NCBI RefSeq assembly: GCF_009914755.1
Contig: NC_060947.1
Direction: 5' to 3' (one strand)
Length of the DNA: 64,000 nt
Source: the human T2T-CHM13v2.0 reference genome, Homo sapiens
Positions 1-64,000 of this stretch are shown here, piece by piece. Every line of letters starts with the position of its first letter. Position 1 is the stretch's first letter. The notes beneath the pieces were generated by a model. That model worked only from the letters and a program-made list of their open reading frames with translations, searched no databases and was not told the DNA's origin. The position numbers and the translations under genes are program-made.

Positions 1-640
1 AGTATGACCAATGCACAAAAAATAAGCAATTGTTAGAAGCTGTCTCTAAGGGGACCTACACGTTGAATTACTAGACTAAGACTTTAAATAAGCCTTTGTA
101 AGTATATGCAATGAACTAAAAGAAATCCCATCTAAAGAATTAATGAAAAGTATGACAATGATGTTTCAATAAATATATCATATAAATATAGTTATAAAAA
201 TAATGAAAAAGACCAACATTCTGGTGTTGACGAGTACAATGAGAATTATTAATTATACAGCCTCAACAGTAGATGTAAGCTGGCAGAAGAAATAATCATC
301 AAACTTTAATATGAGTCAATACAGATTGTCTAGTCTGGGGAAGAGGAAAAAATAAAGAAAAATGAACAGAACTTTAGATATACATGGAACAGCATCAAGC
401 ATACCAATGTATGACTTACAGTAGTTCTACAGAAGAGAAATATAATGGAAAAGAAATAGTTTTCAAAGAAATAAAGGCCAAAAAAGCCCCAGATTTTATT
501 AAACTTTAAACCACATATCCAAAAAGCTCAACCAACTTAAAAACAGCATCAAAAAAATTACTGTATAGGTGAATAGAATATACAACATAAATATATGCTA
601 GATGTAACTGCTTTTCCTTCTAGGTCATTTAAAAGAAAAA
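1..640 (+). mobile_element. Old L1M (L1MB/MC-type) ORF1-region fragment, interrupted by the younger L1 at 643
   Basis: A-rich degenerate L1 ORF1-like sequence; similar sequence resumes at about 7197 after the inserted L1. Confidence 0.65.
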
Positions 641-3389
641 ATGGGGAGGGGGACAATACGGCCAAATAGACACAGCCAAGAACTGCTGTTCCCATTGATA
701 GAGACAAAAATATCCAGTAAGCCAACATAATTAGAGCAGATCTTCAGAGGGAAAACACCGAGAGTGGATTGAGAGGCAACTCAGACTCTGAGGCTGAAGG
801 AGGAGGAAGCTGGAAACCCTACATGGGGTACCTGAGTGCTAGAGATAGTTCCTGGCCCCAAACAACTTCTGGGGAAGGGAAGAGTGAAGGAACTAAGGTA
901 CAGCTTATTCTCACTGCAGACCTTTAGGATACCAGCTACAGAGGACTCCATGTCCCCATGGATGTTTGAGCTGAGAAAGAGATGTTTTCAGAAAGTAGGC
1001 AGAGACAGGACTTCAGCTAACATGGAGCCAGGGGCTTTCCTGCATGAAGCAGCTCTGTTGGAGTGCAGCCGTAAGTGTCCAGGCCCCAGGGATCCCCATC
1101 TCCCTTCTAGAAGCTCTAGCCCCAGCTGACTGCCAGGCCAAGAGAGAGCAAGGGCAGCTTCCAGATGGAACTGGGGCACATTTATTCTGTACGCCCTACT
1201 GCTAGCCAGCATCTCCCAGGGCACCTGCCTGGCTGCCCCACAGAAGTGTGTGCACAATACAGCCTACACTCTCCAGGCTGAGTGCTTTGCTCCAACTGAG
1301 TACTTTCCTGGCAACCTGGGAGCACTTCAGATCCCTGAGAGCAGCTGGAGCCTGACCCCTAGCTGTGGGCCTGTCATGATGCCTTAGGGTTGCATCATGC
1401 AGCTCAGGAGTACTGAGCCAATATCTTTGGCCAGCACTCAAGTTGAAGAGGAGCCCCCAGTCTTAGAGCACTGAGAACAGTGAGACACATTAGTCCATCA
1501 GCTGGTGTGGGAGTGGGACATTCCTTTCTCTGCAAGGCCAGTCTAGAAACAGTGTGGCCTACCTGCCTGCTGCAGCCTCTGCCCAAGTGAGCCCCCTGGC
1601 CTGGAACGCCTAACAAAAGAAATGTGGGTGCAGTGCCAGTAATCAAATGGGGCTCCTCTAAGGCCCAGAAATCGACCTGGTGAGAGTGTCATCTCTTCCC
1701 CACCCTCTCCCACCACAGAGCACACATGCAAACATGAGAAAAAGAGTCACGTGGCTGTGTAAGAGCTTATCTACCAGTCATTATTCTTAAGCACCATCTA
1801 CTGGATCACAGCCCAAAAGACAGCCCCCAAAATATTCTGCTAACATACACCCCTGTGAAACCAAGGGCAAGAATTCAGCCTCAAATAAATATTGTTTCTG
1901 AAAACATCCACAAACAAAGCAAACTGACTATACCCAAATTACACCACAGTTAAAGGAAAACCAACCCTCCCAGATAAGAAAGAATCAATGCAAGAACTTT
2001 GGCAATTCGAAAACCAGAGCGTCTTCTTACCTCCAAATGAGCCCACTAGGTCTCCAGGAATGGTTCTTAACCAGACTGAAATGACTGAAATTACAGAAAT
2101 AGAATTCAGAATCTGGAGGGCAAGGAAACTTGACGACATTCAGGAGAAAGTTGAAACCCAATGCAAGGAATCCAATAAAATGATCCAATAAAATGATCCA
2201 AGGAGCTGAAAAGTGAAATAACCATTTTAAGAAAAAAACCAAACTGAACGTCTGGAACTGAGAAATTTACTACAAGAATTTCATAATGCAAATGGAGGTA
2301 TTAACAGCAGAATAGACCAAGCTGAGGAAAGAAGTTCATAGCTCAAAGATGTTCTTTGAGTCAACTCAGTCAGACAAAAATAAAGTAAAAAGAATTTTAA
2401 AAGTTGAACAAAACCTCTGATAAAAATTAGATTATATAAAGAGACAAAGCTTGTGACTCATTGGCATTCGTGAGAGAAGGAGAGAAAGTAAGCAACATGG
2501 AAAATATATTTGAGGATATAGTCCATGAAAATTTCCCTAATCTTGCTAGAGAGGTTGACAAGCAAATTAAAGAAATACAGAGAACCCTGGCTAGATACTA
2601 TACAAGACAACTATCCCAAAGGCACATGCTCATCACATTCACCAAGGTCAATGTGAAAGAAAAAGTCCTAAAGGCAGGTAAAGTGAAAGGTTAGGGCACA
2701 TAGAAAGGACACCTGATCGTCTACCAATAGATCCTTCAGCAGAAACCTTACAAACCAGAAGAAATTGGTGGTAGTGGTGGGCTATTTTCTACATCCTTAA
2801 TGAAAGGAAATTCCAACCAAGAATTTTATGTCCCACCCAACAAAGCTTCATAAGTGGAGAGATAAAATCTTTCTCAGATAATCAAATGCTGAGGGAATTT
2901 GTTACTACTAGATGAGACTGACAAGAAGTCCTTTAGGGAGTGCTAAACATAGAATTGAAAGGACACCTGCTTCCACAAAAACACACTTAAGCACATAGCC
3001 CATAGACATTATAAAACAACTGTGCAACCAAGGCTTCATAATTACCAGCTAACAACATGATGATAGTATCAAAATTTCACATATCAGTACTGACCCTAAA
3101 TGTAATTGGACTAAAAACCCCACTTACAAAACACAGAATGGAAGGCTAGATTAAATGACAAGACCCAATTGACTGCTGTCTTCAAGAGACCCGTCTCACA
3201 TGTAACAATACCCACAGGCTCAAAGTAAAAAGGATGGAAAAGGATTTACATGCAAAACAAAAAGAAAAAAGAGTACAAGTCTCTATTCTTATATCAGATA
3301 AAATAGAGTTTAAACCAACAACAATTAAGAAGAACAAAAAAAGGCATTACATTATGATAAAGGGTGCAAGTCAACAAAAAACTTAACTA

Positions 3390-3394
3390 TTATA

Positions 3395-3438
<44 letters not shown>
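3390..3438. repeat. (TG)n(TA)n microsatellite inside L1 ORF2
   Basis: Direct reading of the dinucleotide run. Confidence 0.9.
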
Positions 3439-3444
<6 letters not shown>

Positions 3445-6119
3445 ATTCGAGCATCCAGATTCATGAAACAAGTTCTTGATGTTCCAAAGACATAGACAGC
3501 CACATAATAATAGTGGGAGACTTCAACGCCCCACTGACAGCATTAGACAGATCATCAAGTCAGAAAATTTAGAAAGAAGTCCTGAACTTCAAAGAAGTCC
3601 TGAACTTAAACTTCACACTTGTCTAATTGGACCTAATAGAAAGCTATACAATGGTCCACCAAACAATCACAGAAAATACTTTCTTTTCATCTGTGCATAG
3701 AACATATTTTAAGATTGACCACATGTTCAGTAATTAAAGCAAGACTCAATACGTTAAAAAACAAAACAAAACTCATGCCCAGCACATTCTCAGATCACAG
3801 TGCAATAGTAATAAAAATTAATATCAAGAAGATTTCTCAAAACCACACACATACATGAAAATTAAATAACTTGCGCCTGAGTAACTGCTGGGTAAAGTTA
3901 AAAATTAAACCAGAAATCAAACATTATTTGAAACTAATAAAACTTGAGGCATAACTTATAAAAATCTCTGGGATACAGCTAAAGCGATGTTAAGAGAAAA
4001 GTTTACAGCACTAAAAGCCTTCATAAAGAAGTTAGAAAAAGCTCAAATTAACAATTTAACTTTGCACCCAGTGAAACTAGAAAAAAATAACAGACCAACC
4101 CCAAAGCTAGTATTATAAAAGAAAGAATTAAAATTAGAGAAGAACTAAATGATACTGAGACACATAAATCCATACAAAGGATCAATAAAATCAAGTGTTG
4201 GCTCTTAAAAAAATAAACAAGATAGAAAGTGCACTAGCTAGATTAACACAAGAGTAAAGAAAAGAAGATGCAAATAAGAACAATTGTAAATGATGAAGAC
4301 ATTGCAGTGGATCCCACGGAAATACAAAAGATCCTCAGAGACTATTATCATCAACTCTATGCAGACAAATTTAAAAATCTAAAGGAAATTGATAAATTAC
4401 TGGAAACACACAACCTGCCAAGATAAAACCAGAATGTGAAGACCTGAACAGACTAATAACATGTTCCAAAATTGAATCAGTAATAAAAACCCCTACCAAC
4501 CAAAAAAGCCCTGGACCAGATAGATTCACAGCCAAATTATATCACTGGTACCAATCCTACTGAAACTATTCCAAAAAATTGAGGAGGGGCTTCTCCCTAA
4601 CTCATTATATAAATCCAGCATTAACCTGATGCCAAAATCTGGCAGAGACACAACAAAAAAGGATAACTTGAGGCCGATATCCCTGATGAAAGTACACACA
4701 AAAATCCTCAAAAAAATAATAGCAAACCAAATGCAGAAGCACATTAAAAAGTCAATACACCAGGATCAAGCAAGCATTACTCCTGGCATGTAAGTCTGGT
4801 TCAACATACACAAATCAATAAATGTCATTCACTCATTATAAGAATTGAAAGCAAAAATCATTTGGTCATCTTAATAGATGCAGAAAAAGCTTTTGATAAA
4901 ATCCAGCATCTCTTCATGGGAAACACCTTCAAGAGACTAGGTATCAAAAAATCCATCTATGACAGACCCACAGCCAAAATCATAATGAAAGAGCAAAAGC
5001 TGGAAGCATTCACCTTGAGTACTAGAAAAAGCCAAGGATGCCAAATTTCACCACTCCTGTTTAACATAGTAGTGGAAGATCTAAACAGAGCTATCAGGCA
5101 AAAGAAAGAAATAAAAGGCATCCAAATGACAAAAGAAGAACTTAAACTATGTCTTTTTGCAGACAATATGGTTCTACACCTAGAAAACTCTAAAGACTGC
5201 CAAATGGCTCCAAGAAATGATAAAAAAACTTTAATAGAGTTTTAGGATAAACAAATAGAAGTATGAACATCAGTAGCATTTCTATCCACCAGCAATGTTC
5301 AAGCTGAGACCCAAATCAAGAACACATTCCAATTTACCATAGCCACAAAAAGTTAAAATATCCAGGAAGACAGCTAAGCAAGGAGGTAGAAGATCTCTGC
5401 AAAGGAAAATGTGAAACACGCTCTAAGGGTACAGTAACCAACACAGCATAGTACTGATGCAAAAACAAACACATAGACCAATGGAACAGAGTAGAAAACC
5501 CAGAAATAAAGCCACACACCTACGATCATCTGATCTTCAAAAAACCCTACAAAAACAAGCAATAGTAAAAGGACTTCCTATTCAATAAATGGTGCTGAGA
5601 TAACTGTCTATCCATATGCAGAAGAATGAAACTGGATCCCTATCTTTCACTGTATACAAAAATTAACTCAAGATTGATGAACAATTTAAAGGTAGGACCT
5701 CAAACTATTAAAATCCTGGATTTTATTAGCTTGAGCACCTTTCTCAACATCAGCCTTGGCAAGGAAATTATGACTAAGTACCCAAAAGTAAATTGCAACA
5801 AATCAAAAATTTTATTAAGGATCTAATTAAATTAAAGAGTATCTGCATAGCAAAATAAATTATCAACAAAACAAAGACATCCTACAGAATGGTAGAAAAT
5901 ATTCACAATCTGTTCATCCAACAAAGGTCTAAAACCCAGAATCTATAAGGAACTTAAATCAGCAAGCTTAAAAGAAATAAGCCTGTTAAAAATTTGCACA
6001 GGACGTGAATAAACCCTTCTGAAAAGAAGACATACAAATGTCCAACAAACATATGAAAAAATGCTCATCATCACTAATCATCAGAGAAACACAAACCAAA
6101 ACCAAAATGGCATACCGTC

Positions 6120-6479
6120 TGTATTAGTCCACTGCTATAAAGAACTGCCCAAGGCTGGGTAATTTATAAATGAAATAAGTTTAATTGACTCACAGTTCTG
6201 CATGGCTTGAGAGGCCTCAGGAAGCTTACAATCATGGCAGAAGACACCTCTTCACAGGGTGGTGGGAGGGAGAGGAACAAGCAGGGGAAATGCCAGATGC
6301 TTGTAAAACCATAAGATCTCATGAGAATTCACTCGCTGTCATGAGAACAGCATGGGAAACCACCCTCGTGATCCAGTTATCTCCACCTGGTCCCGGTTTT
6401 GATACGTGGGGATTATGGGGATTATGGGGATTACAATTGAAGATGAGATTTTGGGTGGGGACACAGCAAAACCATATCA
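6120..6479 (-). mobile_element. MaLR solo LTR (THE1D/MSTA-like) inserted into the L1
   Basis: tgtattagtcc...gggacacagcaaaaccatatca termini; 5-bp target duplication ccgtc (6115-6119) / ccatc (6480-6484) splitting the L1 motif ataccatctcacac. Confidence 0.9.
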
Positions 6480-7849
6480 CCATCTCACACTAGTCAGAAC
6501 GGCTGTTATTAAAAAGTCAAATAATAACAGATGTTGGAGTGGCTGAGAGAAAAGGGAATGCTTATACACTGTTGTTGGGAATGTAAATTGGTTCAGCCAC
6601 TTTGGGTAGCATTTTGGAGATTTTTAAAATAACGTAAACTGAGCTACCATTCAACCCAGCAATTTCATTATTAGGTATATACCCAAAAGAAAACAAATCA
6701 CTCTACCAAAAAGACACATGAACTCATATGTTCATTGCAGTACTATTCACAGTAGCAAAGACTTGGAAGCTACCCAGGTGCCCATCAGTGGTGGATTGGA
6801 TAGAGAAAATGTAGTACATATATACCATGGAATACTATACATTCATAAAAAGGAACAGCATCATGTTCTTTGCAGCAACGTGGTTGTAGCTGGAGTCTAG
6901 AATTCCAAACAAAGTAATGCAGTAACAGAAAACCAAATACTGCAATTTGTCACTTACAGGTGGCAGCTAAACTTTGAATACACATGGACATAGAGATAGG
7001 AACAATAGATACACAAACTATTAGATGAGGAAGGGAAGGAGGGGGCATGTGTTGAAAAGCTACCTATTAGGTGCTGTGCCTACTACTTGAGTGACAAGAT
7101 CCATAACCTAAACCTCAGCATCATGCAATATACCCATGTAACAAACCTGTACAAGTAACCCCTGTATCTAAAATAAAAATTGAAATTATTAAAAAACTTA
7201 AAAATTAATAATTATATAAATATCTTGGCAGGCTTAAAATGTGTAAAGATGTAATTGGTATGAATGTAGTAACATACAGGAAGACTAGAAGGATAGGTGC
7301 ATACTGGAAAAATATTTCTGTATGCTACTGAAATTAAGTTAGAATTATTACAAAGCAAATTGTTTCAAAATAAGATGCTAGTTATAAAACCCAAGACATC
7401 TTAGAAAATAACTCAAAAATAGAGTAAAATATACGAAAAGGAATTTAAGTGACACATTAGAAAATATTTTACTCAAAATCTGACAGTAATGGAAGATTAC
7501 AGGAACAAAGGTGACATAAGATATATAGATAATAGGAAAATGGCAGATTTCAGTTTTCTTGTCTGCATTATATATAAATTGTCTAAACACTCAAATGTCA
7601 GAAATTGGAAGAATGTATTTTTAAAGAAAAGTTCAACTTTAGGCTGCTTATATTAGACCCATTTTAAATAAAATGACAAAAATAGTTTGAAAGTAAAACA
7701 TATACCATGAACATAGTTTCTAAAATAGAGCCAAAGTGGCTGGAGTATTTCAGAAATCAAATGACTTGAGACATAAAATTATTACTGCATATGAAGAGAC
7801 ATTTTATAAAGATAAAAGTGTCAATCTATCAGGAATATATACCAATTAT

Positions 7850-8246
7850 AAGTATATACATGTATATGTATGTGTGTATATATATTATCATATATTATAC
7901 ACATATCATATATGTATTATGTATTATATTTATTATGTATTATATTTATTATGTATTATATATCATATATGTATTATGTATTATATTATACACACTATCA
8001 GAAGATCTACAGTTACCTATAAAAGATAATTCAAAAACAAGAATTATGTAGTATTAACATAAAATATTTTTCTATGCTTTAGAAAAAATATTTTTCTATG
8101 CTTTCTTTATAATATGTGTGTATATATATTATAACATATTATATATTATATTATATTATATATTATGATATATTTGATATATAATATAATTTTATTATAA
8201 CATAAAGAAAGCATAGAAAAGTATTTTAAAAATATCACATATTATA

Positions 8247-8278
<32 letters not shown>

Positions 8279-8280
8279 CA
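7850..8280. repeat. AT-rich low-complexity tract with (CA)n, containing templated direct and inverted duplications
   Basis: (TA)-rich runs; (CA)n at about 8248-8277; 20-bp direct repeat 8061-8080/8085-8104; 26-bp inverted repeat 8085-8110/8202-8227. Confidence 0.85.
7991..8066 (-). other. Inverted 76-nt copy of the exon A acceptor region (11036-11111)
   Basis: Manual alignment to the reverse complement of 11036-11111 gives 70/76 identity, no gaps, all six differences transitions. Confidence 0.95.
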
Positions 8281-9662
8281 ACAGAGCCTGAAAAGACATG
8301 AAGCAAAACCAACAGAATTTAAGAAGTCAGAAACAACAATGTTAGTTGGAGGTTTAAATATCCCACTGTCAATAATGGGTAATTAACTAGCCAGTAGATC
8401 AACATAGATATAGAAGACTTGCAAAAATCAATGAGATCTAATAGACATCTGTGGAACATTCCATGTAATAACAGCAGAATAAATATTCTTCTCAAGCATA
8501 CATGGAATATTCTCCCAGATAGACTATGTCTTATAGCATAAAATAAACCTTAATAAATTTAAAAGCGAGGTAATCATGTACAGTATGATTTTTGACAACC
8601 ACGGAATTAAATTAGAAGTCAAAAATGGAAATAAATTTGGGAAATCCTTGAATATGCGGAATTTAAAACAACATACTCCTAAATAACCAATAAGTCAAAG
8701 AAGAAATCACAAGGGAAATTAGAAAATGATATGAGATGAGTGAAAATGAAGACATAATTGACCAAAATTTAGGAGGTGCACCTGAAGCAGTGCTTAAAGG
8801 GAAATTTGTAGATGTGCATACCTGTAGTAAAAAAAGAAGAAAGATGTTAAGTCAGTTACCTAACTTTGTATCTTAAGTAACTAGAAAAACAAGCAAATGA
8901 AAGACAAGGCAAGCACAAAGAGGCAGTAAGAGAGAGTAGAGTGAAATAAAATGATATGGAAAATAAATCAATAGAGAAAACCAATAAAAACAAAAGTTAG
9001 TTATTTGAAAAGGTCAGTAAATAAGCTAATTTACCTTGACTGACAGAAAAAGAGAGAATACTCAAACTACTGAATTAAGAAATGAATATGGAGACACCAC
9101 TATCTACCTGAAGAAATAATAATTAGAGATAAATACTAAGAAAACCTGTATGCCCATAAATTTGATAATTTGGAAAAAAACTGACCAATATATAGAGTTA
9201 CAAAAACTACTGAGCTGACTCAAGAAGGAATAGAAATATGATGCACCTACAACAAGTAGAGAATTAGCATTTGTAAGACTTCCCACAAAGAAAACACAGT
9301 CTTAGATGGCTTTAATAGTGGATTTTACTCACAGTTGAAGAACTAATATTAATGTTTCACAAACACTTCTAAAAAATAAAAGATAAGTAAACATATTCTA
9401 ACTTCCACTTTGAGATCAATATTATTACCTAGATAATAAATCCAGACAGAGGCATCATGGAAAATGAAAACTACAGATCAGTTTTCCTTAGGATTATAGC
9501 CGAAATACTCTCAACAAAATATTAGAAAACTGAATTCAACAACATTTAAAAATGATTATACACCAACATAGAATATATGGAATTGTATTACCAGAGTCCA
9601 TGGCGATATATGGACTTTCCCTACACTACTGGAGTGTTTGAAGATTCCTAGAAAAGAAAATT

Positions 9663-10453
9663 CAAAAACAAGTGTTGGTGATGATGTGGATAAAGGAAAA
9701 CCCTTTTAAACTGTTGGTGGGAGTGTAAATTAGTACAGCCATTACGATAAACATTATGAAGTTTCTTCCAAAAATTAAAAGTAGAACTATCATATGATTC
9801 TGTAATTCTACTGCTGGGTATATATTCAAAAGACTTGAAATCTCTATGTCAAAGAAATATCTGCACTTTGTTGTTCATTGCAGCATTATTCACAATAGCC
9901 AAGATATGGACTGAACCTGTGTCCATCAACAAATGAATGGATAAAGAAAATGTGATATGTACGCAATGAAATACTATTCAGTCTTAAAACAGAAGGAAAT
10001 CCTGTCATTTGTGACATGGATGAACCTGGAAGCCATTATGTTGAGTGAAGTAAGCCAGGCACAGAAAAGCAAATATTGCATGATCTCAATTATATGTGGA
10101 ATCTAAAAAAGTTCAGTTCATGGAAGTGGAGAGTAGAATGGTGGTTATCAGGAGCTGATGGGGGGAGTTGTTGGAGAGATGTGAATGAAAGGACACAAAA
10201 TTTCAGTTTGATAGAAGAAATAAGTTCAAGAGAATTATTAGAGCTTGTGTACAGCATGGTTATGATAATTATAACAACGTACTGTATTCTTGAAAAGAGC
10301 TGAGAGAATAGATTTTTTGTTCACCACAAAAATGATAACTATGTGAGATAATGCATAGATTAATTAGTTTGATTTAGCCATTTCACAATGTATATATATA
10401 TATATATCAAAACATCATGTTGTACATTATATACAATTTCTCATCCATTAAAA
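9663..10453 (+). mobile_element. L1MA4/5-like 3' end
   Basis: ORF2 C-terminal remnant and 3'UTR motifs (ataagttcaagag...tcaccacaaaaatgataactatgtgag...catcatgttgtaca). Confidence 0.8.
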
Positions 10454-11085
10454 GTATGAAAAAGTTTTTAAAAGTATGCTAAATAAAAAAGTCAGTGACA
10501 AAAGTCCACATCGTACTGTTTAATTTCATTACTAATAATTGTTCATAACAGGCTCATATGTAGAGACACAAAGTAGATTATTGTTTCCCTGAGCAGTGGG
10601 AAGTAGGAAGATATAAGCACGCAGTAAACTGAAAGTTGGGTTTAGCCAGGGTGTGGTCAAATGCTGCTTAAATATTTTTTATTTGTTTTATTAATATTGA
10701 TGTAGAAATTTATTGAAATGATTCATCTCTTTTGTATATCAAACTGCCTAAAGACAATTGTGCATGGTTGATGAGAGCTATTCAGACTTTCTAAGCATCA
10801 ATGATCTTGATATAAGTAGCAACAGAATATAAGCATCATTTGTTTTGTAAGAATAATTTCCTTTGTTCCATTTTTAAATAGGTTTGTTCTTAGATTTCTC
10901 TTCTACTGGATGTAGAATTTTTCTGGCTTGCTGTTTTTTAAAAAAGTGAATGATTTTATTGGGGGTATTTAAATTAAATTTCAGTTTGTTCTATGCTTTA
11001 ACTTGTTACAGTAATTTCATGTAGTGTAGTGTACTTATTTTATGTTGATACTACATAATTCTTGTTTCTGAATTATCTCTTATAG

Positions 11086-11197
11086 GTAACTGCAGATCTT
11101 CCAATAGTGTGGGGAAATCCACAAATTACAGTATACCCTTATAAAGAAATTCTGTACCTGATTCATGTGCGCCCTTGGAAACGTGGTATATTGAAAG
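11086..11197 (+). CDS. CFAP47: CFAP47 internal coding exon A (112 nt, phase 0 to 1): VTADLPIVWGNPQITVYPYKEILYLIHVRPWKRGILK(G)
   Basis: Pyrimidine tract plus tatag acceptor; open frame; AAG|gtataa donor; terminal G plus GT of exon B forms a Gly codon in frame. Confidence 0.85.
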
Positions 11198-13789
11198 GTA
11201 TAAAATCCATTAATAAAATATTAGTCATTTTCCTACTACGCTAAGATGGAAATATGATGAGACAAATAGAAATGCAATTTGTATTTCCACTTTCTATTAA
11301 ATGACTCAGAAGAAAGTTTAATTTTATATTTCAGTCATTAGCTTTCTAAGTAATCAGGGCTTTGATGCATACATTTTATGTCTAGTGCTATATTATCTTG
11401 GCCATTTATTCAAATTTATTTGTGGAACAAATTTCTATAAATGAAAATATTTAATTAAGGGTATTTACATTTAAAATGTGATAAATACTTTCAAATACTT
11501 ATACCCGCGTATCAACCCAATGACATTTTAAGAGAATGTTTATTTACAGGACTGGATATTATAAAAACATTCACATGCACTTACTTGATATATGAAAAAT
11601 AAGTTAAAGGTTTGATATATGTGAATTTTTTCCTTTATCTTCCCTTGTCTGTAATAAAGTATTTATTTATGCAGATTTCCGCAATGGTCCCAGAACAGAA
11701 TTACTTACATGGGAATCGGAGGGAGAGGTGTTCCTGTTACTTTTTGAAGGGAGAGGGGTAAGAAGTGATAGAAGAGTAATAGCTAGTACTGAGTGATTAT
11801 GATTCATCAAAGGAATAAGTTGTCCTATTTGAGAGAAAATTAAATTCCCTATGGTAGTTGGATACTGTTGAGGAAATTATTATAATGTAGGTAAGTGGAT
11901 ACAACTTTAGAAGTGTAGAAAGCATATACATATACACATATTCTTTCTACACTTACATATGTAGTGGTATCTACTGCTCCTTGGATGTACTAGCCTCACA
12001 TCCCTGCTTACCTCAACAAAGTGTTTGAGGGAAGGGTTTATATCTAGTATAGAAGCGATAGTGAGCTGCTGCAAAGAAGAAAGTGCAGAGAGCATACTGG
12101 ATGCCTATGCTATTAAAAAGCAGAAGGGAAATTTCAGAGTGCCAACCACAATGATCCAATTATTACCACTGTAATAGAATTTATGTAGGAAGAAACAGCT
12201 GCCAATCCCCATTCCCTGCTTCTAGTGTGCTTAACCTCAAATGCCAACACAACAAAAATTGTTAGCATCTTCTGAAATCTTCCCCTTGTTTTTGAGATGT
12301 TTAGATTTACAAACCCCATTAATAAGTCCTCATTTGATAGGTAGGTTTGAGCTATAATGTCTCTAGTCCAAACATTTCAATAAAGTAACATATTTTACTA
12401 TTTTTTAGGTAATCCATAAGAAGTGAATTGATTTAAAGAAATTTAAGTTTTAGTTTTCATTTTAATTGTCATTGACAGTCCTAGTAGTTGGTATATTTTC
12501 CTTAATTTTAGAGTTTTAACTCGTCTTTTGTAAAAGGCAGCAAGTCATTCAGAATTGGTATAATTAGTTTTGATAAAACATAATCAATTTCAGTTTCCTG
12601 TTCTGTAGGAAGCAGTGAGTTCTACTACTTATGAGAAGAAACACATAAGAAACCACAAACTGTGAAACATTGTTGAATTTGGAATGTTTATAACTACCAC
12701 AAAGCCCCTGGTCTGTGAATCAAACTCTTAAAGTTATTGGAATAGACTGACGAAAAATTAAATAATTAGATTTGGCAGGCCTTTCCTTTGTGTAATCTTT
12801 TTTGTTGTTGTTGGTTTTAGCAGCTTTTGTGGCACCACAATATTTCAATACATATTTTTACTATTTTGATATGGACTATTAACATGTTGGTTTGAAAAAA
12901 TTTGGAACATATTTGGTGAAGTTAAATGCAGCGCAGGATACATTGTTAAGTGAGGATGAATTAGGTTAATGTTTCTGGCTATACAAACCATTTTACAGGC
13001 TTCATAATTTTGAAAAATATTTACAAGACGTGATCATGTTAGCTCTTCCCAGGGCAGTGCCTTAGAGTTAAATTAGTTGTCCCATTATGCTTTGGAAAAA
13101 ACAGCCTGTAAAAGGGAGCCTAGCTCTAATTTTTATTGATATTACTATTGGAAGACTTAAACTATAGATTAAACAGTATAAATACAATTGCTTCTGAACA
13201 GCTGCTAACTAATCTGAAGTGATATAAAGAAAGCTAGATTATAAAAATTTCACACATATGAGAATTTTCCTGCTTTTGCTGGTTAAAGAACCGTGTCCAT
13301 GTATGGGTGCATGCATGTGTACGCACGTGTGTTATGTATCAGATACTTTTTTAAAATTTTGTGTTCATTTTCAATTCTGTTATTGATTATATAATAATTA
13401 TTTACTAAAGACCTATAATTTGGAAAGCCTTTATAAACATAGTAGTTATGAACAAAGCTGACATTCAACTAATTATGCTTTGCTTATTGAAATATTGTAA
13501 CAACTGATCTTTTCTTATATGTTGGCAAATATTCAGTTGTTTGAGCTCCACTATCAAATAACTTTTGCCAGTCCAGATACCACAGCCCCTCACCCAGAAC
13601 TCTTGGAACCTCCCAACAATTTAGCAGCTCCTAAAGTGTTAACACATAAAGCATCAGGATGCCTCAGGACCTAGATCAGGCAGGACCTAGATCAGGTGTC
13701 CTTTCTGGTTGGTCAGTATTGGGATAAAGTTTTGTTAATTATTTTGAATATTACCACTGTATCTAAATATGAATATCACGTAGCTCCTT

Positions 13790-14330
13790 CTTCCTGAGAA
13801 TTCACATCTGGTGGTGGAAACAGGTATCCATAAATCATCTCAATGAAGGTATGCTTTGATATATCTAAAGTTTAATTATAGCACTGGGGAGCCTGATGGA
13901 AGGAAATATTAATCCCAACAATGGGGGTCTGAGAGGGCTTCACAGGGGATGGTGGGTTTGATCTGAACCTTGAAGAATATGGCAGAGGGTTGGGGAAACT
14001 TTCCAGCAGGAGAAATAACCTTATTGAAAACACAGAGAAGACAGTTTCTGTAAATTAAAAAGTAGATGGATGTGTTTGGAGTGCATGTGTGAGGTAGGGA
14101 GTGCAGAGTGACATACAATTAGCAATGCAGGTAGACATTTTAGGGCAGAGTTTTGTTTTACTTATTGCACTGGGAGCCATTGAAGATTGCTGAGGAGGCA
14201 AGAGGTATGAGTCAACTGAGTTTGAAAAAGGGAAATCTGGAGGTAATATAAAAAACAGACAGGAGGGGTGAGATAGGCCAGTAAGATCTGGGAGATCATT
14301 TAGGGGTCTTTGACAATATCCAAGGTAATC
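13790..14330 (-). mobile_element. L2 fragment
   Basis: Degenerate L2 motifs (ggagccattgaagattg..., atctgaaccttgaagaat). Confidence 0.6.
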
Positions 14331-14334
14331 AGTT

Positions 14335-14714
14335 CTGTGTACCCACTCCCAAAAGCAAACCCTAAGGCAAGAGTTTAATTGCAAGTAGTTAATCTGAGAG
14401 GTGATCAGGAGAATCACACTAAGTAAATGGGGAAGTGAGATGCTGGAGGGAGAAAGCCAATAAGTAAGCAAGCTAGTTATCAGGTTACTGCTGAAAACTG
14501 AGGGACCTCACTGGGACCTTCAGAAAGAATTGTCATACTGAAGGGCAAGGGAGTTGGAGTACTTATCTGTTAACCCCTAATTGATTAAAGCTTTCTCTTA
14601 GGTCAGAGGTCTGTAACAGTGAGTTCCCACAGGCAGAGTTGTAGGAAACCACTGGTGTGTATAGGAACTCTCTGCAGGGGGGATTTTTGTGAGGGCACTG
14701 ACAGCATGTACTAA
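14335..14714 (-). mobile_element. ERVL LTR, LTR33-like
   Basis: aagcaaaccctaaggcaagag...gcaagtagttaatctgagaggtgatc...ggggaagtgaga and terminal gggcactgacagcatgtacta resemble the LTR33 reverse strand. Confidence 0.65.
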
Positions 14715-14987
14715 TGTTATACCAATATTATATTTGGTATGTTTGTTGGTAGAAAGAAATGTTGGGAACTGGATGGATTTGGAATTTTCAAGGCAGCCTG
14801 CAGTGATCTACGATCATGTTCCAAGTGTGCCTGTGTGGAGGTTTGTTTTAAATGCCTGTTTGGCCATGGAACCAAAAGTGAAGATGGACCATTCTAAATC
14901 AGAGTTAGGGCAGAACAAACTAGGCAATGATAATGAATTAAGAAACAGAGGGACAGCTTCAAGAGAAATAAAGAGGGAAAATGATGC

Positions 14988-15441
14988 TGTAACAGGTTGA
15001 GTTTCCAGGAAATCAGATTCCGAGAGAGGAAGTTAGAATGCAGGACATTTATTAGGGAAACTGTTATGAGCAACACTTGTGGGAAAAAAAGGTAAGAAAG
15101 TATGTTTAGCAGAGGTAGAAACTGAGCTTTGGCGAAGGCCCACTGAAGGCTTCAGCCAACTCATTAAGGCTCCTGAAGCTGGGATGGCTCTTCAGAGTTG
15201 TCCCGAGTTGGGAGAAAGAGACTAGACCTTCACAGTACTGTGTTGATCAGTCATTGAAAGTGGGCTACATGTGGAAGGAGGTTTGACCTTGAGTGAAGCT
15301 TTTATTTTTTTTTTCAAGCAAGGCAATGCATAAAGAGGGCTGACCTGTTGGCCATCTTCCAGCATTATATCCAGTAGCTATGGGAGTAAGTTCCTCATTC
15401 CTGAAAAGATATATCATTAGTGCATTGTAGTGTCTTCCACA
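14988..15441 (-). mobile_element. ERVL LTR, LTR16-like
   Basis: gctgggatggctcttcagagttgtcccgagttggg and gatcagtcattg motifs of the LTR16 reverse strand. Confidence 0.7.
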
Positions 15442-17159
15442 GTTGTATTTGATGAAAATTGAATATGAAAAAGAAAGGAGAAAGTAGAGTCAAATGTACT
15501 TCGGACAGTAAGCAACTCTAAGCAAAGTGAAACCAATAACTGTGAGGGGGAAGTAATCAGAAGGGTAAGTTTACTGCTTAGGAATGAAAGCCTAGTTCTA
15601 TCTCGACTTCAAAGTTATCTTTTTATGTCATTAAGTTTTGGAAAAAAATGACAATATAGAATAAGTAAACCTAGATATAAAAACATATAACCTTAAGGAG
15701 AAACAAACAAATCCAAGCAAAAATCACCATGTTTGCAGGTGTGAGAGAGATAATGTGTTAATGACTGAAAGCAATAAAACACGATTGCTTAATTCTTTCT
15801 TTTGTAACTGTAAAATGACCTATCTGGTATAGATAAATATGAGAATGCAAAAAGCTATTATTACTGTTCATTATTACAGGATTAGTGTGTAACCAACTGT
15901 AGACACAGAGTAATGGCCTGTTACTTATTTGCAGTGGTGAAATATGCAAATAAATTTTCATTTATCTTAGCTAGAAGCTGTTTTGTTTTGCACAAGACTA
16001 GTATATAGGTGAAGATGAGTAGGCCTTAGTGGTGATTATATACTTTATTAGTAGTAATTCTCAATTTTATTTTGATTGCAACAACATAATATGATTCAGA
16101 AATATGATTTAGAGATGGCTGTAAAGATGCATGTTCACAACATAAAGCAACTAATTTGTAATGTAGCACTAGCAAAATAACTTGTAAGTGTAAGAGTTAA
16201 GACTGTATCATTTGGTATACCTTACATATCATTTTCCTAATAATTTGCTCCAGTTGTTCTTTAATAATCTACATAGACCTCATGTCTCTGGCATGACTTT
16301 TCTGAGCTCTGTATGAAGACGTCATCAATCAGCTTAGCTTTTTTTCAGCCTGTGAACATCAGGGTTAAACTACAACTTTAAAAAACATGTTTTACAAACA
16401 ACAAACAGGGAGATGTGTAAACTTGTAAAGATACTTCTAGGGATCCCTTTCTATGTCTAGAGCTAGGAAGCTAAATAATTAATTTGGGGCTTGGTGATCC
16501 AAAAATATGTGAAAACTGTACCCCAAACCATGCAAATGTGAGCTCTTTAACTAATGATTTTGCTCTTATGGTCCCTAAAGCCAAGATTCCAGCCACTACT
16601 GAGTAGCACATATTCCAGAACAAATGTCATCTCCAATGATGACCCACTACAGTAGATTCATGCTGTTTTAGTTTCTGTGTGTTTAACTCAAAATTTTCAG
16701 TTGAGAGAGGATTCTCTGAATATCTTTCCAACATATTATAAAAATAGAAACCCATGAATGTTTTTAAAGGCTTTTATTTTATTGTTAACTAGTGCAGTTG
16801 ATTTTTTAAAGCCTTAGTATAGGACTTCATAATTATCTCTTGTGAACTTCTACATGTAAGCAACAAATACAGTTTCATCTCCAAGGAAAAAGTTTTTAGA
16901 ATTTCTTACAGTCATCAATGATGTTTTATTTGTGAACCTGAAGGACATAAAAAGAGGGGGTAGAACTCAGTAATCGAGTATCTTCCCTTTGCCCGCAGGA
17001 TTGATGAAAGGACAACAGAGAAAGGATATAACAAGAATAATTTATTGAATTATGAGCCATTTAAGCATATGAACAAAACCAGGCTAGAAGACTTTAATAT
17101 GTTGATCATGGCCTGGTGGCCTAAAACTATCTCCAAACATTACACAACAAGAATATTTT

Positions 17160-17475
17160 CTTTTTCTTTTTTCTTTCTTTTTTTTTTTTTTAAATTGAGA
17201 CAGGGTCTCACCCTGTTGCCCAGGTAGAGTTCAGTGGTGTGAACATGGCTTACTGTAGCTTCGACCTCCTGGACTCAGCGATCCTCCCACCTCAGCCTCC
17301 CATGTAGTTGGGACAACAGTTGTGTACCACCATGCCTGGCTGTTTTTGAATTTGTTTAACATATGGAGCCTGACCATGTTGCTCAGGCTGCTCTTGAACT
17401 GCTGGGCTCAAGCAATTTACCTGCCTTGGGTTCCCAAAGTGCTGAGATTATAGGCGTGAGCCACTGCACCTGGCC
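17160..17475 (-). mobile_element. AluJ
   Basis: Dimeric Alu, polyT first, J-type cctgggctcaag motifs; flanking duplication caagaatattt (17148-17158/17478-17488). Confidence 0.9.
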
Positions 17476-18454
17476 AGCAAGAATATTTGCACACAGTATG
17501 TACTTTGTGCACTTACAGTGGCAAGTCTTTGGATTTTATATAACCCTACATGGACTCAGTTCACTGTAGTCACCAAGGTGCTTTAAATATTTTTACTCCA
17601 TACTAAAAAACTAAATACAAAGGACCAAAGGGTTTCCAGTCATATTAGTAGTCTTCATTTCTACCTTGAACATTCATGCTATAGTAGTGTGAAATTCTCT
17701 TATTATCCATGACTGTTAGTAGCCTGGTAGCTGCAGCAAGTAAGTAAGAATGATCAATTTTGATTTTGTCAAAATTCAGCTTGTATTTTGTTTAATAGCA
17801 CCGAAAAGTGCTTTCTTACTTGCTGAAAAATTATTGTGTTCCTTAACACAACTGTAAACTTTGTGCTTGTTTATGTATAGAGAACATTCATTTCTAAAAA
17901 TTTGCAATTTGGAACTTGCTACACTGGAATGGGATCTTTTTATGACACTGGCATAAGAAAGCTTCATTCAAATTGCAAACAAGCTTTTAGTTCGCTTTTG
18001 TAAAAGATCCCCAAACCAATAGAGTTAGCTTGAGAAATATGAAGTTTTGTTTTTATTCAACACTAAATATATCCATAGTAGGCTTATTTTGTCTTTACTT
18101 TTATAAAACAATTTTTAGATATTACTTTCTAGAATATAAAGAAATAATTTTCTTTACAATGAGAGCTCTTTAATATTTATTATTTTTATTCTGGAATATA
18201 AGCCAAGCTACATTTACATATCCTGAATAAGCCGTCTTTGATTTTTGACATTTAATTGATGCACAACTATTTTCAGGGCTTCAAACAAGAATATTGTAGC
18301 AATTGAGGATAACTTTACATAAAATGTAGTCTCAGTGTGAGTTTATGTATCTTAGGAATATGTAATATTTTCTCAAATAAATGCAGCTTTTTAAAAATGA
18401 AAGGCCACCATCGACATATAATTATTTTTCTATATTTCCATGTTGCATAAATAA

Positions 18455-18865
18455 AAGACTCTGGTTATGTACCTGATACCACTTTCAGGCTGTAGAACCT
18501 CAGCCAGGTTATTCCATCCCCAGAGCATCCATTTCTTTATCCACGGAAATGCAATATAAATACTTTCTCTATCACCTGTTGCTGTGTCATCAATGGGTGA
18601 TAGCACTGTGAAGCCCCTAACATAGAACATGCAGAAGGCAGTAAATAAATATTATTATTTTATGCAATTTGACACACATCACTTCAACTACCAATATTAT
18701 CCTTCTCTAACTGTGTAATCTTGGGTAATTTACTTAACCTCCCTGAATGTCGGGTTTTTTTGTTTGTGAAATATAGATAATATTTAGACTTTCAGGGTGG
18801 CTATGGGGATTAAATGGAAATATATGAAAACTGTTGATTTAGTAGGTGTTCAATTAATGTCGATT
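18455..18865 (+). mobile_element. MIR fragments
   Basis: actgtgtaatcttgggtaatttacttaacctccctg MIR core. Confidence 0.6.
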
Positions 18866-19259
18866 GCTCTTATTTAAAACACTAACTCTCAACTCTACCC
18901 ATCTGCTCCTCACATTTGGAAAAAGTCATTTCCAACATTGAAAACGATCATTTAGGGGCATAATTTGCACAAAATCGCTGTGTTTATTAAAATTTATCTT
19001 TTATTCTTTAAATGTAGCAAGTGCTAGAAAAAAATCTGTGTGAGAAACTGGCTTAGGGCATGCATGATACAAATGTAAAAATATACCATTTACATATAGA
19101 TTTGCAAAATATATAAATATATATGTATATATGTAGTATTTGAGGCTTATTAGAATTTTGCTTATGATTGTCAGTTTCATTTTTATGTCTCCTAGTAACT
19201 ATTGAAAAATGCATGATTTCTTTATTAATAATAACTATTAACAGCAACTACATATACTT

Positions 19260-19430
19260 CTCTAATCCTCTAACAGTATTTGATATAGGTACTATTATTT
19301 TTTTTGTTGTACCAAGAAGGAAACTAAGTCACAGACAGCTTAATTTTTTAGGCACATCGTTTGTCAATGGCAGAGCTGGAATTGGAACCTGGGAAGTTTG
19401 ACTCCAAAGTATTTGCTCTGCATCACTCTA
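19260..19430 (-). mobile_element. MIR fragment
   Basis: aggaaactaagtcacagacag...ggcagagctggaattggaacc...tgactccaaag. Confidence 0.65.
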
Positions 19431-20877
19431 CCACATTGTCTCTTTATTAATTTTTTTTTTGCCTTTTCTACTTTTATTTTAGATTCAGGGAGTACATGTG
19501 CAAGTTTGTTACATGGATAAATTGCATGTTGCTGAGGCTTGGTGTGCAAATGACTTTGTCACCAAGGTATTTAGCATAGTACCTGATAAGTTGCCTTCCA
19601 ACCAATGCCCTTCTCCCACTTTTCCCCCTCAAGCAGTTCCCAGTGTCTATTGCTCCCATCTTTGTGCCCATGTCTATTCAATCTTTAGCTCTCATTTGTA
19701 AGTGAGAACATGTGATATTTGGTTTTCTGTTCCTGTGTTAGTTTGCTCAGGATAATGGCCTCCAGATGCATCCATGTTGCTTCAAATGACACAATTTCAT
19801 TCATTTTTATGGCTACATAGTGTTCCATGGTGTGTGTGTGTGTGTGTATGTTTGTGTAACATTTTCTTTATTCAGTACACTCTTGATGGTCATCTTGGTT
19901 GGTTCCATGTCTTTGTTATTGTGAATAGCCCTGTGATAAACAATATGAGCACATAAATTCTTTTGGTAGAACTATTTATTTCCCTTTGGATATATGCCAA
20001 ATAGTGGGATTGCTGGGTCAAATGATAGTTCAAAATTCTTTAAGAAGTATCCAAACTGCTTTCCACAGTGGCTGAACTAACTTACATTCCCACCAACAAT
20101 GTGTAAGTGTTCCCTTTTCTTCACAACCTCGCTAGCATCTATTATTTTCTGACTTTTTAATAATAACCATTCAGATTGGTGTGAGATGGTATCTCATAGA
20201 GTTTTTGATTTACATTTATCTAATATTTAGTTATGATCAGCATTTTTTCATATATTTGTTGGTTACATGTTTGTCTTCTTTTAAGAACTGTTTGTTCATG
20301 TGTTTAGCTACATTTTTAATGGGGTTGTTTGCTTTTTGTGTATTAAGTTACTTATAGATTTTGGATATTAGACCTTTGTTGAATGCGTACTTTGCAAATA
20401 TTTTCCCCCATTCTGTAAGTTGTCTGTTTCTCTTGCTGTGCAGAAACTTTTTACTTTAATTAGGTCCCGCTTGTCTGTTTTTGGTTTTGTTGCAGTTGCT
20501 TTTGGTATATTCAACAAGACATCTTTGCCAAGGTCTATGTCCAGAATGGTATGTCTTAGGTTTTGTTCTAGGGTTTTTTTATAGTTCAGGGTCTTACATT
20601 TAAGTCTTTAATCAATCTTGAGTTCCTTTTTGTGTATGGTGAAAGGAAGGAGTACAGTTTCAGTCTTCTGCATATGGCTAGACAATTACCCCAGTACTAT
20701 TTATTGAATAGGGAGTCCATTACTCATTGCTTGTTATTGTTGACTTTGTCAAAGATCAGATAGCTGTAGGGGTTCAGCTTTATTTCTGGTTTCTCTAACG
20801 TGTTGGATTGGTCTATGTGTCTATTTCTGTACAGGTACCTTGCCATTTTGGTTACTTTAGCCTTGTAGTATAGTTTC

Positions 20878-21768
20878 TTTTTTTTTTTTTTTTTCCTTTT
20901 GCAAGTAATTTATTTCCCCTTCAGTTCACTGACAGTGTAGCTGTGGCTCATTTTCACTGATGTAGAGGAATAGTTAGTGCTTATTAAAACACCTGCTATG
21001 TGCTGGGAGCAAATGGTTTATATTTCATATTTGGTTGAACCCTTAAGGCCACCCTATCAGTTAGATACTATTCTTTTTTTTTTTTTTTTTTTTTTTTCAT
21101 TGATCATTCTTGGGTGTTTCTCGGAGAGGGGGACTTGGCAGGGTCATAGGACAACAGTGGAGGGAAGGTCAGCAGATAAACAAGTGAACAAAGGTCTCTG
21201 GTTTTCCTAGGCAGAGGACCCTGCGGCCTTCCTCAGTGTTTGTGTCCCTGGGTACTTGAGATTAGGGAGTGGTGATGACTCTTAATGAGCATGCTGCCTT
21301 CAAGCATCTGTTTAACAAAGCACATCTTGCACCGCCCTTAATCCATTTAACTCTGAGTGGACACAGCACATGTTTCAGAGAGCACATGGTTGGGGGTAAG
21401 GTCATAGATCAACAGCATCCCAAGGCAGAAGAATTTTTCTTAGTACAGAACAAAGTGAAGTCTCCCATGTCTACTTCTTTCTACACAGACACAGCAACAA
21501 TCTGATTTCTCTATCTTTTCCCCACCTTTCCCCCTTTTCTATTCCGCAAAACCGCCATCGTCATCATGGCCCGTTCTCAATGAGCTGTTGGGTACACCTC
21601 CCAGACGGGGTGGTGGCCGGGCAGAGGGGCGCCTCACTTCCCAGAAGGGGCGGCCGGGCAGAGGCGCCCCCCACCTCCCGGACGGGTCGGCTGGCCGGGC
21701 GGGGGCTGACCCCCCACCTCCCTCCCGGACGGGGTGGCTGGCCGGGCGGGGGCTGACCCCCCACCTCC
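20878..21768 (-). mobile_element. 5'-truncated SVA (VNTR plus SINE-R) with about 180 bp of 3'-transduced sequence and two polyA tails
   Basis: SINE-R tgatcattcttgggtgtttctc...; VNTR gggcgggggctgaccccccacctcc; polyT at 21074-21097 and 20878-20894; 14-bp TSD tgtagtatagtttc (20864-20877/21769-21782). Confidence 0.95.
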
Positions 21769-21815
21769 TGTAGTATAGTTTCAAGTCAGGTAGTGTGATG
21801 CCTTTGGCTTTGCGT

Positions 21816-24597
21816 TTCTTTTAAATTTTTTTATTTTTAATTATTGTGGGTACATAGTAGTTGTATGTATTTGTGGGGTACATGAGATGTTTTGATAAAG
21901 GCATGCAATATGAAATAAATCATGGAGAATGGGATATCCATTCCCTCAAGCATCTATTATTTGTGTTACAAACAATCCAATTACAATCTTTTAGTTATTT
22001 TAAAATGTACAATTAAGTTATTATTGTCTATAGTCACCCTGTTTTGGTATCAAATAGTAGGTCTTATTCATTTCTTCTATTTTGTTGTACCAATTAACCA
22101 TTCCTACCTCCCACCAACCCCCCACTACCCTTCCCAGCCTCTGGTAACCATCCTTCTACTCTCTGTCACCATAAATTCATTTGTTTTGATTTTTAGATCC
22201 ACAAATAAGAAAATGCAATGTTTGTCTTTCTGTGCCTGGCTCATTTCACTTAACATAACGATCTCCAATTGCATCTATGTTATTACAAATAACAGGATCT
22301 CATTCTTTTTTATGGCTAAATCATACTCCATTGTGTGTATATACGCATTTTCTTTATTTATTCATCTGTTGATGTATGCTAACATTGCTTCCAAATCTTA
22401 AATATTGTGAACAGTGCTACAACAAACATGGGAGTGTAGCTATCTCTTTGATATATTGATTTCCTTTCTTTGGGATATATACTCAGCGATGGGATTACTG
22501 GATCATACAGTATATCTATTTTTCATTTTTTAAGGAACCTCTAAACTGTTCTTCACGATGGTTGTACTAATTTATATTCCCAACAACAGTATATGAGGGT
22601 TCCCCTTTCTCCACATCCTCAGCAGCATTTGTTATTGCCTGCCTTTTGGATATAAGCCATGTTGCCTGGGGTGAGATGATATCTCATTATAGTTTTGATT
22701 TGCATTTCTCTGATGATCAATAATGTTGAGAACCTTTTTACATGCCTGTTTGCCATTTGTATGTCTTCTTTTGAGATATATTTATTCAAATATTTCTCCC
22801 ATTTTTATCAGATTATTAGTTTTTTATAGAGTTGTTTGAGCTCCTTATATATTCTGGTCATTAATCCCTTGTCTGATGTGTAGTTTGCAAATGTGTTCTC
22901 TCAATCTGTGGGTTGTCATTTCACTTTGTTGATAGTTTCTTTTACTGTGCAGAATATTTTTAATTTGCCATTGTCTTCTGGCCTATAAAATTTCCACTGA
23001 AATGGCTGCTGTCAGACACATGGGAGCTCCATCGTATGTTATTTGTTTCTTTTCTCCTGCTGCTTTTAGGATCCTTCCTTTATCCTTGACCTTTGGGAGT
23101 TTGATTATTAAATGCCTTGAGATAGTCTTCTTTGAGTTAAAACTGCTTGGTTTCTGTAACATTCTTGAAGGTGGATAGTCATATCTTTCTCTAGGTTTGG
23201 GAAGTTCTCCATTTTTATCCCTTGGAATAAACTTTCTACCCATAGTTATTTGCTTACCTTCCCTTTAAGGCCAATAACTATCTTTCCAAAGACAGAGGAG
23301 CCCCACCTGTGGCTAAAACCACTGCAGGCCATGAGGAATACTGCCAAATGACAGCCAATGTTCCTTTAAGGCCCAAGGGCTCTCAAGTCAGCTTGTGGTG
23401 AATGCTGCCTGACCTGGGACTCACCCTTCAGGGCACTGGGCTCTCCTCTTGCCCAGGGCGAGTCCAGAAACGTCATCCAATAGACAAGTCCTGAAATCAA
23501 GGACGCCAAGAGCCCCTGTGGCCATGCTGGTACCTAAGGTGCAAGTTGATGTCCCTTTTACTTTTCACTCTGCTTTTCTCAAGCAGCCACCCTATAGCCA
23601 TCACAACTGGTGATGTGCTGAGTCTCACCTGAAGCCAGCAAGTCTCAGAGGCTCACCCAAGGCCCTTGATGTAGTACCTGGGTATTACTGCTGGTTATTC
23701 AGGGCCCGAGGACTCTTCAGTTAGCACGTGATGAATGCTGCCAGGACTGTGTCCTTCCCTCCAATGTATCTGGTTCCCTTCTGACCAAGTGTGTGTCTAG
23801 AAATGTCGTCTGCGAGCTAGGGCCTAGAATGGGATCCTCACAACATTGACTGATGCTTATCCTGCTGTGGCTGAGCTGCTATCCAAAATGCAAGACAAAG
23901 TACTCCCCATTCTTCCCTCTCCTTTCCTCAAGGGGAAGGAAGGGGTCTCTTCTGGAGCTACGAGCCTTGCAGCCTGGGGTTAGGACTTCAGTGATGCCAG
24001 CTCTCCCTCACCCAGCTGGTGTCTCAGTAGATCACGTACACCCCCCAGTCCATTGTCTCTGGGCTAGATCTAGGGTTTGCTTAATGACTGCAGTCTTTAT
24101 AGACTATACTGCCTTTCCAGTATATTTATAGACCCAACACAGTTTATCCCTTGGTTGCAAGGTTTGTAGGAACTCAAGTTCAGACCACTGGGATTGACAA
24201 TTCCCCTCTGGCGAGGACTGGTTTAAATGCTCCCTCTGTGGGTGGGCATCAGCTGATTTTGGTCTGGTTTTCCTTTCTGCTCTAACAGGAAAGCACTGAG
24301 TTAAATACCCCACAATTGCTATGCTTCTCCTCCTCCAGCACCCAGAGATGCTCTCCGCTCACTGCCACCATTACTGTGGGGTGGGTGACGGGTGACATTG
24401 GAGACTCAAGACTTTTTTTCTATTTCTTCAGTGCCTCTTTCAGTGACACAGATATAAAGCCAAGTACTAAGAGGGCACACCTGATTTTTGGTTCTTATGA
24501 AGGTATTTTTTCTGTGCAGATAAGTGTTAAAATGCTATTGTTGCAGGGGAGATAATCAGTGGAGCCTTCTATTCTGCCGTCTTGCTCCAACTCTCCC
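21816..24597 (-). mobile_element. L1MA1/2-like LINE-1 with both ends, most of ORF2 deleted, nested in the L1PA15/16
   Basis: 3'UTR tgtgggtacatagtag...gtgttacaaacaatccaatta; ORF1 remnant (RHLIIKLPKVKDKGRILKAA); 5' end ggagccttctattctgccgtcttgctcc; degenerate TSD cctttggcttt/cctttgacttt (21801-21811/24599-24609). Confidence 0.8.
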
Positions 24598-25879
24598 ACC
24601 TTTGACTTTCTTCTTTTTGCTTAGGATTGCTTTGACTATTTGGGCACTTTTTTGGCTCCATATGAATTTTAAAACAATTTTTATTTCTAATTCTGTGAAA
24701 AATGTTGTTGAGAGTTTCACAGAAATAACATTGAATCTGTAAATTTCTTTGGGGCATTTGGCCATTTTAATAAGACTTCTTCCTGTGCATGAGCATGGAG
24801 TGTTTTTTCATTTGTGGTGTCTTGTGATTTCTTTCAGCTGTGTTTTGTAATTCTCATTGTAGTCATTTTTCACCTCCTTGGTAAGCTGTATTTCTAGGTA
24901 GTTTATACTTTTTGTGCCTATTATAAAAAGGACTGTGTTCTTGATTTGGCTCTGAATTAGGACATTTTCCATGTGTAGAAATGCTACTGATTTTTTTGTG
25001 GGTTGATTTTGTATCCTGAAAATTTACTGAAGTCATTTATCAGTTCTGGAAGCCTTCTGGTGGTGTCTGTGAGTTTTCTGAGTATAGAATCATATTGTCT
25101 GTGAAGAGATTGTTTGACATCCTCTCTTCTGATTTGAATGCCCTTTATTTCTTTATCTTGTTTGATTGCTCTGGCTAGGACTTCCAGTATTATGTTGAAG
25201 AGGAGTAGTGTGAGTGGACGTCCTTGTCTTGTTTCAATTCTCAAGGTGGATATTTCCAGCTCTTGCCCATTCAGTATGATATTGGCTATAGATTTGTTGT
25301 ACATGGTTCTTATTATTTTGAGGTTTGTTCCTTCGGTAAGTAATTTGTTGAGGGTTTTGAATGTGAAGTGATGATAAATTTTATTGAAGACCTTTTCTGT
25401 GTCTCATATCTTAATGTGCTTTCTTGCCATCCAGATTTTGAATTCTATGTCTGACATTTCAGCCATTTCAATCTGATTAAGAACCATTTCTGGGAAGATA
25501 GTGTGATTTTTTTGGGGGGTAAAAAGATACTGTGACTTTTAGAGTTTCCAGAGTTCTGTGCTGGTTCTTTCCATCTGTGAGGGCTGATGTTCCTTTATCA
25601 TTTGAAATTGCTGTCATTTGGATGGGCTTTATATTTTTATGGTCATTATTGCCCTTGAAGGTGTGACTGCGGTACAAGTTGTGTATAGTTGAATGACTTA
25701 GTTTCTGGATGCTTTCAGAGGGCCAGTGCTCAATTCCACATTGCTGGGCTATGTACTCTATCCATGAGTGACTGGTACTGGGTCCATGGCTTTGTCCACT
25801 GTTCCCTTGAGGTTAAGCCCAAGCTGGGATGGAGGAGCTGAGGCACTGCCAGATTATTGGCAACAGCACTCCATAAGGA

Positions 25880-26430
25880 ATGATGGGGGCACGGTGGGTG
25901 TAAATGCTCCAGTGGGGGTGGCGAGAGCACTATGAGTGGGAAGTGCTCTGGTGGGGGACTTGGGAGCACCACAGGTGACAGGCTCTTCAGCAGGGGTGCC
26001 ATGGGTGGGATGCACTCGGGCTGGGTTGATGGTGGCACCACTGATGGGACACACTGTGACGGGGTGGCAGGGGTGCCACAGGTGGGATGCACTCCAGCAA
26101 GGGTGACACCAGAAGGAAGTACTTGGGGAGGTGGGTGGCCATGGGCTGGAAGTGCTCCAGTGGGCACAGCATGGGCACTATTTGTAGGAGGTGCTCTGGC
26201 AGGGGCACTGTGGGTGGGAACCCTTCTGGCAGGGGATGCCATGGTCAGAAAGTACTTCGGTGGGACAGTGGTGATGCCGCAGCTGATTGTGACCCATAGG
26301 GACAGTGGTGAGGTTGCAGACAAATGCCTTCTGGTGGGAGGATGTCAGCAAAAGTGCTCCAGTGGGGTGACAGGAGGATCTGGTTAAAGTGCTATGATGG
26401 TAGATGCTGGCAAAAAACCTTTTGGTGGGG
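25880..26430. repeat. Degenerate GC-rich tandem repeat in the L1 5'UTR
   Basis: Recurring gtgctccagtgggg / gcactc / ggggtgcca units. Confidence 0.6.
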
Positions 26431-27216
26431 TAGCTGAGGCTGCACTGCGTGTAGGCATGGCCCGGCAGGAACTCTGGGAGGGGCTGGGAGGTCAGTGGGG
26501 CATGCAGATCAGATTCGCCCTGGTCCTATGGAAAAGACAGCCCTTTTCTCTCCAGGTCTAGCAGCTTACATATGTCAGACCCACCCCTTTCCTCAGGAGC
26601 TGTTCAGGGCCTGGAACGTATCCTGCCACTCAGCAATCCCATGCATGGTTCCCAGCTTCCTCCTCCTTCAATCCCAACATCTGGGCCCTCTCTTCAACCT
26701 CTCTCAGTGCATTCTTTCAGACAGTCTGCTTGACGCATGCCATATTCCTCAATATTCTGATCTGTCTTGGTGAGAGAAGTTCTTCCTGGCTGTGTCTAGT
26801 TAGCCATCTTGTCCAAGTCTTTGACATTGAAAGAAACTTATTGACCATAGTACCACAGGAACAGTTGAGATATTATCTAATGTAAATTTTGCTTTTTTCT
26901 GTGTTTTTCTTTCTCCTCACTGTTCCCTTCTTAATTTGATTTGCAAAAGCCAAAAATGCCAGATGATTATATACACCTCTCTTGACAACTTCCAAATATG
27001 ATATGGGCATATGGGGGATTTGGAACTTCTTTTGTCCCCTCTCTATCCTAGCTTATTTCAGTGAAAAAAGCTAGGTAGAGTGCTATCAATATCTTGGCTG
27101 AAACTGAATTTGGATCTTTTTGGTTTTTTGCCATCAGCAATATTGACTGCCATACTTGTAGACACGAAACCAATCAGGTGTCATTGGTCTTTGAAAATAA
27201 TTATTGTTTGCTATAA

Positions 27217-27529
<313 letters not shown>

Positions 27530-29394
27530 AAAGTGGTTCATGTTCTTTTAGGTGACAGGAGTGATTTTTAAAAGCAAGACCTTGAGGCATTGTGGAGATC
27601 GTATATTTGGTATTATTGGATGCTCTCATGGTCCTTTGGACATTTTTCTTTTCGTTTACAATTTTAGCTTTCCCAGGTAGCCTATGCTCTGATGTTTCAT
27701 GATGCTATTACCCTAGAGGGTTTGTGAGTACTAGACTTTTTCTTTCTGACTCTTGATACCAAAATCAAGATGAGTATTAATTCTATCCCCAAGTTGTACT
27801 CACATGATTGTCTAGACATGAATTCATTTGTGTAAATAGATCTACAAGTGATGTCACATACGGCATTTTCTGCCTTTACATAAGATGATCTGTCCTCTGA
27901 TTGCTAGCCTGGCCTTGGCCTCCAGGCCAATTTCTGGCATACAGCTGCAGGTGTCCAGTCAACAATGAATAGAAGAAGCAATGCATTTTCAAAAATAAAG
28001 TTGCTCCCAATATATTTTAAAAGTTACTTAGTATTGCGATAATAAGAGTACAATAAAATATGAGAACAAGGAAGATTTACCTGCTTGAAGAAAAGTAAAT
28101 TTGAAACTGCCTATACTCTGTCATGCTGAAGGAAAGACATTCCTGCAACTTAATTGTTTGCCACGAGGTCCAACACTCACTTGTAATTTTTGATTATATA
28201 TTAGATAAATAGTTCTCACTGGAAGTGAAGGCTATAGATGCTCTATTGAATATAAATTTGGGTTACTTTAGGAAGAAGGTTCCAGTGGCTGATGAATCCA
28301 CCCATTATATTCTAGAGAAAGTATTTTTCATTGAATTTTGAGCTACTAAGATATGCTTAGCATTTTTATTTAAAAAATTAAACTTCTCTCTTTCTTTGTG
28401 TGTGTATGTGTGTCTGTATGTCTGTCTGTCTCTCTGTCTGTCTTGCTTGCTCAATCAAAAGAATTTGTGTATGTTGTGGAAAGTTATTTACAGTCAAATG
28501 AAAATGTGATTTGGCAGGTTGTTGGTTTTTCTCATGTAAGACATAAGAATCTCAGATATAGCAGTTACATAAGAATCACAGATACAAGTGTTTATTGTGA
28601 AGTATTTCATTATATATTTTTTTCAATTAGAAACTTTTCAAGTTTAAAATAACCTTCAATGATAATTTTCTAAATGTCAGGATTTAAGCATAATCTATTG
28701 AATTTACTAATTCGGTCAGATAATTTTTCAGAAATTCTGAACCTTTAGAAGAATTGGCTCTTAAATCTTTTAAAATATGTCAGTATTTCAAAAAGGTTTG
28801 CAAATACTGATAAACCTTTGACTCTGGCCACTCTTTACGCTTTTGTGAAAAGTGATCTCCCTGTTGTTATTGCATGGATAAGGAGCGAAAGATACTTTTA
28901 ATACTAAAATTCCTTTTATAGCTAATGTAAAAATAACTCATAGAAAAAGGTTACACTAAAGTGAAAGAAAAATAAATGAAAACTTTACACAGAGGCTTAG
29001 AAAGCCACCCTCCTAAGTGTAGTGAATCTAAACAAATGGTCAGACAATTCAATTTGATACCAATGAGACATACTTGACTTTAAGGACCTAAGAGGAGAGG
29101 TCAACTAACAGAGATTTTAGATAGATAGATACAAACAAACACAGGTGATAGACAGATAGATTACAGTTCTCCTGGATGTATAAATATGGTGGCTTCAGTC
29201 ATTATTCTTCATTAATTTTCTTGCACATGACATTGCTTCGTGTTGGAAAGATCCATATAAGTGACTGTTAACTACACTTCTGCACTTTGTACAATACTTC
29301 TGATTTGGGGTGACATTTCTCAATTCCTATCATACTGCTGAGCAGTGCTTGCTGGAAGGGATGGGCATAATTTCTGAAACATGCAGTGTATATT

Positions 29395-30655
29395 TTAACA
29401 GTTTTATTCCTGTATAATTGAGATACAATAAATTGTGGATACTTAATGTATAGATTTTGAGAAATTTTAACGCATGTATACGCCTATGAAGCCATTGAGA
29501 TAATAAGTATAACTGTCACTCCAAAAAGTTTTTTTGTGCCCATTTTTAATCCCTTTTCCCCTTCCCCTCATATGCTAGACTACCCTTGCCTTAGGCAACC
29601 AGTTACCTGTTTTCAATCAGTTTATATGCATTTCAAACATTGTATATAAATGAAATCATACAGTGTGCACAGTTTTATGCTGTTTTATTTTGTGCAAAAT
29701 AATTATTCTAAAATCAGTCTACATGGTGCCTAAATCAATAGTTTATTCCTTTTAATGCTGAGTAGTATTTAATGGAGGATATACCACAATAATTTGTTTA
29801 TCCATTTACCTGTTGATAAACATTTGTTTTTTTCCCCTATGTTTTGGCAATTAAAAATATAGCTGCTATGAACATTCAAGTATAAGTCTTTGTATGGACA
29901 TATGCTTTTATACCTCTGAGGGAAATAACTTATGAATGCAATGTTTAGATCACATGGTAATTGAGTTTATACTGTTTAAAGAAATTGCCTGATAGTTTCC
30001 CAAATAGAGTGTTTCTTTTCCCATTTCTCCCAACAGTGTATGAGAAATCCAGTTCCTCCACATTCTTGACCATACTTAATAGGGTTACTCATTCTAATTT
30101 TAACTATTTAAATTTGTAGATACTGCGATCACAGTGTAGTTTAAATTTTCATTTCCATAATGAATAATGACATTGAGCATCTTTACATGTCTTTATTTGT
30201 CATCTATGTATCTTGTTTACTAAAATGCCTTTTAAAATCCTTTACTTATTGCTCCCCCATTGGGTTTTTTTTATTGTTGAATTTTGAGAGTTTTAAAATT
30301 TGTATATATATATATATATGATACCCTAAACATGTATTTGATAAAGGATTTGTGTCTAGTATGTATATATTATATATAGTATATATATAATATAGTGAAT
30401 ATATATAATTATATATTATATACATATTCTGGACACAAATCCTTTATCAGATACATATTTTTATATATAGTATATATATGATATAATGAATATATATACT
30501 TATATACATATTCTGGACACAAATCCTTTATCAGATACATGTTTTTATAAACTTTTCCCCAGTCTGCAACTTGCCTTTTTTTCTTCATGATGTCTATTGA
30601 AGAGCAGTTTTTTATTTTGATGAAATGTAATGAATTGCTTTTTTCTTACATGAAT
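29395..30655 (-). mobile_element. Old L1M (L1MC/MD-type) 3' end, containing a TA-rich expansion
   Basis: Reverse-strand L1M 3'UTR and ORF2 motifs (gctgctatgaacattc, ccagttcctccacattcttgacc). Confidence 0.75.
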
Positions 30656-31314
30656 CGGAAAGAAGCACGTGGTTTTAATAGCTATCTGAACCATCACTGC
30701 TTTAACATTTTGCCCCAGCCTCTGTTTTTCATCAGCCATGTAATTTTGTTTTTCCCACCTTGCTGTTTTGGTCCTCTAATGAAGGGGCAATAAAACAAAA
30801 GAAAGTGGGTTAAAAGTAAGCTTAAAATGAAGGGTGGAAAAAAGAAAGGGACAGAAGGAAGAGAAAAATTAGTGGAAGATTTTTTAGGCCATTATAGTCT
30901 TGCTTCAATGATTTTATAGATTTTGTAGGGTAGTATGATATTAGAGAAACAAAACTTTATTCAAATTTATTTGATCATATGTAATACAATGTTCACAGAG
31001 AAGATACTTATACCAAAACTTCTTGACTGAACTAATTTGCTTCCATGGTTCACAAACTGATGAAATTCCAGTCATACAGAGATTTTCCTTACAGTACGTC
31101 TCCTTAGCAGTTGGAGGCAATGAAGCATGGAGTCAAAGGATGATGCAAGGTGGGTGTGAGGGGACCAATTGCAAAGACAGAAAATGCTTTGCCAGATTTA
31201 CCCATTACTATGGAAACTGGCTTTTGGCAGTTTTCTGAGGGATGAGAGTTTAGGTGATTAATGTGCAGTATCTGAGCTCTATCTCTTTAGGTCAAATTAA
31301 ATGTTATGTAAGGA

Positions 31315-32593
31315 CAAGTGTACTTCAAAACATTTATGAAAATGCATATTATGAAAAAAATCTATTCATGGATTTCAAAATACTTTTTGCACCAAAATAA
31401 ACTCATGCTAACTTGACATAACATATGTAAACAGGACCTAGTTTGAGATTCTAAGTAGGATGAGACATCATTTGAAAGAGACCCAATGAAAGCAATATGA
31501 ATTCTGCTGATATTGAAATAAGAGCAAACACCAAATTTACGGTGAAGCTTTAGCGGAAAAAATGGTGAAATCATTGATGCTTTACAGAAAGTTTATGGGA
31601 ACAATACCCCAAAGAAGTCAGCAGTTTACAAATGGGTAACTCATTTTAAGAATGTACAAGATTATGTTGAAAATGAAGTTCACAGTGGCAGGCACATCAA
31701 TTTGAGAGTAAAAATTCATCCTGTTTGAGTCCTAATTCAATAGGACCTACAGTTACTGGCAAAAACAATAGCCAACACTATAGACATCTTAATTTGTTTA
31801 GCTTATAGAATTGTGACTGAAAAGTTAAAGTTGAGCAAACTTTGTACTTGATGAGTGCCAAAACTGTCACACCCAGATCAGCTGCGAACAAAAGCAGAGC
31901 TTTCAATGGAAATTTTAAACAAATGAGATCAAGATTCTGAAGCATTTCTTCAAGTAATTGTAACAGGTAAAACATGGCTTTACTGGCAAAATCTTGAATA
32001 CAAAGTAAATTAAAGCAAGAGGTAGAAGTGCGCCAGTTAAAGCAAAATATGATAGCAAAGGTCATGGCAACAGTTTTTTAGGATGCTCAGGGCATTTAGC
32101 TTGTTGATTTTCTGCAAGGCCAAAGAACAATAACATTTGATTATTAAGAGAGTATTTTGAGTAAGTTATCCAGAGCTTCAGCAAAAAAAATGCCCAGGTA
32201 AGCTTATCCAGATGGTTCTTCTGCACCATGACAATGCTCCTGCTCATTCCTCTCATCAGACAAGGGCACTTTTGTGAGACTTTCAATGGGAAATCATTAG
32301 GCATCTACCTTACAGTCTGGATTTGACTCTTTCTGACTTCTGCTTTTTTTTCCTCATCTTAAAAAAATCTTTAAAGGGCAGTATTTTTCTTCAGTTAATA
32401 ATGTAATAAAGACTGCTTTGACATGGTTAAATTTCCAGGACCCTCAGTTTTCTTAGGGATGAACTAAATGGCTGATACCAACACTTACAAAAGTGTCTTG
32501 AACTTGATATAGCTTATGTTGAGAAATAAAATTTATATAATTTTTATTCTTGTTTTAATTCCATTTTTCCATAAACTTTTTGAAGTTCCCTCA
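31315..32593 (+). mobile_element. Full-length degenerate HSMAR2 mariner DNA transposon (pseudogenised transposase at about 31497-32529)
   Basis: Degenerate terminal inverted repeats (cttcaaaacatttatgaaaat / ttttccataaactttttgaag, followed by TA); remnants MNSADIEIRANTKF...NGEIIDALQKVYG, HHDNAPAHSSHQT, YSLDLTLSDF, AYVEK*; many stops and frameshifts. Confidence 0.92.
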
Positions 32594-32714
32594 TATGTGA
32601 GTGATTTTTATATTTTTCCAATCAAAATTGTAGTTATTCTGTAGTATATTTTGTGATATTCAAGCACAATTTAATTTATAATTTCTCATATTATATGCCA
32701 GGGAAATATATATG

Positions 32715-32897
32715 CCTTTGCCACTTACTAACTGTGTGATCTAGGCAAAAAGACAACCTTCCCTAAGCCCAGGTTCTTCAGCTTTAAAATGGGCCCAGTG
32801 AGTAATTAACTCCTATGTTTCTTGCAAGAGTTAACTAAGATGATGAACAGGAAGCATTTAGCATATGCCTAGCACACAGTAAGCATTCAATAAATAT
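32715..32897 (+). mobile_element. MIR
   Basis: gccacttactaactgtgtgatctaggcaa...gcctagcacacagtaagcattcaataaat. Confidence 0.75.
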
Positions 32898-34041
32898 TTT
32901 AAAAATTATTTTCAAAGGAAAACCCATTAATATAAAATTATGTTTTTCAGCCTTTAAACTTCAGGCTTTTATATGATAATATATACTTGGAAAAAACTTG
33001 ATTAAAAAAGACTTGTATACTAGAAAATGTTTTACTGACTGTGAAAAAATGATTTTGAAAAATCAACCACTTAATGTTTAGCAAAGAAACAAGTCTGTTT
33101 TTCAAAATTAAAACTTGTGCTATTAAAAACATAATGGGTTTAATTGCTATTCCTATTAGATTTTTTCCCCCTCATAGTCTATTGAGACAAACTGAAAATC
33201 TCCATTAATTCAATGATGCTGTTATCTTAATGTGGGGAGTTGCTTTTAGATACTAGTATTATTACTGTCATATTTATAGTTTTACCAAAGCAGTCTAATA
33301 ATTTTCCTATTACTTTGACAAACTCAAGCACCAGCAAACCAAGTTTTATATTTATTTCTGTTTCCTGTTGGAACAATTGACCTTACCCTGAAGAGTGGAA
33401 TATAGGCCAAAAACATAGCATGTACATATGTTGTGAAAAAAAGTTATCATGTTTTGGAAAATATATTATTCTCATAATCATTATTTGCTGCATTTCATTT
33501 GAAGATTTACTGCTGACAATCAGGTTGCTAAGTATAATATTATTCATTATAATATGTGACAAGAATTTGAGTGTCTCTTCCACAGTAGCTAATTAACAAT
33601 AAAAAATATACGTAAAAGGAAAAGAAAAAAATGTTTAGAAACAAAATTAAATTGACATTGTCAAGAAAAAGGTTTTTCATGAGAAAAATATCTGGGCAAA
33701 TTAATGGCATACTTCTAAGATATATTGTTTAAAAATGTTCCTTCAATTAAAACGTGAACTACTGAGTAAACACATAATTGCTTCTGTAGTTCTCTTCACC
33801 AATTTTTATTTTTTGTGATAGTTAACTATTTCTCATTCTGTTCTATAATATACAGTCTTGTAATACTCATATAGGGCTTTTAAATTATTTTACAAATGAA
33901 TGCCCAATTTCTATTTGTTAAGGGATAATAAAACATAATAAACTTTAAATGAGTGAGTTAGGGGAAAGAAAAATATGCTGAGTCTATAATGGACTGAAAT
34001 GAATGAGAATGGAAAATATGTACTTTTAATTTGTGAGAGCA

Positions 34042-34274
34042 CAGATGGTCCTGGAGTTATAATGTTTCTACTTATGACTTTTCAACTTTATGATGGTGCA
34101 AAAGCAATACACATTTAGGACACTCCTTGACTTATGATGGGAGTTATGGCTGTATAAACCCATTGTATATTTATAAAATATGGTAAGTTTAAAGTGCATT
34201 GTCAACTTATGATATTTTCAACTTATGATCATTTTACCAGGATATAAGCCTCTTTGCAAATTGAGGGGCATCTA
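34042..34274. mobile_element. MER47-like Tigger-derived MITE
   Basis: cagatggtcc / ggggcatcta termini and repeated acttatgat motifs. Confidence 0.6.
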
Positions 34275-34777
34275 TACTTGATAGTATTTGAAATACTGAT
34301 TAGATTTCCTTATTATTTAAGCCAAGCATATTGTGTAACATATGTAGGTTTATCTAAATATTGGCTTTATCTGACTGAATTGTTTTCTTAATTTCCTACT
34401 CAAATTGTTCATTGCTAGTGTATAAAAATGTAACTGATTTTGCATGTTGATTTTGTTCATGAACATTTGCTGAATGCTTTAACAAGTTTTTATGTGGAAT
34501 CCTTAAGGTTTTCTGTATACAGCATGTCATATAAAAAGAAAAAAATATTTTTTCTTTCTAATTTGGATGCCTCTATTACTTTTTTCATAACTCCTTTGCC
34601 TAGAACACCCAGTACTATATTGGATAGAAGTGGAAAAAATACAGGCATCCTTGTCTTGTTTCTGATCTTAGAGGAAGAGCTTTCTGTCTTATACCTTACA
34701 TATGATGTTACGTGTGAGTTTATCCTACATTGCCATTATTGTGTTTTGGATGTTTCCTTCTATTCCTAGTTTATTGA

Positions 34778-35126
<349 letters not shown>

Positions 35127-35166
35127 TGAATTTTGTCAAAAGTTTTCTATGCATTAAGTGAGATCG

Positions 35167-35167
<1 letters not shown>

Positions 35168-35210
<43 letters not shown>
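35168..35210. repeat. (GT)n microsatellite
   Basis: About 21 GT units read directly. Confidence 0.95.
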
Positions 35211-35214
<4 letters not shown>

Positions 35215-37449
35215 CTACATTCTATTACTGTGGTATATTAAATTGATTGATTTTTGTATGTTGAATGACCATTCATTCATTCTGGAAATTAATTTCATTT
35301 GATCATAGTGTATAATCCTTTTACTATGTTGCTGAATTCAGTATGCCAGTGTTTTGTTGAGGATTTCTGCATGAATGTTCACAAGAGATACTGGACTTTA
35401 GTTTTCTTTTCTTGTAGTGTCTTTGTCTGGTTTGGTATCAGGGCAATGCTACCCTTCTAGAATGAGTTAGTAAGTGTTTCCTCCTCTTCAAATGTTTGGA
35501 GGTGTTTGAGAAAGATTGATGTTAATTCCTCTTTAAATGTTTGGTAGAATTCAGCAGGGAAGACATCTGGTCTTGGGCTTTACTTTGTTGGAAGGTTTTT
35601 TATTACTGATTCAATATCCTCACAGTTTTGTATCTATGCAGATCTTCTAGTTCTTCAAGAGACAGTTTTCGTAGATTATGTGTTTCTAAGAAATTTTCCA
35701 TTTAATCTAAAGTAATCCATTTTTTTGGTGTATAATTATTCATAATATTCTCTTATAATCATTTTTATTTTGGTAAAATTCATAGCATAAAAACATATTT
35801 ATATATGTATATATATATATAATCTTAATTCATGTCACTAGTCATGCATACCAAGATTGAAATCAAGTCCCTGTTGTTTTGCATTTATGAATAATATTTC
35901 AACAGCATCTTTGTATATAACTCTTCACTGTGCTAGTTTACCTGTAGGGATAACATTTAATATACAAGTTATTTATAGGATAAATAACAAAATTGATATG
36001 TCAAAGGTGATATGCACTTTCAAGTTTGTGGATTTTGCAAAATAACTCTCCAAAAAAATACCCGTTTTCTCTCTCACTACCAGTGTTTGAGATCAGGGCT
36101 GTCACTCAACATTTTTATCTAAGGTGAATGTTACCAAAGGTGTTAAGAATTGCCAATTTGAAAGAAAAATATCTTTTTTTATTTTTGGAGGGGAGTATAA
36201 GTAATTTGAATCTATATTTCCATATAATGTGCTTATTAAATTTTAGTATGTGTTATTTTAGCTTTAAATATTAAACTACAACTTTTACTCTCTACCTTTA
36301 ATGCATTCTAAAATTTTAAGTAGCATGACAATCTTCTGTTATTTACAGATTTGCTTAGGTCAGTGTCAGGTATGTTTTGAGTCATTTTTGGTAATTTATG
36401 TTGCACATTCCATCCAGATTTTAGAACTAAGCCTAGAATAATATTAGTATGTGTGTGTAAATAAACATAAAAATATACAAATATACAAATACATATCTAC
36501 ACACCCATTAGAAAGAATTGGTTCTCAGATTTATGTGAGAGTTGAACAACTGGATTAATGTCCAGAAGTAACTGAGAAAGAACAATACACCATGTGCAAA
36601 ATTATTAAATATAGGATGGTGATCTTGAGTCTAGTACATGACTACCCACGGATGATAGCAGGCAGCATAGTCTAATGTCATGCTTTTCAAAGAAGCCTGG
36701 AATTTTGAGGGAGTTGGGAGGAGAAATCTTCTAGCAGAAGCAATACAGAGAAAGAATACTTCCCAGAGTTCCATGACTGTGGGACAATGAGAGGACTGCA
36801 GTGAGAACCTTCCTGTGGCTTCTTTGCATACAATTTCTTACAGTATATTCTTATTCTGATTTAATTTATTTTGCAACTATAGAAGAAATTATTTAATTTC
36901 ATGGACATGTACAGTAAATTATTCACATTTAGTTTCATAATAGCAGTTATATTCCATGTAAACATAAAAGTGATCCAATAATGGAAAAATGAAGCTGATA
37001 GTGAATATAAGATGTCACATTGTCTTGTCAAGTCTCTATCCTCTGTCTTTTAAAATGGAAAACAAAAGCAGCAAGTGTTCTGTTGATGATAGTAAATGTT
37101 ATGTCTTACAAGTATTCAAAGCCCATAGCAGGCATGATCTGTGCCTGGAGGAATTCATGGCCTGTTCCTGTGGCTTGCTGTCACTGCATTGGACAGTGAG
37201 GACATATATGTACCTGAGGACAATGCATTTTTAAAAAGAAGTGGATTTCAAACATTTTTGTCTAAGGCCTAGAATTTAAAAAAATATTGATTTTACATTG
37301 TGACTCAATAAACACAAACATATACATATTCTCTATTATATGCACAGCTACAAATAAAACAGAAACAAAATTTGTATGAAGCAATACTTTCTTTACTATG
37401 TAGAATGTGTTTTCAGTTTAATCTCTGTCCTGTCCAGTATTAAAGATAC

Positions 37450-37562
37450 TGGAAACATGTGGCTATTTCAATTTCAGTTAATTAAAACCAAATAATATTA
37501 CATTAGCCATATGTGGCTAGTGGCTACCATATTGGATAGCACAAATATAGAATATTACCATC
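37450..37562. mobile_element. MER3-like hAT-Charlie fragment, truncated at the junction
   Basis: tagccatatgtggctagtggctaccatattggatagcac motif. Confidence 0.7.
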
Positions 37563-37577
37563 TTGTCAAGTCTCTAT

Positions 37578-38486
37578 CCTCAGCTGCAGGTCTGTTGGAG
37601 TTTGCTGGAGGTCCACTCCAGACCCTGTTTGCCTGAGTATCACCAGTAGAGGCTGCAGAACAGCAAGTATTGCAGAACAGCAAATATTGCTGCCTGATCC
37701 CTCCTCTGGAAGCTTTGTCCCAAATGGGCACCAGCCTGTATGAGGTGTCAATCGGCCCCTACTGGGAGGTGTCTCCCAGTTAGGCTACACGGGGGTCAGG
37801 GAACCACTTGAGGAGGCAGTCTGTCTGTTCTCAGAGCTCAAACACCGTGCTGGGAGAACCACTGCTCTCTTCAGAGCTGTCAGACAGGGACGTGTAAGTC
37901 TGCAGAAGTTTCTAATGCCTTTTGTTCAGCTATGCCCTGCCCACAGAGGTGGAGTCTACAGAGGCATCAGGCCTTGTTGAGCTGCGGTGGGCTCCACTCA
38001 GTTCAAGCTACCCCAGCTTCTTTCTTTACCTACTCAAGCCTCAGCAATGGCAGACTCCCCTCCCCCTGCCAGGCTGCTGCCTTGCAGGTCGATCTCAGAC
38101 TGCTGCACTAGCAGTGAGCAAGGCTCCGTGGGCGTGGGACCCGCCAAGCCAGTCGTGGGATATAATCTCCTGGTGTGCCATTTGCTAAAACCGTTGGAAA
38201 AGCACAGTATTTGGGCAGGAGTTTCCCATTTTTCCAGGTACAGTCTATCATAGCTTCCCTTGGCTAGGAAAAGCAAATCCCCAAACCCCTTGTGCTTCCT
38301 AGGTGAGGCGATGCCCTGCCCTGCTTAGGCTCACCCTCTGTGGGCTGCACTCACTCTCCAACCAGTCCCAGTGAGATGAACCAGGTACTTCAGTTGGAAA
38401 TGCAGAAATCACCCGTCTTCTGCGTCGATCATGCTGGGAGCTGCAGACCGGAGCTGTTCCTATTTGGCCACCTTGGAACAGACCCC
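37578..38486 (-). mobile_element. Orphan L1PA (L1PA6/7-like) 5'UTR only, about 0.9 kb
   Basis: Reverse complement starts ggggtctgttccaaggtggccaaataggaacagctccggtctgcagctccc; ends just before ORF1; no ORF1, ORF2, polyA or second TSD copy nearby. Confidence 0.92.
38047..38253 (+). CDS. L1 ORF0 homolog, open over 68 aa (MADSPPPARLLPCRSISDCC...FSRYSLS); expression unknown
   Basis: Collinear with L1 ORF0 as recalled (MAGAPPPASLPPCSLISDCC...FSR); Kozak gcaATGG; internal donor CAG|gtacag at 38238. Confidence 0.55.
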   Translation: MADSPPPARLLPCRSISDCCTSSEQGSVGVGPAKPVVGYNLLVCHLLKPLEKHSIWAGVSHFSRYSLS

Positions 38487-38668
38487 AAATGTATAATTTC
38501 ACAACATAGCTAACATACAGTTATTAGTAGTATGTTTTACATTCTGTTTTACACAGTCTGTGGAATATAATGTATATTTCACACAGCACATCTTATTTAG
38601 GACTACCAACATTTTAATTGCTCAGTAGTCACATGTGACTAATGGCTGTCATATTGTACAGGACATGT
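38487..38668. mobile_element. MER33-like hAT-Charlie fragment (probable host of the L1PA insertion)
   Basis: acagcacatctt...tgctcagtagtcacatgtgactaatggctgtcatattg motif. Confidence 0.6.
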
Positions 38669-39432
38669 CTAAAGTTACAACTTTCAGGACTTTTGGTCAC
38701 CTGCCTAACTGTCTGTAAAAATATGAAACACGTGAAACATCTGTATTGCCTGTCAACACACGAAACACCTGTATTTCTCACCTCCCCCCAGAAACAAGTT
38801 AAAATATTATTTTTTTTCCAAATTAGGCATTTCTTTCTTTTAGATATCTGTCCTCTTCAAGAGCAGTGTGACCAACAGTATCTTACTGTTTGGGACCATC
38901 TCCTAACCAGGAATAATAAGAACATAAATAAAGATGTCATTTATTGGGTATTTGCTCTGTGCTTTTGGCTAATTGTTTTCCATATGCGTTTCATTTCAAG
39001 TTGGTTTTACATACACACATTATTATGTCTTATTTCAAGATGATTTTACTTCAAGCTCTCTCTCTAAGGAGACCACACTCCAAAAAAATAGAATTTATTA
39101 AAAAAAATTCAGGAAGAGTTTGTTACTCTCAAGTAAAAACTAAGAAAATATTGGTGTTTAATTGTAGTTCTACTTGTCTTTACAATTAATGAAGTGTGGA
39201 TACTACCATAATTCAACTAAACAGTATTTATAGGCATTGCTGTAAACTATTTGATTTTGATGCATGGCTAGAAACATACAGTTTTGTGTGCAAAGGTTTG
39301 TTTATGTCAAGCTGGTATTTAGAGGTCAGGGACCATTTCTGAATCATTTCCATAAGAATATAAACTTTAATTTAAAAATTAATACCAACTTATATAGGTC
39401 AACTTTAGTATAAAAAAATTCCAGAGTGATGA

Positions 39433-39756
<324 letters not shown>

Positions 39757-40239
39757 TCACTAATAACTTTTATAACAAAATGTTTAACATTTTATATATT
39801 AAATATTTTCAAGAAATTTCATGCTTGGGATATTGTGATATTATATAAAATAAAATAAATATTATTTTAATGGGGTAATAAATAGAGCATTAAAATGACT
39901 TAGGAAGAAAATAAGAACAGTTACCCAGGGGCAATAAGTATTCTGAAAGTTGATGCATTTATATTATTTTCCACTTTCTAAAATTATCTTAGAAAAGTTG
40001 TTGAAAAATTACCATTTTAATGGAGATTTTGAAAACATTTCCTTAAACTCTTTCCTTGAGCTTTTCCTTAAAATGTTCTGAATAGGTATGAGGTTTAATT
40101 CTAACACTGACATCTAGAATTAATTTTCACTTTATATTTATATATCTTAAGCTAGAGTAACTTTAATATCTGTAGCTTACCTTTTGTTTCAGAAAACTAA
40201 ACCCTGATTAATAGGGCATCTTGTACTTATGTGTTGTAG

Positions 40240-40383
40240 GTACAATTACATTTTCTACTACAAGAAGATGTACTACAAGAAGGAAACATGATGATTATGA
40301 GGAAGACACAGATCAAGATCAAGCCCTCTCCTGTCTTGATTCAATAACAGAACAATCTAGCATTTTGGATGATGCAGACACAT
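40240..40383 (+). CDS. CFAP47: CFAP47 coding exon B (144 nt, phase 1 to 1): (G)TITFSTTRRCTTRRKHDDYEEDTDQDQALSCLDSITEQSSILDDADT
   Basis: gttgtag acceptor, CAT|gtaagt donor, frame continuous with exons A and C. Confidence 0.85.
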
Positions 40384-41041
40384 GTAAGTTTATTATGACA
40401 GAGTTTCACTATTAGTTTGCATAAATCCAAATCATCATTCACTTTTGAATGAAATAGATAGTTTACACGCATAATACATATCCAAATTTGTATTGCATGT
40501 TTCCATAAGAATTTTATTATTTCAGTATTAACTATATGTAGCATATATTCTGGAGTTCCACTGCTATTAATGTCAATAGTATCAAAATACTTCAGCTAGA
40601 AGGGTGCCCACTCTTTCATAATTGAAAAGCTTTACATATTTTTCTGTCACTATACAAAAGCATACAGCAAATTTCTAATAAAATGTTAATGAGTATATTG
40701 TTTTAATAATGTAATATGCATTGCTTACTTCAATATAAGAGATACTAGCAATCTTCCTCATATGCCAAAGAAACTAAACACTATTTTTCCCCCTATATTA
40801 TAAAGCTTTATTTGAATGTTGTTAAACATCATGTCTTTTTAGTACAAGTTCCAAGTAAAATAAGGTGATGAGGAGTTGGAATACTCAGGGCAGGTTTCCT
40901 GGAAATGGGTGAATGAGTTTTTCTTTTATGGGTGAGTAGCAGGGATGCAAGGCCTTAGTAAAGAAAAGTGGTTCAACAGGGACAAACTTGTGGAGACATT
41001 TTAAATGTTATACAAAAGAAGAAATCTTTATTGAATGAATT

Positions 41042-41515
41042 CGTATTAGATAGCATTCTTCACAGAAACAGAAATGATGGAGTGTGTGTGTCTGTATTTG
41101 TGTGTCTGTGTGTATTGAGAGAGAAAGATTTGCAATTGACACCATTGTGGGAGCTGGTAAATCTAAAATCTGCAAGGCAAGCCAGCAGGCTAAAAAGTCA
41201 ATGTCAATGTTGCAGCCTTGAGTCCAAATTCCCCAGGATAGGACAGGCAGGCTGGAAATTCAGGCAGTCTTTCTATGTTACAGTCTTGAGAAATAATTGC
41301 TTCTTTTTGGAGGAACACCAGTGGTTGCACTTAAGGCCTTCAACTCATTGGAGGAGGCCTACTCAATGGAAGATAATTTGCTTTACTCAAATTATACTAA
41401 TATAAATGTTAATCACATTTCTAAAATAGCTTCACAGGAACATCTAGACTAGTGTTTGTTCATACAACTGGGCAGTATAGCCCAGCAAAGTTGACACATG
41501 AAATTAAGCATCACA
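41042..41515 (-). mobile_element. MLT2 (C/D-like) ERVL LTR
   Basis: Ends aagttgacacatgaaattaagcatcaca; internal aaggccttcaactcattggaggaggcc. Confidence 0.8.
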
Positions 41516-43199
41516 GAATCCATGGACTAAAGAGTAGTATTTAGGAATATTCAAAATGATTTGGGAAGAGAAGTTGGGCCAGTTAGACTACTACAACAGC
41601 AAATTGAGTTTAAAGTGAAGACAACCAGGTATTTTATGGTGGTGGTGGTGATGGAAATATAGAAATATCACTAAAGATGAGAAATATTTCAGAGACTAGC
41701 ATTGGATGACTGTCCTTATAGAAGATAATGAAAAAGGGCATTGATTCTAAAAAATAATAATAAGAGTTCGTTTGTATTTTGGTCAATAGAAAAAAAAAGA
41801 AATTCAGAAGGAAAGAAAAAAGTTTTGGAGATTGTAACACTTAGCAAAGTTTTGTACTTCATGATGTTGATCTGACATCAAGATATTTACATAGCAATAT
41901 CCAGTTGCCAATTGAATCTTTGTAGCTGAAACTAGGAAAAAAAAAACAATATTAACATGAGTTGTAAAGGTTTAGGGTCTCTTTCAGTGAAATCATGCAG
42001 GTGAGACAAAGGAATAGATAATTGCTGTAGATGTGTTATGTTAAAAGTTAAATCCTCATTAATATCTAGGGCAGAAGAACCATGAAGGAAAACCTTCATG
42101 AGGGTTAAAGTGTTCAGAAGAATTTGAAGGAAAATCAAAATATTATGATTTTATGTTAATAGGCTAAAAAAGACTGATCTCTAATAAACATACTAACCTA
42201 CATATTAACAGGTTGAAAGATAGATTAAAAGCTAGGAAAAATGTACCTGACAACATTAAAGGTATCCCTGATTCTTCAGACAGGTCTTTTCATATCCTTA
42301 CTCTCAGACAGAATTAACTTTTCCCCTATAATAACATGGATCCTTTTTTAAAGACTGCTCCACAGTGTATTTATTTTCAATTAGAGAAATCTTCTAGCTT
42401 TCCTCTCATCAAAGAAATGAAAGCAACACCTAAATCAGAATGTTTTAACCTTCCGAATAGGGAAATATGAAAGATAATGGTAATACCCATTTTTAATGAG
42501 AATCAGATCAAAAGATGCAATTGCATGCATTACAACAGAAATTTAAATTGATAAAAACTTTTTTAAGAGAACATTTATAGTATATTTAAACTTTTAATAA
42601 TTTTTTATCTCCTTCAATCCAATGATTCAGTCTAAGGAATTTGTTAGAATATTCAAAGATATACAAAACATATGACATTTAAGAATGTTTCTTTTGTGAT
42701 ATATTGAATAATTGAAACTAAAGTTTTAATAGTGAGTATTTTCTGAATAATATAAATGTGTATATTCTTATGTACATATGAATGTATCAATTATGTATAT
42801 TGTATACACCCCAGTATATTTATGTGTCTATGTCTATATATCCATATCTTTCTTGATATTTTGAGCCTGGAATTTTGTACAAATATATTAAGTAGCTGTC
42901 ATTTAGTCATGAAATTATGAAGAACTTTCATTTTCATACTATTCAGGAATTTCTAAAATCACTATAGTGAATGCTATTGATTTTATAATTAGAAAAATAT
43001 TTTAATTTAAGGCTCAGAGTTAAAAAACAATCACTATTTTGTTGTTGTTTTCATCAATAAATCATTCACCAATCCCACTCTAATCAATAAATTAATACTC
43101 AATGTACATGTCTAGTACTGTAGGAACTAAATCAGCTACATCACAACACTGCCACGTGTGATAGTCACAGTAATTATAAATAACAGGTGTTATTGTCCC

Positions 43200-43541
43200 T
43201 GCGATGGTTAATTTTATGTGTCAACTTAGCCAGGCCACAGGGCCCAGATACTTGGTCAACTTTATTTTTAATGTTTCTGAGAAAGTGTTTTTTGGATGAG
43301 ATTAACATTTGAATCCATGGACTCTGAATAAAGCAGATTACCCTCCATAATGTGGTTGAGCTTCATCCAATCAGTTGAAAACCTTAGTAAAATAAAATCT
43401 GACCTACCCCAATATACTTCAGATTTTGGATTTACCAAGCCTCCACAGTTGTGTGAGCCAATTTCTTAAAATCTCTGTCTTTCTCGCTCTTCTTTACACA
43501 TCCTGCTAGTTCCATCTCTCTGAAGAACCATGACAAATATA
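43200..43541 (+). mobile_element. MLT2 (D-like) LTR inserted in a MIR
   Basis: Starts tgcgatggttaattttatgtgtcaactt; 5-bp TSD gtccc (43195-43199/43542-43546). Confidence 0.85.
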
Positions 43542-44214
43542 GTCCCTGTTCCACAAATGGGCAGACTCTTGAGATTCTTTGCCAAAAATCACCAACTAAT
43601 GGTGGTCACATTGGGATTTGAACCCTGGCCTTATAACTCTGAGTCGTTCCACTGATCTTTGCATTAACCCAGAGTCATGAAGCATCTCCTCAGTCATAGC
43701 TACTGTTTATTTCCAGAATTATTTTCTCTGTGAGTTCAGTGTGGGTTAAAATATTGGAAAGGCCCAGATAAAATATGCATAAGCTACCTAGAAGGGAAAA
43801 CACTTTTCATTTTAAGAACTTTGATTTATTTTGGGAGAAGTCACATTTAAATGTCATAAAAGCACTTAAAGTGCTTTTATAAAATTGAAGGAGCAAATGT
43901 GAGCAGAGCCTTCCTTAATAATCTCTCATCAGTATAAATTTGGTAACCTTATTTTCTGCACATTTCTGCTTTTAAGGGAATGAACTGATGTCTGAAAAAT
44001 AAACAAGTACAGGAGTCAGTTCAAAATGTGGAAATAAATTTGCCCTCAAGAACTCCTCATAGTTATTTGGAATAAGAATTCAACTGGGTCTTATTAATTG
44101 TAACTATTTTTTTCTCTTTCTCCCTCTTACTAGCTGTTTACGTTAAATATCTGGATTGTTCTCAGGTCCACCAATCTTACAAGTATTTTAGATACCTAAA
44201 GTGTTGAAACAGGA

Positions 44215-44388
44215 TGCAAAATAGTACAATACAGTATGGTACAGAACAGTGCAGTGCAGTAAAATACAATGTCATGCAATACAATCCCATACAAAGCTAT
44301 GAACGCCATACAGTGCAATACAATACAACACAATACGATGCTATTCACTGTCATACAGTGCCATACAATACAGTACAATGCAATGCAA
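44215..44388. repeat. Degenerate pentanucleotide repeat (TACAA/TACAG/TGCAG)n
   Basis: 5-nt periodicity read directly. Confidence 0.8.
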
Positions 44389-45381
44389 AACATATACTCA
44401 TGAAAAACCTTTTCAGTAGAGAGAAACACTGAGAATTCCACTAGTTTGTGCTTCTTATTTCATAGATGAGGAAACTGAGGCCCAAAGAGGTTAGCAATTT
44501 ACCTAAATAAGTTAATCTAGCATAACAGTTCTTGAAATCTTTTAAACATGACAATACTGATGTGAATATGTATACAATTTACTGAAATTGGAGGACAATC
44601 TTAAGCCATGACCTAGTTCAACACAGGAAAACAAAAGAATATCAAAATGGGAAGCTGAACAGAGAGGAAAAACAAAACAAAACAAAACTGAATTTGACAG
44701 ACGTAAAAAACCTTTTTATGAAGGGCCTGGTTGATGAGGATTCCAGTTTTAGCATGAGGGAGTATGGTTTTGGTTATCATCAGGGGCAGAATTGCCTGCT
44801 TTTTAAAAATATTAGGAAAGCAAGATATAAAAATAATTGTCTCACGACTTAGTCTATGTCCCTTTCAGAATTTCCTTGGGCTAAATTCTTAGGATCCTTT
44901 TTCACATTTTCAGGAAACATGCAATCTCATTTTCCTGACTTTCTCCTTATACTAGATTCTTATGGTCCTGGAAATGTAGCATTGTAAATTGTAATGACTT
45001 ATTTAGATATATCTATGTACAAATACATGAATAGTTTGTCAATGAGAAAAAAGATTGGTTATTACTTTTTGAAACATTAATCCTTAACTTAAAAGTAAAA
45101 CATTCCGAAATTCATTTTATGGAAGAACTTAATGAGTTACTGGCATAGGTATAGGGCCAGGAACTTGTACAGGACATTCTCTTGGCCATGCAAGGATGGA
45201 GCTTCTCTTATTCCTCACTAACTGTGATAAAAACAGCTTCTCACCCTTTCTTCAGCTGTCTTGACAAAAAGTCCATTAAACAAAAAGGTTGAAAATGATG
45301 TCTGTTCATGATTCTCAAATGTGTATGTTAAGTATGGTATTCTGAAGTCTATATTAAAAAGTGTTTTGTTTTGTTTTTCAG

Positions 45382-45479
45382 ATGGTAATTTTAACAATTT
45401 AAGATTCTGGTATAATCTTGAGATCCATAGCACTCCTGGACCACCCATAGAGATTATGGAAATGACATGTATTGCTCTG
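45382..45479 (+). CDS. CFAP47: CFAP47 coding exon C (98 nt, phase 1 to 0): (Y)GNFNNLRFWYNLEIHSTPGPPIEIMEMTCIAL
   Basis: gttttgttttgtttttcag acceptor, CTG|gtaagt donor, in frame. Confidence 0.9.
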
Positions 45480-48400
45480 GTAAGTGCCCATTGCATGTTC
45501 ATAGACTCTGTCATTTTGTGAGCACTCAGACCTTTTGTTGTATAGTAAATTATTTACTATCCCTTAAAAGGTCTGTATCAGATGATTGTATTAAGATAAA
45601 TTAGTCAATCATAGCAATTTTATTTTTAAATCTAGTACTACGGACTTTAAATGCTTTTGGAAAACATCTTTTAGTTATATGTTATCTTATAGTGACTGCA
45701 TTGATTAGCATTCTATCTGTTTCAAGAGTTACTAGAGCAAACTTAACCTTAGTCTACATGTTTGTTCACACATAGATGATAAAAACAGGATTGTGCTACT
45801 AGACTCTTTCAGCATTGCTTTTTCCTGGTTTCTACAGCAGACCTTTCACTTGGAAACATATTTGGAGCAACTGGCATACATTTGGGGTTTCCATTAATAC
45901 TCGGAATAGATTTTGTCTGATGTGAATTACTAAAATGTTACTAAATTTGTGTCAAAAATTATTTAATAAAGTTAAATATTAAGAGTCTTATTTTAAATGA
46001 AACATGAGGACAATATTGCTATTAACAATGTTTTAGTTAAATTTAGTTTCCTTATTGTTAGTACTCAAATATTTAAATTGATAATAATAAATGTTATTTT
46101 TATTTTTAAATATGTGGATAGATTTCTTTATAGAATTGATTACTTAGAATCTTGAACTTTGGTTCCAATAAATAGAAAGTAAAAAAAAAAAAAGATTTAA
46201 AATACTATAAATTTACAAATTGATTATTTGCCCACCTGATTTCTGGGTAAATCTCCATTTAGGCATAGAAGATGAATGATTAAAATTTTGAAATGTGCTC
46301 AAGTATAGATTGCAAAAGCATTATCTTCTAAGTGGAAAACTATTTAATATGACAGTAGGATCATTTCACTCAATGAAAATGTCTTATTTCTGTGAATTGG
46401 TTACCACTGCAGTGTAAAATCTTCCTTAAAGGTTACTTTAAAATATACATTAAAATGTATCCCTTTATCAAGACGTAGAGAAAAACATTTAAATAGGCTT
46501 TGAAAAAATTGAGTGCATGATGTAGCACCTCAGAAAAGGAGAAATTGGCTTTCTTATTAACTATATGCTTAAAATAGGAATAGAGATGACAAAATATGCA
46601 AAACAAACAGAAGTAAATACAATTTTAAAATAAATTATAGATGGTCAATTGTTGCATTTTCTCATTAAGTGGTGTATAAAGTGCCTTTTTTTTCTGCAAG
46701 AGCTATTAGCCCTTCAAGAAAATACTGATAGAAATTGAGATTTCTATAGCTCTCAACCTTAAAAGGTGAAGACTGTCACACAGGCTGAGAAATACACACC
46801 ATCAGGGTACTTTATGTGCATATTTAAGAAGATTGAGCAAAAAGCAAAAACAAACAAACAAAAAACCAAAACCAAAACCAAAAAACCACTACTTATCTCT
46901 TTGAATGAGAAATTTCAAATATGTTTTCATTTATGAAATTAAATTTGCATATACCCTTTCAGGAATATATTATTTTAATAAATAATGTACTTTTGAATAA
47001 TGGCCCTTGTTCATTTTTCATCAAGGACTTGCCCCTCCCCATGTATATTATAATGTAATCCTAATTCAGTTTGTACTGATTTCCTATAAGTTTTCAATTT
47101 AAACCTCTTTTTGTTTTGGCACCACAGTGGGATATGTGTAACTCGTCTTACGCACATATATATTTCTAATTGCTATCATTTTTGCTTTTATTATTCGTTA
47201 TGAACAGTTAGCATAGTTATTTCATAAATATACTTAAATGATATTTTTTCATGGTCTACTTAGATTAAAACGCAATTATCGAGTCCCCTTTTCATTGAGT
47301 AGTTTTACGTTATAAGGCAGGAATGAAACTTCTTAACACATGACAGCTGCTAGATAGTTTCCTTGTTACCATAGGCAGGTTTGCTGTATTAATTAAATGT
47401 TCACATTTAACTGTGATTTGTTGAGAAGGGACATCTTTTTCAACTAAGTTTACCAACTTAGGCTATCGTGGCTAGTGATGTTGCCAAATTATTAAGTTTT
47501 CTCACGTTTCTAGTCGTAATTGTCGAAGGTAAAAATCTATTCCCTCTTTAACTTTCAGACATGAAGATTTATTTACTAGAGATAGTATGATCTCTTTTAA
47601 ATAATGCCATCAAATGAAACCTTTGTCCATTATTTGAAGAAGATGCTTTCCAACTACTTTCAGAAGTATACTAAAATTGTGGTCCTCACTTGTATATTAT
47701 TTCCTAATATTATTGAATGCATATTCTGTTCAGATGAATCATTTGAGAAATACTTTATTTAAACTTTATACCTCCAGATGTGGCAATGGTGCACTCAAGA
47801 TACTAAGCCATCTCTTATTTTTTTATCTGCATCTCAGTTTTTATTACATTCAACTCAAATTTCCACATTTTTTCTACAGATGAATGATTGATCAGAATCT
47901 CTCTAAAATAGGGTTCATGTAAGAAATACTTACAGTCTTGAAACACATATATTTGGTTATTTCTTGCTGCAGGTTCCAAAACCAGATTACATTCTCAGTA
48001 AATAATACTTGCTTGTTAGTAGTCCATTCTCTGTTAGTATAAAGTATTTAGGATTTCCTTTGGAAATTTTAACATGTAATAGCTGCTGTTCCATTTTGTT
48101 TGATCTCAAAAATCTCTTGTATGTCATATAGTTTGGCTATGGGAGAATGATGACAATAACCCGCTGTCTTTCCACTGACACTCAATAACTCTAATATATA
48201 GCACTGAGCTATAAATATTTTGTGGAAACAAAACTTAAGTGTGTGAGCAACTCTTTATATAATTTACATTTTAAACAGCCATAGCCTTCAAAATACTTAC
48301 TTCATTGTCAGTGAAAATTGCATGATCATTTATTTCTTTCTGAGCTTTTAATTTATAAACAACCTTCAATGAAATTCACTATATTGTTAATTAAGAGATC

Positions 48401-48503
48401 CAGAAATCTCTCCACAAACTAGCAAAAGAGAAGGACAGTTAAAAACACCGTTAATCCTCTTGGTGTCAAACATAAAAGCATCCATACAAAACAACACAAG
48501 TGA

Positions 48504-48640
48504 GACCAGGTGCGGTGGCTTATGCCTGTAATCCCAGCACTTTGGGAAGCCAAGGTGGTAGGCTTGCTTGAGCTCGGGAGTTTGAGACCAGCCTGGGCAA
48601 CATAGTGAGACTTTGTCTCTAGTAAACAAAATAAAAATTT
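48504..48640 (+). mobile_element. FLAM / free left Alu monomer
   Basis: Single Alu left arm with A tail; degenerate TSD aacacaagtgag/aacacatgtgag. Confidence 0.85.
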
Positions 48641-48752
48641 AAAAAACACATGTGAGTTGCCAACCATTTTTAAAAAGTTTTTAGTTTTAGCCTCCATAAA
48701 TTCAAAAATATATTTTGAGTTACTGTTTTCAATGTATTTTCTTCTTTCATCC

Positions 48753-49057
48753 TTTTTTTTTTTTTTTTTTTTGATGGGGTTTTGCTCTTGTTGCTCAGGC
48801 TGGAGTGTAATGGCATGATCTTGGCTCACCACAACATCCGCCTCCCGGGTTCAAGCGATTCTCCTGCCTCGGCCTCCTGAGTAGCTGGGATTACAGGCAT
48901 GTGCCATCATGGCCAGCTAATTTTGTGTTTTTAGTAGAGATGGGGTTTCTCCATGTCGGTCAGGCTGGTCTTGAACTCCCGACCTCAGATGATCTGCCCC
49001 CCCGCCTCAGCCTCCCAAAGTGCTGGGATTACAAGCGTGAGCCACCGCACCCGGGCC
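48753..49057 (-). mobile_element. AluSp-like
   Basis: Diagnostic gctcttgttgc, ctcaccacaac, tttctccatg; flanking tctttcat duplication. Confidence 0.9.
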
Positions 49058-52000
49058 TCTTTCATACTTTGTATACTTTATTTTTCTATAGGAAAGATCA
49101 TATATCATAAGTGTTGTCCATGACATTGAAATTTTTCTTCCTCATGAAATGTTGAGGAAGCAAAATTAGCATTCTGCCTTTAATTTATCCTAAGTTGTAA
49201 AAAATTCTTAAATACTATTTTTTAATCCGGAAAAAATATCTCATGGTCTAATTTGAGTTAAATACAAAAAATGAAGATGTAGCTAGGGAGGCTATTTTGA
49301 TTAATGTTGAAAACACTCATATAAAAAATATTCTATAAAAGTTAGAATTATGATAAAATCTCATCTCTAATCTGCCTATACTCTATTTTTAAAAATTTTA
49401 AAGCACTTGTTGGCTCCCAAAAGATATAATGTTCTTCCTAAAATTATAGAGCTAATATACTTGGATTTAATATCTACATTAATTGCCAGAATATTTTCTG
49501 ATTCATTTACTTATTTCTAAATTCTGAATTGATTTTGTACATAATGTCTGTGGCTTTAAAGATCAGCAATAATTAGCCACTTTCACTTCAACCGAGAGTG
49601 GACTCAAGGCCGTGCCTAGAGTTAAATTGTCAACTGTCTGTGCTTCACTGAAGTGCCTAATTAAAGGGAAAAGGTTGTGTGTGGGGGAGGGTCTGCTGTC
49701 CAAATAAGGTGCTCTGCCAAAAGGAAGGGTGCCTTTATTCTCTCTTTCTCTCTCAGTCTCCCCCAGTCGTCCCATTCTCCCTCCACACCCTCTCTTCCTC
49801 CCTCCCTCTTCTCTTCCTCCTCCCCGCCCCTCGCCCCCGCACCTTAGTTCTTTTTATTTTTTCATCAAAGTCATCTATGCTGGCCAAGCTCTGTGCTCTG
49901 AAGGCTGATTCCTTTTCTAGTTTTCACACATACAACTTTTCCAGTAATGACTCTGTATAAGAATTTTCAACAAACAAAGCTTTTCAGGAAATGTTTATTC
50001 CAAGTTAAAGCAAGAATGCTGACCTGTATTTACAGAGTATCTAGGTAGTCATAATGAATTCTACTGACACTCTTTGTTCATAATTACCAACAATGCTGTT
50101 CTGGTTAGATACGATGTTAACCAGTGTGATTTGCAGAAATGACATGGAAATAGAGATTTAGCTATTTACTCTTAAAAACAGAGAGTGTGATAAACAGCTG
50201 ATTTTAGAAGCTGAACTTAGGTTTGTCTTTACTTTCTGGTAAACTCAGTCAGCTTCAGTTTCCTCTCAGGTCAGATTCAACTCCTTCTCAGTGTTCTCAT
50301 GCTCCGTTCTCCTGGGTGTTATGGAGGGGTTAAAAGGAAACTTAGAGGGCATCCTGACTCCAAGTTCAGAGATGGAGGGAATTTGGTCCTTACCATCTTG
50401 TCCTGACATCAGCAATATAAAAGTCTTACTGGCTAGTCATTGAATATCAAGGGGCTCTCCCCATCAAATTTCATGTAGCCCCTAAAGGACACAGCAGAAC
50501 ATCCTTAAGGCTTTCTAAATTCCAGTGAAAAGTCACTAAAGTAGCTGAGATAGGACAGGAATTTAGGAGGAAGTTTAAGTCTTGAGTAAAGTGTGTGTTT
50601 TCTGTCTGTCGCCACCACCAGCTGAGGAAAACTGAATTTATTCTTTATTGGTTATTAACACTGGCTAGGCAGATTTTCTCCAAAAACTATGGTTTGTATC
50701 AGAACAATAGAATCAAAACAAAATAAAATAAAATATCTAAAACAAGAGTATGTTGGAAAAAATAGATGAACTTTCTTTTCCTTGCATTCAGGGTATAGCA
50801 ACCCCACCCAGTGTGCAGTGAGCTTAGAAAGCTTTAGCATTGGAAATTAGGTGAAGGTAATGGAGTGAGGCGACCTGGGTTAATATGGCAAACTATCAGC
50901 CTATTGTACCTGATGAGGAAAAGCTAGCATTAGCTCTGATGGAAACAATCTAATTTGTGATTTTGTGGGCAAGTTCAAATTTTACATAATGAGTTAAGAA
51001 GTTGTTCTAAAACTCATATTGTACCTTGGAAATTTTGAGATGAAAAATTATAATTGTTTTGAGATATCTCTGTATTTCTGAGTGAAGTAGTGTTTAGGGG
51101 ATAGAAAGGAATAAGTCAGGTAAGAAAATTATAATTGTCCTTCCTTCTCGTGTAGGTCTTTAAGTCAGGAGTATATTAATTAGTTGAAATCAACATCACA
51201 GCTATCTGAAAGACCATTATTTCAATTAAAGTTCACAAAACATTCCAAAATAAAACAATTTTTGGCTACTCTGTCATTATGAACTATTCATGCCTCTGCC
51301 TTCTTCCGTAAATGCAGATGAAGAAGAATTGACTGAACATGACATTGGATTCATTTATGCAAGTTCAAACACCTGACATGCAAAAAAAAAAAAACATGGC
51401 AAATACCCACTCACTGTGTCAAGAATTACCCCCTGGGGTACCCCATACCCCACGATTATTAAATTATGTGTAATGTATCTAAGCACTGTTTGCTTAACTC
51501 GTGACAAACACTCTTCAAAATGGCTGGCCTACATGGTCATTCAGAGTTAGCATTTTAATAATTCACACACATGCATATACATATATATGTATACTTACAT
51601 ATATATACGTAGAGAATAAATACATAGAGAGTACATACACACATATACGGCGGGGGAGGTGGAATACTATCTTAAACAGTTAAGCAGGAGGTTACTTCCT
51701 AGGGATCGGTCCTTGCAATTAGAAATATTTCTATTTTTAATAGTTTTCTTTTCTCTCTCAAGGTTATGGGGTGTGTCTGAATACAAATTAATAAACTTTA
51801 GGCTCTTCCAGTGTTTTCTGGCTTTTTCACAACTCCCAGGTGCCTATTAATGCATCTTCAACATACATGTCCCCCAGTCTGGCATTAGCAAACCACCTTG
51901 ATTGCATCTCAGCATTCTATACATTTCAAGTCATATGGTGGAGGATTGGGGATTGGGGTGGGTATAAGGCATGACATCATTAGATACAGTGTTGTACAGA

Positions 52001-52789
52001 TGGAAATAGCAAAGGAATGACGATGGTGTTTCTAAATATAGCTGTCTACGTGGTTTATGTGAGTTCTGACTTTTCAATTTAGGAAAATTATTGACCCAGA
52101 TTATAATGATCACTTCCTCTCAATTACATGATACTTTCAAAATACCCATTAGTTGTTTGTTTACTGACTTGATAATGTTTTCAAATTGAATAAAATTAAA
52201 ATTGAAGATTTCCTCAATAATATGCCTTACTTAATATTATTGTATGTTTTCTCCTCAGAAATAATCCTTTTATAATGAACTTGTGATTATCTTCCGTGAG
52301 ATGGTATGGTGAAAATACTTCATGCTAGTGCATATTGAATTGTCATTGACTCAATTAAGTGGTTATGTGGAAGTAAATAATCTTTATTTATTCTGACCAA
52401 GCAGGAAATGATGAAGTGTTTATTGCACTCAGTGAATTACATTTTTCCTCTTAGAGTAGGTATGAACTGGCAACCAAGTGACAAAGTGATAAGGCAATAA
52501 AGTCTTTCTCTCATCTGAAACTGCTGTCTTCACCCTGTAACTTTCAAGTAAGGAGGCAGGCTGAATTAACTGGAGACTTTTAAATTCCTTTTGAGTTAGA
52601 TTTTTACAAAGTTGCTTTATTATTTAGTTAAAAGTTGTGATTATCCAAAATATCAGACATATCAATAATTATATATAATATGTAATATGTAATGTACAAT
52701 ATGTAATACATAATATATAATGTATAATATGTATATACATATACACAAACACTAAATCATCTCATAAATTGCACATTTTATTTTCTAAT

Positions 52790-52920
52790 GAGTATTTACT
52801 GGGTATCTCTGATATTCCTGCCACTGTTCTAGATGCTAAGGAACAGTGATGAACAATACAAGCAAGGCCCCTATTTGCATGGAGCTACCATTCTAGTGGA
52901 GTTAGAAAACGAATAAAATA
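52790..52920 (-). mobile_element. L2 3' fragment
   Basis: ccactgttctagatgct...gtgatgaacaatacaagcaaggcccct...catggagctaccattctagtgg. Confidence 0.7.
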
Positions 52921-53061
52921 ACTGAAATAGGATGTTTCCTGGGAAGTTCTCCTTTTATCCTGGATTTTCAAATGAAGTCACAAACCTGGGAACTGTAGAT
53001 AATTATATTTCCATATTATGAAAGTGGTTGCTGTCCTGTTTATTTAAGACTCTCTAAATAT

Positions 53062-53505
53062 AGTATTCAGAGTATATCTAGCTGATACAGCAAATAAACC
53101 CTAAATTTGCAATGGCTAAACACAGTAAAAGTTTTTAACAATTGTAACATTCTAGTGAATGTGTCCCTGGTTGGTGGGTGGCATACTCTGTGTTGTGATT
53201 CAGGGAGCAAGGCTCGTTCCATCTTGTGATTCCTTCCTTTTTAGGGACTCAGAGGTTCCTACGTATAGCTGGAGAAAAAGAAAGCAGAGAGAAGAGAATT
53301 TCCAATAGTTTTAATGGCCTTGACACACAGGTGACACATCACTTTCACTCACATACAATTGGAGAAAACTAGTGACACAGCCATGCCCAGGTGAAAGAGG
53401 GTCTGGGAAATGGAATCTCTAGTTGGACAGCCACTGCCAAGTGACATCTTCATGCCAAGAAAGGAGAACATAGGATTTTAATGGAGACATGATGTTTCTG
53501 GCACA
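53062..53505 (-). mobile_element. MLT1 (J/K-like) MaLR LTR
   Basis: gtgacacatcactttcactcac...ctagtgacacagccatgccc...tctgggaaatg motif. Confidence 0.65.
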
Positions 53506-54212
53506 TCAAGGGAGGGGAGGAATCTTTAGCCCATCACCCATTTACAGCTCATATCTGTGATGGCCAGAACAAAAAGACAGTGGGAGTGTCTTCTTTAAGG
53601 AGGGGAAGCTGATAGTTTAATGCCCCTGGCTCTTGGTGAGTTCCTACCAACAGAATGGACCACAGAGGGAGGGAAGGTGGTTAGAGTGAGAGCAAGATGC
53701 ACTTTCATCGGCACAAGTCAAGATGTAGTGGGCCAAAGTGAATTTGACATAATGAAATAAGGCTAAGCTTGAGCTTATTTGAAAGGACCCAGAGCAAGAA
53801 ACATTCTTCTAGGGTGAGAAGACTCCAGGAGAGTCTACATGAGGGTAATTCAAGATAGAAGAAGGCAAAAGGAACTTATATAGTCACCTGGATAAGATCA
53901 GGTAGCACCAATTAAGTAAGTGGGTATTGTTCTTCTACCTGTCATCTCATTTCATCCTGCAACCTGAAAGAGCCAGCCACGTCAGCACCATGATCATAAG
54001 AGAGGAAGCTGGAGCAGAGGGTTGAAAAGAGCAGGACATGTTTACCTCCTTCCTCACAGGCAGTGTGCAAAATTCCCAGACAGGCCTGAGGGTGAGGATG
54101 AGGTGCCAGAAAGAATCAGGAGAAGACTTCAATTGCCATGTGAGAAGAAAGTGTTGATTGATTTGAGATTTCTATAAATACCTCAAAATTAGACTCTTCT
54201 GGCACTGGGAGC

Positions 54213-54541
<329 letters not shown>

Positions 54542-57500
54542 CTAATATTTGTTTTAAAAGTGTGTAGGTATTCAAACTTCCTCTGAAAAGCTTTATAATT
54601 TGCAAAATTCAATACAACTGTTTTTATATATTTTAAAAGAGTATTCCTCTTCTACATGAGTGGTTAAATGTTTTAATTATTTTCAATTTCAGCATCTTGT
54701 GAATGTCTTTTCTGTTTTAAAATTTTTGCTTGTATTTCACGGGATTAAATATGCATTGTTTAGTCCTCTTGTAAAGGAGTCTGAGAAATGGAAGCAATTT
54801 CTTTAAACAGCCATTATGTTTGCCACAATATTTCTAAGTACCAGCCAGAAAAAATATTGGGATACCTTATAAAATAATGCTTTCCATCATTAAACCGAAA
54901 AGAGCGCATGTGAAGATGAAAGAAGGCTTTAGAAGTCATCATGTAATGTTCAGCCATTACTGTTTTACTTGAGTTTCAAGAAAAAATCAGTCAAAACTGA
55001 TTTATGTTTAATTCTGAACACAAATTAACTTTAAAAGCCTACTCATGAAAGTGGAGGAATATGCCATTTGCAAAACAGACACCAACCAAGTATTTCAAAC
55101 GTTTTTATAGCGTATTCACAGAATTCAGTGGACTGTGTACTTCTCATTTAGTAAGAGTTCTTTATAAAATAAAATGGAATGGGAGGTGGCAGGATAACTT
55201 AGCCAAAACAATTAATCTTGTTTTAAATATAATCTTAATGTTTTATTTTGTATGTTATTTTCTCAAAATGGTTATGCATTTCTGTAATCATATAGCTAAC
55301 CTAAGAAAGTTGTTTCAAGAATAAACATCAATTTTGATCGTCTTATAAAATGATGGATAACATAAGTTTCTTCTCTTTAACTTAGTGAACATATCAAATA
55401 CTTTAAAAATGTAATTTTACAACCTTAAGAAATATTGATATTTAGAAAAGTAATCTTCCCTAAAATTTTGAAGATATTTTGGCAGGTGGATATTTAAAAT
55501 ACAAATTATTCATTATGTTAAAGGTGTCATTTAAGATTTTTTTCTGTTTAAACCTAGAAGAAAATAATATCCAAACAATAATGTAATTTAGAAATCATTT
55601 TTGTAATATTATAGTTACATTTGAGATACTTTCTACCATCCTAGAAATATAGTACAGTTAATTAGAAACTTAAAGCTTTTGACTATAGTGAAACATTTAT
55701 TTCTATTGAGTCTTGCTATTTTCAAAACTCTGAATAATTTGATTCCAGAGATTTTCAAGAGATTGCAGTACTGGTAGCGCTAAGCATTCAACAATTGCTC
55801 TCTGGAAGGCTGCTCTGTAAAGGATTTTGAGGATGTGTCCAGATCTACTGAATAAGAGTGAAATGATCAGTTAATAGTATTTGCCATGGATATTGCAAGG
55901 ATGCCAAGGAGGAGCTGTGATTTAAGTACTCCATAGACACCATCCGTATCTCCCACTCTTAAGATCTGGCCAACTGTAGAATATTATGACACTTTTGTAC
56001 CACGAGAGCATGGTCTTGTTAGATAGGTTGTAGTTTACAGAGAAAATAGTAGGTTTAATGTGATTTTGTTTCATTTTGTTTTCAAGACTTATATATGTAA
56101 TAAGACTTCAAGTAGTTCTATATTCCAATATTTATTCCTCTTTAGACCAGAATCTAAATCTAAATTTAATGTGTAGGTCACAACATGTGAGTGGCTCAAC
56201 ATGTGAGTGGGAAATAGAATAGAATAAAAGGTAGTAGAAAGTATCAGAAAATATTACATGTGGTAAATGCAGGGATTGTTTTGTAAAACTTTTGTGATAT
56301 GCGTATGTGAACCATATTGTGATATAAAACAAATTATTGTGGGTTGTGGTTAAAACATTTTGAAACTCAGTGGTTTAGATTCTAGCATTTTTACTTCTAT
56401 GACAGGCTATAACATTCTGTTGAACGGACACTGATCTTCTCTGAATAATGTCTGAGTAGTAGACCAGGACAAATGTCTAGGCCAAATGTGTCATTTCCAT
56501 CTTCTGTCTTATGCCCTGAGTAAAATCTCTAGGCTCATATTGGGTTGATAGTATGTGTTACCTTGGCATACCCTTTTTTCTAGTGGTTGTTATTTTTGAC
56601 CATTGGAAATTATTTAGTGGCCAAGTCCTCTATCAACTTTATAAAATATGCCAGGTTACCCAGGAAATTAGTCACTGTTCAGTATTTTACATTTTACACT
56701 TTTATTTTTCCTTCTTTATAATTATAAGCGTTGAATATTTTGCTGTAGAAGTTTAAATGCCCACTTATTTTAAGAATTCATAATTCTAATGTCTCCTGAA
56801 ACCATTGTAGAAGACTATTTTTCATTGCATTTATAATCAACACTGATTTCTAATAAGTGATATCTGCTCTAATCTAATTGTTAATTTGTATATATTCTTA
56901 GTTTCCATCTTTCTTCACCAGATGTTGTTCACCACACTAAATGTTGTTTCCATTCCTCTAAAATGTAGCATCCTTCCAACTCATTTATTTATTAGAGGTG
57001 ATCAGGCAAATATTCTGAGCTATGTCCTCTGAAACAGCCATAGACAAAGCTGTAATATCTGCCTTGAAGATATGTTCCCAGAAGCTTAGTAAGAATTTTT
57101 TGTCACCCCTGTAACATGATTTGATAAATTTCATAACAGCTCCATGTTCTAAAGTACGTTTATTACCAAGCTTTGATTTATAATTGAAATGCTCAACCTT
57201 CTCCATTTCTTTAGGTTAAAACATTTAGGCAACTGGAATTTGTTAAAATTGAGATGTGTCCTGTCTACTAATTATCTTTACTACATTTGCTTCAATTATA
57301 GCTTTTGACGTAGTGGAGATCATGGCTGAAATGGGATGCTTTATAAGTCATTAGCCAGGATGGGTCAGTATGAGGATCAGGAAATATCTTAGAACTTAAA
57401 GAGTGCCTTCCAGGGCTAAGACAATGTACCTTGGGGGAAGGACAGGACGAACAAGAACAGAAGGAAGAAATCTAAACAGAAAGATGTATCATCAACATAA

Positions 57501-57549
57501 TTTGACTTTTTAGTTTAGATTGTCCCTGCTACTTGATGCTAAGATACGT

Positions 57550-58392
57550 TGCTACTTTAAGTGTTTCCTTTGGATCAGCAGCAGCAGCAGCATCATGTGG
57601 AAACTTTTTAGAAATATAAATTTCAGACCCCATCCCAGAGCTACTGAATCTCTGGGATGAAGAAAGGCTGTCGGGGAGAGGTGGATAAAAATCTGTCTTT
57701 TACACTGTTGGTGGGACTGTAAACTAGTCCAACCATTGTGGAAGTCAGTGTGGCGATTCCTCAGGGATCTAGAACTAGAAATACCATTTGACCCAGCCAT
57801 CCCATTACTGGGTATATACCCAAAGGACTATAAATCATGCTGCTATAAAGACACATGCACATGTATGTTTATTGCGGCACTATTCACAATAGCAAAGACT
57901 TGGAACCAACCCAAATGTCCAACAATGATAGACTGGATTAAGAAAATGTGGCACATATACACCATGGAATACTATGCAGCCATAAAAAACGATGAGTTCA
58001 TGTCCTTTGTAGGGACATGGATGAAATTGGAAATCATCATTCTCAGTAAACTATCGCAAGAACAAAAAACCAAACACCGCATGTTCTCACTCATAGGTGG
58101 GAATGGAACAATGAGATCACATGGACACAGGAAGGGGAATATCACACTCTGGGGACTGTTGTGGGGTGGGGGGAGGGGGGAGGGATAGCATTGGGAAATA
58201 TACCTAATGCTAGATGACGAGTTAGTGGGTGCAGCGCACCAGCGTGGCACATGTATACATATGTAACTAACCTGCACAATGTGCACATGTACCCTAAAAC
58301 TTAAAGTATAATAATAAAAGAAAAAAAAATCTGTCTTTTAGCAGACTCTGCTGGTGATTCTTATGTGCAATAAAGTTTGAGTACCATTCCTA
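57550..58392. mobile_element. MER5A-like DNA transposon split by an L1 insertion
   Basis: cagcagcatcatgtggaaact...cagaccccatcccagagctactgaatc on the left; ggtgattcttatgtgcaataaagtttgagtaccat on the right. Confidence 0.7.
57703..58324 (+). mobile_element. 5'-truncated young L1 (L1PA2/PA3-like), sense to the gene
   Basis: Near-intact ORF2 C-terminus (WKSVWRFLRDLELEIPFDPAIPLLGIYP...); 3'UTR has GAG rather than ACA/ACG at the L1HS diagnostic site; 16-bp TSD aaaaatctgtctttta (57687-57702/58325-58340). Confidence 0.95.
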
Positions 58393-58729
58393 GAGTAAAC
58401 ACTGAAAAATGGACCTCATAGAAATAATGATACCAGTGAAAAATATATTTTAAATGTAATTTTACAAATAGTTTTCATCCATTTAGTTACATGGATCTCT
58501 GTGTGGTATTTGCTGTTGAAAAAAAATAAGGTTACAATTTATCAAGGCTAATGAAAGAAAACATATAAGAGATTCAAAGCTAGTGAGATATATTCAATAG
58601 TGTATCAAGGTAAAAAAATAAAACAAATGGCCTTATATTATGTAATAATTTCCTTTACATTTCCTTTCATAGTATAATGACTCCATGCTGACACTAAAAG
58701 TTGATTACATATTTGTTGTATAATTCTAG

Positions 58730-58905
58730 GACAGCACTTGCATTGAAATACCTCTCTCTAATCCAAAAGATAGAGGTCTTCACTTAGAGGTGCAGTTAAC
58801 GAGTGCTGCCCTTAATGGGGATAATGAAATTATCCTGAGTCCACTACAGTGCACCAAATATATTGTATGGTATTCTCCAGCAACTACAGGCTACAGCGAT
58901 GAAAG
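58730..58905 (+). CDS. CFAP47: CFAP47 coding exon D (176 nt, phase 0 to 2): DSTCIEIPLSNPKDRGLHLEVQLTSAALNGDNEIILSPLQCTKYIVWYSPATTGYSDE(S)
   Basis: ttctag acceptor, AAG|gtatgg donor, open frame joining exons C and E. Confidence 0.92.
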
Positions 58906-59313
58906 GTATGGTTTGAGTGTGGCATTATATTTCATTGTTGATCCTTAGAAATTAACCTTTAAAATTTATTTTTTCTTATACTATAATCATTAAAATTACA
59001 CTTGCTCATAGTTTTAACTTTGTTTAATACTAGTCCCTGAAAAAATGTACTGACTTACAGTTAGCTTTTGCTTGCTTCAGTGCAAAAATAGTATTTATCA
59101 GAATATCAAATTAAATAATTTCTACATTTCTCCTTTTATCCCCTTTCACTTCACTTTTTACTAAGTAAATCTTTATGGATGCAAAAACTGAACAAATGAA
59201 AACAGTTGCATGAGGACTAGGGATTAAACTTTCAATTTTCTTGAGGAAAATTAACTTATATATTTTTCTTCTTAAATACAAATAATTCACTTGGAGGACA
59301 TAAAGGAATTAAA

Positions 59314-59550
59314 GTAATTAATTACAGTCATAATGTCCTACAATACATATCTTGAACTTATTTCTGCTAACTGAAATTTTGCATCCATTGACCAGTCTCT
59401 CCCCAAAGTTTGTGTCCCCTCCACCTCCCAGCGCCTGGTAACAATAATCATTATACTTTCTGCTTCTGAGTTCAATTTTTAAAAATTCTGCATATAAGTG
59501 AAATTTGTCTTTCTGTGCCTGGCATATTTTATTTAATGTAACATCCTTCA
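59314..59550 (-). mobile_element. L1MA-type 3'UTR fragment
   Basis: taactgaaattttgcatccattgacc...gcctggtaac...tttgtctttctgtgcctggc. Confidence 0.7.
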
Positions 59551-60009
59551 GAATAACTCTTATTGGTGCTTCAAGTACAGTATCCTACAATAGAAACCAG
59601 TAATTGTTATTTTAATGAGTCAGTAAATAAATGAATACATCTGTGAAATTTTAAAGGACAAAAATTATTATTCTGCGAAGCATGAAAATAAGAATATAAC
59701 ATGAAAGATACTATTCTGAAAAAATTATTATTAGAAATATGGGCTGGTCTTTTTGCCCCAATATGACTGCACAAGCTTTGTGAACATATACTGAATCTTG
59801 AATTTTCTTTATCAGCATACATTAAAAAAATTTTTGGCTAATACTTACTGTCTGCCTACTCTGTTATCATCATTGGGGCGTGTATTTTACATATATAAAC
59901 ATAAAATTCTCATAGTAACTGTAAGAGGTAAGATTGATTCCTCCTATTTTATAAATGAGAAAATTGAAGCTCAAAAAGTTAAGTGACTTTTTCAAGACTG
60001 CACAAATAA

Positions 60010-60340
<331 letters not shown>

Positions 60341-60823
60341 CCCAGTTATACTTGTTTAGACTGTCACAAGCTCTGCTTCCCTGGGAGTTGAGGATGTGCT
60401 GATCATAAAGGAAGTTCTCTAGAGCTATATGTCACTTGATAGCATTCACATGAAAATGCACATGCATTCAACTAAAACTAAATTTGACTTAGTCACAGTT
60501 AAAAAGCAGGGCTTTTACTGTTCCACCTTCTGCAAGATATTTAAAATACTCATGTTTAAACATTTTTATTGATCCAACAGGCATTTATTAAACAGATATT
60601 AATGACAACAACACTGCTTTTCTTGAATAATGAAGTGATTTTCTCAACCAAAAATGAAGAATTAAAAATACATCTACAAAAAGAGTAGTATGTGTTACAG
60701 AGTAGTTGTCAAATGTTGTATTTAAAACCAACTATTTATACTAGTTTGGGGTATACTACTTCTGCCCAATTTATTACACAAACTAAAACTGCTGACAAAA
60801 TTTTGTGTATTTCTCTCCACCAG

Positions 60824-60931
60824 CATTATTTTTCAGCCTGAAATGGCTGAAGAGTTCTGGTATTTACTGAAGTTAACTATTGAATTACCAAAACCAACCA
60901 CAATGCCAGAAATACAGTGCGACCTTGGCAA
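60824..60931 (+). CDS. CFAP47: CFAP47 coding exon E (108 nt, phase 2 to 2): (S)IIFQPEMAEEFWYLLKLTIELPKPTTMPEIQCDLG(K)
   Basis: ttctctccaccag acceptor, CAA|gtaagt donor, in frame. Confidence 0.92.
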
Positions 60932-61100
60932 GTAAGTTCTACTTAATAGATAAAGTTATTGCTTGCAAGAAAAATAGTTAATCTATTACAATGTTGTTAT
61001 AATGCATTCAGTTTCTAAAATAAAGAATAAATATATCTTTAGTCATTGATTTTTTTTCCCCTAGGGAAGGTTTGATATGTAAACTACCCTGTGGAAAACT

Positions 61101-61536
61101 TGTCAAATAAAAACAAATCAGGACTTAGCAAGGAAAGAGTGTTATTCAAAAGGATTATTACAAGGGATAAAAAGGGACCATTGCAATAGGGAAAGACTCC
61201 CATCTTAGAAGTCTACAAGGGTTTACAAAATCAAACAGAAAAAAGTTCATCTTTTATAAAGTAAAGGAAGGTCAAGCAGATATAGACAGAATCTTTGGAG
61301 GGAAAGCTGGACAAGCAAGGGAAAATGGCCAGTGATGTCTAACAGGAAGAGTTTTACTGTGGTCAGCTAATTCCCAGGAGAAGCTGACAAAGGGTCATGT
61401 TACTTTGTGTGTCTGCATGCTTGTTTAGGCTTAGGGACAAGCAGAGTTCAGGGGCTGGTGGGAAGGAGAGAAACCTGGCAAACTTTCCTCAAGGTGAAGC
61501 AGAGGTAAGCAATGAACAACTGTGAACATTTGGTCA
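61101..61536 (-). mobile_element. ERV1-class solo LTR (MER31/MER67-like)
   Basis: tgtcaaataaaaacaaatcaggacttag...acatttggtca termini (TG...CA); no clear TSD. Confidence 0.5.
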
Positions 61537-62754
61537 GTGGGTTAATGCCGTGATCCCTTGAGATATGACCATTCCTATTTAGGTAGTTGAGTTCCTACTA
61601 TTTATCAAGTTTGGTGCTGGTAAATAGGGGTAAACAAGGCATAATCCCTACTTTTAAAGAGTATACACCGTAGTGAGCAAATTAGTGCCTTTTAACTAAT
61701 TTCTCTCCCTTATCACATCAAAAGAGTGTTGCATTCTTCCAGTACCAGCTCTTTAGCCAAAACAATGACATTTGAAATTTTTTTCTTACAGTAGCATAGA
61801 TATCTAGTATGAAAATATTTTATTCCTATTTTTCTAAGGTATTGTTTATGAGAAAACTTGGGAAATTGGTAATATACGAAGCAGATGCTTACCAAAAAAT
61901 GATGGGAAATCTGTCATGATTTTTAGTGTATTTTATTCACTATAATTAATGAAGTTTTGGTTATTTTCATTGAATTTCTTCATATGTCCCTGGTGAAAGA
62001 ACAAATTCATGATTTACAGAGACTTGTTAAATTTGTAGTCTAGAATCACAAAACTGACATATAATGTTCTTTTTAAGGTGAATCATTTTATACATATACT
62101 TTATATAAAAACAAGAAAATGGTGCTTTATTTGAATTATATAATTTGAATTTATGAACTGAATTCTGCTCAGCACATATTACCTAATTTTCCTCTGTCAC
62201 AAGGCCATGACATTGTGAAAAACAATATATGTATGGTGATGATTCCATTCTTTTTATTACAGATTTGCTACCTAAATATTTTAATCTTACTCTATATTGT
62301 AAGCAAGAAACAGTAAAGAGATATGAAAAACTGTACATAGATAAAATTATGTTATTATGTTATACTTTACAGAAAGAATGAAGATGACAAGCTGGATGCT
62401 GTACATTAAAAACCATTAGAATTGATAGTTGAGAATTATGAACACTCATTTATTATTTGTTTAGAGCATAAATAGTCACATATTTTGGGCATTTACTCAT
62501 CATCAATTTGGATCTTGTTAATGTTCTCAATGAAAACTTCGTGCATTTATTACTCTGTTATTACGACTAGACTGTGTTAGCTTTTTTGGCTGGATTTAGC
62601 ATTATAAAACAATAAGTAAACATTATTCCTAAAACTGGAATATATTCTAATATCTAATATGGGATAACATTAGGTCTCAAAAATAGAGAACCAAGGATTA
62701 AAATGTCATTAGTTCATACATAATTATTTTGAGTTTGAAACTAAAAGAAGTCAT

Positions 62755-63520
62755 TATATTAGCTTCCTAGGGTTGCCATTACAGGCATCATAAACTGGGT
62801 GGCTTAAGACCACAAAAATGTATTGTCTCACAGTTCTGAGGCTAGAAGTTTAAAATCAAGGGTTCACCATGACCATGCTCCTTCTGAAACCTGTAAGGGA
62901 TAATTCCTTGCCTCTTTTAGCTTCTACTTCTTCTTCTTCTTTTTTTCTATGTTTTAGAGACAGGGTCTTGCTCTGTCACTGAGGCTGGAGCGCAGTGGTG
63001 CAATCATGGCTCACTGCAGCCTCAAACACCTGGGCTAGAGCGATCCTCCTGCCTCAGCCTCCCAAGTATGTAGGACTACAGGCAAGCTACCATGCCTGGC
63101 TATTTTTTAAATTTTTTGTAGAGACAGGTTCTTACTGTATTGCTCAGGCTTGTCTTAAACTCCTGGCCTCAAGTGACCCTCCAGACTCAGCTTCCCAAAG
63201 CATTGGGATTACAGGCATGAGCCACTGTGCCTGGTCTTTTTTAGCTTCTTCTGCTTGCCAGCAACGTTTGGCTTTCTGTGACTTGAGATACATCACTCTA
63301 ATCTCTACTTCCACTGTTATATGGCCATCTTCTGTGTATCTTCACATGATTCTATTTACAAAGACACCAGTCATACTGGATTAAGGGCCTGTCTTATTCC
63401 AGTAAGACGTTATCTTAACTAGTTACATATGCAGTGACTCTATTTCCAGATAATATCACATTCTGAAGTACTAGGAATTAAGACTTCAATATATCTTATG
63501 GGGTGACATATTTTAATCCT
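62755..63520 (-). mobile_element. MLT1C-like MaLR LTR split by an Alu
   Basis: aaactgggtggcttaa...tctcacagttctgaggctagaag; gacaccagtcatactggattaagggcc; tcacattctgaagtact. Confidence 0.8.
62926..63236 (-). mobile_element. AluJ
   Basis: Dimeric J-type Alu; TSD ttttagcttct. Confidence 0.88.
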
Positions 63521-63600
63521 AGGGGTCATCAAGTTTATGGAATTAACACTAAATAAGTTTATGAATACCAGCAACTTTACTAGCTTTTTTTTTCTCCTAG

Positions 63601-63712
63601 GCATGTCACTCAGATCATTCCTTTAGTTAATTGTACGCATGAAACCTTAAAATTGCAAGTAACAAACAGTAATCCTGAAAATTTTGTCCTGGATATTAAC
63701 AGAAAATCACAA
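63601..63712 (+). CDS. CFAP47: CFAP47 coding exon F (112 nt, phase 2 to 0): (K)HVTQIIPLVNCTHETLKLQVTNSNPENFVLDINRKSQ
   Basis: ttttttttctcctag acceptor, CAA|gtaagt donor, in frame with exon E. Confidence 0.92.
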
Positions 63713-63851
63713 GTAAGTAAATTCAGAGAGCCATGAAATTTACTGCTGCTAGATCATTTTCCAATTCTGATTTTGGGACACTGGTGGAGTATTATCACTT
63801 GAATTATTACTAAGGATTTAAATTTCTAAAATTTAAGAATTGAATTTTATA

Positions 63852-64000
63852 GGCCCAGCGGGGTGGCTCATGCCTGTAATCCCAGCACTTTGGGAGGCTG
63901 AGGCGGGCAGATCACTTGAGGCCAGGAGTTTGAGACCAGCCTGCCCAACATGGCAAAACCCCGTCTCTACTAAAAATACAAAAATTAGCCAGACGTGGTG
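63852..64000 (+). mobile_element. AluS, cut by the window end
   Basis: ggtggctcatgcctgtaatcccagcactttgggaggctgaggcgggcagatcacttgagg. Confidence 0.9.

What the first reader, a model, noticed from the sequence alone, without database searches (positions are those of the whole stretch)
7991..11111. Built-in antisense copy of a splice acceptor: a 76-nt inverted duplicate of the exon A 3' splice site, 3 kb upstream in the same intron
Seen: 7991-8066 is the ungapped reverse complement of 11036-11111 at 70/76 identity. The matched region covers 50 intronic nt (probable branch region, pyrimidine tract, AG at 11084-11085) and the first 26 exon nt. It is non-repeat gene sequence sitting inside an old L1M. 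All six differences are transitions, including a tg/ca pair typical of CpG decay on opposite strands, so the copy is old. In the + strand pre-mRNA the two segments could form a duplex of about 76 bp. Its mismatches would be four A(copy):C, one C:A (exon A at 11103) and one U:G wobble. Established: long-range RNA duplexes over 3' splice sites can promote exon skipping, and A:C mismatches in dsRNA are favoured ADAR sites. Inference: this could act as an endogenous cis splice switch. Skipping the 112-nt exon would shift the frame, linking it to NMD-type dosage control, possibly tuned by editing. It may equally be a neutral repair scar.
Basis: partly seen in the sequence, partly recalled or inferred. 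Interest (0 to 1): 0.85.

Follow-up and report, generated by a model that had tools for sequence, protein, structure and literature searches.

The report
Inverted repair-scar copies of a splice acceptor
Two short backwards copies of one CFAP47 splice acceptor lie upstream in the same intron; they look like old DNA-repair scars that could pair with the acceptor in the RNA, but nothing yet shows that they regulate splicing.

Summary
7991-8066 is the ungapped reverse complement of 11036-11111 (70/76, six transitions). It covers branch-point-like motifs, the pyrimidine tract, the AG and 26 exon nt, and it is unique in the genome.

New here:
- Copy 1 lies in a ~410-nt TA/CA microsatellite cluster that other L1 copies lack. 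Its junctions show microhomology (CACA, AAAATA). It is fused to a 15-nt direct snippet from 36 nt upstream of its source, and that junction was itself re-copied nearby.
- A second, older inverted copy of the same acceptor (9580-9672 vs 11061-11152, 70%) fills a genome-unique gap between two L1 fragments.
- The exon peptide is conserved in distant CFAP47-sized proteins, so the exon is the source.

Most likely both copies are templated-insertion or template-switch repair scars.

As RNA, copy 1 pairs with the acceptor at -94.6 kcal/mol and appears in the minimum-energy fold of 3.5 kb. A splice or editing effect is therefore physically possible but untested. None of the six differences is compensated, and five break pairing.

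Two independent copies of one acceptor remain an unexplained coincidence. Primate alignments and testis or airway RNA-seq would decide.

The parts
7991..8066 (+). Copy 1: inverted 76-nt copy of the exon A 3' splice-site region (antisense to it in the pre-mRNA)
   Evidence: 70/76, ungapped; E 1.2e-21; only 2 places in the genome
11036..11111 (+). Source of copy 1: 50 intron nt (branch-point-like motifs with A at 11037, 11042 and 11048; pyrimidine tract; AG at 11084-85) plus the first 26 nt of exon A
11086..11197 (+). CFAP47 coding exon A, 112 nt, phase-shifting if skipped; its peptide is conserved in distant homologues
   Evidence: Hub annotation; mod 3 = 1; 53-57% identity to three representatives, one of 3123 aa; 95% to a langur protein
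8067..8081 (+). 15-nt direct-orientation snippet fused to the 3' end of copy 1, matching 10986-11000 at 14/15
   Evidence: the 11-mer TTCTATGCTTT occurs 4 times in the window against 0.06 expected: 8070, 8094, 8208 on the minus strand, 10989
10986..11000 (+). Probable template of the direct snippet, 36 nt upstream of the source of copy 1
7864..8272 (.). TA/CA-rich microsatellite cluster that hosts copy 1; absent from other L1 copies, which have 13-22 nt here in the three copies where both flanks were matched and the right flank starts at the boundary
   Evidence: tandem arrays; left flank ends at query 392-414, right flank starts at query 823-831
8085..8115 (+). Direct re-copy of the copy-1/snippet junction; also the left arm of a local 31-nt inverted repeat
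   Evidence: I2, 90% complementary; I5
8197..8227 (+). Inverted re-copy of the same junction (right arm of the local inverted repeat)
   Evidence: I2
9580..9672 (+). Copy 2: older inverted copy of the acceptor and exon start (core 9616-9666). It fills the genome-unique gap 9566-9650 between two L1 fragments; right junction microhomology AACAAG
   Evidence: E 3.5e-9; score 35 vs 11.2 +/- 1.6, max 19; L1 homology ends at or before 9565 and resumes at or after 9650; (gap sequence matches only itself in the genome)
11061..11152 (+). Source of copy 2; overlaps the source of copy 1 over 11061-11111
   Evidence: identity 21/25 intron, 23/32 and 21/35 exon
8272..9565 (+). Left L1-type fragment (high-copy interspersed repeat); continues the 7450-7863 piece across the cluster
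9651..10511 (+). Right L1 fragment (ORF2 C-terminal part and beyond)
   Evidence: (9763-9918 matches LINE-1 ORF2 protein residues 1160-1211, E 1.6e-13)

Best explanation
Both inverted copies are scars of error-prone, microhomology-primed template switching (MMBIR, FoSTeS or synthesis-dependent end-joining type templated insertion). They are not evolved regulators. Copy 2 came first: a break inside an L1 element lost about 0.3-0.55 kb of L1. The 3' end on the right side annealed through CTTGTT/AACAAG to the acceptor region 1.4 kb downstream, copied about 90 nt and was rejoined. Copy 1 came much later (about 8% divergence, tens of millions of years by recalled primate rates). A TA/CA microsatellite had grown in the same L1 and broke or stalled a fork. 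A 3' end ending in CACA annealed at 11108-11111 and copied back to 11036. Synthesis then switched strand to copy about 15 nt from 10986-11000 and returned. The new junction was later re-copied twice within the cluster. One by-product is that the pre-mRNA carries a 76-nt antisense to its own branch region, pyrimidine tract, AG and exon start. That antisense can form a very stable duplex and may be edited or mildly slow use of the acceptor. Shown: the sequence relations, the junctions, genome uniqueness and the thermodynamics. Inferred: the repair pathway, the order of events, the ages and the lack of function.
For: (1) Host sites are repair-prone or are junctions. Copy 1 lies in a ~410-nt TA/CA cluster that other L1 copies lack; three copies matched on both flanks, with the right flank starting at the boundary, have only 13-22 nt there. 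Copy 2 fills 9566-9650. In 39 of 39 other genomic matches the left L1 homology ends at or before 9565. In 39 of 39 the right L1 homology starts at or after 9650. Four other copies have 289-553 nt of mutually homologous L1 between these points. The filler does not match that L1 sequence (scores 8-10, equal to the null), but it matches the reverse-complemented exon region at 21 (null 9.3 +/- 1.3, max 12), and at 35 when extended to 9672. The filler has no other match in the genome. (2) Junction microhomology: CACA on the left and AAAATA on the right of copy 1, AACAAG on the right of copy 2. (3) The event was compound. A 15-nt direct snippet from 36 nt upstream of the source is fused to copy 1 (its 11-mer occurs 4 times in 64 kb against 0.06 expected). 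The junction was re-copied once direct and once inverted. (4) The direction is exon to copies. The exon peptide is conserved at 53-57% in three distant representatives, one of 3123 aa. A profile of 16 L1 copies does not hit the exon region, and 29 L1 copies score 9-18 against it where the null is 11.6 +/- 1.7. (5) There is no sign of selection for pairing. None of the 6 differences is compensated and 5 of 6 are pair-breaking A:C. With copy 2 as outgroup, changes fall on both partners: source 11068 and 11079; copy 1 at 7999, 8000 and 8009. (6) The signature matches print. Passages seen describe inverted insertions near their template flanked by microhomology (PMC8421209), multiple template switches (PMC2621351), and template switches that create inverted repeats and hairpins without selection (PMC5453318). 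(7) Complementary regions over active splice sites are depleted genome-wide (PMC8052449). A long-tolerated copy at the acceptor of a coding exon of a disease-linked X gene (search listing) therefore suggests a weak effect in vivo.
Against: Two independent inverted copies of the same 51-nt acceptor stretch lie in one intron, while none of the other five exons in the window has any copy at E < 1e-3. If templates were drawn evenly from a few kb this would be a coincidence of roughly 1 in 100 (my arithmetic, no call). The template distances of 3.0 and 1.4 kb are far beyond the 100 bp that MMBSearch scans and beyond the same-fork range of short template switches. The microhomologies lie in A/T-rich, low-complexity sequence, where short matches are cheap. 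No outgroup genome could be examined, so neither the derived state nor the neutral rate was tested. The duplex is far more stable than any other partner of the acceptor and is in the MFE fold, so an RNA-level effect cannot be dismissed.
Confidence: 0.72

Rival explanations
1. Functional cis-antisense element. In the pre-mRNA, copy 1 pairs with the branch region, pyrimidine tract, AG and exon start. This lowers use of the acceptor and gives frame-shifting exon skipping with NMD-type dosage control, tuned by ADAR editing of the duplex. Copy 2 would be a decayed predecessor, which implies turnover of a selected element.
For: Duplex energy is -94.6 kcal/mol, against a median of -19.1 and a 1st percentile of -39 for upstream tiles. 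The helix is in the MFE fold of 3.5 kb. It covers all three branch-point-like motifs, the pyrimidine tract and the AG; the AG sits in a TAG triplet, and there are five A:C mismatches. The longest uninterrupted run is 32 bp. The same acceptor was captured twice, and none of the other five exons was captured. In print, double-stranded structure is generally obstructive to splice sites and enriched in editing sites (PMC8052449, passages), and intronic duplexes over kb ranges promote exon skipping in reporters (PMC13019944, passages).
Against: There is no expression, editing or cross-linking evidence. None of the 6 differences is compensated and 5 of 6 break pairs. Copy 2 has decayed to 44 of 57 Watson-Crick pairs in its core and is not used in the MFE fold. 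The host sites and junctions look like repair products. Structures over active splice sites are depleted genome-wide. Paper searches on CFAP47 with 'exon skipping' or 'RNA editing' gave nothing on this exon.
Confidence: 0.1
2. Mutational hot spot. The acceptor region is a preferred template because it is often single-stranded or stalls forks (for example through a local hairpin or transcription-linked structure). Repeated capture would then reflect mutation bias and neither chance nor selection.
For: The same 51 nt were used twice at very different times (92% vs 70% identity). A third small piece came from 36 nt upstream. The source carries a 7-nt inverted repeat, 11019-11025 with 11050-11056, and a short tandem gtagt motif, both read directly. 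MMBIR is proposed to use any nearby single-stranded DNA sharing microhomology (PMC2621351, passage).
Against: No property of the source was tested for fragility. The 7-nt hairpin is weak. There are only two or three events.
Confidence: 0.13
3. The exon and its acceptor are themselves derived from antisense L1, so the similarity to 9580-9672 is shared L1 ancestry and not copying.
For: 9651-9672 overlaps true L1 sequence. In 5 of 29 L1 copies the best weak local alignment to the exon region falls at the collinear L1 position. The multiple alignment shows faint resemblance.
Against: The L1 profile does not hit the exon region even at E <= 1000. The 29 copies score 9-18 where the null is 11.6 +/- 1.7, while the window's own piece scores 35. 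The filler 9566-9650 is not L1. The exon peptide is conserved in distant homologues. The exon flanks 10600-12400 have no L1 match.
Confidence: 0.02

Closest known systems
MMBIR-type templated insertions (MMB-TI) and FoSTeS/MMBIR template switching (PMC8421209, PMC2621351; passages read)
   Same: The insertion is an inverted copy of a nearby template and is flanked by microhomology. It is a compound event with more than one switch. It lies at an unstable site or at a deletion junction.
   Different: The templates lie 1.4 and 3.0 kb away. The published detector scans only 100 bp, while classical MMBIR rearrangements span tens to hundreds of kb. These events are fixed and ancient, and the template is a working splice acceptor.
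Short template-switch mutations that create inverted repeats and RNA hairpins (Loytynoja and Goldman 2017, PMC5453318, passages; de novo miRNA preprint 10.1101/2023.04.19.537475, search listing only)
   Same: A reverse-complement copy creates a new inverted repeat able to fold as RNA, with no selection needed. The local re-copies at 8085-8115 and 8197-8227 fit this class well.
   Different: Those events are modelled within one replication fork, with fragments of tens of bases close to the site. Copy 1 is 76 nt from 3 kb away.
Long-range complementary regions in human introns that affect splicing (PCCRs, Kalmykova et al. 2021, PMC8052449, passages; inverted-Alu duplexes, PMC13019944, passages)
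   Same: An intronic pair of complementary regions kilobases apart, with one arm over a splice site. The predicted energy is far below the -30 kcal/mol bound of that catalogue's energy classes as given in the passage read.
   Different: PCCRs are defined in conserved, non-repeat sequence and are depleted at active splice sites. This pair has one arm in non-conserved repeat context and the other on an active acceptor. It does not loop out the exon, and there is no conservation or experimental support.
ADAR editing-site complementary sequences (ECS) of recoding targets such as GRIA2 (recalled, no call)
   Same: An intronic stretch complementary to exon sequence forms the dsRNA that ADAR needs. 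There is an A:C mismatch at exon position 11103.
   Different: No editing is known here. Editing at 11103 would be synonymous (CCA to CCG in the frame). The element lies upstream, not downstream, and covers the acceptor.

Membership tests
Templated insertion by microhomology-primed template switching (MMB-TI / MMBIR / SD-MMEJ type) | The inserted stretch is an inverted copy of a template on the same chromosome nearby | tested here: met
   Copy 1 is 70/76. Copy 2 is 70% over 93 nt, score 35 against a null of 10-11. Both are unique in the genome.
Templated insertion by microhomology-primed template switching (MMB-TI / MMBIR / SD-MMEJ type) | Microhomology at the junctions | tested here: met
   CACA and AAAATA for copy 1, AACAAG for copy 2. 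Caveat: the context is A/T-rich and low in complexity, so the weight of this is modest.
Templated insertion by microhomology-primed template switching (MMB-TI / MMBIR / SD-MMEJ type) | Complexity: more than one template switch, or an accompanying deletion | tested here: met
   A 15-nt direct snippet is fused to copy 1. The junction was re-copied direct and inverted. Copy 2 replaces 289-553 nt of L1.
Templated insertion by microhomology-primed template switching (MMB-TI / MMBIR / SD-MMEJ type) | Template very close to the insertion (within 100 bp in MMBSearch; same fork for short template switches) | tested here: not met
   The distances are 2969 nt and about 1.4 kb. This fits the looser MMBIR idea of 'any single-stranded DNA nearby', not the short-range classes.
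Templated insertion by microhomology-primed template switching (MMB-TI / MMBIR / SD-MMEJ type) | Derived state: absent at the orthologous site of outgroups that predate the event | not testable with these tools
   No primate or mammalian genome DNA was available. Only one langur protein was reachable.
Functional long-range RNA structure regulating splicing (PCCR-like) | Stable complementarity between two regions of one pre-mRNA | tested here: met
   -94.6 kcal/mol; present in the MFE fold of 3501 nt.
Functional long-range RNA structure regulating splicing (PCCR-like) | Conservation or compensatory substitutions that keep the pairing | tested here: not met
   Within the human sequence, none of the 6 differences is compensated and 5 of 6 break pairs. 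The cross-species test was not possible.
Functional long-range RNA structure regulating splicing (PCCR-like) | Experimental evidence of pairing and of an effect on exon inclusion | not testable with these tools
   No RNA-seq, RIC-seq, PARIS or minigene data were available. Paper searches gave nothing on this exon.
ADAR editing-site complementary sequence | Intronic complement of exon sequence forming dsRNA | tested here: met
   26 exon nt are paired, with an A:C mismatch at 11103.
ADAR editing-site complementary sequence | Observed A-to-I editing of the exon or duplex | not testable with these tools
   No editing database was on hand. The search for CFAP47 with 'RNA editing' found 3 papers, none on this by title.
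Inverted pair of interspersed repeats (Alu/L1 type) | Both arms belong to a multi-copy family | tested here: not met
   The genome search found 2 places only. The L1 profile does not hit either arm.

The most novel reading that the evidence does not exclude
The same acceptor was captured in antisense twice because such copies are kept by selection. Under this reading CFAP47 exon A carries a self-made cis-antisense brake, and the younger copy 1 has replaced the decayed copy 2. The brake masks the branch site, pyrimidine tract and AG. It is a ready ADAR substrate, since the AG lies in a TAG triplet and five A:C mismatches are present. It would set the share of frame-shifted, NMD-bound transcripts in testis and ciliated cells. 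That would be a natural case of template-switch mutation giving birth to a splice regulator, with turnover.
Probability: 0.08. Interest if true: 0.8.

Novelty: new member of a known kind. Interest (0 to 1): 0.38.

Why it matters
If the copies are neutral, this is a clean and datable example of kilobase-range templated insertions fixed in the human germ line. There are two events of different age from one template, a range that current detectors do not scan. It also shows that a -95 kcal/mol antisense to an active acceptor can be tolerated in an X-linked gene whose loss is linked in print to sperm flagellar defects, ciliary dyskinesia and polycystic kidney disease (titles and abstracts only). 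That bears on how often predicted long-range duplexes actually form in vivo. If the copies are functional, this would be a regulator born by template switching and would make the idea directly testable in one intron. Practically, variants that strengthen the duplex (reverting any of the five A:C mismatches) or delete the copy are candidate non-coding modifiers of CFAP47 splicing.

Tried and rejected
- Chance match: rejected.
- Repeat family: rejected.
- Exon derived from antisense L1: rejected.
- I first read the left L1 piece as the N-terminal reverse-transcriptase region, which implied a ~2-kb internal deletion. This was wrong: four other copies have only 289-553 nt between the two flanks.
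- blastn with the filler 9566-9650 alone did not report the exon (word size too large for 74% identity). Smith-Waterman did: 21 against a next best of 14 among 847 tiles.
- Pfam on ten open pieces of the L1 flanks gave no L1 family; the one listed match (Attacin_C, E 0.058) is far below its cut-off. PDB sequence searches with two left-fragment pieces found nothing. Only the right fragment is confirmed as LINE-1 ORF2.
- Rfam on 7000-12000 gave only sub-threshold miRNA-like hits in the TA/TG repeats; the best was mir-297, 36.8 bits against a gathering score of 90.
- Paper searches for CFAP47 with 'exon skipping' (3 papers) and with 'RNA editing' (3 papers) gave nothing on this exon by title or abstract.
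- A search for the origin of editing complementary sequences by inverted duplication returned only unrelated plant miRNA and structural-variant papers among the 10 listed.
- Supplementary tables of the PCCR and RIC-seq papers were not opened. They might list this gene, though one arm lies in non-conserved repeat context and, from memory, CFAP47 expression is confined to testis and ciliated tissues.
- Pair-breaking against wobble differences: 5 to 1 is not significant against 50:50 (one-sided 7/64, my arithmetic).
Full report
**Observation**

- The repeat finder reports arms 7991-8066 and 11036-11111: 76 nt, 92% complementary, 2969 nt apart.
- My alignment gives 70/76 without gaps. The six differences are at 7999/11103, 8000/11102, 8009/11093, 8023/11079, 8034/11068 and 8055/11047, all transitions. 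Similarity stops abruptly on both sides.
- Read as RNA pairs there are 70 Watson-Crick, one G:U and five A:C.
- The source holds 50 intron nt and 26 exon nt. The exon is 112 nt, so skipping it shifts the frame.
- In-window blastn gives E = 1.2e-21.
- A search of the whole 3.1-Gb assembly with 10986-11135 finds only the source and the copy. This is unique gene sequence, not a repeat family.

**Where copy 1 sits**

The copy is not simply inside L1 sequence. It lies in a TA/CA-rich cluster with tandem arrays at 7855-7986 and 8121-8204 and (CA)15 at 8248-8277.

A genome search with 7450-8750 shows high-copy homology on both sides: 4282 first-look candidates, of which 40 were scored. The left flank ends at window 7841-7863 and the right flank resumes at 8272-8280. 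Three other copies matched on both flanks, with the right flank starting at the boundary, have only 13-22 nt between these points. So about 410 nt, copy 1 included, were added at a microsatellite that grew inside the element.

**Junctions of copy 1**

- Left junction: the first four bases (CACA) are shared between the local repeat unit, seen again at 7896, and the source.
- Right junction: AAAATA is shared with the unit that follows.
- Directly fused to the 3' end of copy 1 is a 15-nt piece (8067-8081). It matches 10986-11000 at 14/15 in direct orientation, and that template lies 36 nt upstream of the source.
- Its 11-mer TTCTATGCTTT occurs four times in the 64-kb window, at 8070, 8094, 8208 (minus strand) and 10989, where 0.06 are expected.
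- The junction of copy 1 and snippet was later re-copied, once direct (8085-8115) and once inverted (8197-8227). These two form a local 31-nt inverted repeat.

This is a compound product of several switches at an unstable site.

**A second, older copy**

The in-window search also returned 11061-11152 against 9672-9580: 70% over 93 nt with one gap, E = 3.5e-9. The local score is 35, against 11.2 +/- 1.6 (maximum 19) for 300 shuffles.

I first suspected shared L1 ancestry, and the tests went the other way.
- With 9480-9900 as query, all 39 other genomic matches begin at query 171 or later, that is window 9650 or later.
- With 9150-9665 as query, all 39 end at query 416 or earlier, that is window 9565 or earlier.
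- Four other copies that carry both flanks have 289-553 nt between them. Those stretches are homologous to each other (scores 39-157).
- The window's filler 9566-9650 does not match them (scores 8-10, equal to the null). It matches the reverse-complemented exon region at 21 (null 9.3 +/- 1.3, maximum 12), and at 35 when extended to 9672.
- The filler has no other match in the genome.
- A profile of 16 L1 copies hits 9651-9710 (E = 7e-11) but hits neither the exon region nor copy 1.
- 29 L1 copies score 9-18 against the exon region, where the null is 11.6 +/- 1.7.
- The right flank is true LINE-1 ORF2, residues 1160-1211 of the solved protein (E = 1.6e-13). The L1 label of the left flank rests on copy number and my reading, because Pfam and PDB searches gave nothing.

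Copy 2 therefore replaces a lost piece of L1 at a deletion junction. Its right join falls in AACAAG, which is shared by L1 and the source.

**Direction of copying**

The exon peptide is 95% identical to a langur protein. It is 53-57% identical over its whole length to three representatives of a library clustered at 50% identity, one of them 3123 aa long. Invariant residues include V1, D4, L5, V8, W9, G10 and P12. The exon is old and constrained, so it is the template and the two intronic pieces are the copies.

**Using copy 2 as an outgroup**

For five of the six differences between copy 1 and the source, copy 2 can be read.
- It sides with copy 1 at 11068 and 11079. The acceptor therefore changed T to C twice, both pyrimidine-to-pyrimidine in the tract.
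- It sides with the source at 11093, 11102 and 11103. Copy 1 therefore changed there.

Changes fall on both partners and none restores pairing.

**RNA level**

- RNAduplex gives -94.6 kcal/mol for copy 1 with the acceptor and -58.2 for copy 2.
- For 76-nt tiles of the upstream 10.9 kb, the median is -19.1 and the first percentile is -39.
- The minimum-energy fold of 7800-11300 (3501 nt, -782 kcal/mol) pairs 68 acceptor positions with copy 1 and none with copy 2.
- The helix covers the three branch-point-like motifs (A at 11037, 11042 and 11048), the pyrimidine tract (68% pyrimidine) and the AG. The AG lies in a TAG triplet.
- The longest uninterrupted run is 32 bp.

These are equilibrium predictions for naked RNA. 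They say pairing is possible, not that it happens during transcription.

**Controls**

None of the other five exons in the window has any direct or inverted copy at E < 1e-3. Among all self-matches of the window at 88% identity or more (6 pairs), copy 1 is the longest. The other five are 39-48 nt, and I did not classify them further.

**Comparison with print**

- Inverted insertions close to their template and flanked by microhomology are the stated signature of MMBIR-type templated insertions. The published tool looks only within 100 bp (PMC8421209, passages).
- MMBIR proposes that 3' tails anneal by microhomology to any nearby single-stranded DNA, with several switches (PMC2621351, passages).
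- Short template switches create inverted repeats and hairpins without selection (PMC5453318, passages).
- On the RNA side, complementary regions are depleted at active splice sites, enriched at inactive ones, tend to avoid branch points and are enriched in editing sites (PMC8052449, passages).
- Inverted-Alu duplexes promote exon skipping in reporters (PMC13019944, passages).

**Verdict**

The most likely account (about 0.7) is two repair scars of one known kind, made at different times from one template, with an incidental and probably weak RNA consequence.

What this account does not explain well is why the same acceptor was used twice. Mutation bias at the source (about 0.13) and selection for antisense copies (about 0.1) remain open. 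Neither can be separated from chance without other primate genomes and RNA data from tissues that express the gene, and neither was available here.

The ages I give rest on recalled primate substitution rates and on 6 differences in 76 nt, so they are rough. Copy 1 is put at tens of millions of years. Copy 2 is comparable in divergence to the L1 copies themselves.

Noticed in passing
window 8085-8115 and 8197-8227: A local 31-nt inverted repeat (90% complementary, 81-nt TA-rich spacer), made of re-copies of the copy-1/snippet junction. It would fold as a hairpin in the pre-mRNA and fits the short template-switch class.
   Followed up: partly
window 7852-7916: A sub-threshold Rfam match to the mir-297 precursor family (36.8 bits against a gathering score of 90, E 5.6e-4), plus weaker mir-466 and mir-3149 hits in the TA/TG repeats. 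Most likely a low-complexity resemblance.
   Followed up: no
window 11019-11025 and 11050-11056; 11020-11034: The source region carries a 7-nt inverted repeat (24-nt spacer) that straddles the start of the copied stretch, and a short tandem gtagt motif just upstream (read). This could bear on why the region was used as a template more than once.
   Followed up: no
P0001 residues 182-221 (langur protein) against window 11086-11205: The langur protein model continues with GIK after the exon. This is identical to a read-through into the human intron (11197-11205), whereas the next human exon starts differently at 40240. The model probably reads into the intron, which also suggests the intron start is conserved in that monkey.
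   Followed up: partly
window 11187-11232 and 32907-32948: A weak direct match (76% over 46 nt, E 0.006) covering the exon A donor site and the start of the downstream intron. It is borderline and may be chance.
   Followed up: no
window 9566-9579: 14 nt between the end of the left L1 fragment and the start of the alignable part of copy 2 match nothing I tested. They may be untemplated filler or decayed copy sequence.
   Followed up: no
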